64,000 nucleotides of DNA from a phage: the sequence record PQ826431.1; one strand, given 5' to 3'. The stretch's first letter is position 1. Each line of letters opens with the position of its first letter. Made by a program: the position numbers and the translations under genes. The notes beneath the pieces were generated by a model, which had not been told where the DNA came from, searched no databases, and worked only from the letters and a program-made list of their open reading frames with translations. Below are positions 1-64,000 of the stretch, piece by piece.

Positions 1-531
1 TCTGTCCCACATAAGTGCTTCAGCAAAACGGTTTTCCTGTGTTTTTGTCATCTTCGAAATGTATTCTGGAATATCTGTTACAGGGAGATATTCCAAAGAA
101 GATGGATACCCACCATGAATAAACGCAAGTTTCATGCCTCTGTAGTTAACAATGAGAACAACAGGTAAATCTTCTGTCATCATTGCTAAGGCTGTAGCTC
201 CTTCTTCACCACATTCTTCAAAGACCGTATATCCTCCATTTTGATACCAACACTCGTAGTAGCTACGATCTCCTTCCAGCATACCTTTAATCATCATGTC
301 TTCATGATTGCCACGAATAGCGTAGCGATTGTGTTTACGAGTAAATTCTAAAACACAACGAAAGTTTTGCTTTCCACGGTCAGTAAGATCTCCTAGAGAT
401 ACAACCACATCTGTATCTCGGATACCTAACTTTGCCTTTCCTTTTTCATACAAATTATAACAACCGTGTAGATCTCCAATTATAAAAAGATCTTGATCGC
501 TTTTAACAGTAATTTCTCTGTGTATGATCAC
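1..531 (-). CDS. Ser/Thr protein phosphatase (calcineurin-like metallophosphoesterase), partial; C-terminus beyond window edge
   Basis: Manual minus-strand translation from GTG at 531-529 gives VIIHREITVKSDQDLFIIGDLHGCYNLYEK...SLGDLTDRGKQ...IRGNHEDMM with the three PPP-family motifs GDxHG, GDxxDRG, GNHE; open to position 1; start overlaps stop of the gene at 528..857 (GTGA). Confidence 0.7.
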   Translation of the reverse strand, partial: MIIHREITVKSDQDLFIIGDLHGCYNLYEKGKAKLGIRDTDVVVSLGDLTDRGKQNFRCVLEFTRKHNRYAIRGNHEDMMIKGMLEGDRSYYECWYQNGGYTVFEECGEEGATALAMMTEDLPVVLIVNYRGMKLAFIHGGYPSSLEYLPVTDIPEYISKMTKTQENRFAEALMWDR

Positions 532-857
532 TTATCCTCCTCAAAATCTAAGAAAATAAAAATATTCACCTTTCCTTCAATCTCTTGTTCTAAAACAAGA
601 TCGGCAAATTCTGCATAAGCTTTCTCTTCAACTTTTTCAATATGTTCTGCGGCATCTTTAAAAGGCGTATCCCCATCCACCTTTACTAATAAGAAAAGAG
701 ATCGCATTTCGACGTTTTTACTGTTACGAGGAAGGAAATCTACAGCTTCAACAATTCTCCAACCCAAATAGCCAGGGGTTTTATGAATCTCCCCTAAATA
801 CTTTTCTAAGATTTTACGACCCTCGTCGATAAGGGCTTGTTCTGTAGTAATTTCCAT
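528..857 (-). CDS. hypothetical protein (109 aa)
   Basis: ORF in tightly packed co-oriented minus-strand gene array; no recognisable motif. Confidence 0.45.
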   Translation of the reverse strand: MEITTEQALIDEGRKILEKYLGEIHKTPGYLGWRIVEAVDFLPRNSKNVEMRSLFLLVKVDGDTPFKDAAEHIEKVEEKAYAEFADLVLEQEIEGKVNIFIFLDFEEDK

Positions 858-867
858 TCCTTCCTCC

Positions 868-1458
868 TCAAATTATTAACGAAACCGCATGACTAAATCT
901 TGGTTCAGATATAACCTCTGCTACAGTCACATATGTATCGTGCAGCCAAAAAGATTCTACTCTACAAACACAAATACCGTTGATAATGAAATCTACACAG
1001 GCTTTATTATTTTCGCACACTTGTTGACTATAAACAACCCCTAAAGAGTCATAAAGTGATCTCACTGTTGCTACCATTTCATCTGTTTCGTCTTCCTGTG
1101 AAACAAAGAAAACGAATACAGACAAGTTATTAGCGAAAGTATTGCTATTCTCTACTTCAACCGACTTACAAGGTAAAAAGGAGTAATATTTACCGTTAGG
1201 TATCAATTTCGCCTCAACCTGGTTAAGTATGCTTTGAGATGGTTTTGTTACATAAAAAAGATTTTCTGTTGGGTTTTCAACATTGCTCCTTACTATGCAA
1301 CGAGTGGGGTTCGAAGGATCAAAAACATGATCGAAATCGACACACACAGGTAAGTTAACAACTTTAAACTTTTTGCTAAGAATGCTTACTGCTGTAAAAA
1401 TCAAACCAGCATTTATTTTGCCAGTGAAAGTTGAACGCATAACTACTCCTCGGATCAT
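868..1458 (-). CDS. hypothetical protein (196 aa)
   Basis: ORF in co-oriented array, start/stop abut neighbours; no motif recognised. Confidence 0.5.
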   Translation of the reverse strand: MIRGVVMRSTFTGKINAGLIFTAVSILSKKFKVVNLPVCVDFDHVFDPSNPTRCIVRSNVENPTENLFYVTKPSQSILNQVEAKLIPNGKYYSFLPCKSVEVENSNTFANNLSVFVFFVSQEDETDEMVATVRSLYDSLGVVYSQQVCENNKACVDFIINGICVCRVESFWLHDTYVTVAEVISEPRFSHAVSLII

Positions 1459-1649
1459 TCTACCAAAGAGAATTCCGCCTCTTCCAGGTAGATTACAGAC
1501 CTTGTTGCATGATATTTAACGCTCCAGAAATTACCTTCGCGCCGTAAAAGTATCTCATTCACATCAAGATTGCTTAGAAAAACCATATAACTTAAAGCTT
1601 GTTGACGCGTTGAGAATTGTTTCTCTAAAAGTTCTTCTCCGCTCTGCAT
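1455..1649 (-). CDS. hypothetical protein (64 aa)
   Basis: Small ORF with ATGA-type overlap to downstream gene; preceded by hairpin plus AGGAGG RBS. Confidence 0.4.
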   Translation of the reverse strand: MQSGEELLEKQFSTRQQALSYMVFLSNLDVNEILLRREGNFWSVKYHATRSVIYLEEAEFSLVE

Positions 1650-1694
1650 AATCCCTCCTTAAAATACTCCCTCCGAAAAGGGAGTATAAGTATA

Positions 1695-1898
1695 TCACGT
1701 AGTTGTTATGTTGTCTTCTTGGATACTAGAATCCACTTCTGCAAACATATCTTCTGCACTGTAATTATTTCCAGTCCAGCGTGATAAAAGGATAGCACCA
1801 ATCTCTTTTGCATGAGATTCGGACTCTGCATAAACGTTAGTCCCAGTGTCACCTTTTTTCTTTTCATGTGCATAAATGCAGTAATAATTGTAAGCCAT
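1695..1898 (-). CDS. hypothetical protein (67 aa)
   Basis: Small ORF in co-oriented array. Confidence 0.4.
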   Translation of the reverse strand: MAYNYYCIYAHEKKKGDTGTNVYAESESHAKEIGAILLSRWTGNNYSAEDMFAEVDSSIQEDNITTT

Positions 1899-2134
1899 TA
1901 ATCTTCCCAGTCATTGCCCTCGGTAGAGTGAACTAAAGCTCGCACGATACCACCGTAATCTACTGCCTGATTTGCAGCATGTTCGGCATAAACTTCAATG
2001 GCTTTTTTGAAGAAAAGAGCAGTAGCTGCTTCAATATTATCCATTTCGCCATCTACGTCAGTAGAAAGTGAAAGGTTGAGGCTTTCATCTACTTCATCAA
2101 AATCAATAGCCACTGTCATAATTAGTTTACCCAT
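1898..2134 (-). CDS. hypothetical acidic protein (78 aa)
   Basis: Small ORF abutting neighbours. Confidence 0.4.
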   Translation of the reverse strand: MGKLIMTVAIDFDEVDESLNLSLSTDVDGEMDNIEAATALFFKKAIEVYAEHAANQAVDYGGIVRALVHSTEGNDWED

Positions 2135-2146
2135 AGTTCACACTCC

Positions 2147-2656
2147 TTAAACAAAATAAAATGGTTGAGAGAGGCCCAAACGATTCTTTGGGTCGTATAC
2201 ATACCAAGCGTATGCTGTCTTATCTGTTCCACCTGCAACAAACGAAGGCCGTTCTGAAAGGACTATAAGGTTTGTTGGTGGATTCTTTTGATGGAACTCT
2301 CGTCGTTTCTTTGACTCCAAGAAGCCCAACCGAAGAAGATAAATACAAACATCCGCCTCTTTTAAGCTCTTTTCCAAGAACTCCATTGCTAACTTAAATG
2401 GAGGATTTGTGATTATAATGTCGGGACGATTTTCCCATTCATGACTAAAATAATCTTTACCTTCTTCAAGTTCGCAATATTCTGAACCTTCAGGAAAATG
2501 GCGATAAATCGCTTCAGCTTCACCTCTGCAAGGTTCTGCAAAAACCCAACCTTCTTCCTTTAGATTTTTGAAATCTATAACACTAAACAAACTATTGATT
2601 GCTTTTTGCGGTGTCGGATAATAATCGCTCGTTGGGCGATCATAATCTAATGCCAT
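2147..2656 (-). CDS. putative DNA N6-adenine methyltransferase (small phage Dam-like)
   Basis: Translation contains 'IIITNPPF' (NPPF/DPPY-type catalytic motif IV of N6-adenine/N4-cytosine MTases); size about 170 aa like small phage Dam enzymes; assignment is motif-based only. Confidence 0.4.
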   Translation of the reverse strand: MALDYDRPTSDYYPTPQKAINSLFSVIDFKNLKEEGWVFAEPCRGEAEAIYRHFPEGSEYCELEEGKDYFSHEWENRPDIIITNPPFKLAMEFLEKSLKEADVCIYLLRLGFLESKKRREFHQKNPPTNLIVLSERPSFVAGGTDKTAYAWYVYDPKNRLGLSQPFYFV

Positions 2657-3152
2657 CTAAAATCTCCTCTTTTGTAATATTATCCAACTCTTTAAAGGAT
2701 GAAATCTCGTTTAATAATCCTATTTGATCAGCTTCTAGAGGATAAGTGTTTTTATCTGTTTTTCTAGACAGAATATCTTCAACAAACTTATCAATAGCCA
2801 AAGAAGAATCATAAAATTTTAAAAGTTGGTAATCCATAGGAGATATTTTGTCATCTCTTAGAAATATTTCTAACATGTTTTCAGGAGTATCATGGTTTAG
2901 TTTATGTTCACCAAAAATATTAACTTCATAAACATCTTTGCCAAACCAACGTTTCTTCTTTTCAACAGTATAGGTTTTTGCCACCAGACCATCTAAACAG
3001 TTTCTTGCCCTCTTACATGTTTGACGGTAAGAGTGGATAGCGCCTTCAACAAACTTAGCAGGAACTTGTAACATTATTAATCTCCTATGTTTAAGAAATG
3101 CCCCCGAAGGGGGCAGTTTGTTAAATAGCGGTTCCTTCGAAATCCGCCACAT
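2640..3152 (-). CDS. hypothetical protein (170 aa)
   Basis: ORF preceded (minus sense) by GC hairpin and AGGAG RBS. Confidence 0.5.
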   Translation of the reverse strand: MWRISKEPLFNKLPPSGAFLKHRRLIMLQVPAKFVEGAIHSYRQTCKRARNCLDGLVAKTYTVEKKKRWFGKDVYEVNIFGEHKLNHDTPENMLEIFLRDDKISPMDYQLLKFYDSSLAIDKFVEDILSRKTDKNTYPLEADQIGLLNEISSFKELDNITKEEILDGIRL

Positions 3153-3813
3153 TTACGAGATTAATATTTTCAGATTTAGAAGTCAAGTTGTTTTCTGCAA
3201 CAGATTTTTCTTCAGTATCCGCCTCGTTACCTGCCACGTTACGAGGTTCTTCTTCACCGTAGGGATTACCGAATTTCAAAAGATTGATCAATTCTTCTTT
3301 GGAGAAGTTTTCTAAATCATCATCTGTTAATTCAATAATCTCGTCTTGTTCTTCAATAAATGTTTCACCACCAGAAAAAGCATCTCGCTTTTTAGCTACT
3401 TCCATAGCCTGTTCTGGTGTTGCTCCTGCATCAAGAGCAGCTAAAGCAAAGTCTGACCCGCTTCCTACCGCATAATATTCTTCATCAATCGGATATGCAC
3501 GTGTTGGGTTGTTACCTTCGTGCAGGAAAATACGTCCATCTGGATGAACAACAAGTGCAATAAACTCTTCATCTTCTTTATCTGGATCAGAGTGAATCAT
3601 CAAACCAGGGACAGCATCACGTGCTGCTTCGCACTGTAGATTTTGTTCAAACCATTGAAAGAAAGAAAGCACGGAGGTCAGACGACCAGCACCGCCTACA
3701 AGGTAATCTCCAATTTTTCGGACCTTTTTGAAATTAATAGAATCTACACGTCCACCAAAAGTTACCTTACCGTCACTCAAAATCTTATTTTTGGTCGCAA
3801 TAATTGTCGTCAC
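3121..3813 (-). CDS. Ntn-hydrolase / proteasome-HslV-like peptidase with acidic C-terminal tail
   Basis: N-terminus 'MTTIIATKNKILSDGKVTFGGRVDSINFKKVRKIGDYLVGGAGRLTSVLSFFQWFEQNL' parallels HslV/proteasome beta N-terminus (Thr right after Met, GxxGxxxD, 'AVGSGSDFALAAL' near C-domain); about 50 aa acidic C-terminal extension. Confidence 0.55.
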   Translation of the reverse strand: MTTIIATKNKILSDGKVTFGGRVDSINFKKVRKIGDYLVGGAGRLTSVLSFFQWFEQNLQCEAARDAVPGLMIHSDPDKEDEEFIALVVHPDGRIFLHEGNNPTRAYPIDEEYYAVGSGSDFALAALDAGATPEQAMEVAKKRDAFSGGETFIEEQDEIIELTDDDLENFSKEELINLLKFGNPYGEEEPRNVAGNEADTEEKSVAENNLTSKSENINLVNVADFEGTAI

Positions 3814-4316
3814 TATTCTTCCTCCTCTGTTAATGTTTTAAGAACCGCTTTCCCGCCATTCACATATTTGCAGATGTATTCTATCGCACGTAGTGTCTCT
3901 TTGTCAACAAAAATTTGATCAGACGTTGCGAGCGGGTTATTAAGAAGATCACTGCAATCACGAACAAGCAGTGCTTTCTTATTAAACAAATTACTTAAGA
4001 ACAGTAACTTCGCCTCTTCTTCTGTTATGTGCAGAAGGCTAGGATCGGAGCCAGCTATTCCTATTATACAATCAAACAAGCTTTCTTTACTATCAGAAAG
4101 TTCTTGAAAATGGTTTAAAAGCCAATCTTCTCCTAGACACCAACATTTAAACATTTCCAGTTTATCTCGGAGGGTCATATTCTCTAAAGTAAGAGCAATC
4201 TCTTTTTCAATATGGTTTACACAAATTTGACGAAATTCGTTAGGTTTTACGAGTCCCGTTTGATAGCACTCATCTATACCGCTTCTTCCGATAGCTATTG
4301 TTGCTACACCCATCAA
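3813..4316 (-). CDS. hypothetical protein (167 aa)
   Basis: ORF abutting Ntn-hydrolase gene; no motif recognised. Confidence 0.5.
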   Translation of the reverse strand: MMGVATIAIGRSGIDECYQTGLVKPNEFRQICVNHIEKEIALTLENMTLRDKLEMFKCWCLGEDWLLNHFQELSDSKESLFDCIIGIAGSDPSLLHITEEEAKLLFLSNLFNKKALLVRDCSDLLNNPLATSDQIFVDKETLRAIEYICKYVNGGKAVLKTLTEEEE

Positions 4317-4348
4317 TCCTCCTTATAAATGGCTTCCCTGCCACATTA

Positions 4349-5107
4349 TTAAATAAACACTTCAGTAATCAGTTTAGACAAACGTCCACGTTTATTATCG
4401 TCCGTTGTCAGTTCAACATATCCAATAAAATCTACAATTGGCTCACGAACACCCTCTTCATTCTCTGGATATAAAAGTTCCAAAATTTGATGCAGACCAT
4501 TGCTACGTTTTTTAATTGCATATGTCTGGCGAACATCGCCTAATACAATAACATGCGTATTAATACCTGCACGTTCAATAAGAAGTTTAAGTGTTTCTGT
4601 TGACATAAGTTGTGCTTCGTCAATAATGACGATTGTATTATCCAGGGTAGCCCCCAACAAATAGTTAGGAATATTCAATTCGATCTTACCTGATCCAATA
4701 TCGTTTTCCAATTTGTTGGCTGTCATGAATTGCTGGAAAATACGTTTTGTAGATTCATAGTGTGCTGCTAGTTTATCTGTTTTATCCCCAGACAAGAAAC
4801 CAATCTGGTCATCTCCGACTTCAGTAGGGTTCTTGATAAAAAGTAGTTTACGGAAGTCTCCTGAACGAAGCATCTGCAAAGCTTTCCATAAAGCAACAGA
4901 GGTTTTACCAGTCCCTGCCGGAGCATTTACAACAGTCAGATCATTCCAAATCATGCTTTGAACAATCTTATTTTGGTCCCCTTCAGGCATAAATTCATCT
5001 AAACGGTAATCGTCATTACCTACCGCTTTTGCTGCATAACGGCTTTCAATCTTTGCTGAATTAGCCAGTTTCTGCCGTTGTGTTTTAGCTGCGGTTTTAT
5101 TTCCCAT
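4349..5107 (-). CDS. phoH: PhoH-like ATPase
   Basis: Walker A 'NAPAGTGKTSVAL' and overall PhoH-family pattern; start moved from track position 5158 to internal ATG at 5107, which is preceded by AAAGGAG RBS and lies downstream of the lysozyme stop and a GC hairpin. Confidence 0.8.
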   Translation of the reverse strand: MGNKTAAKTQRQKLANSAKIESRYAAKAVGNDDYRLDEFMPEGDQNKIVQSMIWNDLTVVNAPAGTGKTSVALWKALQMLRSGDFRKLLFIKNPTEVGDDQIGFLSGDKTDKLAAHYESTKRIFQQFMTANKLENDIGSGKIELNIPNYLLGATLDNTIVIIDEAQLMSTETLKLLIERAGINTHVIVLGDVRQTYAIKKRSNGLHQILELLYPENEEGVREPIVDFIGYVELTTDDNKRGRLSKLITEVFI

Positions 5108-5144
5108 AGTAGCACTCCTTTTAGAAGGGGCCGAAGCCCCTTTA

Positions 5145-5645
5145 TTAGTTGTAAGCATCTAAAGTTCCAGAAGTCAGAACTTTAATTACTCGTTCAGCAC
5201 GGTTTGGCGTCTGGCTATACCATCGGCTTTTACGCATGTTTTTACCTGCTTGAGTATAATATGCATTGCTGATTAAAGTCAAGCTATTTTGAAACCCTTC
5301 AGCACCTTTTAACCCCAACTGGAAAACCATGTTGATTATTCCCAATTTACGAGTATCACTAACCTTATCATAGATTGGTGATAAGATAGTACTGTTTTTT
5401 ATGTCTCTCTTCACTTTTGCAACATCGTCAGCAAAGATTTGACGGGCTTCTTTTTCTGTGATAACTCCATTAGTCTTACGACCAAGAAGATTATCTAAGA
5501 TTTGAATAGCCTTTGCTTTATCTTTTATTTTAGTCAGAAGGTGTCCTATGCCGACTGTCCAATAACCAAGATGGTCTTGATAAACAGTAAGCTTCAGTCC
5601 TTCATCGACTCGTAGCATATCAAACTCATCTACTACTTTAGCCAT
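5145..5645 (-). CDS. e: endolysin, T4 E-type lysozyme (GH24)
   Basis: Translation 'MLRVDEGLKLTVYQDHLGYWTVGIGHLL...NGVITEKEA...INMVFQLG...SRWYSQTPNRAERVI' closely parallels T4 lysozyme ([28 protein letters not shown] ... SRWYNQTPNRAKRVI). Confidence 0.9.
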   Translation of the reverse strand: MAKVVDEFDMLRVDEGLKLTVYQDHLGYWTVGIGHLLTKIKDKAKAIQILDNLLGRKTNGVITEKEARQIFADDVAKVKRDIKNSTILSPIYDKVSDTRKLGIINMVFQLGLKGAEGFQNSLTLISNAYYTQAGKNMRKSRWYSQTPNRAERVIKVLTSGTLDAYN

Positions 5646-5807
5646 TTACTTCCTATTCGTCGTCTCCTACTCCGTGATCCAACTCGTTAAACAACAAATG
5701 TTCTGGAGAAGTTTCACGTTTTGGTTTCGTTTTCTTTATGTTGGACTTCAGCTCATTTGCCAAAGCACGAGAAAAGATCTTACGTTTCTGTTTACTTTTC
5801 ATAATTG

Positions 5808-6068
5808 TTACTCCGCAATTTGAGCCATGAGATCACGCAGTTCGGTAAAACCGCCTACGTATGTTACCTCCCCGTTCACTTCAGACAGAATTTGTGGAAA
5901 TGTGCGTGGAGGAACTCCGGTAAGATCAACAACTGTTTTAGTCATTGATTCTAAATCATAGTCTTGATCAAGACTTAAATATTCAAACTGTTTATTGCGC
6001 ATGGTTAATAGTTGTTTTGACATTTCGCAAAATTGACAGTTAGGTTTACCAAAAATTACAAATTCCAT
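5808..6068 (-). CDS. glutaredoxin/NrdH-like redoxin
   Basis: 86 aa with 'CQFC' active-site-like motif near N-terminus ('FGKPNCQFCEMSKQLL') in the nucleotide-metabolism cluster. Confidence 0.55.
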   Translation of the reverse strand: MEFVIFGKPNCQFCEMSKQLLTMRNKQFEYLSLDQDYDLESMTKTVVDLTGVPPRTFPQILSEVNGEVTYVGGFTELRDLMAQIAE

Positions 6069-6910
6069 TACCTCTCCTTATTAAGTAATACTGCTAAAGA
6101 CTGTTCAATACCTTTATTTAAATCTGATTTTGTAAGATAGTGACTGGTTACTAGTTGTGACTTCACCGGACGTGCTGCTGGAGCATTATAGGTTGAAGCT
6201 GATACCGCCGATATCTTAACAGGTTCTGGCATCTGTGTCAAGATCTTTTCCGCAAACTCCGCCCAAGAAATAAAATGGCTTCCTGCAAAATGGTAAGTCT
6301 TAACAGACCTTGACCAACCTGTTTTTAATACTTCAAAAATAGCTTCTGCTAAATCTGGAGCATATGTTGGACAAGAGAACTGATCAGCAACAACAATAAA
6401 ATCACGTTGTCCATCATTATAGCGAGACAACATGGTTTTTAGAAAGTTATTTCCAAATTCGCTATATACCGAGGCTGTTCGAATAATATATGCATTTGGG
6501 TTAACTCCTCGCACCATTTTTTCACCAAGTTCTTTCGTATACCCATAATTGTTTATTGGGTTAGGTGTAGTATCTTCAAAAATAGGATGAGAATAATTAA
6601 AAATATAATCTGTAGAAATATGCACAAAATCAATTTTAAGTTTGCTGCACACTGCCGCAATATTTGCAGGTCCATACGCATTAACAGCCAAAGCAGTAGC
6701 AAAATCATGTTCTGCTTTATCTACAGCCGTATAAGCGGCGCAATTAATAACACCATCTACATAATCTTCAACAATAGCGTTTCGCACAGCTTCAAAATTT
6801 GTAATATCTACACGTTCTTTAGGATAAATTAAAGATACATTTGAAGGAACCACTTTACGTAAAGCTTGTCCCAGTTGTCCATTACCGCCCAATACCAGAT
6901 ATGTTAGCAT
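6068..6910 (-). CDS. rmlD: dTDP-4-dehydrorhamnose reductase (RmlD/RfbD-like)
   Basis: Rossmann 'LVLGGNGQLGQAL', and blocks 'CAAYTAVDKAEHD', 'HISTDYIF', 'NYGYTKELGEKMV', 'IIRTASVYS', 'ADQFSCPTYAPDLAEA' matching RmlD conserved regions. Confidence 0.8.
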   Translation of the reverse strand: MLTYLVLGGNGQLGQALRKVVPSNVSLIYPKERVDITNFEAVRNAIVEDYVDGVINCAAYTAVDKAEHDFATALAVNAYGPANIAAVCSKLKIDFVHISTDYIFNYSHPIFEDTTPNPINNYGYTKELGEKMVRGVNPNAYIIRTASVYSEFGNNFLKTMLSRYNDGQRDFIVVADQFSCPTYAPDLAEAIFEVLKTGWSRSVKTYHFAGSHFISWAEFAEKILTQMPEPVKISAVSASTYNAPAARPVKSQLVTSHYLTKSDLNKGIEQSLAVLLNKER

Positions 6911-7470
6911 ACACCCTCGCTACGTAACTGTTGAAAAGATTTAGCCATTGCATCTTTTGTTGATAGGATAGGTTTAAAACCTTCGTCAAAAATCATATCG
7001 AAGCCCCAATCGATCCCTATGTCAGGATCATCCCAACGTAAACTTTGTTCACTAGAAGGGTCGTATGGAGTTGTGCATTTGTATTCAAAGATCGCATCCA
7101 TACTCAAAACTATAAAACCATGTGCCAAACCAGGAGGAAGCCAAAACTGCGTATGGTGTCGTGCACGAAGAACAACACCGTCCCAAGCACCGTAAGTTGG
7201 ACTGTCTTTACGTAAGTCTACAGCGAAATCCAATACTTCCCCACTTACACAACGAACAAGCTTACCTTGCGGATTATTTGTTTGAAAGTGCATTCCTCGC
7301 AAAACACCGAAGTTTGATTTAGACATATTATCTTGAACGAAAGTTTGTTTACCAATAATATCTTCGTATTTTTGTTCATTGTATGTTTCTAAAAAGAAAC
7401 CACGATCATCTTTATAAACGTCTGGTTTGATAATTACCGCACCTTCAATTTTTGTTTTTTCTACTTTCAT
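6904..7470 (-). CDS. rmlC: dTDP-4-dehydrorhamnose 3,5-epimerase (RmlC/RfbC-like cupin)
   Basis: 'VLRGMHFQ...GKLVRCVSGEVLDFAVDLRKDSPTYGAWDGVVL...LPPGLAHGF' matches RmlC cupin signature; overlaps rmlD start by 7 nt. Confidence 0.8.
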   Translation of the reverse strand: MKVEKTKIEGAVIIKPDVYKDDRGFFLETYNEQKYEDIIGKQTFVQDNMSKSNFGVLRGMHFQTNNPQGKLVRCVSGEVLDFAVDLRKDSPTYGAWDGVVLRARHHTQFWLPPGLAHGFIVLSMDAIFEYKCTTPYDPSSEQSLRWDDPDIGIDWGFDMIFDEGFKPILSTKDAMAKSFQQLRSEGVC

Positions 7471-7479
7471 TTTCTCTCC

Positions 7480-7806
7480 TTACCAGACATGTTGAGAAAT
7501 AATAGTTTCCGTTTTAATGTTATATTTTTCAAGTAGCTCTGCATAGGCTTCTTTTGCATTCTCATTCAATTGCTCAAGATCTACAGCTATGCTTCCTTCT
7601 CCACCTTCTAAATCAAGGCCATATATGCAATAAGACTCATCTGCATCGTAGAAAGGAGAGATGCGGCTTAAGTCAAGACCTTCTTGTAAGAACCAATTAA
7701 AATCTCCATCAAATTCTTCTTCAATTCTAGGATCTTCTCCTACAGCCTCTTCCCACTTATTAAAAGGTGCACCCTGTAACATACGCCATTCGATATCAAT
7801 ACCCAT
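7480..7806 (-). CDS. hypothetical acidic protein (108 aa)
   Basis: ORF in array. Confidence 0.45.
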   Translation of the reverse strand: MGIDIEWRMLQGAPFNKWEEAVGEDPRIEEEFDGDFNWFLQEGLDLSRISPFYDADESYCIYGLDLEGGEGSIAVDLEQLNENAKEAYAELLEKYNIKTETIISQHVW

Positions 7807-7981
7807 TTTTCATCTCCTCCTCTTCTTGAGCAGCTTTAATAATTGCTTCATAAATATCGTAAGCAATGCCTCCACAACATCTAGCTTCGAAAGCTATTGC
7901 TTCTGCAATGTGATCTGTTAATTCTCGTGGAATACGGACATACTCTTTTTCATTCTCCATCTTCCACCTCTTCTTTTTCAA
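7796..7981 (-). CDS. hypothetical protein (61 aa)
   Basis: Small ORF overlapping neighbour by 11 nt. Confidence 0.35.
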   Translation of the reverse strand: MKKKRWKMENEKEYVRIPRELTDHIAEAIAFEARCCGGIAYDIYEAIIKAAQEEEEMKNGY

Positions 7982-8095
7982 AGACTACTACTCGTCCCTC
8001 ACCATGACAATTCAGGCAAGGAAATGTTACCATAATTTCCACTTCCATCTGTCCAGTCCCACCGCACACAGGACAAAAAATAAGTTTTTCAGCCA

Positions 8096-8305
8096 TTATT
8101 CCTCCTTAATTATTTCAAACTTGGCAACACCATTTACAATAATATGACCACAAGACATAACTCCTAGCCAAGGATCGCCGTTTTTCTTCAGGCGTTTACC
8201 GAATACATCACAAAAACCATTCTTCATTTCGGAGGCTTCATAAGAAGCCCCTTTGTCAAAAACGTCTTTGAATGTGTCGATTATACCAACACATCTCAAA
8301 ATCAT
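8096..8305 (-). CDS. hypothetical protein (69 aa)
   Basis: Small ORF immediately upstream of nrdB (stop overlaps). Confidence 0.4.
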   Translation of the reverse strand: MILRCVGIIDTFKDVFDKGASYEASEMKNGFCDVFGKRLKKNGDPWLGVMSCGHIIVNGVAKFEIIKEE

Positions 8306-9390
8306 TAGAAGTCAAGCTCCTCATCATCAGAGAGATCTTTGTTAGCTGAATTCAATTTGTAGTTAGTTAACTGAATCTCTTGGGCTGCTGACTGAATCAA
8401 ATCAGGATTCAACCATTTTTCCATCCAAGCTAAAGGACTATGTTTAGGTGCTTTAAACTTAGCTTTCATTTTCAATCGACGATAAATAGGAGCAGCATTG
8501 AAATAAACCCACTGTTTAGACAATTCGGCGTTAAGACCTACAATAAAACGACCTTCACTAAACAGGTAGTCACACCACTGTTCCTCTTGTTCAACAACAG
8601 TGTCGAGGATCAAAGTCAACTCTTCAATATTGTCTTCGTAAATTTTACGCCAAATTGGGTCATGCATCAATGCATCAATTACAGCATAATCCATCTTAAC
8701 ATGCAAGATTTCATCTAGCATAATTTTCTGGATCAGTTTACAAGCCCCAACAAACAGTTGTTGTTCTGCCATAGCAAAAGTAGCAGAGAAGGAAGATATA
8801 AACTGAATACCTTCTAATCCAATCAGGGCTACCATCCCTTTAAGAATCAGCAGTCGAAGTTCATCGTTAGCTTCAATCAATCCTAGAGCATACTTATGAC
8901 CAGCTTCTTCCAACTGACCCATGATATCAGCAATGATACCCATACGATTGAAAATTTTATCATTAATCATAATCTGATTGATGACTTCAATTGGATCTGG
9001 AGTACATTGACGGATTATTTCAGAATACGTTAACGCATGGAGAACTTCCATTTCACTCTGCTTCATCATCATAGCACAGGCTTCATTGTTACTCAAGAAT
9101 GGAGAGAACAAAGTGATGATTGATTTTGCAAGAGAATCATTTTCCCATTGGAACGATAAGTTTTTAATCATAACATCATAGTTGTTTTTAGAACAAGCTA
9201 CGAAATCTTTACGTGTCTGATCCAGATTAACTTCGTTTTCATCCCAATCTTGTGCTTTTTGAAGTTTGTAGAGTTTGTGCATTTCTGGATAAGTTACGTT
9301 AACAGAATCAAAGATCCCTAATTGCTCCCCCAAAAATACTGGATATTTTCCTGTTTTGTAAACTTCATTGTGTAAATTAATTGCTGCCAT
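8305..9390 (-). CDS. nrdB: ribonucleotide reductase class Ia small subunit (NrdB)
   Basis: Ferritin-like di-iron blocks ('SEMEVLHALTYSEIIRQ', 'LIGLEGIQFISSFSATFA', 'DEILHVKMD'); acidic C-terminal tail typical of R2; preceded by hairpin plus GAGGAG RBS. Confidence 0.9.
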   Translation of the reverse strand: MAAINLHNEVYKTGKYPVFLGEQLGIFDSVNVTYPEMHKLYKLQKAQDWDENEVNLDQTRKDFVACSKNNYDVMIKNLSFQWENDSLAKSIITLFSPFLSNNEACAMMMKQSEMEVLHALTYSEIIRQCTPDPIEVINQIMINDKIFNRMGIIADIMGQLEEAGHKYALGLIEANDELRLLILKGMVALIGLEGIQFISSFSATFAMAEQQLFVGACKLIQKIMLDEILHVKMDYAVIDALMHDPIWRKIYEDNIEELTLILDTVVEQEEQWCDYLFSEGRFIVGLNAELSKQWVYFNAAPIYRRLKMKAKFKAPKHSPLAWMEKWLNPDLIQSAAQEIQLTNYKLNSANKDLSDDEELDF

Positions 9391-9433
9391 TTAAAATTCT
9401 CCTCAATAAAAAGGGGCCGAAGCCCCTTTATAT

Positions 9434-10087
9434 TTAGCCTCGAAATACTGTTTTTGTTTCCGCCAGGTGCCAATAGAAATCCGCCTTGTTTACAAGAGTG
9501 TTGTACACCTCTGGATAAAAATGTTCTTCCTCTTTGTAACGATCCGCTGTTTCCCTGATTGACTTAGCTTTATCTTTTAGCCAAGCGAAGTGTGCCTCTT
9601 CCTCTGTAGCGAAGTAACCTAAATGCTTTCCTTTGTGTCCAGATGATTTAGAAGAAATCTTACCATCGGATTTTCTTACAGTTACCCCTAAAAGGGATTT
9701 TCTTTCCGTCCTTTTTGAGTAACTTAACAGAGTATTCACATATGCTGGAACAAACCTACAATACGCTGGACAATAGACCGTATTACCTTCAAGTACAAGG
9801 TCTTTGTCCAGAACAAAGTTTGCTACAAAGTTTTCTTGATACCACATGTCGAAGTTTGAAAACATAAACCACTCGTCACAAACCGTCACACCTGTATACC
9901 CAGGTCTTGCTTGTTCCATTTTATAGGCTCTTTCGAACATGTTTTTCCAAGCTTTGTAAGACGGGTCTGGCTTCCCGTCTACAAATAATCGTCTTTCTAC
10001 ATCAACTACTAAGGGGATTTCTCCCCTTTCGGTAGTAACGGTCACTGCACGTTTACCTTTGAGCATTTGACCTCCTACATGCTGCAA
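9434..10087 (-). CDS. free-standing HNH-family homing endonuclease-like protein with AP2-like C-terminal DNA-binding region
   Basis: Located between nrdB and nrdA; shares 'CDEW..F.NF' block and C-terminal 'KGKHLGYFATEEEAHFAWLK' (AP2-like) with the paralog at 20446..21075. Confidence 0.55.
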   Translation of the reverse strand: MQHVGGQMLKGKRAVTVTTERGEIPLVVDVERRLFVDGKPDPSYKAWKNMFERAYKMEQARPGYTGVTVCDEWFMFSNFDMWYQENFVANFVLDKDLVLEGNTVYCPAYCRFVPAYVNTLLSYSKRTERKSLLGVTVRKSDGKISSKSSGHKGKHLGYFATEEEAHFAWLKDKAKSIRETADRYKEEEHFYPEVYNTLVNKADFYWHLAETKTVFRG

Positions 10088-12321
10088 CCCTCACATCCAG
10101 ACTCTTTCAGGTTATCTTCTTGTGCTAAAGAATCTGCTGATTTTGTTCTACTATTAAGGTAATACAATGACTTACCACCCAGTCTAGCAAAGTTCAAAAT
10201 AAATTTCATCTCTTCTTTAACTGATAAACGTCCCCCTACCAATTTAGAATAATCTAACCAAGAATCACAAGAAATTCCTTGGTCCGTAAACTTGGTAAAG
10301 ATACCATACATTTCTGCAAGATCTTTAGCCGGAGTATCCCAGGCAGATTGGTAGAACATTTTCAGTTTTTCATAGTCTGGAACAATAAATAATACACTGC
10401 CTTTCTGACTTTGTTTATACATAATGGTATCACGAACAGGATACAGAGAGTTAGTAGTATTGCTTACCAAACTGCTGGACTCATTAGGTGCAATAGCAGC
10501 CAAGACACTGTTACGGATACCACCTTGTTCAATGATTTCAGCACGTAAGCCTTCCCAGTCCATTTTAAGATCAAAATTACCGATACTATCTACTGTTTTA
10601 GCATAAGTGTCAATTGGTAGCCAACCTTGAGGCCATTTGGTCTTATCGATCCACTCCGCATTACCTTTTTCCTTAGCCAGACGCAGAGAGGCTTTTGCCA
10701 ACCAAAAGTAATGACGTTCTGCAAGTTCATGCATTAATTTTTTAGCATAAGCATCTGAATAATTTACAAAATTACTTGCCAAGTAATGCGCTAAGTTTGT
10801 AATGCCTACACCAATAGATCTACGTGCTTTAGCAGTTATTTCGTTATGTTTAAATGGATAATCCATTGTTTCAATAACGTTGTCAATTGTCAATACAGTG
10901 TAGTATGCAACATCTTCATATTCTTCAGGTAATACACGACCAGCAACAATAGAAGATAAGAAACATAAAGCCAATTCTTGATCTTCTGTATTCTCACCAG
11001 TAAAGAGATCCGGCATACTGTGGAAAGCTTTAGTTGGTAAGAAGATCTCTTGACACAGGTTTGATTGATACACCGTATCCAGGAAAGGTGTATGGTTGTT
11101 AACGTTGTCAGCAAAGAACATGTAAATACGTCCTGTTTCTGCACGTTGAACAATAATCTCTGTCAGAAGATCACGAGCCTTAACAAATTTTTTCTTAATG
11201 CGACGACGGCTTACTTTGTCATAAACTGCATCAAACTCTTCTTCACTTTTATACAAAGCTTCATAAAGTTCAGGAGCATCATCACAACTAACTAACATCC
11301 AATCTTCGTTTTTTGCTGCTCGACGCAAGAACGAACGGTTAACAACAATAGAATAATCCAGTTTGTCTACTCGTTTATCTATAGGTGTTGTTGGATTCTT
11401 CAGTCGAATCAGATCGTCGAAGTCTGGTTCAAGTATGGTAAAGGTAACTGTAGCACTACCTCCACGGCTTGCTTGCTTCGAAGCTCCAACACTATCTTCC
11501 ATCCATTTCAGATACGGAAGAAGACCACCATGAATAATACGATTATTCTTAACACCTTGACCTGTGGCACGAGTTTGAAGATTAACACCAATACCTGCGT
11601 TATTCAACGTATACTCATGAGCTAAGTAATTAGCAATGGCTAAAGATTCTGCCGTATCGTCTGCACGGAATAAACAACAAGACGCACTTCCTTTGATTGG
11701 AGTTCGTAGAGTTGTCAGATACGGCGATGGCAGATTAATCTTAAGATCGCTAACATAAGTATAAAGTTTTTTAATATCTTCTATACGGCGTTCTTTTGGT
11801 TGGATCTCCATAACCTTCATTGCGATACCAATGAAAAGAAACTGTGGAGACTCATGCACCACATCGTTTACTGCATCTCGAATAAGATATTTATCTACCA
11901 TCTGACGTAAAACAGAATAACCATAAGTTAGATTTTTATTATGCTTTACAATCTTACCGATTTCTTTGATCTCTTCATCAGTATAATCCATTTTAGCCCA
12001 ATGTCCACGTTCTACCATATCATGATAAAAGGTATTCAGTGAAGGGATACTGTGGTATCCCCCATGAGCCTGTTTGTAAATCATACCCAGAAGAAGTCTT
12101 CCTGCCATATCACTGTAAGCTTGTGTTTTCTTGTCAATACACGCTGCAATCATTGCTTTATGCAGATCACGTGTAGACACACCGTCATAACACCGCTTCA
12201 CAGCTTCTAATTCAATTTCAGACCAGTTTAGTTTACCTGCTGCAAATTCAGACCACTTGCGAAGTTTTTCTGGATTAAACTCCTCTGTCTTACCGTTAGA
12301 TTTAGTTACAAAACGAATCAA
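10075..12321 (-). CDS. nrdA: ribonucleotide reductase class Ia large subunit (NrdA) with N-terminal ATP cone
   Basis: 748 aa; blocks 'SASCCLF', 'ETGRIYMFFADNVNNHTPF', 'SNLCQEI', 'LALCFLSS', 'GIRNSVLAAIAPNESSS', 'KSLYYLNSRT' and C-terminal 'ESGCEGCSM' parallel E. coli NrdA. Confidence 0.95.
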   Translation of the reverse strand: MIRFVTKSNGKTEEFNPEKLRKWSEFAAGKLNWSEIELEAVKRCYDGVSTRDLHKAMIAACIDKKTQAYSDMAGRLLLGMIYKQAHGGYHSIPSLNTFYHDMVERGHWAKMDYTDEEIKEIGKIVKHNKNLTYGYSVLRQMVDKYLIRDAVNDVVHESPQFLFIGIAMKVMEIQPKERRIEDIKKLYTYVSDLKINLPSPYLTTLRTPIKGSASCCLFRADDTAESLAIANYLAHEYTLNNAGIGVNLQTRATGQGVKNNRIIHGGLLPYLKWMEDSVGASKQASRGGSATVTFTILEPDFDDLIRLKNPTTPIDKRVDKLDYSIVVNRSFLRRAAKNEDWMLVSCDDAPELYEALYKSEEEFDAVYDKVSRRRIKKKFVKARDLLTEIIVQRAETGRIYMFFADNVNNHTPFLDTVYQSNLCQEIFLPTKAFHSMPDLFTGENTEDQELALCFLSSIVAGRVLPEEYEDVAYYTVLTIDNVIETMDYPFKHNEITAKARRSIGVGITNLAHYLASNFVNYSDAYAKKLMHELAERHYFWLAKASLRLAKEKGNAEWIDKTKWPQGWLPIDTYAKTVDSIGNFDLKMDWEGLRAEIIEQGGIRNSVLAAIAPNESSSLVSNTTNSLYPVRDTIMYKQSQKGSVLFIVPDYEKLKMFYQSAWDTPAKDLAEMYGIFTKFTDQGISCDSWLDYSKLVGGRLSVKEEMKFILNFARLGGKSLYYLNSRTKSADSLAQEDNLKESGCEGCSM

Positions 12322-12337
12322 CTTCTCCTCCCTATTA

Positions 12338-12592
12338 TTAATGCATATTCAAAACATCTACATCATAACCGAACTTCATTTCATTAAAAAGTCCATTAGC
12401 ATATAGAAAACCTTCAAAATGAGTTATGTCATCAAACCCTTTTGCTTTTGCTCGACGGTCTGCTTCTTGTCTTTTAGGAGATAAACGTTTTGAAGTGTCT
12501 AGAATTACAGTTACATTACAACCAACAGTTTCATCAAAATAGACTTCGATTTCACAGCCTTCATATTTATTATCAGTCATTGTCCCTCTCAT
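12338..12592 (-). CDS. hypothetical protein (84 aa)
   Basis: ORF directly downstream of nrdA. Confidence 0.45.
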   Translation of the reverse strand: MRGTMTDNKYEGCEIEVYFDETVGCNVTVILDTSKRLSPKRQEADRRAKAKGFDDITHFEGFLYANGLFNEMKFGYDVDVLNMH

Positions 12593-13032
12593 TGATTAGT
12601 ATCATCTGCTTTCGCAGGATCATAAGAGTTACCGAAATCATCCATCTTAATATGTGACGCACCCCAACCTGTAAATTCTTCATCACCAAAATGAAAAATA
12701 TCATTTTCTTGATAGATTCGTTTAAAACCACAATTAGGTGAAACAGGGAAAGTGAAAAGCGTTGTATTTGCAAACACTACTCGCTTATCGTTATTGCTTC
12801 GGATATTCACATTACGCTCAACAGAATAGTGTGAATCTTCAGCCATACCCAGCATTACAAGCGACGCTCTAATAACAGCATTTTGTTTCTCGTGTGGGAT
12901 ATTACCATTGTGTTTATTTGATTCTAGTTTCCAGATAGGGGTAGACATTACAGTAGACATGCTTACGGTAGCCCAAGTTGTAGTATTTACTAATGACATA
13001 TTTTCTCCTTCATTTTGAATGGGAGGACTCAC
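12589..13032 (-). CDS. hypothetical protein (147 aa)
   Basis: ORF with 4-nt overlap to neighbour. Confidence 0.45.
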   Translation of the reverse strand: MSPPIQNEGENMSLVNTTTWATVSMSTVMSTPIWKLESNKHNGNIPHEKQNAVIRASLVMLGMAEDSHYSVERNVNIRSNNDKRVVFANTTLFTFPVSPNCGFKRIYQENDIFHFGDEEFTGWGASHIKMDDFGNSYDPAKADDTNQ

Positions 13033-13097
13033 CTCCTCCCAGTATTGTGCTATATTATACTAAAACTAATACTAAAGTCAATAACTATTTAAACAGA

Positions 13098-14096
13098 TCA
13101 CCATTTAGTATGATTTGTTAAAAGTTGACGATGTTGAATCCAGCCTTTGAAATTGCCAGACCAAAACTTACCATTACGATCTACATGGGTAATGCCTGGC
13201 TCCCAAGAGTTAAAATCCCAAGGAGCATTGATAAACAAATCTTCAAAACAGTTCTCTCCATATTGTTCGTATGTTTCTTGCATTGGAGTGGCTTGATGTT
13301 CAAACGGAGAAGCATGAACCTTGCGCCCAGTCAGCAAACGACCATAGATATCTAAAGCTTTATCTTTAGTTGCATTCAAACGACGATAGCTAACCTGTGC
13401 ACAACACGAAGCTGAAATAGCTTTGGCTTCTTCCAAAGTAAGCACAACAACTTCTCCAGATTCATCTTGAACGTAGTATCCACCAAAAACAAAATGATCG
13501 TCACCTTCTGTGCCAATAGTATCATAGAAATGGTCTACATAAGGTGTGTGCCATTGCCCTGGTTTCAGCACTTCTGGTGTAGATCCTTCATACTCTTTGT
13601 GCATCTCTTTAGCCAAAGCTTCGATAGTAGGATCGGCTTCTTTGTCATCACGCAGCCACCAGAAATTTTCATATTCTGTTGCTGTCAGAACTGTTTTAAT
13701 TCGTTGGAAAGGTTCCAGAAGACGGTTTGCAACTTGTTTGTGGTACCCTGCCAAAGAGAATTCTTCTGCAAAACGTGCTGCACTAAGCGCGGCAAGATCC
13801 CACCACTCTTGAGCAGTATAACCTGCATCAATAAGAGCGTCATGATCAACACCTTTATCCTGCATACCAGGTTGGTTAGCCCCAAAACGATAAGGACGAG
13901 CAGGTTGATTTCGCACCATTTCAATCAGTGTTTTAACAGGTATAGCACGGCTAGAAGCAGCATTACGACTGAACAGGCGGTGAGTCATCAATTCTGAATG
14001 AATAATACGTGGATATTCTAGTTCAAAAGTTACAATCTCTTTTCCGTCTTCAGTGATGGAATGCGCAATAATACTAGCCGAAATCTGTTTTGTCAT
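13098..14096 (-). CDS. thyX: flavin-dependent thymidylate synthase (ThyX-like)
   Basis: 'LMTHRLFSRNAASSRAIP' resembles the ThyX RHRxxxxxxxSxR signature; sits in the nucleotide-metabolism block; 332 aa is longer than typical ThyX. Confidence 0.6.
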   Translation of the reverse strand: MTKQISASIIAHSITEDGKEIVTFELEYPRIIHSELMTHRLFSRNAASSRAIPVKTLIEMVRNQPARPYRFGANQPGMQDKGVDHDALIDAGYTAQEWWDLAALSAARFAEEFSLAGYHKQVANRLLEPFQRIKTVLTATEYENFWWLRDDKEADPTIEALAKEMHKEYEGSTPEVLKPGQWHTPYVDHFYDTIGTEGDDHFVFGGYYVQDESGEVVVLTLEEAKAISASCCAQVSYRRLNATKDKALDIYGRLLTGRKVHASPFEHQATPMQETYEQYGENCFEDLFINAPWDFNSWEPGITHVDRNGKFWSGNFKGWIQHRQLLTNHTKW

Positions 14097-14112
14097 TTTT
14101 TCTCCTTAGTTT

Positions 14113-14715
14113 TTAAAAATTGTTCAAAGTGTTAAAAACATCCAAACATGTTAGCCACTGATCTTCTAAACCTGTGATCACAACATTTGGTTTTTTCTTT
14201 AGTTCTTCTAGATGGTTATCTTTATAAGGCGTATTAAAATATATTTTAACCACTTCATCTGGAAAATATAGTAGGTTATCAGCCCTGTCATCTATTGCTA
14301 TATCACAAGGCAATAAGTATTTTTCTTTCGTAGCAAAAAAGCCGTTGCCAGATCCTTTGCTAAAATCAATCGTATCTAATGTTCTTAAAACATGCTTATG
14401 TTTAGAACTTAAGTGACCACCTTTTGTCACACTTGCGATCAAAAGATTGCTACCTTTCCTTGAAACATACTTTAAGAAATCTGGCATACCTGGAACAAAA
14501 CCCATTGTATCATAGAGATGAGGATTATCCAGAAATCCGTAAGGATCTATATTGAACTCCTCCCTGAAACCAGGAAAGTAGTTGGTAAGATCATAGTCTG
14601 CATTTTTTGTGAATGTGTCTATCTTAACACCAAGTCCACTAATCTTATTCAACCATTCTAACCAAGCAACATCTAATGGAGCCACAACTAAATCCCAATC
14701 ACATACTATCTGCAT
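14113..14715 (-). CDS. putative 5'(3')-deoxyribonucleotidase (HAD-like)
   Basis: N-terminal 'VCDWDLV' (DxD nucleophile motif) and 'IAIDDRADN' (IDDR block) as in 5'(3')-deoxyribonucleotidases; motif-level only. Confidence 0.45.
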   Translation of the reverse strand: MQIVCDWDLVVAPLDVAWLEWLNKISGLGVKIDTFTKNADYDLTNYFPGFREEFNIDPYGFLDNPHLYDTMGFVPGMPDFLKYVSRKGSNLLIASVTKGGHLSSKHKHVLRTLDTIDFSKGSGNGFFATKEKYLLPCDIAIDDRADNLLYFPDEVVKIYFNTPYKDNHLEELKKKPNVVITGLEDQWLTCLDVFNTLNNF

Positions 14716-14753
14716 AAAACCTCCTCTCTCTCTTTTAGTATAGTTATCTTATA

Positions 14754-15329
14754 CTAACTTTCAATTTCCTGCAATAGGATTTTGACTATTTGTTTGCGGC
14801 GTTTTGCTACTGTGCTTTCAGGTTCTATTTTACGCTTCTTCAGCCATGCCTTATCTTTCTTAGCTCTACACAAAGCTATCGCTTCTTTTTCAGCTTTTGC
14901 TTCTTCAAAAGATATGCCTTGCTTGTCTGCATAAGCAAGAATAGAGTTGCACAATTTACAAACCATTCGCAAATCTTCTTCTTTCACATAGATCAAACGG
15001 AAAACAAAAAGAGGAATATCATCAAAACATTGAAGTTGTTTTGCTGCGTGAATATGATCCACTTGGAAGTCTTTCATTCCTCCCCTATGTCCACATATTT
15101 CGCACTCACAATTCCAAACTTGTTTTGGTTTTCCAGTTTTCTTGTCTATCATTACATTGCCGTCTTTATCTACTCGATCAACTTTAAAACGCCTTGCATT
15201 GATAACCTTAATTTTATTAGGGTGTCTCATCCATGCTTTTCTAAAACATCCCCTAAGATAAGTATAAAATTCAGCTTGTGTTTTCCAGGGTGTTCCTTCA
15301 CCCCACATTATTTTTGGTTCACCTGCCAA
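14754..15329 (-). CDS. putative recombination endonuclease VII-like (His-Me finger, zinc-binding)
   Basis: 'CECEICGHRGG...FQVDHIHAAKQ...VCKLCNS' mirrors T4 endo VII 'CLICQREL...HLDHDH...LLCNLCN' architecture. Confidence 0.4.
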   Translation of the reverse strand: MAGEPKIMWGEGTPWKTQAEFYTYLRGCFRKAWMRHPNKIKVINARRFKVDRVDKDGNVMIDKKTGKPKQVWNCECEICGHRGGMKDFQVDHIHAAKQLQCFDDIPLFVFRLIYVKEEDLRMVCKLCNSILAYADKQGISFEEAKAEKEAIALCRAKKDKAWLKKRKIEPESTVAKRRKQIVKILLQEIES

Positions 15330-15552
15330 TATTGCTCACCTTTTTAGCTGTATATTCCCCTGGTGGGATATTGTGTTTAAAAAACAAAAGGCGGTCTAAC
15401 CCCGCCTTGCACATTGTTTCTGGAATAGTCAAAGTTAGTAAAAGTTTATCACCTTTTCGGTTGAATATTTTATAAACTTCTCCTGCTCCATATTGTTTAG
15501 TATTGCTCGCCACTAATACGTTCCTTAAGTTGTTTAATAGCTTCAACTGCAT
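15319..15552 (-). CDS. hypothetical protein (77 aa)
   Basis: Small ORF partly overlapping the 15497..15898 gene; coding status uncertain. Confidence 0.25.
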   Translation of the reverse strand: MQLKLLNNLRNVLVASNTKQYGAGEVYKIFNRKGDKLLLTLTIPETMCKAGLDRLLFFKHNIPPGEYTAKKVSNIGR

Positions 15553-15898
15553 CTACATAAGAAGAGTTATACATGTGTTTCAGTGCCACTCGGATTAAAG
15601 GATCTTTTGTGAAGAAATCAATAAGAAGCATAGCTTGATCATGTTTAGCTGCATTTGTCATAGATGGATAATTTTCACGAACCATATACGTGTTATTTTC
15701 CATAAGGGTTCTTTCTAGTTCAATACAATGAATAGCTTTATCTAGGTTAATCTGACGTTCACCTTTGATACGTGTTGCGTATTTTGCCAATTTGCAAAAA
15801 CAAGGTGTGCCACCAACCAAATAAGCTAGTTCAATAGGTTGCATTGCCATTTTTGTGTAGTGATCACCGTCAACCTGATTATCAAAAGCATTAGACAT
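15497..15898 (-). CDS. DUF3310-like phage protein
   Basis: 'GDHYTKMAMQPIELAYLVGG...CKLAKYATRIKGERQINLDKAIHCIELER' matches the pattern I recall for the DUF3310 family (HY...IE.I...F.KGN.IKY..R); function unknown. Confidence 0.45.
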   Translation of the reverse strand: MSNAFDNQVDGDHYTKMAMQPIELAYLVGGTPCFCKLAKYATRIKGERQINLDKAIHCIELERTLMENNTYMVRENYPSMTNAAKHDQAMLLIDFFTKDPLIRVALKHMYNSSYVDAVEAIKQLKERISGEQY

Positions 15899-16154
15899 AA
15901 TTTTCCTCCTGAATTCCTACTGCGCCGTCTTCTGGGTAGTCTGTATAATAAGCTACCCTACCTTGATAGATAACATCACCATCGCTATTGTAGATTGCTG
16001 TATCTTCTTGAATTGTTATTTCAACGTCAAGTAAATCTGGGTCTTTCTCGATGGTATAGTTCAAACCTAACATTTCAAACAGTTCGAAAATTTCGTTACC
16101 TGTTAATGTAATGCTCATATTTCCTCCTTTTATTGTGGTTAGCAGAGTATACAC
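15891..16154 (-). CDS. hypothetical protein (87 aa)
   Basis: ORF with 8-nt overlap to downstream gene. Confidence 0.4.
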   Translation of the reverse strand: MYTLLTTIKGGNMSITLTGNEIFELFEMLGLNYTIEKDPDLLDVEITIQEDTAIYNSDGDVIYQGRVAYYTDYPEDGAVGIQEENYV

Positions 16155-16204
16155 TAATATAAAATTTTTGTCAATAAAAAAGGGAGCAATAAGCTCCCTG
16201 ATTA

Positions 16205-17164
16205 TTAGATTCCAATAATAGTTGCTGCTCGTTTATCCTTGGATCTGGTGTTTGCTCTACTACGTGACAAACCTCCACAAGATTCACAACGAATGATATC
16301 GAAAGAACTTACCGCAGTGTGGTATTGTTTACCAGTAACAACGTGAACGTGATCACTGCCACAACGAGAACAACGGACCTTCTCATCTGGGTAATAAGCG
16401 GATAAGTTAGGATGCTGTGGAATCCACGGAAGGATTTTCATATACAAATCACGGAGTGAAACAACATCACCATCATTGTAAATCTGCATACGTTCAAAAG
16501 CATCACGATCACCTTCACAACATGCTTTCCATAAAGGGAACCCCTCGTTATCCAGTTTTTCACTTTCTGTTTCGAAATATGCTCCCATTTCTTTAAGGGA
16601 GTTGGAAGGAAGTGCAAATTGTTTCTTAGCTGCCTTCAATGTATCAACGACTACATAATTAGAAGGAGGAGCCATATCGTGATATGCAAATCGTTGGTTA
16701 ATGTATGCACGGTCAAACTTATACCCGTTGTGTGCCACAACTACATCTGCCTCGTTCAGAAGGTTCCAAAGATCTTGGCAAAGCTCCCAATCATCTGTAT
16801 GATCAATATCAAAAAGAGGATAAGAAGACAAGTTCTTACCTTCCACTTCACCTGTATACAAATCAGCAGAAGAGTAAGATAACAAATAACCCCTACGAAT
16901 TACTTGATCTGGAGAAATGAAGGCTTTGAATCGACGGAAAGTATATGCAATCTCTGGTGCAGTTTCAACATCAATAATTTTAATAACTGGTTGTTTCTTT
17001 TTAACTGGCTCTTGTCTACTTGCTCCGAATCGTGCAAGGAAATCGTTCACTGTGCTTTTTCTTGTTGGACTACCTAAAACAATTGCTGCAATATTGCGAG
17101 AAGACATACCCTCTGCACTCATACTAAGGATATCTGCTTTCTGCTCTTCTGTTAATCTGCTCAC
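16205..17164 (-). CDS. DnaQ-like 3'-5' exonuclease (DEDD family) with N-terminal HTH-like region and C-terminal zinc ribbon
   Basis: Exo I 'IKIIDVETAPE', Exo II 'VVAHNGYKFDRAYI', Exo III 'YNDGDVVSLRDLY'; C-terminal CxxC...CxxC. Confidence 0.6.
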   Translation of the reverse strand: MSRLTEEQKADILSMSAEGMSSRNIAAIVLGSPTRKSTVNDFLARFGASRQEPVKKKQPVIKIIDVETAPEIAYTFRRFKAFISPDQVIRRGYLLSYSSADLYTGEVEGKNLSSYPLFDIDHTDDWELCQDLWNLLNEADVVVAHNGYKFDRAYINQRFAYHDMAPPSNYVVVDTLKAAKKQFALPSNSLKEMGAYFETESEKLDNEGFPLWKACCEGDRDAFERMQIYNDGDVVSLRDLYMKILPWIPQHPNLSAYYPDEKVRCSRCGSDHVHVVTGKQYHTAVSSFDIIRCESCGGLSRSRANTRSKDKRAATIIGI

Positions 17165-17850
17165 TCTGCCTCCTGTTGCGAGATGTATGACTGAAGCATA
17201 CTCTCAAATGTTGTATCGTCATTATCCCAGCGTTTCATGTATACCAACTGGAAAATTGTTTCTATCCATTCATCTGTTGTCATATGGACTTCTTCTCCAT
17301 CCCAAGAAGTAAAATTAACACCATCTGGGAACCATGAGTAGTAAGTATCTTTAACTGTTTGGAAAAGTTCTGCTTGAGTTTTACAAGCTGAAAGAAGATT
17401 AAAACAAGTAATATCTCCGAACTTAATATCAAAATCTTGATAAGGTCGGATACTATCTGTTTTATCTCCCATTAGCATCTGGTATGCTAACCAGTAACTG
17501 CCCCAACCTTTAACTTCTTTCTTTTTACCTTTATCTACGATCCATATATCGCCAATAGACTCGTCAATAAGAATTATATCTGGATTTTTAAATACTCCAT
17601 CCTCTTTGTAGAAATTAAAAAGGATACTAGGAGTATGTAAACTATCTTTATCTATAGATACTACGATATAAGAAAATTTACCCGTCCTTTTATAATCTTT
17701 ATAACCTTGGAAACCATACTTCTCTAACTCATCATCAGCTTCTATTACAGTAACAACATCACCATTGTGGAACTCCACAAGATAATCTTTGGTTTCTGAA
17801 AGCTGAAGTGGTTTGATATCTAATCGTTCAGATTTATATTCTACAGGCAT
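17161..17850 (-). CDS. hypothetical protein; the same frame is open for a further 147 sense codons upstream (17851..18291) with no ATG/GTG/TTG
   Basis: Track ORF from ATG at 17850; manual translation shows coding-like open frame up to the TAA at 18292-18294. Confidence 0.5.
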   Translation of the reverse strand: MPVEYKSERLDIKPLQLSETKDYLVEFHNGDVVTVIEADDELEKYGFQGYKDYKRTGKFSYIVVSIDKDSLHTPSILFNFYKEDGVFKNPDIILIDESIGDIWIVDKGKKKEVKGWGSYWLAYQMLMGDKTDSIRPYQDFDIKFGDITCFNLLSACKTQAELFQTVKDTYYSWFPDGVNFTSWDGEEVHMTTDEWIETIFQLVYMKRWDNDDTTFESMLQSYISQQEAE

Positions 17851-18291
17851 TTTGAAGGCGTGTCTGAAAGTTTTTCCTACGCCAATAACTCCGCAATATT
17901 TTTCTAAACGTAGATGTTTTAGAATACCTAAGACTTTTGTTTTAGCTGCTTGGAAGGTGTGTCCGATATCTTCTGGCGGGTATTGCTTATCAATGATTTC
18001 GAACTCTTCCTTTGTGAAGGGACGTTTGTTTTTGGAGGCTCTTTCTGCATTTGTATCTCCTAGCCAACCTCCAATTTTAGTCTTACTTTTACCCCAAAAC
18101 TCTGTCTTATTTTTAAATTCCTTTTGAGCACCTGAAGGGATGTGCTTCGCAATGATTGTTCTTTTCTCTAATGCAGACGCTGCTTGGAAAGCGATCTGAT
18201 CATAATCAATTGCAGCTATTGTTTCTTCGTTGACATATAAATGAAGATCTTCAGGTTTAATTAAAATATAACCGCTAATATTTCCCCCTAA

Positions 18292-18501
18292 TTATTCATC
18301 GTCATCCTCTGTTGAGAATGTTTTAGTATACGGACATTGACGACTTTTCGGGATTGCTATAACTTCATCTTGGTTAGCGTTAGAATAGTAGCAATATTTT
18401 GTATTGCCATTAACTTCAGAATCAGACAAGATTAAAGTAATTTGACCTGCTGCTACTGTGAAACTAAAAGCTAAAAGAACGACTGTCAGAATCTTTTTCA
18501 T
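18292..18501 (-). CDS. small secreted/exported protein (signal peptide)
   Basis: N-terminus 'MKKILTVVLLAFSFTVAAGQ' is a typical Sec signal peptide; two Cys in the mature part. Confidence 0.5.
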   Translation of the reverse strand: MKKILTVVLLAFSFTVAAGQITLILSDSEVNGNTKYCYYSNANQDEVIAIPKSRQCPYTKTFSTEDDDE

Positions 18502-18572
18502 AACGCCTCCTAAAAGCCTACCTCATTAAGTAGGTAGGCATAATATCATAACTAATCCCGCAAGTCAAGAAC

Positions 18573-19451
18573 TTATTTAAGGATTGTTGCTTTGGTTAAA
18601 TCTTCCATCAGACCTCGAATCTCATTGAAGCACAGAAGGACCGAAGCTTCAATACTACCTTCTTCGTCTGCAAAATATTTCGGAAAACGTAGTTTAGAAA
18701 GTTTAAACTCTTTATCCACTACAAAATCTACAACACCATCATATTCAAGACCGATTGCAACAACATTTTTACCATCTTCTTTTAGTTCGACAGCTTTAGA
18801 CTCATATAAGGATTCTTTACTCCAAACAACAACGCCCTCGCTATCCTCCATTTTGATATAATTTCCGAGAGTAATACGATCTGCTTCGTGATTCTCCAGC
18901 AATTCACCAAAACCTTTTACAATAGCTTCTTCATGCACACTAAAACCTACTGAAGGGAAAGTCCCCAGAACGGAACGGAGGAAAGAAGTAATCTCTTCTG
19001 CAACCTTTTTACTTCCATTAAGAACATAAAGAAGATTCGTAGTTTTATCCAAGACAACATAGTTAAAGAAATCTTCAGGTTCTGTTTCAGGCAATAGTGC
19101 AAATTCAATATCTTCCTTCATTGCTTTGACTACTTCTTTATCGACATAAAACTCTTTACCTTCGCTCTCCATGTCCTGACGCATTTCTTCTAGACGTTCA
19201 TTCAGAATACGTTTAACTTTCTTTTTATCTACCTTCTTCACAGATTGACCTACATTAAGTAGTTCAAGATCTGAGAACTCTTTTACAAATTTAGAGTCAT
19301 CTTCGAAACGAACAAGACCGATAGTGTGTGACTGGGAGCCTTCTGCTGTTACAAATTCCAGAGGAATATCTGTAATGCTGTTAAGGGATGCTACAGAAGC
19401 ATCGTCACCAACAACCATAGGCAGAGCGGATTTAAAAGATTTTACAAACAT
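18573..19451 (-). CDS. hypothetical acidic protein (292 aa)
   Basis: ORF followed (minus sense) by GC hairpin; no motif recognised. Confidence 0.5.
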   Translation of the reverse strand: MFVKSFKSALPMVVGDDASVASLNSITDIPLEFVTAEGSQSHTIGLVRFEDDSKFVKEFSDLELLNVGQSVKKVDKKKVKRILNERLEEMRQDMESEGKEFYVDKEVVKAMKEDIEFALLPETEPEDFFNYVVLDKTTNLLYVLNGSKKVAEEITSFLRSVLGTFPSVGFSVHEEAIVKGFGELLENHEADRITLGNYIKMEDSEGVVVWSKESLYESKAVELKEDGKNVVAIGLEYDGVVDFVVDKEFKLSKLRFPKYFADEEGSIEASVLLCFNEIRGLMEDLTKATILK

Positions 19452-19507
19452 GTTTCCTCCTATTTAATACATCTCACATTACCGCCCGTAAAGGGCGGCT
19501 TACAACA

Positions 19508-20233
19508 TTACTTGTTAATAATACCTGCGATATTAGGTTTAATGAAACCTGACCACTTCATGATCTTACCTTTATCATCAAAGAACACATACACTTTCTG
19601 TTTTTCATTATAAACGGCATGAACACCAGTGTATGCCCCTTCTGGACGATTGGCATTTCGTTCTTCAATTGAAGCGCATTCTTGTGCAATGGCTGAATCG
19701 ATATCTGAAGTTTTCCAAGTTTTCAGCAACTGTTGTTTAGTTGGATACTTGGAATCATTACTTTTCAATACCTCTTTAATAACTTTCTTTTCTGGATATT
19801 TTGAACGGATTAGAGTGTCACGAGACATACGCATGATACCAGCAGCCATTAGTGCCATTTGAACTGGCTCTGTAAATGTTTGTTCCAAAGCATCAAAATC
19901 AGTATACACAGTTGGAGTAAAAACATCGCCTACAGCATAGTCCAAGAAATTCATCGTATGTTCTTCACCAAAGAACATGTAAGTAAGATAACTGGATACT
20001 ACAAAAATATCCGCTGCTGCATCCAAGAGTTCTACATGATCGTTTACTTTCGCGGCTGTTTCATACTCTTTAAGCTCTTCACGAACGAACCCGATTTGGG
20101 ACATAAATAGCTCTTGAGTGAATTCAGGTTGTTCACCACCTCGTGCTTTGGCATTCCAATCAATTACGTGCTTTGCTGCATTTTTGAAAAATTCAGTATC
20201 GAATTTAATATCTTTAAAAAAATTCTCGATCAT
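19508..20233 (-). CDS. hypothetical protein, possibly MazG-like all-alpha NTP pyrophosphohydrolase
   Basis: 'REELKEYETAAKVNDHVELLDAAADIF' resembles the EExxE...ExxD metal-binding pattern; weak. Confidence 0.3.
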   Translation of the reverse strand: MIENFFKDIKFDTEFFKNAAKHVIDWNAKARGGEQPEFTQELFMSQIGFVREELKEYETAAKVNDHVELLDAAADIFVVSSYLTYMFFGEEHTMNFLDYAVGDVFTPTVYTDFDALEQTFTEPVQMALMAAGIMRMSRDTLIRSKYPEKKVIKEVLKSNDSKYPTKQQLLKTWKTSDIDSAIAQECASIEERNANRPEGAYTGVHAVYNEKQKVYVFFDDKGKIMKWSGFIKPNIAGIINK

Positions 20234-20242
20234 TGTTTCTCC

Positions 20243-20434
20243 TTATTTAAAATATTGTTTTGTAAATTCCACCAGATATACAACAACTGCACCCATTTGT
20301 GTACCTGCTGCACCGTAGACAATAATTAGACTAACCTTCTGCCACCATGTTGGGTGAGGGAAAGTTGATGCGCCAATTATACCACAAGCAACAATAGAAA
20401 GGAACACAAGAACCAGAATAACTTCAATGCTCAC
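20243..20434 (-). CDS. small membrane protein (two predicted TM helices), holin-like candidate
   Basis: 63 aa, hydrophobic stretches 'VILVLVFLSIVACGIIGA' and 'VSLIIVYGAAGTQMGAVVVYLV'; function not established. Confidence 0.35.
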   Translation of the reverse strand: MSIEVILVLVFLSIVACGIIGASTFPHPTWWQKVSLIIVYGAAGTQMGAVVVYLVEFTKQYFK

Positions 20435-20445
20435 TGCAACCTCCT

Positions 20446-21075
20446 TTATGTTTTAATCTTGCCAAAATACAATACTTCAGCTTCCTGTCTTGCTGATATA
20501 GCATCTTCAATATCAGTAAATGCTCCAAGACGGATATCTTTTCCTTGATAGGATATACGAGCAATCCATCTTTTTTCTTTCTCGCTCCACACAACACCTG
20601 TTTTACCAGAAGTGTTGTTTTTCTGTTTTCGTGTATTGTATGACTGGACAGACCTTGTAGCCCAGCGACAATTTTCTTTACTGTAATCTTTTTCCGAGTC
20701 TATTCTGTCAAGAGATAAACCTTTAGGTCTATCTCCCATATCCTCAAAAAATGCAGAGAATGAATTTCTCCAAGCATCGCAGACCTTAATACCACGACCA
20801 CCGTAGTATTCAAAGTGAGTATTGTTTTTGTTATAGCATCTCCCTAACATAGCTTCCCACGATTTGTATGCTCCTGTTTGTGTTGTTTGCGGTCTACACT
20901 TCGAACAATAAGAACTTTTATTCTTCCTAAGTGTTGCCATAGTTACCGTGCAAATATTACCACAATCACAAGAACAAGTAAAACGTCTTTTGCCATGCTT
21001 GTCCCTTTCAATCTCTTCTAAGACAGTATAACAACCACATTTCTTACCTACAAGGTCTACTCTCTTGGCTCCCAT
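20446..21075 (-). CDS. HNH homing endonuclease with N-terminal zinc finger and C-terminal AP2-like domain
   Basis: 'LSLDRIDSEKDYSKENCRWATRSVQSYN' (HNH_3-type motif), 'YYGGRGIKVCDAWRNSF', C-terminal 'GVVWSEKEKRWIARISYQGKDIRLGAFTDIEDAISARQEAE' (AP2-like). Confidence 0.7.
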   Translation of the reverse strand: MGAKRVDLVGKKCGCYTVLEEIERDKHGKRRFTCSCDCGNICTVTMATLRKNKSSYCSKCRPQTTQTGAYKSWEAMLGRCYNKNNTHFEYYGGRGIKVCDAWRNSFSAFFEDMGDRPKGLSLDRIDSEKDYSKENCRWATRSVQSYNTRKQKNNTSGKTGVVWSEKEKRWIARISYQGKDIRLGAFTDIEDAISARQEAEVLYFGKIKT

Positions 21076-22184
21076 GTTCCCTCCACCATTTCCCGTAAAC
21101 GGACACCTGTTGGTTTAGTAGGTATTCCACCATCAGAAAACTCTTCATACTCAATCTCAACAAATTTACCAATTAACATTTCGGCATTCTCTGCTTTACG
21201 ATAATTGATAGTCTCATGAGCATCTTTACGCATTAAGAATTCGACTACTTTACCATTTTCCATCTCACCTGTCAACACTCCATCGCCATTTTTATCACTT
21301 TTTGAATTTGTTACTTTAACTTCAAGGGTGTGGCGAGGCTTACGTTTAATAACGTCATAAGAACGTTTATCAAATTCGTAAACTCCGTGAGCATTACGAT
21401 ATACTACACCTTCAGCTTTCTCAAGTAAAGCTTTTTCATAGAAAGCATCAAACTGTTCTTGGTTTTCAATATACTCTGTATGAACTACGCAAATAAGCTC
21501 GTCAAGACCATAATCTTCAACTACTGCCTTAAGAGCAGTAAGAACATCAACACGTTTTTCAAACGGTAGATCTGGAACTGGAATATCGTATACGTAATAG
21601 TTCAGCAAAGGTGTATTTGCATTATGCTTCTTCCAGGCACTGTTAATTTGTTGTAGACTAAGGACACCTAACCCAGCAAACACTTCACCATCAAGAGGAT
21701 GACCAACAACTTCACTAATAAAGTTTGGAATACCTTTCCAATGAGGTGGCAGGTTGTACACTTCCCCAGCTTTTGATAAACACTCTCCTTTCATGTTAAT
21801 CATAGAACGTAACCCGTTCAGTTTGTATTGTGCATAACCAGGGAACACAACCCTTTCAGGATAATCTTTATAATCCTGGCATTTCATTGGTGTGGAAGGA
21901 ACATGGTTTTCAGCTTCTTCTTTTGTTTTATAATAGCCATTCTTTAACTGTTTTGTCCATTTGGCAAAAGCTTCAAGTTCAGCTTGTTCTTCTGGTGTTG
22001 TTTCATTGGAACGACCAATGTTTTTTGCTTCTGCTGTATAAGATTTTTCTGTGATTTTTCCACCTACCCTTCCATGAGCTACAGTAACAACTGCACCATC
22101 TGTATACACTGTCCACTGTTTAAGTTTTCCTTTTGAATCTTTACCATACAGCGTTTGATTTGTTTGTTGCATTAGTCCTCCCAC
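21057..22184 (-). CDS. nucleotidyltransferase-superfamily ligase (DNA ligase-like)
   Basis: Motif I 'KLNGLR' (KxDG-type with N), motif III 'DGEVF', motif IV 'EGVVYR', motif V 'VIKRK'. Confidence 0.6.
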   Translation of the reverse strand: MGGLMQQTNQTLYGKDSKGKLKQWTVYTDGAVVTVAHGRVGGKITEKSYTAEAKNIGRSNETTPEEQAELEAFAKWTKQLKNGYYKTKEEAENHVPSTPMKCQDYKDYPERVVFPGYAQYKLNGLRSMINMKGECLSKAGEVYNLPPHWKGIPNFISEVVGHPLDGEVFAGLGVLSLQQINSAWKKHNANTPLLNYYVYDIPVPDLPFEKRVDVLTALKAVVEDYGLDELICVVHTEYIENQEQFDAFYEKALLEKAEGVVYRNAHGVYEFDKRSYDVIKRKPRHTLEVKVTNSKSDKNGDGVLTGEMENGKVVEFLMRKDAHETINYRKAENAEMLIGKFVEIEYEEFSDGGIPTKPTGVRLREMVEGTWEPRE

Positions 22185-22393
22185 TTAAAAACTGAAATTT
22201 TCAATCTGTTACACACTTCATCCAAATCTGCGTCGAGTAACGTTGTAGATGTTGCCAACATATAATCAATGCTTGTGAAACCTTGCCCTTTGGCATAGTC
22301 AAGCATATCTTCATACATATCTTCAAGATCACCGTCATCAAAAGTAGCTAGAAAATCCTCGTCCCCGCTACGAACATAAAATGCAGTACTCAT
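22172..22393 (-). CDS. hypothetical acidic protein (73 aa)
   Basis: Small ORF in array. Confidence 0.4.
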   Translation of the reverse strand: MSTAFYVRSGDEDFLATFDDGDLEDMYEDMLDYAKGQGFTSIDYMLATSTTLLDADLDEVCNRLKISVFKWED

Positions 22394-22578
22394 TCATCTT
22401 CATCCCAAGATTCACAAGCACAACAATCATAGATTTCTATAATACCAGTACGTCCACAAGAAAGGCAAGTGATTTTATCACCGTAGAATACATAATTCTC
22501 GTCTCCGTTGGTATTCACGGAAATCAGATCACTGCCACAGGGACATTCCAACCAAGGCACAATGATATCTTTCTTCAT
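22390..22578 (-). CDS. hypothetical zinc-ribbon protein (62 aa)
   Basis: CxC...CxxC pattern ('ECPCGSD...CLSCG'). Confidence 0.4.
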   Translation of the reverse strand: MKKDIIVPWLECPCGSDLISVNTNGDENYVFYGDKITCLSCGRTGIIEIYDCCACESWDEDE

Positions 22579-22749
22579 GTTTTCTCCTTAACCTTTAGGT
22601 GTGCAGAATCCACGATCAAATACATTCTTACGGATGCCTTCTGCTAAAGCCATCTCACAAGCCCCTTGCGATCCGAATTCTTGTGTATAATCATTACTAC
22701 CATGACTCCAAAGAGCAAACAAAATATAGATTGTTGCCATTTTTCCTCC

Positions 22750-23076
22750 TTAAGCATTCAGTTCGCTGTTGAGTTCATATATCTCCTCTTGAAGAGAATA
22801 GATCTCTTCCTCCAAACGGGAGATCTCTTCTTTTAGATATACCATTTCGGATTCTTTCTCTTCTAATTCATTTTCAAATTTTACTTTATTAGCCTCATTT
22901 TCATAATGCAGTTCAGCGTAATCATCACGCATTTGTTCAATAAGATGAATCAGAGACAAGATATAATTGTCTCCCGTTTCATCACACCACTCTTCACCGT
23001 GACGGAGAACGGTAATTCGTCCAGTATCTTCATCTAAAATTGTCTCATATTTACAATCATCTGTATAAATCTGCAT
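22750..23076 (-). CDS. hypothetical coiled-coil protein (108 aa)
   Basis: C-terminal heptad-rich region 'EEISRLEEEIYSLQEEIYELNSEL'. Confidence 0.45.
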   Translation of the reverse strand: MQIYTDDCKYETILDEDTGRITVLRHGEEWCDETGDNYILSLIHLIEQMRDDYAELHYENEANKVKFENELEEKESEMVYLKEEISRLEEEIYSLQEEIYELNSELNA

Positions 23077-23085
23077 TATTTCTCC

Positions 23086-23490
23086 TTATTGAAGTTTAAG
23101 TGAACCACGAAGACGTTTCTCTTGCTGATCACGGATATATTGTGGAACCTCGTGAATTGAATCATTACCGTGCCTATTTTCAACAACTAAAGAGATAACT
23201 TGATAACCAAACTCTTCAGCAAGAGCTAGATAAGGTTTAAGTTCTTTCTCTGTGGTTGAAGTATTAGAAACAATAATCTTGTTAAGATTAGATGCCATAG
23301 CATCACGAACAATACCCTGACACCATGCGTGTGCTTTACCTACATTTTCTGGCTTCCAATCGTAAACACCACTCTCTGTGTAATGATATTGATCTGCCTC
23401 ACAGATAGGCCAATAACCTTCAGAAATAATTTCTGCTACTGTAGATTTACCAGCACCTGAAACACCACGTAAAATGATAAGTTGTTTCAT
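23086..23490 (-). CDS. P-loop polynucleotide kinase-like protein (Pnk kinase-domain-like)
   Basis: Walker A 'ILRGVSGAGKST' at N-terminus, small size (134 aa), adjacent to ligase and phosphoesterase. Confidence 0.65.
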   Translation of the reverse strand: MKQLIILRGVSGAGKSTVAEIISEGYWPICEADQYHYTESGVYDWKPENVGKAHAWCQGIVRDAMASNLNKIIVSNTSTTEKELKPYLALAEEFGYQVISLVVENRHGNDSIHEVPQYIRDQQEKRLRGSLKLQ

Positions 23491-24423
23491 TTATCCTCCA
23501 AAAAAGTTTTCGATTTTTTCACGTCGCTCTTGCTGATTTAAAGCAGCCCATTGAATCTTCGTAAAATTATTTCGAATCCATTCTAACAAAGCGTAATATT
23601 CTTCGTCAACCATTTGTTTGGCATTTTTTGGATTATCCCAAATCAGATCCCACTTTTTATCTCCACCGCGCATAAGAAACTTCTTAGTAAGATAGTGTGG
23701 TGATTTAATTTTTAAAAGTAAGTTGAACGGATAGTTTGTTTCACGAACTACAAACCCTTCGTGTTTACAATGTTTAGACATTTCAACAACATCTGAAAAC
23801 TTAACCATTGGATGAACTTCAGGACGCTTAAATTTGGTGACAGAAGCAATTCCATCAAGAGCACCTTCAGGTAACATAAAACTTGTCCCATCAGGATTTT
23901 GAATTCTGGCACCAATTAAGTATGCACCTGGTTCTTCTTCGACAATATGCGGATCAGAAGGATCACAGATTTCAAAAAGGAAAGTTGCTTTTGCACTCTC
24001 TGTCCATTTGATGAAATGTTCTATGTCATCACACTCTGAAATAATATGATTCTTTGCAATACTTGCAAAATCTGATTCAAGGCTTCCTGTTGTCGATACA
24101 ATAAGTTGACCTTTATATACACCTACAGAGGCCATAAAACCATTTACTTTACGAACCACATCTACAAGTTCATCCGCTGGTAGATCTGTGCCATTCTCAA
24201 AACGATTAAAAATCTTAGTGAAAGGCCAAATAACAACATTGTCATCAGCATCAACAACGATTCCGCGACATTCTAGAAGACGAGAATCAATGCTCCATAA
24301 GTTATCCCAGAAAACTTTGTTCTTATACTTAAGAACAGATAGACCAGAATACTCTCCTTCTTTATATGTTTTCTTATGAACTAAACCTTTTTCAACCAAA
24401 TCGTCGCAATTAAATTTAGCCAC
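23491..24423 (-). CDS. RNA ligase-like nucleotidyltransferase
   Basis: Motif I 'KVNGF', motif IV 'EGFVVRET', motif V 'LLKIKSP'; 310 aa; start abuts kinase gene. Confidence 0.6.
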   Translation of the reverse strand: MAKFNCDDLVEKGLVHKKTYKEGEYSGLSVLKYKNKVFWDNLWSIDSRLLECRGIVVDADDNVVIWPFTKIFNRFENGTDLPADELVDVVRKVNGFMASVGVYKGQLIVSTTGSLESDFASIAKNHIISECDDIEHFIKWTESAKATFLFEICDPSDPHIVEEEPGAYLIGARIQNPDGTSFMLPEGALDGIASVTKFKRPEVHPMVKFSDVVEMSKHCKHEGFVVRETNYPFNLLLKIKSPHYLTKKFLMRGGDKKWDLIWDNPKNAKQMVDEEYYALLEWIRNNFTKIQWAALNQQERREKIENFFGG

Positions 24424-24424
24424 A

Positions 24425-24976
24425 TTATTCTCCTTTGATTATTTTGTGATGGTCTACAGTCACGATATCTCGTTTACTCATCATAGAAATTATCTCATCA
24501 AAATGCAAGATTTTTCCGTGTGCATCCCAACCCACATCTAACATTTTACCATAAGCTTCATCAGGGAAAGATCCGTGGGAATGCCCGTGTAGCATGATTG
24601 ATCCACGACCTTGTTTATTCCAGGAGGCCATAGGGTAATGGCTTAAGACGAAGAACAGCTTCTGATATTTCACTTCGTCATAATACACCACTTCTCCATA
24701 CTCTGCAAGCACTTCTCGGTGTTTGCTGTAGTCATGGTTCCCAACACAGTAGGTGATATCTCCTTGGAGACGGGAAGCAATTTTACGGGTATCTTCTTCA
24801 GTTCCGAAACAGAAGTCGCCCAAATGCCACATCTTAACACCAGGAGTAGTAGCACATTTGTTCCATGCTTCGATCAAGGCTTCTGTCATGTGGTCCATAT
24901 CTTCCCACGGACGATATTCAGGAGCAAACTCTCGAATACGTTTATGCATAAAATGCAAATCGCTTGTAATAAACAT
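24425..24976 (-). CDS. calcineurin-like metallophosphoesterase (candidate RNA end-healing phosphatase)
   Basis: 'MFITSDLHFMH', 'HLGDFCFG', 'CVGNHDY', 'LHGHSHGS' metal-ligand motifs of the metallophosphoesterase fold. Confidence 0.7.
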   Translation of the reverse strand: MFITSDLHFMHKRIREFAPEYRPWEDMDHMTEALIEAWNKCATTPGVKMWHLGDFCFGTEEDTRKIASRLQGDITYCVGNHDYSKHREVLAEYGEVVYYDEVKYQKLFFVLSHYPMASWNKQGRGSIMLHGHSHGSFPDEAYGKMLDVGWDAHGKILHFDEIISMMSKRDIVTVDHHKIIKGE

Positions 24977-25332
24977 TAGTATAATCCCTCGCTAAATAAT
25001 TCATGGTCGTGACCATTACGCTCATGGTCGATCTGGTCAGCATTTTCCGCGATAATGTAAGCATCCGCACGACTCCACCAATTGTAATACTGATCGATAA
25101 AGCCTTGATTATCTGGTGTGCACAAAGTTTTGTTGATTACACCTGCTTCTTTCAACACGTTTAACTGTGCATATAGTACAGGATTTGCATGTCGAACACA
25201 AGGAATAATTAATTCTTCACCATTATTCAAAATATACTTATTTGCAGCACAGACGATAACACGTTGCGCATAATGCCCCTCACCAATCCAGGTAAGAGGT
25301 TGGTAACAAATGTTGTTTTCAATACCACTCAT
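24976..25332 (-). CDS. hypothetical protein (118 aa)
   Basis: ORF in early array. Confidence 0.45.
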   Translation of the reverse strand: MSGIENNICYQPLTWIGEGHYAQRVIVCAANKYILNNGEELIIPCVRHANPVLYAQLNVLKEAGVINKTLCTPDNQGFIDQYYNWWSRADAYIIAENADQIDHERNGHDHELFSEGLY

Positions 25333-25491
25333 TGTTTCCTAATCCTCCTCTCTTAAGTTATCCTCGAAAAAACTAGTATCTGGAAGTAAAAGATCATTGC
25401 TTGTGTCGGGCCAATCCTCTTCTTCTCTGTAGATAAAGTAACCTTCGTCCTCTTCTTGTTCCGACCAAACCGAATGATGCATGTTCTCTCC

Positions 25492-25848
25492 TTAGTAGTG
25501 CACACGAATCATTTTAATACCATAACGCTGCATGGATTCTTTTGCAAGCATGAATTTATCCCCAGCGGCGGGATTAGAAGTATGCACGAAAATGGTAGGT
25601 GAACCAAAGCAAGGTTTACCAAACGCCAGAAGTTCTTCCAGATGCAGGAAAACATCATACCCATCTTGGTCTGACTCCATACCCAAATCGTTGTCAAAAT
25701 GCCACTCGTCTACAAAACGATAACCCTTCTGCACCTCATTCATGTAGTGAGAGGCAAGAAGTTCCTGTGATGTTTTAAACCAGATTGCATCTGGACAACC
25801 ATAATCTTTTGGATCACGTAAATCATCAAGCCAAATAATAGTACTCAT
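25492..25848 (-). CDS. hypothetical protein (118 aa)
   Basis: ORF in early array. Confidence 0.45.
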   Translation of the reverse strand: MSTIIWLDDLRDPKDYGCPDAIWFKTSQELLASHYMNEVQKGYRFVDEWHFDNDLGMESDQDGYDVFLHLEELLAFGKPCFGSPTIFVHTSNPAAGDKFMLAKESMQRYGIKMIRVHY

Positions 25849-25858
25849 ATAACCTCCT

Positions 25859-26329
25859 CTAAGCTGGCATTATTAAAAAAGAACTCTCCACTTCAAAATG
25901 CCAATCGTCAACAAGCCCTGATTCCCAATCCTTCTCTTCATGGAAAGAGCAAATCCAACGGTACATACCTGGCGGTGTATTATCAACATCTTCTGGCAAC
26001 CCGTAATCCAAAGCTGTCAAACCGTTCTCTGTAAAACTAGGATGGAGATTAGGAGCTTTCAATACAGAAACCCTTCCTCCAACATCTACAGCCACAATCC
26101 ACTCTGTCATGTATGGGCTGTCATATTGAGGTTCATCAGAACCTACCTCAACAGCCTCTGTGCGTAAGATGATAATAGCCTGCTCTGTGATTGGGGCTTT
26201 GACAATATACCCGTGATCCTCAAAAAGATCGATAACCTCGAACTCATCGCCGTTTTCGACACCATAACTCTTATTCAAAGAGATAAACTTCGGGTTATCA
26301 TCGTAAGCTTTAGTTACTTTAATTCTCAT
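25859..26329 (-). CDS. hypothetical protein (156 aa)
   Basis: ORF in early array. Confidence 0.45.
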   Translation of the reverse strand: MRIKVTKAYDDNPKFISLNKSYGVENGDEFEVIDLFEDHGYIVKAPITEQAIIILRTEAVEVGSDEPQYDSPYMTEWIVAVDVGGRVSVLKAPNLHPSFTENGLTALDYGLPEDVDNTPPGMYRWICSFHEEKDWESGLVDDWHFEVESSFLIMPA

Positions 26330-26550
26330 TTTTCCTCCTTCACTTTAACCTCAAATTCTACAGGCTTACCCTCAATGTAAAAACAATGATACTCTGCCTT
26401 ATCATCCTCATCACGAGGCCAAGTTACCAAGGAGTTATAGCAATCTTCTGGTGCTTTGAAGATGGTTTTAGTCTCCACAGTAACATTCCCATTAAGTGTT
26501 GCCAATACCACCCACCCAGTTACAGGGATCATAGTGCCTCCACTTTCCAC
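26326..26550 (-). CDS. hypothetical protein (74 aa)
   Basis: ORF with 4-nt overlaps to neighbours. Confidence 0.4.
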   Translation of the reverse strand: MESGGTMIPVTGWVVLATLNGNVTVETKTIFKAPEDCYNSLVTWPRDEDDKAEYHCFYIEGKPVEFEVKVKEEK

Positions 26551-26711
26551 GTTTTACCCTTATCAACCAAGGTCTTTGCTACAGCATACTCCTTCCCATT
26601 AACAAGGAAATAATAAACGATAAAAGATTTCCCGATTGTTACTGTCTTAGTAACCTCTACACGTTTAACACCTTGCATGTATTTTGCCTTACCGGAATAG
26701 AGTAAAATCAT
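26529..26711 (-). CDS. hypothetical protein (60 aa)
   Basis: Small ORF in array. Confidence 0.35.
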   Translation of the reverse strand: MILLYSGKAKYMQGVKRVEVTKTVTIGKSFIVYYFLVNGKEYAVAKTLVDKGKTWKVEAL

Positions 26712-26989
26712 TTTGCATTCCTCTTGTTGTTGATAACATCCATAGCAGTATATGGTTTATTAGTGCCATGATACTCCAGAATCATTGGAGAGCCTTCTTG
26801 CACTACTTCAAAGATACCATAAACAGAACTTTCAGCAAATACCATTTGCTTCGTGCCTTCATCGTTTACAACGAGAGAAAACTTCTTGCCTGTCCCGTTG
26901 AGGATCTCGTATTTCTTGCCAGCAGTGAATAATCCAGAGTACCACTCATTATCTGTTGCTTTTACACACTTCAGGAAAGTCTTGATCAT
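26708..26989 (-). CDS. hypothetical protein (93 aa)
   Basis: ORF in array. Confidence 0.4.
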   Translation of the reverse strand: MIKTFLKCVKATDNEWYSGLFTAGKKYEILNGTGKKFSLVVNDEGTKQMVFAESSVYGIFEVVQEGSPMILEYHGTNKPYTAMDVINNKRNAK

Positions 26990-33148: not shown

Positions 33149-35224
33149 GTGGCAAAGAAAAAGGCAGCAGGTAGTTTAGCTGGAGTAGATATTGAAGTAA
33201 AGGCTCAACCAGGTAAACAGACTCTTGCAATGGATTTAATGCCAGAAGTTATGATTTATGGTGGTGCCGCTGGATGTGTTTCTGCTGAAACGGAATATCT
33301 TACAAAAGATGGTTGGAGGCAGATTAGTGAATATTCGGGAGAGGATATTTACCAATACAATCCTAAGAATAAGCGTTTAGAATTGGTAACACCTTATTTT
33401 GTAGAATACGATTTAAATGGAGATAACCTATACAGAATAACAAATGGTGTAGGATTATTCCAAGAACTTAGTATGGAACACCGTTTTGTATTCTATAAGA
33501 AAAAGAAATCAAAGAAACATTTCGAGATTCTTGTAGGAGATCTTATTGCATTACAGCAAATAGGAAAACCCCTGCAAGGTTATGTAGAAAATCCATTCGG
33601 TAAACGTGTTCCTTTTAACATACCTGGTAAAAAGAGCACTTACTTAAAAATACACGAGGTTATTTCAACAGATGATAAGAAATATTGTTTTGAGACTCCA
33701 AGCAGTTATATTGTCTTTAGACGTGGCGATCACTGCTTCGTTACTGGGAATAGCGGCAAGTCTCGTCTGCTATTGCTGAAAGCTTTAAAATACGCCTACA
33801 AAGACCCTTTGTTTGGTGGAATACTTTTCCGTAAGAACACCACTGCTCACCGTAAACCAGGTGGTCTGTTTACAGAAGCAAAACGTTTGTATCTTCCTTT
33901 ACAACCACACGTAAAAGAAAGTACAATGGATATCATTTTTGAAGCCACTGGTGGTGGAACCCTCAAATTTGACCATTTGGAAAATGATAACGTAACAGCA
34001 GAAACAAACCATCAGGGTACACAGTATTCAATGGTAGGTTTTGATGAGTTAACCCACTTCACACAATATGAAATGCTCTATCTTCTGGGACGTATGCGTT
34101 CAGAGTCAGAAACAAGTTTCATGTTGTGCACATGTAACCCTGACGCAGATAGTTGGGTTTTGAATTGGGTGTTACCTTATCTTGATGAGGGTGGTTATCC
34201 TAGAGAAGATATGTGTGGTAAACAAAAATATTTCATCATTGTTAACGATGAACCTGTTTTTGCTGACACACCTGAAGAACTGAAAGAAAAATATCCAGAA
34301 AACTGTTTCATGGAAAACCCTAATACAGGGGAGACAGTTGTTATTGAACCACAAACTTTCGTATTTATTGGTGGGACAATATTTGATAACCCAGAACTAA
34401 TTAGGCTTAACCCTAATTACTTAGCACAGCTTAAATCACAAACAGCTATCAAAAGAGCACAGCTTCTGGACGGTTGTTGGTTTGCACGTATCCAGAAAGA
34501 ATCTTTCTTTCAACGTGAATGGTTACATAAAATATCTTATAAAGATGTTCCTAACAATCTTAAACTAATGCGAGCATGGGATAAAGCTGTTTCAGTTCCT
34601 ACAGAAACTTACCGTTATCCAGACTATACAACATCTGTCAAAATGGGTAAAGACCAAGATGGTAATATCTACATCTTTGGCGACTATGATTATGATGCTG
34701 TGGATGAGAAAAGTAAAATTTTCGGAAGGTTTCGAAGACTACCTGGGGAAAGGGATAACCTGATTCTAAATCAATGTAAGATTGATGGACCAGAAGTTAC
34801 AGTAGTTCTTCCTAAAGACCCATCTGGTGCTGGGACAATAGAATATACAGAGTCTGCAAAGAAACTTATTCTAGAGGGTTTTGTTGTTAAACCAGATGCT
34901 ATGCCAGGCAACAAGAAAAAGCTTCAGCGTTTTATGCCTTTTAGTAGTGCGTGTCAAAACGGTTTTGTTTATATTGTTGAAGATTCTTTCCCTAATGTGG
35001 AAACTTTAACCCACTTTTATAAAGAATTGGAATCTTTCAATGGTGAAAGATCTACAGCCACTATTAAAGATGACATTCCCGATGCTGCTGCCTCTTGTTT
35101 TAATACTCTGTCAAAAGAGAATACTTTCAAAGCAGTAGCTATCCCTACAACAACAAATGCTCCTACAGGATACAGTAGAATGAACAGCGGATTTCACCAA
35201 CCGTATAGTGTCCGTAAAAGATAA
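33149..35224 (+). CDS. terL: terminase large subunit (TerL) interrupted by an in-frame mini-intein
   Basis: Walker A reconstituted across the insertion ('YGGAAG' + 'SGKS' = GGAAGSGKS), Walker B 'MVGFDELTHF'; 691 aa, 532 aa without insert; position before portal. Confidence 0.8.
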   Translation: MAKKKAAGSLAGVDIEVKAQPGKQTLAMDLMPEVMIYGGAAGCVSAETEYLTKDGWRQISEYSGEDIYQYNPKNKRLELVTPYFVEYDLNGDNLYRITNGVGLFQELSMEHRFVFYKKKKSKKHFEILVGDLIALQQIGKPLQGYVENPFGKRVPFNIPGKKSTYLKIHEVISTDDKKYCFETPSSYIVFRRGDHCFVTGNSGKSRLLLLKALKYAYKDPLFGGILFRKNTTAHRKPGGLFTEAKRLYLPLQPHVKESTMDIIFEATGGGTLKFDHLENDNVTAETNHQGTQYSMVGFDELTHFTQYEMLYLLGRMRSESETSFMLCTCNPDADSWVLNWVLPYLDEGGYPREDMCGKQKYFIIVNDEPVFADTPEELKEKYPENCFMENPNTGETVVIEPQTFVFIGGTIFDNPELIRLNPNYLAQLKSQTAIKRAQLLDGCWFARIQKESFFQREWLHKISYKDVPNNLKLMRAWDKAVSVPTETYRYPDYTTSVKMGKDQDGNIYIFGDYDYDAVDEKSKIFGRFRRLPGERDNLILNQCKIDGPEVTVVLPKDPSGAGTIEYTESAKKLILEGFVVKPDAMPGNKKKLQRFMPFSSACQNGFVYIVEDSFPNVETLTHFYKELESFNGERSTATIKDDIPDAAASCFNTLSKENTFKAVAIPTTTNAPTGYSRMNSGFHQPYSVRKR
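33275..33751 (+). other. mini-intein (Hint domain, about 159 aa, no endonuclease domain) inside terL P-loop
   Basis: Begins 'CVSAETEYLTKDGWRQISEY' (intein block A-like), ends '...YIVFRRGDHCFVTGN' followed by Ser; excision restores a canonical Walker A. Confidence 0.65.
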
Positions 35225-35227
35225 TTG

Positions 35228-35256
35228 TTGACAAAAGTCACTTTAAAGTGTATTAT
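35228..35256 (+). promoter_or_regulatory. sigma70-like promoter (TTGACA-N17-TATTAT)
   Basis: Read from sequence between terL and portal. Confidence 0.45.
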
Positions 35257-35325
35257 AACTAGATAGGTGAGGTTGTATATAATACAGCCTTGCCTTAACG
35301 ATTTTATACCTGACTGGAGGAACAA

Positions 35326-36891
35326 GTGTCAACAGGAAAAAGAACGTACACTAAAAAGTCAGAATACTGGGACAAAGGTGCTGCAAATAAAGCTGCTCTC
35401 TCTCCAACAAAAGAGGCAGAGAAAGAGAAAACGTTACTCCTGTCACCTGAAATAGGAACGATCGGATTAAACTCAATCAAAGCATTTACGAATTTCATGC
35501 AACCTTATGAGACTCGTTTCCCAGAATGTATTCGCACTTTTAAAGAGATGGGTGAAGACCCTGATGTAGCTACTGCTCTTGACGCTACATATATCTTTGT
35601 AGATAGAGCATTCTTTGATTTCAAGATAAAATACAATGTAAACTCGGCAAAGTCAAGAAAAGCTGCTAAGTTTATTGATTACATGTTGCGCAATATGCAA
35701 GCCCCTCTACGTCAATATGTTAGATCACTTTTGACATATAAGCAATATGGTTTTGCATTCGCAGAGAAAGTTTATGAGTTGGATGAAGATCCTAAAAGTC
35801 CTTACTTTGGGTATTGGCGATTAACCAAACTGGCTTTTAGACCACAAGACACTCTTCACATGGCTCAACCTTTTACATATTCGGCAGACGGACGTTCTAT
35901 TCTATCTGTTAACCAGAATATCACCAATACGATGTTAGCTCCAGGCAATACAACTTTAGAAACTGGTATTAAAGAAATTCCTTTCAGTAAAGTTTTATTT
36001 GTTGGTAGCAACATTACAGAGAATAACCCACTAGGAGTTAGTCCGCTTTTAGCTGTATATCGTAGCTGGCGTGAAAAATCTCTTATTCAGGAATTTGAGG
36101 TTATTGGGGTATCTAAAGATTTAGGTGGTATGCCAGTTCTTAAGGTTCCAAGTGACATTCTAAACAGGGCATCTTTAGATCCTGCTGGGGATGAAGCACA
36201 ATCTCTTCGAGTTCTCCAAGCCAACATCGCTAACCTGCACTCTGGTGAGCAAGCCTACATGGTATTGCCTTCAGACGTTTATGAAGGCACAGTGATGCGT
36301 CAATACGATCTTGTATTCCAAGGTGTTGATGGCACGGGTAAACAGTTTGACACTCAAGCACTAATCAAACAACGCAAGCTAGATATTTATAACCGCTTTG
36401 GTGCGGGTGTGTTGATTATGGGTGATGGTGATGCAGGAAGTTTTGCGCTTTCTGACAACAAACAAACACTATTGTCTCATTTTATTGAGCGAGATGTAGA
36501 TATTGTTGTAGAAGCTATAAACTCTCAACTGATCCCTCAAACACTACGACTAAACAATATCTTCCTTTCTGATGAAGATATGCCTAAGTTTGTCAGTGGT
36601 GAAATGGGTGATCCTGATATTGAAGTAAATGCTAAAGCTATTCAGCAGTTGGTAGCCTCTGGTGCAATACCTTTAACCCCAGAAGTTATTAACGAATTCC
36701 TTGAAAAAATTGGTTTTGAATATCGCATCCCTGACGATATTGTTGCCAATAAAGAGAAATTCTTTGAATTCATGGATAACTATATGCCTGACAAAACTTC
36801 ACGATCAGGAGATGGTTTAGCTACAGCGGGAACTGGAACGTCTGATACTGTTTATGCTCTAGATCCTTCAGCACAAAACCTGTCGAATTAA
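35326..36891 (+). CDS. portal protein (putative)
   Basis: 521 aa ORF immediately downstream of terL; GTG start with GGAGG RBS; assignment by size and synteny. Confidence 0.6.
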   Translation: MSTGKRTYTKKSEYWDKGAANKAALSPTKEAEKEKTLLLSPEIGTIGLNSIKAFTNFMQPYETRFPECIRTFKEMGEDPDVATALDATYIFVDRAFFDFKIKYNVNSAKSRKAAKFIDYMLRNMQAPLRQYVRSLLTYKQYGFAFAEKVYELDEDPKSPYFGYWRLTKLAFRPQDTLHMAQPFTYSADGRSILSVNQNITNTMLAPGNTTLETGIKEIPFSKVLFVGSNITENNPLGVSPLLAVYRSWREKSLIQEFEVIGVSKDLGGMPVLKVPSDILNRASLDPAGDEAQSLRVLQANIANLHSGEQAYMVLPSDVYEGTVMRQYDLVFQGVDGTGKQFDTQALIKQRKLDIYNRFGAGVLIMGDGDAGSFALSDNKQTLLSHFIERDVDIVVEAINSQLIPQTLRLNNIFLSDEDMPKFVSGEMGDPDIEVNAKAIQQLVASGAIPLTPEVINEFLEKIGFEYRIPDDIVANKEKFFEFMDNYMPDKTSRSGDGLATAGTGTSDTVYALDPSAQNLSN

Positions 36892-36919
36892 AAATATTTA
36901 ATATTTTTTAATTTTTCTA

Positions 36920-36948
36920 TTGACAAAACAACAAATATCCTGTAGACT
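36920..36948 (+). promoter_or_regulatory. sigma70-like promoter (TTGACA-N17-TAGACT)
   Basis: Within 'CTATTGACAAAA' box upstream of head genes. Confidence 0.4.
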
Positions 36949-36984
36949 AAGATTTATGGGATATCTGTTTTTAAGAGGTTTCAA

Positions 36985-37464
36985 ATGGAACTCAATAAAG
37001 ATACACTGTGGGAACTCTTCAAAACCTTCGCTGGTTTTAAAGAGAATTCTGAATCCCAACAAGATTCTATACCATCTCAAAAACCTGAAACTCTAGTCAA
37101 ACAAAATAAATTTGATGAAGAAAAGATGCAGGTTATTGAGGTCTTGTATTGTCCACCTGAAGAAGACGATCTCCACGGAGAGCGCATGTCTGATTTGGAA
37201 ATCAGGAAGATGGTTGACAACTTCAATGAGAATATTACCAATATTAGTGGTAATCTTGGTCACATGAAGAACACCGATAAGTTTGCTCCAATTAAAGCTT
37301 GGGTAAATGAAGTCGATTGTTACATTGGTGACGAACTCGTTGTGGAAGGAACTCCCCTCGTTAAAATCCAATTCAACGACCCTGAATTATATCAAGCTCG
37401 TAAAGACGGCGTTCTTAAAGGTTTGAGTATAGGCGCAATGGGCGTTAAAGTCAAGAAGGACTAA
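36985..37464 (+). CDS. head morphogenesis protein (possible prohead core/protease component)
   Basis: 159 aa between portal and scaffold; function by position only. Confidence 0.35.
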   Translation: MELNKDTLWELFKTFAGFKENSESQQDSIPSQKPETLVKQNKFDEEKMQVIEVLYCPPEEDDLHGERMSDLEIRKMVDNFNENITNISGNLGHMKNTDKFAPIKAWVNEVDCYIGDELVVEGTPLVKIQFNDPELYQARKDGVLKGLSIGAMGVKVKKD

Positions 37465-37466
37465 TC

Positions 37467-38582
37467 GTGGCAAATACATATTTAACTAACGTAGACTTTT
37501 CAGGAAAAGCTACGGAAGAGTCACTAGGTGCTCATATTGCTTACACTTTTGATTTTCAAGGTGGAGCGGCATCTGGTTATAATACCCCCCTTTTATTTAA
37601 GTCAGACGGATCTCCAGACATAACTTTTGAAAAGTTAGAAGCTCTCACTAAAATGGGAGAAGATGTTACAGAGTTACGTAAAAGCTATATTCAACAAGTA
37701 ATGGATCGCATTTCTGAAAAAGTGCGTGAAAAATTTGAAGCTGGTTGGGATTGGGTTTACGTTATTGATGCTGACTTCGATGCGAACGTTGCAATTTTCT
37801 GTTCAGATAACGGTATGTTCTCTGTTGGCTTTAAAGTTGACGGACTGAATGTTGAAGTTGAAGAGGTTGCTAAACCTGTTGTTCGTGTTACTGATTATCA
37901 AGTTGTTGATGGTGATGTAATGATCTCCATTGATTTCTTTGAGGACGTTTTAGACGATGCTTTGAGTAATCTCGTTAAGAGTTCCTTGAAACAAAGTCAA
38001 GTTAAAGATTATTTAGTGAAAGCTCACGCTAAAGCTAATACAAACTCTGTGGATGCAGAGGCTAACCCCGCAGGTGATAAATCTGCAAACACAACTGGAA
38101 TCAATAAAGGAGAAACCCCTTTGGAAAATATCAACAAAGAAGAATTCCTGAAATCTGCTGAATTCCAAGAACTGATGAAAGCACAGATCGCTGAAGCTGT
38201 AGAAAAAGCAGCAGCAGATGCACGTGCAGCCGCAGAACTTGAAGCACAGGAAAAAATCGCTAAGGCAGAACAGGAAGCAGAAGAACTTCGTAAAGCTGAA
38301 CAAGCTCGTATCGAAGAAGAATATACAACTGTTGTTAAATCCTATTCTTTCGTAGAAGAAGACAAAGTTGAAGCTCTCGTTAAATATCTGGTAGACAATA
38401 AAGATATCGCTGAAACTATCGTCAAAGCATTCGAAAAAGCACGTGCAGAAGTGGACGCAGTTAAGAAAGAATTTGGAACAGAACGTGGTGTTGACGTGAT
38501 CAATACTCAACCTGTAGCTAAATCTTCTTCTGAACTGATTAGTCAGAAAGCTGCTGAACTTAAAAAAGCCCAGAAACAATAA
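37467..38582 (+). CDS. scaffolding protein (putative)
   Basis: 371 aa, acidic, long Ala/Glu/Lys-rich coiled-coil C-terminal region ('AAELEAQEKIAKAEQEAEELRKAEQARIEEE'); position between portal and capsid. Confidence 0.55.
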   Translation: MANTYLTNVDFSGKATEESLGAHIAYTFDFQGGAASGYNTPLLFKSDGSPDITFEKLEALTKMGEDVTELRKSYIQQVMDRISEKVREKFEAGWDWVYVIDADFDANVAIFCSDNGMFSVGFKVDGLNVEVEEVAKPVVRVTDYQVVDGDVMISIDFFEDVLDDALSNLVKSSLKQSQVKDYLVKAHAKANTNSVDAEANPAGDKSANTTGINKGETPLENINKEEFLKSAEFQELMKAQIAEAVEKAAADARAAAELEAQEKIAKAEQEAEELRKAEQARIEEEYTTVVKSYSFVEEDKVEALVKYLVDNKDIAETIVKAFEKARAEVDAVKKEFGTERGVDVINTQPVAKSSSELISQKAAELKKAQKQ

Positions 38583-38601
38583 TCTTAGGAGATTAAATTA
38601 A

Positions 38602-39000
38602 ATGGCTAAAGGAATTACTTTATCTAACTCTCGCCAGGAATTCGGACACCTGGTTCTGGGTGGAGTGTTTAGCTCTGACCTTGGACACTGTGTACGTGAA
38701 GTTAACCTGGTTAAAACAGCAACCATGAAAATTGGTTCTATCCTGAAAGCTGACAACACTGAAGCTGCTAAAGCTGAAGCTGCCGATGCTGCTAAAGTTC
38801 TGATTTGGACTGATGCTCTGTTCGGTATTGACGATGTAGCAGTAGGTGACACTTTCACCGCAGTTGTTGGCGTACGTGATCTTACTCTGAACCGCTTTGC
38901 AGTATACTACAAAGATGGCTCCCTTGTAGATGAAGCTGGCGTAGCAGCACTGGAAACACATGATCTGAAACTGACCGAAAAAGTCGTTTTCACTTCTTAA
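38602..39000 (+). CDS. head decoration protein (putative)
   Basis: 132 aa immediately upstream of the major capsid gene (lambda D-E-like arrangement); host-optimised codon usage. Confidence 0.45.
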   Translation: MAKGITLSNSRQEFGHLVLGGVFSSDLGHCVREVNLVKTATMKIGSILKADNTEAAKAEAADAAKVLIWTDALFGIDDVAVGDTFTAVVGVRDLTLNRFAVYYKDGSLVDEAGVAALETHDLKLTEKVVFTS

Positions 39001-39021
39001 TTTTAATAGGAGATTAATATA

Positions 39022-40023
39022 ATGCCAGCAGTAATTTTAGATCAGGTTGTAGATTTCAGCCCTATGATCGAACTTCAGGATTCCCCTGATACACTGATTG
39101 CCAGCCTGAATCTGTTCAGTGTTGACTATCATTCAACTACCGCTATTGAAATCGGTAAAGAAAAAGCTGAAGATGCTCTGATCTCCGCTCGTGAGCGTGG
39201 TGGTGAGCGTAACTTCCTGAGCATGAAAAATCCAGAACTGAAAGCGTTCCGCATTCCGTTCTTCCCTCTGGATAAAAACATCAAAGCTCAAGATATTCAA
39301 TCTTTCCGTAGCTTTGCAATGGCAGGAATCAATGACTCTCTGCGCACAGACGCTGAAGTTGTTAACCGCTATATGTCCCAGATTCTGCGTGACGTAGCAA
39401 AAACCAAAGAGAAAATCTTTGCAGAAGCAGTTATGGGTCGTGCCTATAACGGCGTAGGTGGTGCAGCTAACTCTGCATACAACTGGTATACCGAATGGGG
39501 TGCTACCCAGAAATCTGTTGCTGTAGACTTTGCTTCTACCACTGTTTCTCCAGCAGCCACTATCGAGAAAGAAGCTCGTGCTTACATCATCGATACTAAA
39601 CAAGATGGCTCTACCGCTACTCGTATCGTAGCTCTGTGTTCTCGTGAATTTTTCGCATCTCTGGTTAACTCTCCATTTGTTCGCCAGGCATATCAGTATT
39701 TCCAGGGAACTCCTAACCTTCTGCGTGATCGCCTTAGCGGTAACATGGATGTTCAGGTGTTTGAATGGAACGGTGTAACTTACATTGAAGATATCCACGG
39801 TAACATCCCTGCTGGTGAAGCATATGTTCTGCCTATGGGTATCGAAGGTATGTTCCAGGCGCACTACGCTCCTGCGGATACTCCAGAACTGGCTAACACC
39901 CAGGCTCGTGAACTGTATACCTTCATGATCAGCCAGCACCGCACTATTCAGCTTCAGTCTGAATTCTCGCTGCTCGCAGTTAACACCCGTCCAGAACTGG
40001 TAGTTAAACTGACTACGGCTTAA
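39022..40023 (+). CDS. major capsid protein, lambda gpE-like family
   Basis: 333 aa; C-terminal 'VLPMGIEGMFQAHYAPADTPELANTQARELYTFMISQ' parallels lambda gpE 'NTMVLGNTQARGLRTYGCIQ'; followed by terminator. Confidence 0.75.
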   Translation: MPAVILDQVVDFSPMIELQDSPDTLIASLNLFSVDYHSTTAIEIGKEKAEDALISARERGGERNFLSMKNPELKAFRIPFFPLDKNIKAQDIQSFRSFAMAGINDSLRTDAEVVNRYMSQILRDVAKTKEKIFAEAVMGRAYNGVGGAANSAYNWYTEWGATQKSVAVDFASTTVSPAATIEKEARAYIIDTKQDGSTATRIVALCSREFFASLVNSPFVRQAYQYFQGTPNLLRDRLSGNMDVQVFEWNGVTYIEDIHGNIPAGEAYVLPMGIEGMFQAHYAPADTPELANTQARELYTFMISQHRTIQLQSEFSLLAVNTRPELVVKLTTA

Positions 40024-40044
40024 TAGAACTCTGTTAAGATTAGA

Positions 40045-40080
40045 GGCTCGTCCGTGATGGGCGAGCCTTTTCTGTTTACA
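40045..40080 (+). terminator. rho-independent terminator after capsid gene
   Basis: GGCTCG...CGAGCC hairpin followed by TTTTCTGTTT. Confidence 0.6.
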
Positions 40081-40107
40081 ATAAGAGTTTACAACGAGGA
40101 GATTGAT

Positions 40108-40452
40108 ATGTCAAACCCAGAATTGAAACGTTACTTTAGTTATCACGAAATGATTCGTGATTTCGAATCGCTTTCACCACTGATCGATGCTGATAAAACA
40201 TTAGTATCTGCGCCACCAATGTCTTTCTATCTGAAAGATGGTCGTATTGCATTAGGTGGAAACTTCATTCACTTCCTCACGCGTTTGAGAGAAGAAACAG
40301 GTATTCTTGTGCATCCTTTTGCAAGTGAAGAACACATGGGTTACTATCTTGTAAGTTACGAAGACTATGCGCCTGTAAAAATCAAAGAAGAAGTTTTAAA
40401 AGTAGAAGCGGTAGACACTCCAGCTAAAAAACGTTCCCTTCGTAAAAAATAA
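40108..40452 (+). CDS. hypothetical head-tail protein (about 114 aa)
   Basis: Start placed at ATG 40108 (MSNPELK) after GAGGAG RBS; track start 40054 overlaps the terminator. Confidence 0.45.
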   Translation: MSNPELKRYFSYHEMIRDFESLSPLIDADKTLVSAPPMSFYLKDGRIALGGNFIHFLTRLREETGILVHPFASEEHMGYYLVSYEDYAPVKIKEEVLKVEAVDTPAKKRSLRKK

Positions 40453-40461
40453 GGTGGGCTT

Positions 40462-41010
40462 ATGCTGAATGCGGTAGAGTTGGCACCACTGATCCGAATT
40501 CTTGTTTATAACCCTTCTCAAGAAGTATTGCCAGATGCAATGCTGATTCAGATCATCCAAACTTGGATTGATATTATAGGGAATGAAGATAAGGATAAGT
40601 GTGCAGTATTGTGGAACAGCTTGATTTCTGTTTTAGAGTATTTATGGAACAACGATGTTCTTAACAACAGTACTCAAACAGGAGGAGCTATGTCCCGCAG
40701 AGAAAAGATGGGTGAAGTCGAAGTTGAAGTTAAATTTAACAACGGTCAAGTCACTTATAAGTCTCCGTGGGAAGATATCTATCATAACTATTTAAATGGT
40801 CTTATGGTCATTCCTGGGTGCACGGCAGGACGAGGAGCAACCAGTAAAGTTCTTATTGGCGGTGTGGATGCTCGTGAGATTGATCGAGTAAACAGCGATC
40901 CTAACTCTGTGAATGGTCTTGGTAATGTTGCAAGTGTTGATCGTAATACCCGCAACGTTAATTATTTGCGAAATTACGGACCTGTTTCTTTTTATCGTAG
41001 GGACAAATAA
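40462..41010 (+). CDS. head-tail connector/adaptor protein (putative)
   Basis: 182 aa, position after capsid gene. Confidence 0.4.
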   Translation: MLNAVELAPLIRILVYNPSQEVLPDAMLIQIIQTWIDIIGNEDKDKCAVLWNSLISVLEYLWNNDVLNNSTQTGGAMSRREKMGEVEVEVKFNNGQVTYKSPWEDIYHNYLNGLMVIPGCTAGRGATSKVLIGGVDAREIDRVNSDPNSVNGLGNVASVDRNTRNVNYLRNYGPVSFYRRDK

Positions 41011-41498
41011 TGGAAAGTGAGATCTTACCAGGTGACGATACAGATTGGGAAACCATTATCAAAAAGATGATGGATCTTGAACAAGTTCAAATCGAAGCTG
41101 GTTTTTTAACAAACAAAAGGCATCCTGAATCAGATCTCACTATTCCTGCAATAGCAGCTATTCAACAATATGGTAATGAAACAAACAACATACCTGCTCG
41201 CCCTTTTATAACAGATGGTGCTGTTATCTCACAGAACAATATAGCTAAAAAGATGAAGCAGGTTTTTGCAAATTACCTAATGAACAATGTTGGGTTGGCT
41301 GTTTTTGAGCCTATAGCGAGAGCCTCTAGAGAAGGAATAGCTCAAGCGATTGCAATGCAACGTTATCGTCCTTTATCTCCTGTGACAATTAAGATACGAC
41401 AAGATAAAGGCAACTATTCTAATCATATCTTAATAGATACGGCATATATGATAAATGCAATCGAAACAAAAATCACAAAAAGCAAGTCTAAAAAATAA
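41010..41498 (+). CDS. head-tail joining protein (putative)
   Basis: 162 aa, start overlaps previous stop (ATAATGG). Confidence 0.4.
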   Translation: MESEILPGDDTDWETIIKKMMDLEQVQIEAGFLTNKRHPESDLTIPAIAAIQQYGNETNNIPARPFITDGAVISQNNIAKKMKQVFANYLMNNVGLAVFEPIARASREGIAQAIAMQRYRPLSPVTIKIRQDKGNYSNHILIDTAYMINAIETKITKSKSKK

Positions 41499-41499
41499 C

Positions 41500-41528
41500 T
41501 TGCATAAACTTTGTTTTTGATGTATACT
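41500..41528 (+). promoter_or_regulatory. sigma70-like promoter (TTGCAT-N17-TATACT)
   Basis: Read from sequence; overlaps the track-annotated start of the next ORF. Confidence 0.4.
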
Positions 41529-41960
41529 AAAAAGGAGATACAAGTGTTACTAGATCAATTTACTCTCCTTGATCTAACTGAATACCAAGGCCGTAGACGA
41601 GTCTACAAAGAGGCAGTTGGTTCAGTTATTGCTAACTTAGAAAGTAGTGTAGAATATGAACCATTTACTATTGAAGCGGCAAGCTTACAACCGATATCTG
41701 GTAAAACACTGAATGCACTACCTGAAGGTTACAGATCTAAGGCTCAATATAGTTTCTGGACTAAAACAGAAATGAAGGGGTTACAACAAGGAACAGAACA
41801 GTTATCAGATCAGATATTGATAGATGGTAAATGGTATTCTGTTTATTCCCTTAAAGATTGGACCAGAACATCTTTCTTAGTCCATCATCACTGTGTTGCG
41901 ATATTAGACGATCAAAACAACTCCTGGTCTTATGGAACAGAAGGAGGAAACTTTGGCTAA
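41511..41960 (+). CDS. tail completion/neck protein (putative); true start probably GTG near 41544
   Basis: AAGGAG RBS precedes the GTG at about 41544; the track start lies inside the promoter-like sequence. Confidence 0.4.
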   Translation: MFLMYTKKEIQVLLDQFTLLDLTEYQGRRRVYKEAVGSVIANLESSVEYEPFTIEAASLQPISGKTLNALPEGYRSKAQYSFWTKTEMKGLQQGTEQLSDQILIDGKWYSVYSLKDWTRTSFLVHHHCVAILDDQNNSWSYGTEGGNFG

Positions 41961-42591
41961 TATTTACCAACAAATAGAAGCATACGAAAATGCCATCTAC
42001 TTAAATATAGGTGGCTTCCTTCAAGAATTAGTGGGGTTGCCAGTCTATGTTATGGATAAGCCATTCATTAAACCGGATACTCCTTACCTAGCACTACGTA
42101 TTATCACTTCCAGCGATTCTGGAGGTTGGTCTTACCGAAGCTCTATTCAAAATGATATGTATTCCTACGAGATGGATAATACCTACGAGATTGAACTTGT
42201 AGCCTATCGTGGAAGACCTACCACTTTGATGAGCTATGTTCTGGCTGCTCTCCGTGGTGCAGAGGAATTAAAATACAAACATCTCTATTCTAAAGGTCTT
42301 GGTTTTTTAGGAGCCTCTAATATAGCTCAAGCCAATACAATTGTAGACGGAGATAAGACTGAATTAAGAGCGCGTATGGTTATGACGTTCAACACTCGTA
42401 TGAGTATTGAAGATATTGCTACTACACCAATAGAAGCAATCAACATGCACATCCGTTCATTCAGAGATAGTTACAATGATCCTATCCCTTTAGATTTAAT
42501 TCTAAACAGGGTTTATGCAATTACTTTGGTTCCAGGCGAATACTCGTCAGTTAATCAAAATGGATCATTATTTAACAACCCTACCGAATAA
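41932..42591 (+). CDS. tail/neck protein (putative)
   Basis: 219 aa; start uncertain (GAAGGAGG then TTG about 41953). Confidence 0.4.
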   Translation: MEQKEETLANIYQQIEAYENAIYLNIGGFLQELVGLPVYVMDKPFIKPDTPYLALRIITSSDSGGWSYRSSIQNDMYSYEMDNTYEIELVAYRGRPTTLMSYVLAALRGAEELKYKHLYSKGLGFLGASNIAQANTIVDGDKTELRARMVMTFNTRMSIEDIATTPIEAINMHIRSFRDSYNDPIPLDLILNRVYAITLVPGEYSSVNQNGSLFNNPTE

Positions 42592-42625
42592 ACTCATTGG
42601 AATTAAGTTTCTAACAGGAGCATAA

Positions 42626-43999
42626 ATGGCAACTTTTCGTGAAAAGGTAGCAACCGTAACTTTACTGTATGGTGCTACATCAATTCGTGAAACCCAGTTC
42701 GATATTCCCCTGATCCTTACAGGTCAGAACGTAACTGGCGAAGCGATTCAATATTACTCTTCTTCCGATGCACTTTTGGAAGCAGGTTATGGATTAAATG
42801 ATCCAGCGTATATTATGGCAGTCAAACTGTTTAACGGTTTGTTCCCACCAGATCAAGTCATGGTTGGTAAGCGTGAAGTTACAAACTTTACTCTAACTCC
42901 AATCGTAGAAGATAGTGCAACTTACACAATTACCATCAAAAATGGTACCAAGAAAAAAGAATTTAAATTCATTGCTGATGACACTGCAACTGCACAAGAG
43001 ATTGTAGTTGGTCTGACTGAAATGATCAATGCAGATCTTGTTTATGGCCCACTGTTTACAGTAGCTAACAACGGCGCTGCAATGACTTTCACTCCAGTAG
43101 AAGGTAAGTTTGGTTCTATTGACAGCACAGGTTTCACTCAAGAAACTGTCTATGCTAATGCTATTACGGAAGATATTGCTGCTCTGCATGATATTGATAG
43201 TAGCTGGTTCTGGACCCTTTCAGATTCCCATGAAACAGAAGATGTTCTAGCTTTGGCTGCATGGGTAGAAGAGAATGATAAAGTTTACTTCTTCTCTAGC
43301 TCTGAACCTGGAATTAAAACGAAAGCAGAAGATAACGTTCTGGAACGACTGAATGACCTCGGTTATAATAACACTTGCTTTGCTTTGTGGATGACCGATG
43401 CAGATTCTGTATTCCCAGAAGCAGCAGTTGTTGGTGCAATCTGTTCTCGTCAGCCTGGTTTAACTACTCTTCACGGTAAAACACTGGTAGGTGTAGAGAT
43501 CGAGAAACTGGATCAGACTTCGGAAAACAATATTGTTCAACAGAACGGTAACATCTATCGTAAAGAGCATGGAACTCTGTTCTATCGTGATGGATTGATG
43601 GTTAGCGGTTTCTTTGTTGACTATGTTGTTCATGCTTTGTGGTTTAAAGCTCGCACAGAAGAATCACTGTTTACACTGTTTAAACAACAGTCTATGCTGG
43701 GTGGTGGTGTTCGTGCTACTTCAAACGGTCTGGCTTTGATTCGACAAGCTGTTCTGGCTAACCCGATCCAAGTAGGTATCCTCAACGGTTCCATCGCTAA
43801 TGAAGTTGTTACTTCTGAAGAGACTGGTTTGCGTGTCGATCTGAAACCTATTGTTTATATTCCTTCTCGTGCTGATATGACTGATGCGCAAATCAATGCT
43901 CGTCTGGTCGATGGGATGAAGATTGAATATGTTTACGCTGGCTTCTTCCATTACGTTAAAGTTCAGGTCAACGTCCTGACTAACCGTACTGCAAACTAA
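42626..43999 (+). CDS. tail sheath protein (putative)
   Basis: 457 aa ORF immediately followed by a 159 aa ORF, chaperone pair and tape measure, i.e. sheath-tube-chaperone-TMP order of contractile tails; no motif-level proof. Confidence 0.5.
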   Translation: MATFREKVATVTLLYGATSIRETQFDIPLILTGQNVTGEAIQYYSSSDALLEAGYGLNDPAYIMAVKLFNGLFPPDQVMVGKREVTNFTLTPIVEDSATYTITIKNGTKKKEFKFIADDTATAQEIVVGLTEMINADLVYGPLFTVANNGAAMTFTPVEGKFGSIDSTGFTQETVYANAITEDIAALHDIDSSWFWTLSDSHETEDVLALAAWVEENDKVYFFSSSEPGIKTKAEDNVLERLNDLGYNNTCFALWMTDADSVFPEAAVVGAICSRQPGLTTLHGKTLVGVEIEKLDQTSENNIVQQNGNIYRKEHGTLFYRDGLMVSGFFVDYVVHALWFKARTEESLFTLFKQQSMLGGGVRATSNGLALIRQAVLANPIQVGILNGSIANEVVTSEETGLRVDLKPIVYIPSRADMTDAQINARLVDGMKIEYVYAGFFHYVKVQVNVLTNRTAN

Positions 44000-44045
44000 T
44001 ACGGCGGGGGTTAAGCCCCCGTTATCAAAATAAAGAGGATCTATA

Positions 44046-44525
44046 ATGGATAAAATGCTTACTGGCGTAATGGCCTACGACCCATCTCAAGTTATCCTTT
44101 CATTAGGTGGTTGGGAACCGTGGGGTTTTGCGGCTGATACTAAAATCGTTATTGCTAAATCTAACGATATTATCAACCCTTATTCAGGGACTGATGGTGA
44201 CGTTTCACTAGCTTTGAGTCGTAACCGTTTGGGAACACTCACAATGTCTTTGCAACGCACATCTCCAGCTAATGAAGTACTTGCAACATATGCACAAACA
44301 ATGTATTCTACTCGTCAAGTAGCATTCAGCGTTTACTTGGAAGACCCACGTGGCTATTACATTAGCACGATTGGATGGATTCAAAGTCAGCCTGAAGATA
44401 CTATTGGCGAAATGATTACAGAGAACCAATGGGTTATTGGTCTTAAAGATGCAAGCCTTCTGCGTAATGAAGTTGGTGTAGGTTTGAGCACCCTTAACTC
44501 AATCTCTGCTCTGACAATTCAATAA
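44046..44525 (+). CDS. tail tube protein (putative)
   Basis: 159 aa, position; followed by terminator-like hairpin. Confidence 0.5.
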   Translation: MDKMLTGVMAYDPSQVILSLGGWEPWGFAADTKIVIAKSNDIINPYSGTDGDVSLALSRNRLGTLTMSLQRTSPANEVLATYAQTMYSTRQVAFSVYLEDPRGYYISTIGWIQSQPEDTIGEMITENQWVIGLKDASLLRNEVGVGLSTLNSISALTIQ

Positions 44526-44531
44526 TAAATA

Positions 44532-44555
44532 AAGGGCAGAAATGCCCTTTTTATC
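44532..44555 (+). terminator. rho-independent terminator/attenuator after tube gene
   Basis: AAGGGCA-GAAA-TGCCCTT hairpin followed by TTTTAT. Confidence 0.6.
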
Positions 44556-44570
44556 ATTAGAGAGGAAAAT

Positions 44571-45053
44571 ATGTCACAAGAACAAGATAACACAATTCAA
44601 AAATATGCTCGACCAGAAGAAGTAGTTGAGATTCCGTTAGATGGAAACAGATCTGTTACTTTCCGTATTATGAAGTGGAGTCCATCTAAAGTGTTTGACA
44701 GGATTCCAGAATTGGGTAGTGTTCTGGTTGTTCCTATGACTATGTACAGCACAGCAACAATGTCCGCAGACGAAGACCTTGAGTCACGTATTGCTATGGC
44801 ACTGATCCAACTTTTTGCAGGTTTGGAAGAAAAGAATTTAACTGTCTTTTTGCGTAAAATTTTAGATGAGGTTTATACTCAAGACGGTTATAACGTTGCA
44901 GAAAATTTTGACGAATTATTTATGGCTCACCCAGAACTAGTGTTAGATCTTACTGCTAAAGTTCTGGAGGTAAACTACGGCCCTTTTTTCAAACGAGGTT
45001 TCGGAAAACTGTTCACACAGCTTCAGGCGATGACGAGTTTAGCAGCAAATTAA
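44571..45053 (+). CDS. tail assembly chaperone (G-like), zero-frame product
   Basis: 160 aa between tube and tape measure; contains slippery U_UUU_UUC near its 3' end. Confidence 0.55.
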   Translation: MSQEQDNTIQKYARPEEVVEIPLDGNRSVTFRIMKWSPSKVFDRIPELGSVLVVPMTMYSTATMSADEDLESRIAMALIQLFAGLEEKNLTVFLRKILDEVYTQDGYNVAENFDELFMAHPELVLDLTAKVLEVNYGPFFKRGFGKLFTQLQAMTSLAAN

Positions 45054-45319
45054 CACCTGCGATTGAACATGCTATCGACACAGCAACGAAAACCCTTACT
45101 TTGAAGTGGTATGAGGTTATTCTTTGCAAAGTCGTTAAAGATACCTCGGAAACACTGAAAACATTGGATAACTACGGTGTAGATTATCTTTTAAAACTAT
45201 ATGAGTATTTAACATACGAAGAGTATGTTGAAGCCATGTATGTTAAAGACACTTCAATAAAGAGAAAACATCAAAACCAGACAAATAAAATGTCAGATTT
45301 GTTTAAGAAACTTGTTTAA
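44984..45319 (+). other. predicted -1 programmed frameshift site (T_TTT_TTC at 44984-44990) and -1 frame extension giving a GT-like chaperone fusion
   Basis: The -1 frame is open from the heptamer through the 45101..45319 ORF (which has only a TTG start in the track). Confidence 0.5.
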
Positions 45320-45339
45320 TCCAACACGAGGAACATACT

Positions 45340-47328
45340 TTGTTAGAAATTAACGCCTCCAAAATTAGTAACGTGGTTACGTTTAAGGTGGACAAGAACA
45401 GTCTCAAGGAAGCAAAAGATGCCGTGTTGAGTGTTCAGAAGTTTGCAAATAAAATGCAACCCACTATGAACATGACCAAGTTTAGACAACAAATGAAAGA
45501 GATTGAGCGTGAACTTAAGAAAGCTCAAACTCAAAGTCAAAAACCTATGCGAGCACCTACTCCCGCTGGAGCGGGTGCTCCTGTAGGTGGATCTGGCAGA
45601 CCAAGAACTCCTAAAACCCCGCAAGGAAGAGAAGAAGAAAAAGCTCGTAAAGCGGCTGAACGCGAAGCTAAAGCAGCAGCACGTAGGGAAGACTTAGGTA
45701 ATCTTCGTTTGCAAAACTTTAACTACCGAGCAAAAGCATTTAGTAAAGCCAGCCCTGGCGCTATACAAGAAGCTAGAGACGTTATGGGTAAAGCTGTAGA
45801 GCAATACAAAAAGGGTGAAATAACTCTTCAACGTATGAACCAAGCTCTTGCTCACCAGTTAGATGCCTTACGCAGATCTCATCGTGAAAAGAATGCTGAA
45901 ATAGAAGACGAGGTTCGCGGTCGTCGCCGTATTCGTAGAGAGCTAGAAGCAGAAGCTAAAATGCGTATACGTATGCGAAATCGTGAACTTAGAGATATAG
46001 AACGCAACCGTAAGCGTGAATTAGCTCAACAAAAACGTGATCGTGATCGTCGATATGGACAATTAAAAGAAGGTGCAGCAGGTCTTAATCCACGTATGAT
46101 TGCATCCTCTTTGATAGGTGCTGGGCTGTTTGCAGGTGGTTCTGTAGTTGGTAACACGTTGATGAATACTAACGAAAGAATTAAACTTGTAAGTCGTGGC
46201 GCTGAAAACGTTCAGACAAACGCCAACGCTATTTTGGCAATGACAGCTTGGGGTGAACAGAACGGTGTAGACTCTGCAAATATTATTAAATCAATAGATA
46301 ATATTAAAGACGTTCGTGAACGTCTTGGTAATACAGTTTTAGCCTCAAAATGGAATGAGAAAGAAGGGAAGTGGAAAGGCGGTGATAATGGCATAAATGA
46401 CATTATGAACTTGTTTGGATGGAATCCAGAACAGCTTAAACCTTTACAGAACGACCCTTTAGCTTTTATTCAGGCTACTGTTAATGAAGGTGAGCGTCGA
46501 GGTATGAACTCTGCTCAAATCGGGCGACTTCTTGAAAACCTTGGTGACGACCTTATGCACTACCAGCGCATGTTTAGTAAAAACGGCGAAGGGTATAATG
46601 AGGTATTGAAAATGCTTCAAAGAACAGGTGCAACATTAACTCAAGAACAAATAGATGCTTCTAAAGAGTTTACTCGTTTTGCTGCAACAGTTCAGCTTGT
46701 AGGTCAAGGTATGCAGAACCATTTCTTAGAGGGTTTTGTGAAAGCCTTACCTAAAGATGATTCTTGGTTGGATAACGTTAAAGTGCTAGATCAGTTTGCC
46801 AAAGATTTAGGTGAAGAACTTGGTAAAACAACAGTTCAACTTGGTGGTTTTGCTAAAGAATTGGGAGATGGTTTCGGATCTTTTACCAATTGGCTTAAAG
46901 AAACATTCCCAGATACCTTCGGAGACAACACAGATCCTAATAAATCTATGGCACAAAAAGCATACGAGGCAACGCAAAGTGGAGACAGTAACCCTGTAGC
47001 AGATTGGTTGTACAATTTAACAGGTATTGATACACAAGATATTGGTCGTATGTGGAGAGGAGAACAAACAAGGACACGTGCTTTTGGATTTGGTAATCCT
47101 CTTGAAGATTTACGTGAATCAGCCTATACACCTAACGTAAGTTTGGCTCGTAATCAACCTGTTGTTGAGAATACGGTAGCAATACCAAGTGATCTTATCA
47201 AAGTTACGATCAGTCCTTCTTCCGAGTTTGGAAATATTCTTGATGCAAGAATTCAAAATAGCGGAAATAGCATTTTCCAACGTTTGTCTCTTTCAACTCT
47301 AAGTGGACAATCTAGCACTGGTGGTTAA
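45340..47328 (+). CDS. tail tape measure protein
   Basis: 662 aa, N-terminal charged coiled-coil region, Gly-rich and TM-like central segment, position after chaperone pair; TTG start. Confidence 0.65.
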   Translation: MLEINASKISNVVTFKVDKNSLKEAKDAVLSVQKFANKMQPTMNMTKFRQQMKEIERELKKAQTQSQKPMRAPTPAGAGAPVGGSGRPRTPKTPQGREEEKARKAAEREAKAAARREDLGNLRLQNFNYRAKAFSKASPGAIQEARDVMGKAVEQYKKGEITLQRMNQALAHQLDALRRSHREKNAEIEDEVRGRRRIRRELEAEAKMRIRMRNRELRDIERNRKRELAQQKRDRDRRYGQLKEGAAGLNPRMIASSLIGAGLFAGGSVVGNTLMNTNERIKLVSRGAENVQTNANAILAMTAWGEQNGVDSANIIKSIDNIKDVRERLGNTVLASKWNEKEGKWKGGDNGINDIMNLFGWNPEQLKPLQNDPLAFIQATVNEGERRGMNSAQIGRLLENLGDDLMHYQRMFSKNGEGYNEVLKMLQRTGATLTQEQIDASKEFTRFAATVQLVGQGMQNHFLEGFVKALPKDDSWLDNVKVLDQFAKDLGEELGKTTVQLGGFAKELGDGFGSFTNWLKETFPDTFGDNTDPNKSMAQKAYEATQSGDSNPVADWLYNLTGIDTQDIGRMWRGEQTRTRAFGFGNPLEDLRESAYTPNVSLARNQPVVENTVAIPSDLIKVTISPSSEFGNILDARIQNSGNSIFQRLSLSTLSGQSSTGG

Positions 47329-47335
47329 TAAAATA

Positions 47336-47358
47336 CCTCGCTTCGGCGGGGTTTTTTC
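47336..47358 (+). terminator. rho-independent terminator after tape measure gene
   Basis: CCTCGC-TTCG-GCGGGG hairpin followed by TTTTTT. Confidence 0.7.
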
Positions 47359-47365
47359 GTTTCCC

Positions 47366-47395
47366 TTGACACGAAGTTTCTATATGTGTTACAAT
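47366..47395 (+). promoter_or_regulatory. sigma70-like promoter (TTGACA-N18-TACAAT)
   Basis: Immediately after terminator, upstream of baseplate genes. Confidence 0.45.
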
Positions 47396-47454
47396 AATCA
47401 ATATGGGAAGATCTTGCATCTTCCTTTTGGCATTATCATTACTACGAGGTTATC

Positions 47455-48156
47455 ATGGCAGCAATGACTCCACAACAGTCGGTGAGAGCCGTCTATAAGG
47501 CAGAACAGGAAATCAACTCTACCGAGAATAAAAATACCTCGGCATCTACTGTAAAGGGTGATAATGGTTTCTGCATTTTAGCAAGTGTTTATAATAGTTC
47601 AAGTGATCAATACATTCAAAACTTTAAAGCAATTACTTTCGATTCAGTCCCTGAAGTAGGTGTAACTCGTGAGGCAGATGTTACAAGTTTTCCAGTAGAA
47701 TCGGGATCGGATGTAAGCGACCACGTTCAAATAAAAAACAACAGATTTAAACTTTCAGGTATAATTACCGAAACACCAATTCGGCTCATGCGAGATCAAT
47801 TATACAGTGCAGGTGTAAATGGGGCAAGGATTTCTCAAGCAATAGAATATCTAGATCAAATATTTGAGTCAAGACAACCAATAGTTCTTTTGACAGAACA
47901 CAGAACTTTTGAAAATGTTATTCTCAAAGGTTATTCGTATGATTATAAATCTGAATTTGCTATGCAATTTGATTTAGAGTTTGAACAAATCCGTCTCGTT
48001 TCTAAGGCCACTACTAACGCTATTGCTGTAAAAACAGCACCAAATAAGTCAACTGGTGGTGATGTGAAAGGTCAAGTTGCTTCTAATGGTCCTAAGTCAG
48101 ATATTACAGTAAGAACTGCTGAAGCTACTAATACCCCAACAAACAATGGAGGTTAA
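47455..48156 (+). CDS. tail/baseplate assembly protein (putative)
   Basis: 233 aa, first gene after tape measure. Confidence 0.4.
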   Translation: MAAMTPQQSVRAVYKAEQEINSTENKNTSASTVKGDNGFCILASVYNSSSDQYIQNFKAITFDSVPEVGVTREADVTSFPVESGSDVSDHVQIKNNRFKLSGIITETPIRLMRDQLYSAGVNGARISQAIEYLDQIFESRQPIVLLTEHRTFENVILKGYSYDYKSEFAMQFDLEFEQIRLVSKATTNAIAVKTAPNKSTGGDVKGQVASNGPKSDITVRTAEATNTPTNNGG

Positions 48157-48158
48157 TA

Positions 48159-48572
48159 GTGACAACTTATTCTAAAACAACAAGGTCTACAAGTAATACT
48201 GGCTACAGTGCAGTTTATCTGGAGGACCATTCTACTTATTTTGCATGGTATCTGAAAACTGAAGAGTACCCTGATCAAACATATACAGTTACATTGGATG
48301 GAGTTGATTATGACATTCGTTTAAGGTGGAACACTAGGGACGAATCTTGGCAATGTCAAATGGGATTATCTGGAGATGATCCGAGTATAAGTTTCAAAGT
48401 TACAAATGGTTTAGATCTTCTTAAACCTTATAAATATCTTGAAAGTGTACCAGATGGTCAATTGTATATAGTAGATACAGTTAAGATTAATGGTCGTCCT
48501 GGGTATACAACTACAGGTCGAGATAAACGTTTTGTATTGGTTTATATTGATAACAAACCTAATCAGGCGTAA
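48159..48572 (+). CDS. tail protein (putative)
   Basis: 137 aa, position. Confidence 0.4.
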   Translation: MTTYSKTTRSTSNTGYSAVYLEDHSTYFAWYLKTEEYPDQTYTVTLDGVDYDIRLRWNTRDESWQCQMGLSGDDPSISFKVTNGLDLLKPYKYLESVPDGQLYIVDTVKINGRPGYTTTGRDKRFVLVYIDNKPNQA

Positions 48573-48581
48573 GGAGATAAT

Positions 48582-49592
48582 ATGGCAGAAAGAGAGTATA
48601 CAAAAGCTCCTGCCCCTAATTTAAACAGGGCATACAAATTATTAATTGGTTCTGCCACAAACACAATACAGAAGAGAACTAAGAACTCGGCATTTAAATC
48701 TACAGTAGATTTGGATACCAAGTTAGGGACAACAGAAAAATCCTCTTCTAATTTGTATTTGTTGCAAGACCATCAAATAACCTTCAGTATTAAGAAAGAT
48801 AATAACAAAGATCCTAACCAAGCAGAGATTGTAGTTTATAACCTTTCAGATGATACTGTTAACTATATAAACCGTGGTATCCGAAATAACTTGGCTGTTG
48901 CTTTAGCGGTAGGATACGAAGGTGAAGAGTTGGTTATGATCTTCAAAGGAACTATCCAGTGGGTTAGTGATACTTTTGACTCGGTAGACAGGAAAACCAC
49001 TTTACACTGTTTGGATGGTGGTATTAACATTGCAGAAGCAAGAACAAGCCGCAGCTATCCAAAAGGAACTAAAATCAAACGTGTTGTGACAGATTTGGTA
49101 AAGGATTTAGGGACTACAGAAGGTAATATACATGTAGACAATGACCAAACACTGTCTTCAGCAACAGCTATGTGTGGAAACACTTCACATTACCTAGAAC
49201 ATATTTGTAAGAGTATTGATCACAATGTGTCAATACAAGACGGATCTGTTTATGTTACTCCACGTTCCCAAATGTCTAGTGCACGTAGCGCCTACATTAG
49301 TCCTGAAACTGGTTTAATAGGAAGCCCAGAACCATTCCACAATGATATTAAACCTACTAAAAAAGTTACCAAATCCTCTAAGAAGGCAAAGAAACCTACA
49401 GATGGTGTTAAATTCAAATGCCAAATGAATGGTGCAATATTACCAGAAAAAACAATCTGGTTAAAAAGCCGAGATTATGATGGTCCATTTAAAGTAGTTT
49501 CTGTTTCTCACAACGGAGATAAAGAAGGTAAAGAGTGGGTTACTGAAGTGGAGTGTGTATCCGTGTCTGAAATAATGACTAAGGAGAAATAA
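48582..49592 (+). CDS. baseplate hub-like protein (putative)
   Basis: 336 aa, position. Confidence 0.4.
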   Translation: MAEREYTKAPAPNLNRAYKLLIGSATNTIQKRTKNSAFKSTVDLDTKLGTTEKSSSNLYLLQDHQITFSIKKDNNKDPNQAEIVVYNLSDDTVNYINRGIRNNLAVALAVGYEGEELVMIFKGTIQWVSDTFDSVDRKTTLHCLDGGINIAEARTSRSYPKGTKIKRVVTDLVKDLGTTEGNIHVDNDQTLSSATAMCGNTSHYLEHICKSIDHNVSIQDGSVYVTPRSQMSSARSAYISPETGLIGSPEPFHNDIKPTKKVTKSSKKAKKPTDGVKFKCQMNGAILPEKTIWLKSRDYDGPFKVVSVSHNGDKEGKEWVTEVECVSVSEIMTKEK

Positions 49593-50326
49593 TGGATGCA
49601 TTGAATTTTGTCACAGCAATGCGTGGCTTAATGACAGAACAATTAGCAGAAGTCCATACAGCCTTGCCAGTCCGTGTGACTGGCGTTAATTATGGTGCTA
49701 AGACTGTCACCTTAGAATCTATTGTTAAAAACACACGATCTAGTGAAGATGAAATAGATTATCCTACTTTTGAAGATGTTCCTTTCATGGTTAATGGTGG
49801 TGGGACAGGAAGAATCTCATTCCCTATTAAATCAGGAGATTTAGGGACCGTTATATTTTCTGAACGAGATCCTTCTAATGCACTGCAAACTAGTGGGGAA
49901 ACTTCTTCATCATCCACTTTTATGCAGCCTTGTGGATTATACCCTATTTGTTTTATTCCCAAAATAGCTACAGGAACAGATTCAACAGAAGCTGTAGATT
50001 CTGAAAAGGTAGTTATTTCTAATAACAAAAACACGTACGCTTCTTTCGACCCTACAGGTAATATTTCAATATGGAATAGTCAAGGGATGAAAATAGACAT
50101 TACTACCTCCGGTATTACTATTACAGATGGCACAGGGACTTTGGATCTAAAAGGTGGTAATTTAACTTTCAAAGGCGGCGTAGCAGATATTAATGGTCTT
50201 AAAATAGATCAGAACGGTTTGATGACAGATGGTAATGGCATCGGATTCCATACTCACACGCACACGGTTCGTAACATTCAGAGCGGTAGCTCAAGTGCCG
50301 AGTCCTTAAAACCAACAGGAGCCTAA
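49592..50326 (+). CDS. baseplate central spike-like protein (putative)
   Basis: 244 aa with Gly/Thr-rich beta-rich C-terminal region ('KIDITTSGITITDGTGTLDLKGGNLTFKGG'); position. Confidence 0.4.
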   Translation: MDALNFVTAMRGLMTEQLAEVHTALPVRVTGVNYGAKTVTLESIVKNTRSSEDEIDYPTFEDVPFMVNGGGTGRISFPIKSGDLGTVIFSERDPSNALQTSGETSSSSTFMQPCGLYPICFIPKIATGTDSTEAVDSEKVVISNNKNTYASFDPTGNISIWNSQGMKIDITTSGITITDGTGTLDLKGGNLTFKGGVADINGLKIDQNGLMTDGNGIGFHTHTHTVRNIQSGSSSAESLKPTGA

Positions 50327-50327
50327 C

Positions 50328-50954
50328 ATGGGAATCCCTTTTGACTTAAAACTTGGACCAAACAACGACCTCATCATGGATGATGGGGATTTGGTCCTCA
50401 CCACAACCAGAACAGAAATTGCAGCACAAACTCTTGGGATAACTCTGAACACGTATCGTGGGGAGTGGTTTTTAAATACTAACTTCGGTGTTCCTTACTT
50501 ACAAGAGATTATTGGTGTTGCTAGAAAGAAAGATATTGTAGACAGAATATTTTTAGCAGAGATTGCCAAAAACGTTTACATAGATACAATAAACAGTTAT
50601 AAATCTGCTTATGATATGGATCAACGTTATTACTCAATGACAGTTATGGTCACAGTTGGAGCAGATACAGTAACATCTATATTCAATACTCAACCTTCTG
50701 AAGAGTTTATTTACCCTGAAGCTGGTGAAGACAATGCAGCGATCATTTGTGAAGCTTACAGTATTGTTGAGAATTCGAATAGACTTTATCGCTTTATCAA
50801 CTTTGTTGGTTTGCCACGTGATACCTACTCTACTTGGTGGAATGAATGGTCTACAGAGTCAGCAGTGGAAAGAATCATGGTTAACGAAAAAGGTGATGCA
50901 TTAGCTACAAACAATGACTTCGGTATAACAGCTATGACAGGAGTAGAAGAGTAA
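50328..50954 (+). CDS. baseplate protein (putative)
   Basis: 208 aa, position. Confidence 0.4.
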   Translation: MGIPFDLKLGPNNDLIMDDGDLVLTTTRTEIAAQTLGITLNTYRGEWFLNTNFGVPYLQEIIGVARKKDIVDRIFLAEIAKNVYIDTINSYKSAYDMDQRYYSMTVMVTVGADTVTSIFNTQPSEEFIYPEAGEDNAAIICEAYSIVENSNRLYRFINFVGLPRDTYSTWWNEWSTESAVERIMVNEKGDALATNNDFGITAMTGVEE

Positions 50955-51427
50955 TGGCAGATTTAACTACGATCAAAATTTCTGATCTTACACAAACAAC
51001 CTCTGTGTCTGATACAGATTTCTTTGTAACAGATCAGGCTGGAATAACAAAGAAAACTTCTTTGAAAGTGCTGTTGAGTGGTGCAGGGGTAACTAGAAAC
51101 CGTCTGAATGCACGGGGAACAGTAACTAGCACCTTGGCATTAGATATTAGTTCAGCAGAATATTTTTCAGCAACTTTATCTTCTGCAACGTGCACAATTA
51201 GTTTTACTAATATTCCAGTAGCAACAAATGCAGTTTTAAACTTTACTTTAGCTTTGCGTCAAGGAAGTGGTGCAAATAAAGTCGTATGGCCTTCTTCTGT
51301 AAAATGGAGTTTTGGTCGCCCCCCAGTTTTGAGTTATCGTCAAGGTGCAACAGACACTTTTGAGTTTATCAGTTATGATAATGGAGCAACTTGGACAGGT
51401 AGCTTAGTTTTAGCAGGAGTTATTTAA
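50954..51427 (+). CDS. baseplate/tail protein (putative)
   Basis: 157 aa, overlapping start/stop. Confidence 0.4.
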   Translation: MADLTTIKISDLTQTTSVSDTDFFVTDQAGITKKTSLKVLLSGAGVTRNRLNARGTVTSTLALDISSAEYFSATLSSATCTISFTNIPVATNAVLNFTLALRQGSGANKVVWPSSVKWSFGRPPVLSYRQGATDTFEFISYDNGATWTGSLVLAGVI

Positions 51428-54303
51428 TGTCAAGAGTTAAGCACAATATTGACAACACGTTTCAGTTGATTGAAGGGTTGGTTCAGTTTTTGGAAAGAAA
51501 TACTGGTCTTACCATAGATCCTACGGTTCAGCATTACATTATCAACCCACAAAACGTATTGGCGAACAACAGACACTTTATTAACTGGACAGCGCAGGAA
51601 GGGCAACCAAACGGTGACGCTACTACCGAAGGTCAATCTGTGCTTATCACTGGTTTTGCTTATGCATATTTGGCTACAGGGGATAAAAAATATCTTGAAT
51701 CTGCCGAGAAGTATTGGCAAGCTTATATAGATCACTTCTTCGGGGGCCAACCTATTCCTGATCCTCCGGCTAAATATCGTCCCAACTGGATCATCAATGG
51801 TAAAGAACCACGTTTAGCACATTACCCTCTCACAGATGATGGGTATCCTACGCACGGTGGGTTCAAAGGTAGCATGATGACTTGGATTAACGGAAGGACT
51901 ATTATTCCTAAAGGTGCGCCACACTGGGGAGAATACTTAGATAAAGCTTGGTTTGCTTTCAATGGTAATCTTGGTTGGAACTCTGTTAACGCAACAGTGT
52001 ATGCAACTAACCCAGATGGTTCAACCAACTGGAAAGAATATGGAGATCAGTGGGACGTTGAATGGATTATAGACCGTCTAGGACGTAAAGTTGATTGGGA
52101 TGGTAACATTTTATCTACTGGTCATAGCTTTGCAGAATATGGAACAGTGCAACTTAAAAACGCTTCTGTGAACGGTGACTATAAATTCAACTACGCTACA
52201 TGCAACCCTGTAGAACACGGTGGGTATCTACTTAAACGTAATGAGATGTGGCATAACCGTCCTGTAAACGTTCCGGTAGAGTTAGGTTATCAAGATAATG
52301 CTTCCGATGCTGAAACGTGGTGGTGTGATGCAAACTACTTGATGTATCAGATCACAGGAGAGAGAAAATACTGGCTTTGCTGGCAATCTTCTTTATTGCT
52401 GTGTCAAGACTACTCAAACATCGATATGTTTGATAAATTCTTCCGTAGATCTACGACAGCAATAATTCCTTTTACAGATGGTATTTCTTATGATTACTCA
52501 TACCCATCTACAGCAATACCTAAATATTCTCGTGACGAATTAGGATACACAGTAATTCGCCAAGATGTTGCAGCACAAACAACTCTAGAACAACAGGCAG
52601 TTTGGTTCAGAGTGGATCAGAATTCAAAACTACGTATTGAGTTTCAAGGCGTAGATGATGCAGGGGAAGGTGTTCTTTTCCGTCCAGAGTTAGAATTAAG
52701 CAAGACTAAGAGTGAAACAGACACAGTGACATATCGTTGTGGCTTACCTCTTGGTGCAGCTAATATGACTAAGATGGATATACCTTTATCCAGTTTTATG
52801 CGCACTGAACCTCCTGGAGGTGGTGTATATATTATTGCCGAACCTAGAATCATTGTTGACTGGGGAAGCAATACTGTGATACAATATAAATATGCAACTG
52901 GTATTGCTGGGACAAATAGTGATCAGATAGTTTCTGCTAATATGGATTCAGATGGTGGTTTTACTATTGGGTTTTGGTTAACACCAACTAAAACAGCCAA
53001 TTTAAAATCTATTACGTATCGTTCATACGCAGATGATTTTAACATCACTATTACGGATTCCGCAGGTTGGAGATGGTGGGCTATGTTAGAAAAAACAAAT
53101 TCTGCATGGGTTACTAAAGCTTTAAGTCCTGCTGATTTCAAATTAAGTACTTGGCAACCTAATCACGATGACACAGAGACAAAACCTTCGTCAATAAACC
53201 TGACTGCTGTTGATCAGATCAACATTGCATTGGATTCTGAACCTGCAAATGGCTTGACAGGGGCAATCGACTTTTATTGCGTTAACGATATCCCATCTTT
53301 GTATTCTTCAGCCGCTGGCGATGATTACACAATGTATTTCAGGGTTACAGTTTCATCTGAAAATCCTTATACAGCAAAACTTGGAGATTGTACAATACTG
53401 GACTACAAACTTGACAGTTTGAATTATACTCCAGGAATCATTCCATTTTCCAATATTAGTGATCCTAATACAGCATTATATGACGGTTGGCGTGGTATTC
53501 CTTACCCAGGTTATCAATACCCATCCTTATATTGTTTTAAAGGGAGAGATATTGACTGGGTTCGTATGAACAACAGTATAGACTTTTTATATGATTCACA
53601 AATGTGGTTTTATAATAAGTTTGCCCCTGTAATGCCTGGGCCAATGGCACAAGCTTATGTTTGGGATCGTTGGGATGCTCATAAATATGGAAACAAAAAT
53701 GAGTTCACAATGTATCATTGGAACGATAAAGCTTGGGATGGTTATGAAGCACGAGCATTCTTCTGTGCGTGTCATACGGTATACGAACTAAAGCGACGAG
53801 GAGCCGAAGTTCCTGAAAAACTTTTAACAGTTTGTAAAAACTGGATCAACTACCTGAAGTGGTTCCAAGATAACAACGAAGGAAGAACACCAACAATATT
53901 TTATCCCAACGGAGAAGTGGCTGCGCCTGTAGATGACTTTACAAGTCACATGTCTGCGCTCTTTATGGCGGGATGTGCTATAATGGGGATGGCTGGATAT
54001 GATTCAGAAATTCCTAACATTAAAATAGTAGCAGACCGCTGTTTTGAACTTATTCAGGAAAACTATATTGTTCTTGGTCCTAATCACGTTATGAATGGTT
54101 GTTGGAGTGCTGCTCCTAGACCAGACAGTGATAACGGAGTCTTCTTTGGCTTCCACGCTGGAGAGTTGTTACGTGGTTTTGGGTTGTATGCTTTATACAA
54201 AAAACTTAATCCCCAAAATGCATTACCTGTTTTGGATTCGAGCAATATTCCTGCACTTACTGTTTTGACAATGGCAAACATTAGTGTGGACGTTACCGAG
54301 TAA
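51427..54303 (+). CDS. large structural protein (958 aa), possibly carrying a glycan-degrading domain
   Basis: Largest ORF in tail module; enzymatic role is speculative. Confidence 0.4.
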   Translation: MSRVKHNIDNTFQLIEGLVQFLERNTGLTIDPTVQHYIINPQNVLANNRHFINWTAQEGQPNGDATTEGQSVLITGFAYAYLATGDKKYLESAEKYWQAYIDHFFGGQPIPDPPAKYRPNWIINGKEPRLAHYPLTDDGYPTHGGFKGSMMTWINGRTIIPKGAPHWGEYLDKAWFAFNGNLGWNSVNATVYATNPDGSTNWKEYGDQWDVEWIIDRLGRKVDWDGNILSTGHSFAEYGTVQLKNASVNGDYKFNYATCNPVEHGGYLLKRNEMWHNRPVNVPVELGYQDNASDAETWWCDANYLMYQITGERKYWLCWQSSLLLCQDYSNIDMFDKFFRRSTTAIIPFTDGISYDYSYPSTAIPKYSRDELGYTVIRQDVAAQTTLEQQAVWFRVDQNSKLRIEFQGVDDAGEGVLFRPELELSKTKSETDTVTYRCGLPLGAANMTKMDIPLSSFMRTEPPGGGVYIIAEPRIIVDWGSNTVIQYKYATGIAGTNSDQIVSANMDSDGGFTIGFWLTPTKTANLKSITYRSYADDFNITITDSAGWRWWAMLEKTNSAWVTKALSPADFKLSTWQPNHDDTETKPSSINLTAVDQINIALDSEPANGLTGAIDFYCVNDIPSLYSSAAGDDYTMYFRVTVSSENPYTAKLGDCTILDYKLDSLNYTPGIIPFSNISDPNTALYDGWRGIPYPGYQYPSLYCFKGRDIDWVRMNNSIDFLYDSQMWFYNKFAPVMPGPMAQAYVWDRWDAHKYGNKNEFTMYHWNDKAWDGYEARAFFCACHTVYELKRRGAEVPEKLLTVCKNWINYLKWFQDNNEGRTPTIFYPNGEVAAPVDDFTSHMSALFMAGCAIMGMAGYDSEIPNIKIVADRCFELIQENYIVLGPNHVMNGCWSAAPRPDSDNGVFFGFHAGELLRGFGLYALYKKLNPQNALPVLDSSNIPALTVLTMANISVDVTE

Positions 54304-54311
54304 GGGGTAAA

Positions 54312-56465
54312 ATGAAACAAGCTATATTTACTGTCACGCGAGACAAGAGAGTAAATGCGAGTTCATTTAACTACACGACTGTTGACGGAACAGCAGTCGC
54401 TGGTAGAGATTATATTGCAAAATCGGGAACACTTGTGTTCCCTGATGATGCTGATTCTGCTACTATTGTGGTTGAAGTATTTGAACGACCAAAGAACTCA
54501 ATAGATCTTAACTTCTCCCTCCAAGTTTCAGGGATTAGTCAAAATAACATGATGGTTGAAACAACCATCAATTGTATTATAACTACTATCCAAGAAAATA
54601 CTACTCCAATAACTTGGACTACAAAAGACGTTAAAATGTTCTCTCCTATGTATTGGACAATAGATTCTCAAGCAACGGAAAGTTGTTCTATTGTATCTCA
54701 TGGAGACTCTTTTACTGCAAGATTTGTAAACAGAACAACAGCAGGTTTGGCAGGGGTTATCTGGAGCACAGTTGACAAATATGACCATAAAGGTGTTGGG
54801 TATTTGCCTCACACAGATTTAAGTTCAGAGAAACTTTGGTTTAAAATGGAAATTAGTCAAAACATGCCAGGTTTTAAAGAAGAACCTTTGGTGCCGACTT
54901 TAACTGTAACTCTCCTGGATAAAAGTGTTCATTATGTCAGTTTAGGATTCTACGCTTCAGATATTTCAGAAGATGGTAAAACAGCCACAATCAAGTTAGA
55001 TTTTGGTAATATCTTTTCTGGCCCTAATAATGATATTCCTTTGGATATGAGTGCTGTAGATAATATTTTCTTCTCTTTGATTACAGCAAGGTATGAAGAA
55101 ATAGAAGAGATTGTGCCTATTGATAGTCAAGAGGCTTGGTTTACTTTCACTCTTCTTGAACCTACTTCTGGTTACAGTATGATGAAAGTCAGCAACCTTG
55201 TCCAGCCTGAACATGATATTCGTATGTGCACATCTTATGATGATATGTATAACCTGACTCCAGAGAGAGTTATTTATAATACATATGCGCTAGGTTATCG
55301 TGGGATGATTAACCATTATAACGGAATGTCCCATTATTATGAGTTCTCATGGAATGGAACATCTTGGGCTTTAAATAGATCTGTCTTCCTGAATCCTGCT
55401 ACAGAAGCTTGGCTAAATAGTTTCCATTCTATAGCAAACGAGAAGGGCTACACAATAATGAACTCTTTAAGTTTTGAATTGATGAGCACAGTTTGTCCTG
55501 TAGAATGGGTCCAGCATGATTGGAACGATGCTCTTGCAGCAACAGGGTATAAGCCTCCTAGTTACGTGTTGTCTCCAACTATTGACGAAGGCATGGAATA
55601 TTTGCAAAATGTTATTAACAAAATAGCATCTATTTCTCAAGCTAATAACATTCCAGTCGTCATTCAAATTGGTGAACCTTGGTGGTGGTATAATACAGCA
55701 AGTAAAATGCCTTGTATATATGATTACACTACCAAACTGGCATTCAATACAGAAACAGGCTTATTTGCACAAGATGCAGGAACAATAGATAATTATAAAA
55801 CAGGAACGCCATTTGACGAATACTATGCATTTTTGTCTCGTAAACTAGGGTTAAGAGTTACAAAGTTTGCAACAGACACCAGAGCAACTTACCCAGGAGC
55901 TAAAGTAACATTGCTTCCGTTCTTACCATCGATTATCGGCAACGGTTTGATGGAGAAAGTTAACTTTCCGTCTGATTACTACATTCCTGAAGCTTTTGAT
56001 TTTTACTGTTCAGAGTGTTACGACTGGCTTCTGGAAGGTAAGATGATGAAAGCATTTGATGCAATTACCATACCACATGAAAAATTAGGTTTTGAATATT
56101 CTGATATTCACTATCTTTCGGGTTTTGTTCCAGATGCTACTCTTGCACCTTTGTATGGCTTCGATCCTGAATCAAACTACCGCACGTATCTTTGGAAAAT
56201 GATTATAGGTAATATAGTGTTGAACGCCAATAAGTTCAATGGGCTTACACAATACATATGGGCCTATCCTCAAATAATGCATGATTCTATCACGGTAGTT
56301 AATTCTCAATCCCAAGTTTTCTATATGGGTAACGTGCCTTTGAACGTTTATTTACAGGATATCACTCTTAAACAGGTAAATGTTGAGATTGCCACCATAA
56401 GTGGAATTACATTAGCCACTAAATCTGGAGAAGATTTAGTAACAACGCAAAAATTTTATATATAG
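54312..56465 (+). CDS. tail fiber/baseplate structural protein (717 aa)
   Basis: Large ORF in tail module. Confidence 0.4.
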   Translation: MKQAIFTVTRDKRVNASSFNYTTVDGTAVAGRDYIAKSGTLVFPDDADSATIVVEVFERPKNSIDLNFSLQVSGISQNNMMVETTINCIITTIQENTTPITWTTKDVKMFSPMYWTIDSQATESCSIVSHGDSFTARFVNRTTAGLAGVIWSTVDKYDHKGVGYLPHTDLSSEKLWFKMEISQNMPGFKEEPLVPTLTVTLLDKSVHYVSLGFYASDISEDGKTATIKLDFGNIFSGPNNDIPLDMSAVDNIFFSLITARYEEIEEIVPIDSQEAWFTFTLLEPTSGYSMMKVSNLVQPEHDIRMCTSYDDMYNLTPERVIYNTYALGYRGMINHYNGMSHYYEFSWNGTSWALNRSVFLNPATEAWLNSFHSIANEKGYTIMNSLSFELMSTVCPVEWVQHDWNDALAATGYKPPSYVLSPTIDEGMEYLQNVINKIASISQANNIPVVIQIGEPWWWYNTASKMPCIYDYTTKLAFNTETGLFAQDAGTIDNYKTGTPFDEYYAFLSRKLGLRVTKFATDTRATYPGAKVTLLPFLPSIIGNGLMEKVNFPSDYYIPEAFDFYCSECYDWLLEGKMMKAFDAITIPHEKLGFEYSDIHYLSGFVPDATLAPLYGFDPESNYRTYLWKMIIGNIVLNANKFNGLTQYIWAYPQIMHDSITVVNSQSQVFYMGNVPLNVYLQDITLKQVNVEIATISGITLATKSGEDLVTTQKFYI

Positions 56466-56473
56466 GAGTAAAA

Positions 56474-58150
56474 ATGTCAACTACAATTACTAATTTACCC
56501 GAAACATCAAAAGTTAACGGTTCAGATTACCTGGTTTTAGATCAACCTGATAAAACTGTTAAAAGCACAGTTTCCAATTTTCTTGCTGACACTGGGGTGG
56601 TTTTAGCCACCCAGTTGAAAGATACAGATGGAGCAGATTCAGGTTTATCCATTATCGGCACTAACCACCGGGGGACTTTACAGGAAGATTTAGATGCTAT
56701 CGACCGTCGTCCTGATGGGTATTCCAATAATATCCAAACAGTTCTATCGAATGGCCAGGATGTGCAGATTGCAAAAGATATTAATATCACAACAGTAATA
56801 TCGCCTGTGGCTGACTACCAAGTAATTCAAGGGGTAGGTGGTTTAGTCTCCAATACTACAAAAACGCAAGCTGTGAATATTAATGGAAAAAACGGGGTTA
56901 AAGTAAGAGATATACGTGTTTCTGGTTTAATTGTGAATGCCCCTACAACTGGGGGTAATGTGGCGTATGCTGTTAATGCTAATGACTGCTCAGATATTTC
57001 AATGATTGGTATTAATACATTTGGCTATACAGGCTCTGTGCAGCTGACAAGAGTTGCAGACTCAGTTGTTAGGGATGTGTATTCTAGAGGTAATAGATAC
57101 CATTCTGATGTTGTTGCTGGCGGGTATGGAGTTCTTCTTGGCGGGTGTAAGAGAGTTCTCATTGACGGTATTAATTTTGAGGCTGACCATGCAAAGGGCG
57201 ACTTAGGTCGCCATGCTCTGTATGTGTCCGTAGTACAGTCAGATGGTTCGTACTGTGAGGATATTATTGCAAAAAATATTATAGGTCGCTATTCAGGTGT
57301 CGATGACCGTAATATGTGGTTTATTAATATTCGCCATAGTAAGCGAGTATTGGTAGATGGGTTACTGCTGCAAGGTGGTAACGGTGGTGTAGCACTAAAC
57401 ACTGATGACGGAGAAGTTAGAGATACTCAAATAAAGAATGGGCATTTGCAAGTTCTCCAGTATGGAAGCGACACTGTCTATGGCATTAGTGGTACACCTG
57501 CTGATAGTTCTCTTCTTAACAACCTCCTGATTAGTGGTGTCTCTTTTGATATGCAAACCAAACTCGGGGTTACAGCCACCACAAACGGCATAATTCCGAT
57601 ATCTCTGAGTTGTCAGCGTTCACGTATCGAGAACATTAAAATAGCAGGTAACGGTGCGTCTACACCAATATTGCTAGGCTCCTGCTCACAATTAACCATT
57701 GATGGGGTCACTGATACGATAAACGCTGGTAGTGTTACCCAACCATTCTTGCGATTTCAGGGAACTTGCTCTGATATATCAGTGCTGAACATAGATACCC
57801 CTAGAGATACTATGTTCTTTGGGCTGGATAATGTAACTAACCTTACTGTCAACTGGGAGCGGTTTGGTCGTATTGTGAGTAACAACGGAACCATCAACAT
57901 ATCCGATAGCAACTCACTATTCAGTTCTGTCACTAGTACAGGTACTGGTGAGATTACTGTTGTATTCAAAAATCACGTTACCATTGATGCGGTCAGGAAT
58001 TGCACTGTAACCCCAGCATCGACGGCAGGATTTGTGTGTCTGCCAGAGGTTGTTGGTCGTAACTTAATTTTACGTTTCTATAATAGCAATGGTACGTTAG
58101 TTCCCCTTGCTTCTTCCATTGTATCGGCTGATGTTAGGTTACATTCATAA
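56474..58150 (+). CDS. tailspike-like protein with predicted right-handed parallel beta-helix (pectin-lyase-like fold)
   Basis: Repetitive beta-rich segments 'VRDIRVSGLIVNAPTTGGNVAYAVNANDCSDISMIGINTFGYTGSVQLT...VLIDGINFEADHAKGD'; N-terminal region similar in composition to other fiber N-termini in the module. Confidence 0.5.
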   Translation: MSTTITNLPETSKVNGSDYLVLDQPDKTVKSTVSNFLADTGVVLATQLKDTDGADSGLSIIGTNHRGTLQEDLDAIDRRPDGYSNNIQTVLSNGQDVQIAKDINITTVISPVADYQVIQGVGGLVSNTTKTQAVNINGKNGVKVRDIRVSGLIVNAPTTGGNVAYAVNANDCSDISMIGINTFGYTGSVQLTRVADSVVRDVYSRGNRYHSDVVAGGYGVLLGGCKRVLIDGINFEADHAKGDLGRHALYVSVVQSDGSYCEDIIAKNIIGRYSGVDDRNMWFINIRHSKRVLVDGLLLQGGNGGVALNTDDGEVRDTQIKNGHLQVLQYGSDTVYGISGTPADSSLLNNLLISGVSFDMQTKLGVTATTNGIIPISLSCQRSRIENIKIAGNGASTPILLGSCSQLTIDGVTDTINAGSVTQPFLRFQGTCSDISVLNIDTPRDTMFFGLDNVTNLTVNWERFGRIVSNNGTINISDSNSLFSSVTSTGTGEITVVFKNHVTIDAVRNCTVTPASTAGFVCLPEVVGRNLILRFYNSNGTLVPLASSIVSADVRLHS

Positions 58151-58350
58151 TACTTAGCCCCTCTTTGTAGGGGCATTACTTAGAAAAACAAAGAGGTTGT
58201 TATGAACGAAATGTTCTCACAAGGCGGTATTGCCCCAGGTACTACTGCCATTAGTCTTAGTGCTGCCGGAGTATTAGTTCACTCTGCGGGTAATGTGGAC
58301 CTTGGGGAATTAGCTGCATATCGTGATTTAAAAAGTAATGAGAACGCACT

Positions 58351-58593
58351 ATGAGAAAATTTTTAATAGGTATGTTCTGTACATATCCTGATAATAAAGT
58401 CAGTTCTACGAAAGTCTGGAACGCTGTAGGCATGTCGGTTATGACAGGCATGTTTATCTTTTTAGGAATAGAAAAAGAAATTCCTGAATGGATGGGTTGG
58501 GCTTTTGTTTTCATGATAACTCCTTCTCGCCTCATGAAAAATCTTATTGATTTACGCTGGGGCAGATCACAATCTACCAAAGAGGATGACTAA
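58351..58593 (+). CDS. small membrane protein (80 aa)
   Basis: Two hydrophobic segments; embedded in the tail fiber region; an unlisted 50-codon ORF (about 58201..58353) precedes it with ATGA overlap. Confidence 0.4.
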   Translation: MRKFLIGMFCTYPDNKVSSTKVWNAVGMSVMTGMFIFLGIEKEIPEWMGWAFVFMITPSRLMKNLIDLRWGRSQSTKEDD

Positions 58594-60080
58594 TGGACGA
58601 ATATGGTTTGACAGATGCGGGATTTGTAATCCCGACTTTTGACGATGTTTTAAACAACTACATGACAGCAGTAAAAAACACATTTGGTGCAGATGCAGCC
58701 ACTTCGGAAGATACTGTGATCGGACAACTGTTTAGAATAATTGCATACACAGATTACACATTGTGGGAAGGTATGCAAGGTGTTTATAATACTCAAACAC
58801 TGGATGGTGCAGAAGGTATTTATCTTGATGAAATCTTTTCTAAACGCGGTTTCTATCGAGCAGGGGCAGCAGCAAGTACAGGTTATGCATATGTTAAGAG
58901 TAATAACAAAGCAGCTTGGACTTATGAGCTAGGCACGGATATTTACTTCAACTCTGATAGTGATATGAACTACTATGTTAGCACACCAACTATGTTGAAT
59001 GCTAAGATTGCAGCTTATCAAATCTCTCGTGCTAATGCAACTGCTACAGGTGTTCCAAATATTACTTTTTATGCACAAAGTGCGGTCGATGGAGGACTAA
59101 ACAGTAAAACACTTGCACCTGGTTCTTCTACATTTATAACCGATCTTGAAACTTTTATCAAGGCGAATTTAACAGAAGCTGATCGTAGTCTTGTATTTTC
59201 TGATTCAGGTAACTTATCAATTGGTTTTACTTCTTTAACCAGTGATACTCCAGTGGGGCTGGTAACTCCTATTAAATTTTATGCTAGTGTTCCGGTTGGA
59301 ACCAAGTGGAGTGAGATTCCGGTAGTTGCAGCAGAGAAAGGATACAATCCTGTTGGTGTGGAGTCTATTACAGGGATATCTTCTACCTTTACAGGTTATC
59401 TTGATAGTGGTAACTTCTATTCATTTTCCCCTGGTCGAGATGTTGAGACAGACGCAGAATTCCGCTCTCGTTTCAATGACAATGTTGACGAAGCTAACGC
59501 AGGGACACGAGCAGCTATTGTGAAAGCTCTGCTACTTACAGATGGTGTTACTAAGGTGAAGATTTATGATAACCCTACGTTACATGATCAAGAACACGCT
59601 CCAGCTATGACTTTCCAGACTATAGTTTATGGTGGCAGTGCAGAAGAAATTGCAAATGTTATCTATAAAACCAAACCAATCAACACTTTGACACACGGAA
59701 CAACTAACATAACAGTTACAACAGAAGATGGAGGACAAGAAATTATTCGCTTCTCTCCTGGTGCTTCTGCTATGTATTCCGTAAAACTTGTTTATCAAAC
59801 TGTCAACGGAACAACTTTAAGTGGAACAGAAAAACAAAACATCGTAGAAGCTTTACAAAACCTGCAAGCTTACTTTGAATTAGGTTCTTCAGTAACGAAC
59901 GATCAAATCAAAGGTGTTATTTATGCAGCACTTGCTTTTGGACGCTTGACTTCTCTTCGTGTTTATGTTAAACTTAATACTGAGGATGACAGTAAATATA
60001 CAGAGAATAATATAGTTCCTGCTTATAATGTTGTCCCTTCTTTTGACCTTGATAACATTTCTTACGAGTATGGAGTGTAA
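58593..60080 (+). CDS. tail fiber/baseplate protein (495 aa)
   Basis: Large ORF in tail module. Confidence 0.4.
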   Translation: MDEYGLTDAGFVIPTFDDVLNNYMTAVKNTFGADAATSEDTVIGQLFRIIAYTDYTLWEGMQGVYNTQTLDGAEGIYLDEIFSKRGFYRAGAAASTGYAYVKSNNKAAWTYELGTDIYFNSDSDMNYYVSTPTMLNAKIAAYQISRANATATGVPNITFYAQSAVDGGLNSKTLAPGSSTFITDLETFIKANLTEADRSLVFSDSGNLSIGFTSLTSDTPVGLVTPIKFYASVPVGTKWSEIPVVAAEKGYNPVGVESITGISSTFTGYLDSGNFYSFSPGRDVETDAEFRSRFNDNVDEANAGTRAAIVKALLLTDGVTKVKIYDNPTLHDQEHAPAMTFQTIVYGGSAEEIANVIYKTKPINTLTHGTTNITVTTEDGGQEIIRFSPGASAMYSVKLVYQTVNGTTLSGTEKQNIVEALQNLQAYFELGSSVTNDQIKGVIYAALAFGRLTSLRVYVKLNTEDDSKYTENNIVPAYNVVPSFDLDNISYEYGV

Positions 60081-60082
60081 AA

Positions 60083-60712
60083 ATGGCAGTGAGTGTTGAC
60101 CATGTAACAACTTGGGCCAGTATCAATGAAGATGTTAAAAACCTTCTGATTGAAGATTTTAAATCTTCTCCTAACATTGTCAAGCTCCTCTACATCGTAT
60201 CCAGTGAAAAGCAAAAGATAGATCAGGCAATGATCTATCTTGCTAAACACCGCTTGATCTCTACAGCCACAGGCAAATACCTAGATATTCTAGGGGAAGA
60301 AATGGGGATCGAACGTAATGGCTCTGATGATGAAGAGTATAGAACAATATTAAAAATCAGGGCTTACCGCGTAGCCTCATCGGGGACTCGTGGTGACATA
60401 ATTGATATCTTCGCCCGTTTCACAGGAACAGAGCGTGAAACGCTTAATACTTACGTAGGTTTGAATAAAACCTTTGATGTGTTTTTCTACAACCTGTGTC
60501 TTCAATCTGATCAAGCTTTAGAGCAGTTGCTAAGTGTTTTCCCTATTATTAGTAGCTACCGTCTTGGAGCAAAAGCAGGATCAGCTTTTGGTTTTAGTTC
60601 TTATTATGCTACCAAACCGCCTCATGGTATTGGTGGTTTAGGTTCCCTGTACATGGAATCTACTGGGGATGAAACAGGACGCATGTGTACGCTTCTCAAG
60701 CAAATAGATTAA
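60083..60712 (+). CDS. tail protein (209 aa)
   Basis: ORF in tail module. Confidence 0.4.
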   Translation: MAVSVDHVTTWASINEDVKNLLIEDFKSSPNIVKLLYIVSSEKQKIDQAMIYLAKHRLISTATGKYLDILGEEMGIERNGSDDEEYRTILKIRAYRVASSGTRGDIIDIFARFTGTERETLNTYVGLNKTFDVFFYNLCLQSDQALEQLLSVFPIISSYRLGAKAGSAFGFSSYYATKPPHGIGGLGSLYMESTGDETGRMCTLLKQID

Positions 60713-60721
60713 GGAGTTTAA

Positions 60722-61783
60722 ATGGCGAAGCCAATATATTATCCTGACTGGGCTACACAAACTGTAACGCTCCCAGGAACTTTAAACACAAACAAAATTA
60801 GACCTAAAGAAACCATCCGCACAGTTGGTATGGATTATGGTCAAATCATGACTTGCGAAGAAATGAACTGGATTCTTAATAATATCGGTTTATGGATTCG
60901 CTATTTGGTGGATGATTTTCTTCCAACTTTACCTAATACCTACTTGCCTTTAGTGGGAACTAAGATTACAATGGCAGGTGATGCTACTGGTGAGGCCACT
61001 TGGAACGGTAACAAAGAAGTTACTTTATCTATCCAAGTTCAAGATAACAGTCATAATCACTTGTCAGCAAACATTACAGATGCCACTAGTTCAACAGTAA
61101 CACCAAACGTGCTGGTAAAACGTGATGCGGGTGGTGCTATTTATGGTGGCGATGTTTATGTTAACGGTACTTCCACAACAGATCCTGCAACACTGTTCTT
61201 CAAAAACTTTGCAGGACAAACAAATGGTGAGATTTCTGCCGAGTATCAAAGCGGAGGTCAGCTTTACATCTATCGTAGAAATCCTAGCACAGGTAGTGTA
61301 TCGGCAGGTATTCGTTTATATGACGCAGGTTATGTTCTAATAGATAATCCAAGATCAAACAGTGGACAAGATACTTCTAACGGAAATGCTTTAGTTCGTT
61401 TAGATTATCTGAACTCTCGTTTGACTTCCCTTCAGAACACATTGCAGACGAATATTAACACTGTTCAAAACAACTTGAATAATGTTAACAACAACCTCTC
61501 TTCTCGTATAAACAATGTAGAAAGTAATCATCAAAGTCAGATTACAAATAACTACAACTATGCTAACGGAACCTTTGTAAGAGATATTCGTTATACTAGC
61601 CAAGGTGTGTATTATCCACCAGGGAACGAGGTTTCTTGGACTTATATCTGTTCTTCTGGTTATGTTCTTTCTGGTATTATCGTACAGGAAACAGGACGTA
61701 GCTCTGCGGATAACATCGGTGGGGTTTACTTCAAACGCCTCCAGCGCAACGTTAACGGAAACTGGTACGATATTGGAGGCTAA
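60722..61783 (+). CDS. tail fiber protein with trimeric coiled-coil-like Asn/Gln-rich repeats
   Basis: 'LQNTLQTNINTVQNNLNNVNNNLSSRINNVESNHQSQITNNYNY' heptad-like repeats typical of fiber shafts. Confidence 0.5.
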   Translation: MAKPIYYPDWATQTVTLPGTLNTNKIRPKETIRTVGMDYGQIMTCEEMNWILNNIGLWIRYLVDDFLPTLPNTYLPLVGTKITMAGDATGEATWNGNKEVTLSIQVQDNSHNHLSANITDATSSTVTPNVLVKRDAGGAIYGGDVYVNGTSTTDPATLFFKNFAGQTNGEISAEYQSGGQLYIYRRNPSTGSVSAGIRLYDAGYVLIDNPRSNSGQDTSNGNALVRLDYLNSRLTSLQNTLQTNINTVQNNLNNVNNNLSSRINNVESNHQSQITNNYNYANGTFVRDIRYTSQGVYYPPGNEVSWTYICSSGYVLSGIIVQETGRSSADNIGGVYFKRLQRNVNGNWYDIGG

Positions 61784-62329
61784 ATGATATTTACAAACTT
61801 TAAAAAATATATTCCTGAAGACCCTGAACTAAAAGAATTGGTAGAAGCAGAGAACATTCTTTTTCTTCGTTGCGATCAAGGTTACGATTGGTATGATTTA
61901 CGTAGCACAGAATTCAATAACGATAAAATGAAAGTCGTTTTTGATGATCAAAATCGTATTGTGTTTTGGAATACTGATCCTACACTACTTTGCCCTGAAG
62001 ATCTTTCTATAGCACAAGTAGACTTTAATATAGATACTTTTGAGGATATTAGGAACAAGGTTCTGGATTTAGAAACCTTAACTCTTAAGGATAAAGAGTA
62101 TTCCCGTGAAGAGTTGATGACACAAGCTAGTGCAAAAATTCGCTCTTTACAAGAAACAGCGGTAGCACTTATAACACCTTTACAGTATGCTAAAGATTTA
62201 GAAATGGCTACTGAAGACGAATTAGCTTATCTTAAAAATCTTCAAGTTTATGTAGTTAAACTAAATCGTGTTCCGCTTCAAAAAGACTATCCTTACGCTA
62301 TAGATTGGCCTACATTACCGACAGAATAA
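61784..62329 (+). CDS. tail fiber assembly/chaperone-like protein (putative)
   Basis: 181 aa directly downstream of fiber gene; by position. Confidence 0.35.
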   Translation: MIFTNFKKYIPEDPELKELVEAENILFLRCDQGYDWYDLRSTEFNNDKMKVVFDDQNRIVFWNTDPTLLCPEDLSIAQVDFNIDTFEDIRNKVLDLETLTLKDKEYSREELMTQASAKIRSLQETAVALITPLQYAKDLEMATEDELAYLKNLQVYVVKLNRVPLQKDYPYAIDWPTLPTE

Positions 62330-62338
62330 GGGATCACT

Positions 62339-62674
62339 ATGGAATTTCAAGAAGCATGGGGACTTGCAAAGGATGCAATAATCCCTTTAATCGGAGTCAT
62401 CTGGTTCTTTTTCAAACAAAAAATGGATAAATTCGGCTCTGATCTTGAGGAAATGGAGGAGAAAAGTCGAGAGCTAGAGAAGAAGTTGGTCTTTGTTGAA
62501 TCAACTTATGCAACTAAAGCCGAACTTACCCAGATGCTAAATCAAATTAACTCTACATTAATGGCAAATAATAACACCCTTGAGCAAAAAATTGAAAAGA
62601 TTATGGACCTCAAGAATGCGACTATCCAAATGATGCTAGATGACATAGTTAAACGTACACAGAATAAGGGGTAA
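62339..62674 (+). CDS. small membrane-anchored coiled-coil protein (111 aa)
   Basis: N-terminal hydrophobic segment 'AIIPLIGVIWFFF' then coiled coil. Confidence 0.4.
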   Translation: MEFQEAWGLAKDAIIPLIGVIWFFFKQKMDKFGSDLEEMEEKSRELEKKLVFVESTYATKAELTQMLNQINSTLMANNNTLEQKIEKIMDLKNATIQMMLDDIVKRTQNKG

Positions 62675-62677
62675 TTA

Positions 62678-64000
62678 ATGGCAACATTCCCAACATATCC
62701 AGCAACGTCTCTCGAACAGGGCGTAGACCTGGTTATTTTCTCATCTAACCAACTCCATGATGTTATTAATGGAAGTGCTACAGAGAGTATTGAAACAGAA
62801 TCAGGGTTGATACCAACCCTGAGAAAAGCCCTTGTTGACAACTTTTTCTTTAAAAGCCCATTGGATTGGGCGCAAGGCACAAACGAAACAGTTTTTAACC
62901 AACTTCGTTATTTCCAGAATGGAGTATTGAGCGGTTATTACTATGCCCCTAACGCTACATTGGTTAACCCAATCCCTATGCAAGGGACTCCAGTAGGAGA
63001 TAACAACTGGGTATTGTGGGGACTGAAGACAGAACAATTGGCAACAGAAGTCACCCCTTGGGTATATTCTGGTGCAACTGGTTATGAAACAGTAATTAGT
63101 CCTCCTTACATCTTTGATAGTGCTATTGTTACGATCAATGGTGTTATTCAGGTTCTGGGGGAAGCTTTCCGTATAGAAGATAGTAAGATCATCTTATCTG
63201 AACCTTTGGGACACGATCCTGCAACAGGACTGCCAAACAAACTTTTTGCTTATATTGGCAAAATCGTAGCTTCAGCAGATACAGATCCTAATCTAGAGAA
63301 CCGTCTTGTTAGTTTAGAAACAAAAACGGAAGAACTAACAGAAAGCATGGATAAAGTCCCTCTGCAAACTATTGCTCGTAAGTATGGTTTGTTAGATGAT
63401 GAGGTGGCTTACGCAACAGCAGGTCAATCGTTAACAGGGATTAAAGCTCTGTATGATCCGGTAGCGCAGTCTTCCTACACATTACCTCCTAACATTACAG
63501 GCACTTTAACATCCTTGTCTGTTTCTGGAGTAATGACTTATTCTGGAGGATCTGTAGACCTTTCTGCACTGGCTGTTGAGCGTGGACAGTTTGTTCATTT
63601 GCCTACAAGCTTTGGTAATAATGTAACTCTGACAGCTAAAAATCAGACGATTGGACGTGGCGCTGGTCGTTATCGTTGGGCTGGAAGTTTACCAAAAAGT
63701 ATTTTGGCTTCCGATACCTTGGAGACGAGCGGAGGATTAGGTCCAAATGCATGGGTTCTGACTAATACAGAAGGACTGTTAACCCCTCGTGGTGGAACAT
63801 ACAACGATTTATTCGATGTTGTCTACTTGTCCGAATTTGCTAACAATATAACTACCTATACCACACCAGAAGCAGCTTTCCAAGCGGCACTGTTAGCAGC
63901 AAAAGCTTCGAAAAGCAAGATTCTCGATGCTTACGGTTGCGATATGACTTTCACGACAAGCTCTTTTGATATTCAAGGTATCACTTTGCGTGGGGGTGTG
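62678..64000 (+). CDS. tail fiber/tailspike protein, partial (continues beyond window)
   Basis: Manual translation from ATG at 62678 (MATFPTYPATSLEQG...) appears open to the window end; N-terminal region resembles the N-terminus of the 56474 tailspike-like protein in character; not in ORF track because no stop is reached. Confidence 0.45.
   Translation, partial: MATFPTYPATSLEQGVDLVIFSSNQLHDVINGSATESIETESGLIPTLRKALVDNFFFKSPLDWAQGTNETVFNQLRYFQNGVLSGYYYAPNATLVNPIPMQGTPVGDNNWVLWGLKTEQLATEVTPWVYSGATGYETVISPPYIFDSAIVTINGVIQVLGEAFRIEDSKIILSEPLGHDPATGLPNKLFAYIGKIVASADTDPNLENRLVSLETKTEELTESMDKVPLQTIARKYGLLDDEVAYATAGQSLTGIKALYDPVAQSSYTLPPNITGTLTSLSVSGVMTYSGGSVDLSALAVERGQFVHLPTSFGNNVTLTAKNQTIGRGAGRYRWAGSLPKSILASDTLETSGGLGPNAWVLTNTEGLLTPRGGTYNDLFDVVYLSEFANNITTYTTPEAAFQAALLAAKASKSKILDAYGCDMTFTTSSFDIQGITLRGGV

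Follow-up and report, generated by a model that had tools for sequence, protein, structure and literature searches.

A probable programmed −1 ribosomal frameshift site for tail assembly chaperone synthesis in an Escherichia coli phage related to phAPEC8

In an E. coli Phapecoctavirus that resembles phAPEC8, the tail assembly chaperone gene very probably contains a programmed −1 ribosomal frameshift site of the lambda G/GT type, as judged from its sequence and those of its relatives. The window, by which we mean the whole 64,000-nt stretch of record PQ826431.1 that was analysed, comes from a contractile-tailed myovirus with a 150-kb genome and 99.9% identity to phage ETEC-TG. An earlier note on this DNA had proposed a G/GT-type frameshift upstream of the tape measure gene. 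Gene order, the Pfam assignment of the chaperone, the phase of the slip heptamer, the overlap of the two frames, the absence of a start for the second frame, and conservation all fit this proposal.

The tail gene neighbourhood and the slippery run

The chaperone gene lies within a series of tail genes (sheath, tube, chaperone, −1 ORF, tape measure) whose order is identical in 17 relatives (Table 1). Its 160-aa product matched Pfam PF21822 (Phage_TAC_15) with 84.3 bits (cut-off 22, E 1.3e-23), the match spanning profile positions 3-125 of 127 and chaperone residues 29-143. It also matched PHROG 3840 'tail assembly chaperone' (E 2.8e-55). A Shine-Dalgarno (SD) sequence, GAGAGGA, is present at 44560-66. 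The tail tube gene gave a weak match to Pfam KPP10_Orf10 (24.4 bits, just below the 25-bit cut-off), and its counterpart is labelled 'potential tail tube' in Klebsiella phage 05F01. The tail tube protein is the presumed binding partner of the chaperone T domain. The terminator-like hairpin between the tube and chaperone genes likely reduces the chaperone and tape-measure transcript relative to that of the sheath and tube. A pattern scan also detected a terminator-like hairpin after the tape measure gene (47335-47352).

Table 1. Features of the tail gene region, in window coordinates
Feature	Position	Strand	Basis or remark
Tail sheath gene	42626..43999	+	Pfam DUF3383; PHROG 205 'tail sheath', E 2.9e-100; tail sheath in phAPEC8 annotation
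Tail tube gene	44046..44525	+	PHROG 280, E 3.1e-35
Terminator-like hairpin and T-run, between tube and chaperone genes	44531..44550	+	Pattern scan; ARNold terminator in phAPEC8 annotation
Tail assembly chaperone, short form (G-like / TAC-N), 160 aa, zero frame	44571..45053	+	
Dual-coding overlap, zero and −1 frames	44960..45053 (94 nt, 31 codons)	+	−1 frame opens at 44960; zero-frame stop at 45051-53
Shine-Dalgarno-like GGAGG	44966..44970	+	13 nt 5′ of T_TTT_TTC, 10 nt 5′ of C_CCT_TTT
Overlapping heptamers	C_CCT_TTT 44981-87; T_TTT_TTC 44984-90	+	Phase checked
−1 frame extension (T-like / TAC-C), 109 aa and stop	44990..45319	+	Open frame; PHROG 16039 and 10409
GenBank-type 'hypothetical protein' ORF (phAPEC8 gp105)	45101..45319	+	TTG start without SD
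Tape measure protein gene	45340..47328	+	PHROG 16051, E 0; SD GAGGA 5′ of TTG start

The earlier note had placed a T_TTT_TTC heptamer at 44984-44990, 21 codons before the stop of the chaperone ORF. The window reads 44980 GCCCTTTTTTC 44990, so that TTTTTTC occupies exactly these positions. In ORF 44571-45053 (start 0 mod 3) the corresponding codons are CCT (44982-84), TTT (44985-87), and TTC (44988-90). T_TTT_TTC is therefore in the X_XXY_YYZ phase required for a tandem −1 slip, and both position and phase were verified. Twenty sense codons separate TTC from the TAA at 45051-53, which agrees with the earlier count within counting convention. The complete slippery run is C_CCT_TTT_TTC (44981-44990), in which either of the two overlapping heptamers would lead to an identical fusion protein. 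Both U_UU.U_UU.C and C_CC.U_UU.U are members of the efficient H_HH.U_UU.Y class in E. coli (PMC4066793).

These two were the sole X_XXY_YYZ heptamers in the 31-codon overlap. Across window ORFs, in-frame heptamers of this form occur about once per 240 codons (71 in 17,082 codons), so that, for one genome taken alone, chance occurrence within the overlap gives no better than p~0.12. Overall, TTTTTTC is depleted (17 observed against 34 expected), and its sense-strand occurrence at 44984-44990 is the only one across all 65 ORFs. Comparison supplies the decisive evidence for the slip site: every T-run-bearing relative examined has the heptamer unchanged and in phase.

The −1 frame and its missing start

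An open −1 frame runs from 44960 to its stop at 45317-19 (119 codons) and takes in the 45101-45319 ORF, while the +1 frame is closed (7 codons). This bears out the earlier description of a −1 frame running open from the heptamer through a downstream ORF that has no good start. A slip at the heptamer would fall at chaperone residue 140, and the resulting fusion would keep nearly the entire PF21822 domain. How far the −1 frame stays open past stop codons was considered as a statistic and rejected as non-discriminating, because overlap of a stop in the −1 or +1 frame is common between adjacent genes. What does discriminate is the 30-codon upstream extension of the −1 frame, together with the absence of a start.

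The first possible start of the −1 ORF, and the sole candidate start of the downstream ORF, is the TTG at 45101. Were this codon used, by direct initiation or by termination-reinitiation, the locus would hold two independent genes (phAPEC8 gp106 and gp105) and the T-run would encode Phe-Phe and nothing more. Such an arrangement is how phAPEC8, ETEC-TG, phi92, and others are annotated, and the adjoining tape measure gene is likewise TTG-started. We nevertheless find it highly improbable. The 20 nt 5′ of the TTG (CAGCAACGAAAACCCTTACT) have no SD sequence, scoring +0.1 kcal/mol against the anti-SD, whereas neighbouring late genes, the TTG-initiated tape measure gene included, score −5 to −12.7 kcal/mol. 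The zero-frame stop lies 48 nt upstream of the TTG, which is unfavourable for coupling. Starts chosen by annotators or gene callers vary among close relatives, with at least 7 different positions annotated or predicted and none conserved, and the ORF is left uncalled in three records. In every lineage, peptide conservation and the open frame also reach back at least 39 codons from the TTG and over the 'intergenic' gap. Finally, two genes would leave the synonymous invariance of the heptamer without explanation. We judge that the 45101-45319 ORF is not an independent gene.

If the −1 frame is instead entered by frameshifting, its peptide would form the C-terminal part of the chaperone fusion. 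The peptide is conserved over 14 lineages, residues upstream of all annotated starts included, and follows the pattern RFR, then a G/S-rich linker, then P..A...A....SLxW(Y/F).... An AF2 model of the extension is all-helical past an 11-residue low-confidence N-terminus (pLDDT 72.8, pTM 0.41). Foldseek comparison of this T-part model with BFVD returned one 73-aa homologue plus noise and supported no functional inference. A sequence-profile search of the PDB gave one match, which was marginal (5ir0_A 'ORF19', E 0.049), and an NCBIfam search gave no meaningful match. Searching 5.8 billion proteins with the T part for a single-ORF chaperone/T fusion was uninformative, with 18 matches of 64-85 aa and a chaperone domain in 0 of them.

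We inspected 24 GenBank/RefSeq records, from Phapecoctavirus, Justusliebigvirus, Vequintavirinae, and outgroups, and none has the fusion annotated. In its place they show either a spurious 'hypothetical protein' whose start is arbitrary or a 290-nt gap left without annotation. Public records mis-annotate the chaperone gene as two separate genes; the correct feature for the predicted 249-aa fusion would be join(44571..44990, 44990..45319) with ribosomal_slippage. A literature search for frameshifting in the phAPEC8, phi92, rV5, or phiTE chaperone genes found nothing. In the record of Pectobacterium phage CB7, 'MS/MS confirmed' is attached to the sheath, tube, and tape measure proteins, and neither the chaperone nor the downstream ORF carries this remark. 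The main value of the present finding lies in annotation, within a large and therapeutically popular phage group. The site, very probably an ordinary G/GT-type frameshift, opens no new biological question.

Conservation of the slip site among relatives

For comparison we used 14 divergent GenBank representatives, with chaperone identity down to about 29%. T_TTT_TTC was invariant and in phase in 14/14 of these, in 44/44 IMG/VR loci, and in phiA019 and FKP3 (14 + 44 + 2 loci, an Aeromonas phage among them). All 14 + 44 + 4 relatives have an open −1 frame of 108-149 codons that ends just 5′ of the tape measure gene, with the +1 frame closed. Only two distant relatives in this set lack T_TTT_TTC. 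Rheinheimera Barba18A has lost the T-run and carries G_GGA_AAG, the heptamer of lambda, in phase 3 codons downstream; Vibrio S4-7 carries A_AAT_TTT as an alternative heptamer.

Codon choice was examined at amino-acid-invariant degenerate columns. Outside the overlap, 9/9 such columns contained mixed codons, among them Phe columns with TTT/TTC counts of 8/6 and 6/8. At and around the site, 4/5 columns were codon-invariant (Fisher test, p about 0.005). F149 was TTT and F150 was TTC in 14/14 representatives, and the codon before this pair was always NNT. Codon invariance was seen for N145, F149, F150, and G154. As the FF dipeptide is also conserved in the protein, protein constraint explains some of the nucleotide conservation. 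Judging from these comparisons, the slip site and the two-frame layout are conserved among diverged relatives beyond protein-coding need.

An invariant T6 run might also be read as a site of transcriptional slippage, a general phenomenon (reviewed in PMC5009743), at which RNA polymerase would insert an extra U and yield the same ...GPFFQTR... product. The run is homopolymeric, and homopolymer runs are depleted elsewhere in the coding sequences of the window. We regard a transcriptional origin as very unlikely. Six residues is short, whereas productive slippage by bacterial RNA polymerase usually involves runs of about 8-9 or more. Transcriptional slippage should also favour longer runs, yet none exceeds T6 in about 60 relatives. 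Neither the 3′ C nor the X_XXY_YYZ phase varies, and the distant homologues have G_GGA_AAG or A_AAT_TTT, which are ribosomal slip motifs and not homopolymeric.

Downstream of the heptamer, GGTTTC at 44997-45002 is near-invariant in the 14 representatives: GGTTT is invariant, and base six is A in rV5 and G in L036. This conservation could point to a −1 slip at a single-tRNA tetramer, either U_UUC in GGU_UUC (44999-45002) or A_AAA (45005-45008), in place of or besides the heptamer, with the junction ...FFKRGF-RKTV.... U_UU.Y and A_AA.A are measurably shift-prone in E. coli, but the best heptamers outdo tetramers about 10-fold (PMC4066793). The slip-prone form is not conserved (GGT TTA in rV5, GGT TTG in L036), and the spacing from GGTTTC to the heptamer varies by 3 nt between subfamilies. 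GGTTTC is dual-coding (zero frame G-F, −1 frame R-F-R), which accounts for its invariance. A tetramer slip is accordingly given almost no weight here, and the heptamer is retained as the predicted slip site.

Possible stimulators, proposed mechanism, and known systems

The GGAGG upstream of the slip site forms a duplex with the anti-SD of −10.7 kcal/mol. A GGAGG-like element (≤ −9.3) was present in all Stephanstirmvirinae-like contexts and in rV5-like phages, and missing (−0.5 to −2.7) in the Certrevirus and Mydovirus lineages; it is not family-wide. The element at 44966-70 may stimulate slipping, and its occurrence is lineage-specific. GGAAG and CTCGAAGT are altered forms of GGAGG relevant to this putative 5′ stimulator.

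A downstream stimulatory hairpin or pseudoknot, which the earlier note had listed as a feature to search for, was not found by folding, RNAalifold, or Rfam, methods that do not cover pseudoknots. The 90 nt downstream, folded for 10 lineages, were no stabler than shuffled sequences (z-scores −1.0 to +0.8). RNAalifold on four Stephanstirmvirinae gave a consensus of −2.7 kcal/mol and no covarying 3′ helix near the site, and an Rfam scan for a 3′ structure gave no match. The only RNAalifold consensus helix pairs the slip site itself with downstream GGAAAA and would therefore be unable to act while a ribosome occupies the site. Frameshift sites with a 3′ hairpin or pseudoknot (IS3 and dnaX type) have a stable conserved structure 5-9 nt downstream, unlike the window site. 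Such a structure is not a requirement of G/GT-type sites.

Slipping might alternatively be tuned by a non-classical element: the nascent ...NYG(P/C)FF peptide, an action of the dual-coded GGUUUC on the ribosome, or a switch between lineages with and without the 5′ SD-like element. NNT_TTT_TTC followed by near-invariant GGTTTC 6-9 nt downstream is frozen in at least 2 phage subfamilies and the Aeromonas phage, and the SD-like element is found in Stephanstirmvirinae and rV5-like phages and not in Certrevirus. We consider such tuning unlikely. If true, it would make this phage family a natural series for stimulator-independent −1 frameshifting.

The mechanism that we propose is that of lambda. 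The majority of ribosomes would read 44571-45053 to produce the 160-aa chaperone, the G-like short form. A minority would step back 1 nt with P- and A-site tRNAs on C_CCU_UUU_UUC (44981-44990). The tRNA-Phe pairing would change from UUU/UUC to UUU/UUU or, in the alternative register, tRNA-Pro would move from CCU to CCC with tRNA-Phe remaining on UUU. Slipped ribosomes would read the −1 frame to the stop at 45317-45319, yielding a 249-aa fusion of chaperone residues 1-140 (...EVNYGPFF) and a 109-aa helical C-terminal part (QTRFRKTV...KKLV). Slip efficiency is probably low and fixed, set mainly by the heptamer; in this lineage the GGAGG 13 nt upstream, paired with 16S rRNA, may assist. By analogy with lambda gpG/gpGT, many short-form and few fusion molecules would coat the product of the adjacent downstream tape measure gene. 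Through its additional C-terminal domain the fusion would recruit the tail tube protein, so that tube polymerisation begins on the tape measure, and neither chaperone form would be retained in the virion.

The likeness to lambda gpG/gpGT (mechanism and 30:1 ratio reviewed in PMC5009743) is extensive. Both have two overlapping ORFs flanked by the major tail (tube) gene and the tape measure gene, a second ORF in the −1 frame without its own start, and an X_XXY_YYZ heptamer that precedes the first ORF's stop by about 20 codons and needs no 3′ structure. A major short product and a minor fusion are made in lambda and predicted here. The heptamers differ (G_GGA_AAG in lambda, U_UUU_UUC with overlapping C_CCU_UUU in the window), and one relative, Barba18A, uses exactly that of lambda. 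The window phage also differs in being a contractile-tailed myovirus with a 150-kb genome, in having a chaperone of Pfam PF21822, and in its possible 5′ SD-like stimulator. The lambda system was reportedly described by Levin, Hendrix and Casjens in 1993 and by Xu, Hendrix and Duda in 2004, 2013, and 2014 (cited in PMC5009743).

Phage P2 E / E+E′ (FETUD tail operon; Christie et al. 2002, cited in PMC5009743) shares with the window a contractile tail and a chaperone pair between the tube and tape measure genes. The −1 slip there is reported to use the T-rich heptamer T_TTT_TTG, the last base of which differs from that of the window. P2 is temperate, with a small genome, and its chaperone family is presumed unrelated in sequence. 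E. coli dnaX (gamma/tau) likewise combines a heptamer with an internal SD-like element, which Larsen et al. in 1994 reportedly placed about 10 nt 5′ of the slip heptamer, and is a precedent for GGAGG 44966-70 as a stimulator. A strong 3′ hairpin is also needed in dnaX, where efficiency is about 50-80%. In contrast, the window has no detectable 3′ structure, and its SD-like element is not family-wide.

PMC12846349 (Dec 2025) proposes −1 PRF at an invariant GTTTTT in TAC-N of Vandenendeviridae (Pseudomonas phage Adele / Pakpunavirus) and Andersonviridae (Mooglevirus etc.). It places both as relatives of Vequintavirinae and Stephanstirmvirinae, and its chaperone locus analysis reportedly covers Vandenendeviridae and Andersonviridae only, not Stephanstirmvirinae or Vequintavirinae. 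As there described, these clades share with the window a TAC-N followed by a routinely mis-annotated 'hypothetical protein' ORF, a −1 frame that is unbroken across the 'intergenic' gap in all genomes, and a poly-T motif near the 3′ end. GTTTTT itself does not occur at the window site, which reads CCCTTTTTTC, with C and not G before the run (CCT TTT TTC). It does occur in Vequintavirinae relatives (TGTTTTTTC), where TGT TTT TTC contains GTTTTT. A shared mechanism and homology are likely, taking the GTTTTT clades as described in that paper. On that comparison, our analysis extends the poly-T chaperone frameshift proposed for Vandenendeviridae and Andersonviridae to sister clades, with T_TTT_TTC as the shared invariant.

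Position of the locus among the tail genes

Across 42600-47400, the window shares 99.9% identity with Escherichia phage ETEC-TG and ~99% with phAPEC8, contractile-tailed E. coli phages of 150 kb assigned to Phapecoctavirus (subfamily Stephanstirmvirinae). The sheath-tube-chaperone-tape measure identities of the genes here place the slip site in the exact position usual for G/GT-type frameshifts. Terminator-like hairpins flank the unit formed by the chaperone, the T part (its -1 frame extension), and the tape measure, and may hold the chaperone-to-tape-measure transcript below the level of sheath and tube. A near-consensus sigma-70-like promoter follows the second hairpin; hairpins and promoter-like element together suggest a separately tuned sub-operon inside the late tail genes.

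Features of the chaperone locus and its surroundings in the window
Feature	Coordinates	Strand	Details
Tail sheath	42626-43999	+	PHROG 205, E 2.9e-100 (profile search)
Tail tube	44046-44525	+	PHROG 280 (profile search)
Tail assembly chaperone	44571-45053	+	Pfam PF21822 Phage_TAC_15, 84.3 bits vs cut-off 22; PHROG 3840
Tape measure protein	45340-47328	+	PHROG 16051 (profile search)
Terminator-like hairpins	44531-50 and 47335-52	+	
Sigma-70-like promoter	47366-47395	+	TTGACA-18-TACAAT with TG extension
10-tRNA cluster	29603-31645	+	Met, Arg-UCU, Ser-GCU, Asn, Thr-UGU, Gly-UCC, Gln-UUG, Pro-UGG, Ile-GAU, Met

Start assignments differed between records. The tape measure begins at TTG 45340, with a GAGGA Shine-Dalgarno (SD) sequence, in phAPEC8, 126 nt further in for ETEC-TG (about 45466; position 3367 of L002, one of the homologous loci compared), and 114 nt in for Ro121c4YLVW. 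TTG 45340, with its SD and directly after the T-part stop, looks the most plausible start. The listed plus-strand starts TTG 41511 (ORF 41511-41960) and ATG 41932 (ORF 41932-42591) have no SD (+1.4 and -2.4 kcal/mol). In phAPEC8 both genes are annotated from later starts (locus 1945 and 2354, near window positions 41544 and 41953), which are probably the true ones. The tRNA cluster occupies the gap separating the leftward from the rightward gene block. Its tRNA-Pro(UGG) could decode CCU in a C_CCU_UUU register, and tRNA-Phe is absent from it.

The predicted slip site and its conservation

Nucleotides 44980-44990 read GCCCTTTTTTC. The chaperone codons at this site are CCT (44982-84), TTT (44985-87), and TTC (44988-90), so that T_TTT_TTC (44984-44990) sits in X_XXY_YYZ phase. 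C_CCT_TTT (44981-87), one codon 5', is likewise in phase, and a slip in either register yields the same protein. The earlier note had placed the heptamer 21 codons before the chaperone stop, with the -1 frame open through the downstream ORF. Both points were confirmed, the first within counting convention: 20 codons separate TTC from TAA (45051-53), and the open -1 frame, 119 codons long, runs from 44960 to its stop at 45317-19. The +1 frame is closed.

These two heptamers are the only X_XXY_YYZ sequences in the 31-codon overlap of the zero and -1 frames. Window ORFs contained 71 in-frame heptamers of this form in 17,082 codons (~1 per 240 codons), and the chance of one within the overlap is p~0.12; evidence from this single genome puts the slip site only weakly beyond chance. 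TTTTTTC, rarer overall than expected (17 observed vs 34 expected), occurs once on the sense strand across all 65 window ORFs, at the slip site. H_HH.U_UU.Y, covering U_UU.U_UU.C and C_CC.U_UU.U, is among the most efficient E. coli motifs; U_UU.U_UU.C shifts at >0.1% without any stimulator and is under-represented in E. coli genes (Sharma et al. 2014, PMC4066793).

The homologous locus was collected from 14 diverged GenBank phages (phiWec181, phi92, Klebsiella 05F01, an Avunavirus, rV5, SSE121, Hena1, KpS8, CB7, pEp_SNUABM_01, PBES02, UPEC06, F4M1E, and Vibrio S4-7), spanning chaperone identities of 82% to about 29%. In all 14, an open -1 frame of 117-141 codons begins ahead of the chaperone stop and ends shortly before the tape measure. 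All but Vibrio S4-7, which has A_AAT_TTT there, share an in-phase T_TTT_TTC aligned in one column. An IMG/VR scan added 44 loci, all 44 with in-phase T_TTT_TTC and a -1 frame open for 108-149 codons; one of the two patterns behind the scan contained FF, but as amino acids, which left codon choice free of pre-selection.

A codon alignment was also compared. Outside the overlap, each of the nine degenerate columns with an invariant amino acid has mixed codons; TTC and TTT divide 8/6 and 6/8 in the two other invariant Phe columns. At the slip site, F149 is TTT (14/14) and F150 is TTC (14/14), while T is the last base of the codon before them (CCT or TGT) in every case. Codon-invariant columns thus numbered 0/9 outside the overlap vs 4/5 at the site (Fisher p about 0.005, a descriptive value because lineages are not independent). 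The more distant Aeromonas phage phiA019 keeps AGT TTT TTC. In Rheinheimera phage Barba18A the T-run is gone (TGT CTA ACT TCG), and G_GGA_AAG, the heptamer of lambda itself, lies three codons further on, also in phase; the -1 frame there is 126 codons long. If frameshifting, not Phe-Phe, is the conserved property, a homologous gene is expected to carry another slippery heptamer close to the original position, as here. At the sequence level, these comparisons settle that the putative slip site exceeds chance.

Transcriptional slippage on the T6 run would give the same protein product. It is disfavoured, as the run is short and never lengthened, its 3' C and phase are invariant, and the replacement heptamers of distant relatives are non-homopolymeric.

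The compared loci held further irregularities. In Barba18A, an inserted HNH endonuclease gene (locus 2132-2770, minus strand) separates the chaperone -1 ORF from the tape measure, breaking an otherwise universally conserved adjacency. Pectobacterium phage CB7 has two extra ORFs (CB7_21 and the 316-aa CB7_22; locus 2300-3370) after the T-part ORF and ahead of the annotated tape measure; the related loci of PBES02 and F4M1E lack both. About 23 'Campylobacter phage' records (host C. jejuni; MG065689 A110a, MG065650 B15, MG065652 C11, and others) are essentially identical to E. coli Stephanstirmvirinae/Vequintavirinae (75-100% chaperone identity; B15 99.7% DNA), and one 'Acinetobacter phage' record, OP562383, likewise matches these phages. 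Their host labels look doubtful.

The downstream ORF and predicted products

As the earlier note had observed, the downstream ORF has no good start. Its first start codon, TTG 45101, has no SD complementarity upstream (+0.1 kcal/mol); neighbouring real starts reach -5 to -12.7 kcal/mol, and the TTG-initiated tape measure gene -5.9. Independent initiation at TTG 45101 is also disfavoured by the -1 peptide, which is alignable in 14/14 lineages from the slip site on (FF, x(1-3) RFR, a variable-length G/S-rich linker, P..A(I/V)..A...A....(S/T)L.W(Y/F), then more). Conservation reaches upstream of all annotated starts, across the 'intergenic' gap after the zero-frame stop. Those starts are scattered, falling by genome at T-part residues -1, 30, 39, 46, 48, 61-65, 78, and 85. 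In a 5.8-billion-protein collection, gene-caller products of the T part span 64-85 aa with at least 7 different starts among close relatives, and three records leave the ORF uncalled. By these sequence criteria, the downstream ORF is probably not an independent gene.

Frameshifting would produce the 160-aa chaperone and a minor 249-aa fusion, composed of residues 1-140 (ending ...EVNYGPFF) followed by QTRFRKTV...KKLV. As the Pfam chaperone domain spans residues 29-143, the fusion would retain essentially all of it. The T-part model, of moderate confidence (pLDDT 72.8, pTM 0.41), has a low-confidence N-terminus (residues 1-11), which continues the G/S-rich linker present in relatives, and long helices at 13-51, 56-62, and 64-108. 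A fold search with this model gave no informative match. A joined CDS is absent from all 24 GenBank/RefSeq records that were inspected. The result has little surprise value and serves mainly for annotation repair, as join(44571..44990, 44990..45319) with ribosomal_slippage.

Candidate stimulators and relation to known systems

The downstream stimulatory hairpin that the earlier note had proposed seeking did not appear: in pseudoknot-free folding, the 90 nt 3' of the site were no more stable than shuffles (z -1.0 to +0.8, 10 lineages). RNAalifold, also pseudoknot-free, found no covarying helix after the site, and Rfam had no match. A near-invariant GGTTTC lies 6 nt downstream in Stephanstirmvirinae and 9 nt in Vequintavirinae. 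Dual coding explains it better than an RNA role: the zero-frame reading of the element is G-F, the -1 reading is R-F-R, and its spacing moves by a whole codon. GGU_UUC may allow a single-tRNA slip as a minor event, but the slip-prone form of the motif is not conserved (TTA in rV5, TTG in compared locus L036).

Upstream, GGAGG (44966-70) lies 13 nt 5' of T_TTT_TTC and 10 nt 5' of C_CCT_TTT, with anti-SD pairing of -10.7 kcal/mol. In dnaX, an internal SD at this spacing stimulates -1 frameshifting. Similar elements occur in all Stephanstirmvirinae-like contexts and rV5-like phages (-9.3 kcal/mol or lower) and are missing from the Certrevirus and Mydovirus lineages (-0.5 to -2.7 kcal/mol). GGAGG is at best a candidate lineage-specific enhancer.

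Gene context, phase, open -1 frame, startless ORF, and conservation uphold the G/GT-type frameshift of the earlier note, as observation and as interpretation; a lambda-G/GT-type programmed -1 ribosomal frameshift is the best explanation. Tail chaperone frameshifts are a well-known class (Xu, Hendrix & Duda 2004). This class has been reviewed (PMC5009743): in lambda, the tape measure protein is coated by G and by the G portion of GT, whose T domain brings in the major tail protein, at a G:GT ratio of about 30:1. By analogy, chaperone and fusion may function here as in lambda.

A December 2025 paper uses similar evidence to argue that chaperone genes of Vandenendeviridae and Andersonviridae shift into the -1 frame at an invariant GTTTTT; it names Vequintavirinae and Stephanstirmvirinae as related clades, whose chaperone locus appears to lie outside its analysis (PMC12846349). 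TGTTTTTTC, carried by the Vequintavirinae relatives, fits this motif. CCCTTTTTTC, carried by the lineage of the window, does not fit it; the common invariant is T_TTT_TTC. Our literature search found no description of this frameshift in phAPEC8, phi92, rV5, or phiTE-like phages. As read from sequence, the predicted frameshift is a previously unannotated case of a well-known class.

Follow-up and report, generated by a model that had tools for sequence, protein, structure and literature searches.

Which of the proteins encoded in the interval 51427–58150 of this phage DNA meet the host surface, which of them would set the host range, and what kind of module do they form together? For this part of the window (the whole stretch of 64,000 nucleotides analysed here, sequence record PQ826431.1), an earlier note had proposed two candidate receptor-binding enzymes, namely a 958-aa protein and a beta-helix tailspike. 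Both open reading frames exist where the note placed them; a third gene lying between them, which encodes a protein of 717 aa, had been overlooked. Taken as a whole, the interval is best explained as part of the multivalent adsorption apparatus known from phi92/phAPEC8-type myophages, namely its gp141-gp142-gp143 block, a reading to which we assign a probability of about 0.8.

Gene order and phage group

In a search of the phage collection, the interval is ~98% identical at the DNA level to Phapecoctavirus genomes, and the source phage is a Phapecoctavirus, i.e., a phAPEC8-like myophage of the subfamily Stephanstirmvirinae. The three genes are closely packed, with gaps of only 8 nt between them (Table 1). 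They are syntenic with gp141, gp142, and gp143 of phi92, and their counterparts in phage Ukendt (gp243, gp242, and gp241, respectively) follow the same gene order. An exact-sequence look-up found none of the three proteins in the protein collection.

The trio is embedded in a contractile-tail baseplate operon that includes the hub, central spike, sheath initiator-like protein, wedge subunits, short tail fibre, and chaperone. The neighbours in common with phi92 are the spike, the sheath initiator, a small fibre-like protein, gp141, gp142, the tailspike slot, a membrane protein, and the wedge. The segment 49592–50326, in which Pfam recognizes a spike N-terminal domain and a beta-helical trimerisation domain, corresponds to the phi92 baseplate spike. 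Promoter and terminator signals between 51000 and 59000 show no excess over shuffled sequence, and the hairpin just 3' of the tailspike stop codon, having no T-run, was not called a terminator. Given this lack of excess signals and the 8-nt gaps, the trio is most simply regarded as part of one late operon, and the three genes would be co-transcribed as late genes together with the baseplate genes. On the scale of the whole window, the GC skew changes sign at ~28000 (about -0.2 up to 28 kb, about +0.1 beyond), consistent with a switch of transcription direction between two large gene blocks.

Table 1. Features of the gp141-gp142-gp143-like block, with positions in the window.
Feature	Position	Strand	Basis
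gp141-like peripheral baseplate protein, 958 aa	51427..54303	+	homology, synteny, fold
gp142-like protein, 717 aa	54312..56465	+	Pfam, PDB, phi92 homology
GMSHY motif, aa 338–342 of the 717-aa protein	55323..55337	+	read in translation
Beta-helix tailspike, 558 aa, gp143 slot	56474..58150	+	predicted fold, PHROGs
Putative N-terminal virion anchor, tailspike aa 1–54	56474..56635	+	alignment of six sequences
Swapped receptor-binding cassette, tailspike aa ~56–558	56640..58155	+	similarity boundaries
Conserved Tyr/His/Arg cluster of the tailspike	56966..57334	+	59 body homologues

The phi92 block belongs to the "Swiss army knife" adsorption apparatus of Justusliebigvirus, as far as the description by Schwarzer et al. 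(2012) is relayed in later papers (PMC5380687, PMC11984140, PMC13450770). The suggestion that the phage carries multiple receptor-binding proteins agrees with what has been published on the phi92/phAPEC8 group (PMC8594841, PMC11984140, PMC13450770). The two long fibres that had been counted among them turned out to be something else. The gene at 60722 encodes a 353-aa short tail fibre of the phi92 gp147 (fibre III) type and is followed by a gene for a 181-aa chaperone at 61784, the pair spanning 60722–62329 on the + strand. The second open reading frame (62678–64000, +) runs off the end of the window, contains a Tail_spike_N domain at aa 302–361, and matches both "colanic acid degradation" and tailspike PHROGs; by these matches, it is the N-terminal part of a predicted second tailspike of the phi92 gp150 type.

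The 958-aa and 717-aa proteins

The 958-aa protein is the orthologue of phi92 gp141, to which it is 83% identical over 100% of its length, in the same position of the baseplate operon; among PHROGs, it matches phrog_2871 with E = 0 over aa 1–957. Searches for characterized relatives gave no match in Pfam, nothing relevant by phmmer against PDB, and, with a profile of the family against PDB, only a hit of E = 0.12 to a GH76 enzyme. The AlphaFold2 model (pLDDT 88.7) contains about 11 long helices. Those at aa 7–104, 293–330, and 699–927 build an (alpha/alpha)6 glycosidase-like barrel, with beta-rich insertions at aa ~120–290 and ~350–660 and a disordered C-terminal tail (aa 930–958). The enzymatic domain for which the earlier note had considered the protein large enough thus has a counterpart in the predicted fold. 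The same fold is found in (alpha/alpha)6 glycoside hydrolases (GH8, GH76, GH105/GH88) and AGE-type epimerases, at sequence identities of 9–14%, but, unlike theirs, the barrel of the 958-aa protein is broken up by beta domains that amount to about 500 residues. As only the fold is common and no family-level sequence signature was found, we did not file the protein as a member of GH8, GH76, or GH105.

Full-length homologues with 30–75% identity occur in rV5-like, PVP-SE1-like, Felix-O1-size, Vibrio, Erwinia, and jumbo phages, as well as in (pro)phages of Pseudomonas and Stenotrophomonas. A protein with such high conservation in phages whose hosts differ widely is unlikely to set host range, and the same distribution over unrelated hosts argues against a host-specific depolymerase. 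Two natural fusions point to a platform role. In P0207, the wedge domain of P2 gpI is joined to a gp141-like part, whereas P0214 combines a gp141-like part with a gp142-like one (52% identity over 571 residues), a physical coupling that supports a link between these two proteins. Judged by conservation and fusions, the sequence data favour a platform function, or some other general one, over host specificity.

It is a real possibility, if somewhat short of an even chance, that the role of the 958-aa protein in the baseplate is structural only, its barrel no longer catalytic and its conserved residues serving folding and assembly. The residues in question are numerous: 92 columns are invariant in the alignment of 64 homologues, and the invariant positions include the acids D64, D294, E296, D336, E388, D750, and E913 along with many aromatic and Arg/His residues. 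This abundance of invariant acidic, aromatic, and Arg/His residues speaks against a structural role only. So does the naming of a glycosidase-domain protein by the BASEL annotators and in the phi92 literature, which lists gp141 and gp142 as glycosidases and calls gp143 an endosialidase tailspike (PMC5380687). In the reading that we favour, it is a conserved protein of the baseplate periphery with a putative glycosidase-like (alpha/alpha)6 barrel as its core.

The 717-aa protein, which is 77% identical to phi92 gp142, comprises three Pfam domains, all above gathering thresholds: Calx-beta (PF03160, aa 4–82), NCTSP_N (PF23844, aa 107–292, 59 bits), and the NCTSP TIM barrel (PF23845, aa 299–658, 266 bits), the threshold being 27 bits for each of the latter two. 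Sequence search of PDB aligned aa 361–606 to N4 Gp64 (E = 4e-30) and aa 269–344 to the N4 non-contractile sheath protein gp65 (E = 1e-12); the TIM-barrel match spans both the gp65- and the gp64-aligned segments. The GMSHY motif lies within the second segment, which is aligned to gp65 residues 343–416. By both NCTSP domains and this motif, the protein is classified as a predicted NCTSP, N4 gp64-gp65-like protein.

With the sheath heterodimer gp64/gp65 of N4 (PDB 9LC0, 9YF4; PMC13434306) it has in common NCTSP_N, TIM-barrel_NCTSP, and GMSHY, but a single polypeptide covers here the parts that N4 splits between gp64 and gp65. Moreover, the 717-aa protein belongs to a contractile-tail baseplate, whereas gp64/gp65 surround the tail tube of a podovirus; it has an extra N-terminal Calx-beta domain and does not have the gp65 domains D9–D10, which hold the N4 tail plug. 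The alignments suggest that one myophage chain has been divided in two by N4, or the reverse.

This relationship bears on the receptor. [quoted passage not shown] NGR is the N4 glycan receptor, and rV5-like and phi92-like phages depend on wecB and nfrB, and so on this glycan (Sellner et al., PMC8669472). The BASEL study found a common predicted poly-GlcNAc-deacetylase-like domain in a conserved protein of rV5- and phi92-like phages and in N4 Gp64 (PMC8594841). The literature that we searched contained no report of NGR dependence for Phapecoctavirus itself. Motif and domain content make the 717-aa protein a candidate binder or processor of the NGR glycan, which most likely recognizes, and possibly modifies, this exopolysaccharide. 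It is the best-supported predicted receptor-binding protein of the interval.

The tailspike and its exchanged body

The 558-aa protein has the PHROGs label "tail spike protein", and searches of Pfam and of PDB sequences gave nothing useful. We modelled it as a monomer with AlphaFold2 from an alignment of 64 sequences (pLDDT 87.9, pTM 0.83). Disorder in the model is limited to residues 1–56, and strands extend from residue 96 to 556. The top Foldseek matches in PDB are the tailspikes of Sf6, Dettilon, CBA120 (TSP3), HK620, LKA1, and P22, with E-values from 6e-9 to 1e-5 and a probability of 1.00. The predicted structure confirms the right-handed parallel beta-helix tailspike that the earlier note had read from repetitive segments. 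At the level of folds, its interpretation is supported, as the structure predictions yielded a beta-helix for one protein and an enzyme-like barrel for the other. A match of the alignment profile to CBA120 TSP4 in PDB (E = 1e-33) was discounted, since its best columns belong to the Tail_spike_N domain of other members, absent here, and the body is poorly aligned. With the O-antigen tailspikes of P22, Sf6, and HK620, the 558-aa protein has in common a beta-helix followed by a beta-rich C-terminal domain and an exchangeable N-terminal adaptor, although sequence identity to them is only 10–12%. Homologues of its body are also found joined to the P22 head-binding domain in P22-like prophages.

The N-terminus is nearly invariant. 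We aligned this tailspike with three other Phapecoctavirus-type tailspikes, that of Ukendt, and phi92 gp143 (EndoN92), and over the first 54 residues all six sequences agree at 51 positions, only positions 16, 38, and 52 being variable. The first 54 residues of phi92 gp143 differ from those of the 558-aa protein at just two positions, while the bodies are unrelated, that of gp143 being an endosialidase with a C-terminal chaperone domain. In the 558-aa protein, a beta-helix body of 500 residues follows the anchor directly, without the Tail_spike_N domain of many Phapecoctavirus alleles. We infer that the tailspike, presumably a trimer, docks on the virion via this invariant 54-residue N-terminus.

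From 51427 to ~56640, the DNA is 98% identical to Phapecoctavirus genomes. Similarity to other genomes of the genus stops at window position ~56625–56640 (query position ~5200) and resumes at 58156–58169, past the stop codon; hence, it is exactly the tailspike body (aa ~56–558) that has been exchanged. The only whole-length DNA match to the interval is "Campylobacter phage B15" (98.6% identical). Among 50,697 phage records, the body itself was found only in B15 (98%), the next matches being to Enterobacter phages at 55% and 53%. In the large protein collection, homologous bodies (64 aligned) are attached to several adaptors, including Tail_spike_N (24 cases), P22 Head_binding (8), and the T7 tail fibre N-terminal domain (8). 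Its occurrence behind three different adaptors marks the body as a receptor-binding module that is traded horizontally, and by these comparisons the 558-aa protein likewise has an exchangeable N-terminal virion-attachment module. Phage EmilieFrey has no gene at the third position of the block, which makes the tailspike position a facultative slot.

The body has itself recombined. Residues 107–226 are 98% identical to the homologue P0004 and ~60% identical to P0002 and P0003, while residues 227–558 are 87–96% identical to P0002/P0003 and ~60% identical to P0004, placing an intragenic breakpoint near aa 227 (window ~57150). By these identities, the body is chimeric and the whole protein a three-part mosaic.

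Several observations were made in passing. A 50-aa open reading frame (58202–58354, +) with a ribosome-binding site of its own shares an ATGA overlap with the beginning of the following gene. It aligns with an internal portion of tailspike PHROG families (phrog_7992, E = 7e-13). At the same spot, Ukendt encodes a 102-aa "tail protein", and other genomes, B15 included, align in two pieces with about 156 extra bases. From these matches, the frame looks like a shortened relic of tailspike cassette exchange. The host labels of "Campylobacter phage B15" (MG065650) and "Staphylococcus phage MBBL139" (OR786095) look doubtful; the former is 98.6% identical to the present Phapecoctavirus locus, which is of E. 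coli type, and the latter has an enterobacterial-type tailspike body (42% identity).

Target polysaccharide and place in the virion

The closest homologue with a readable genomic context, P0004, is a tailspike encoded by a P22-like prophage that also carries genes for ejection proteins, Arc/Mnt, gtrABC, and an integrase. The prophage is located at argW, adjoining yfdC-mlaA-tRNA-Arg, and its flank is 99.8% identical to E. coli. Its tailspike gene directly adjoins the O-antigen modification genes gtrABC. A tailspike beside O-antigen glucosylation genes is the classical layout of O-antigen-targeting phages such as P22 and Sf6, so this neighbourhood favours O-antigen over capsule as the target. 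By analogy, the 558-aa tailspike most likely targets an E. coli O-antigen. A caveat to this reading is that aa 227–558, the C-terminal two-thirds of the helix and most likely the specificity-setting part, stem from podovirus-type tailspikes, the type to which both parents of this segment (P0002 and P0003) belong. Among 5,426 complete E. coli genomes, only one partial match to the tailspike was found (69% DNA identity, interrupted by IS1), and the O-serogroup is hence not assignable.

Conservation within the body hints at the chemistry. In 59 body homologues, 26–95% identical to the query, the polar helix residues Y165, Y209, H210, Y218, R246, H247, Y250, R279, and R287 are 85–100% conserved, and their spacing of roughly one rung places them on successive rungs of the beta-helix. 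The same 59 homologues hold no conserved carboxylate pair within aa 97–413, the sole conserved acids being D414 (83%) and D96, with which the helix starts. The hydrolases of P22, Sf6, and HK620 use an acidic pair, whereas the 558-aa protein has the conserved Tyr/His/Arg cluster instead. This cluster is a candidate substrate or catalytic site that would be in keeping with a lyase acting by beta-elimination, or with an unusual site, rather than with a two-carboxylate hydrolase site of the P22/Sf6/HK620 kind. For the protein as a whole, the options are a lyase, an atypical hydrolase, or a tailspike that only binds.

Against the capsule-dependent host range that the earlier note had suggested as one option, the context of the tailspike homologue points to O-antigen. 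We consider it unlikely that the tailspike is directed to a capsule or exopolysaccharide (K antigen or colanic acid): besides the prophage tailspike next to gtrABC, the top Foldseek matches (Sf6, Dettilon, CBA120 TSP3, HK620, P22) are O-antigen tailspikes. Lyase chemistry does not argue for capsule either, as lyase tailspikes also cleave acidic O-antigens, e.g., LKA1 gp49. A binding-only tailspike, i.e., an adhesin without depolymerase activity, is unlikely too, because nine polar Tyr/His/Arg residues kept on successive rungs down to 26% identity resemble an active site more than a variable binding surface, and most characterized beta-helix tailspikes are enzymes (PMC5380687). We infer that the exchangeable body serves to bind, and probably also to cleave, one specific polysaccharide of the host surface, most likely an E. 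coli O-antigen. In this way, the baseplate would reach the outer membrane, and the short tail fibre encoded at 60722, together with the baseplate, would trigger contraction there.

The location of the two conserved proteins in the virion can be approached through phi92. A 2026 cryo-EM study of this phage assigned gp143 to the tip of fibre I and gp147 to fibre III, but gave no assignment for the fibre I arm or for any part of fibre II (PMC13450770). In the same study, gp141 and gp142 were neither located in the virion nor mentioned; only fibre-shaped candidates were screened, and the globular gp141 and gp142 were not considered (PMC13450770). Three features make these two proteins natural candidates for the unassigned density, namely their place in the gene order, the fusions found in nature, and an anchor that stays invariant whichever tailspike occupies the slot. 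Tentatively, and with the odds rather against it, we propose that the gp141-like and gp142-like proteins together form the proximal "arm" of the L-shaped fibre I and/or fibre II, as a wedge-attached platform, and that, separately, the tailspike is an O-antigen lyase. Such a platform may be a conserved, predicted two-enzyme glycan-processing unit on which the tailspike docks via its invariant 54-residue N-terminus, and the lyase may employ the conserved Tyr/His/Arg cluster instead of hydrolase chemistry.

The locus is thus a known multivalent adsorption module of phi92/phAPEC8-type phages, in which only the rare mosaic tailspike allele is new; no new biological principle is implied, and the practical value is modest. 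The variable receptor-binding protein of the phage is pinned down as a three-part mosaic tailspike found in just one other sequenced phage, and gp141 and gp142 are flagged as strong candidates for the baseplate densities that cryo-EM of phi92 could not assign. For host-range engineering of phi92/phAPEC8-type therapeutic phages, the exact cassette boundaries, i.e., an invariant 54-residue anchor and a free body, are what is needed.
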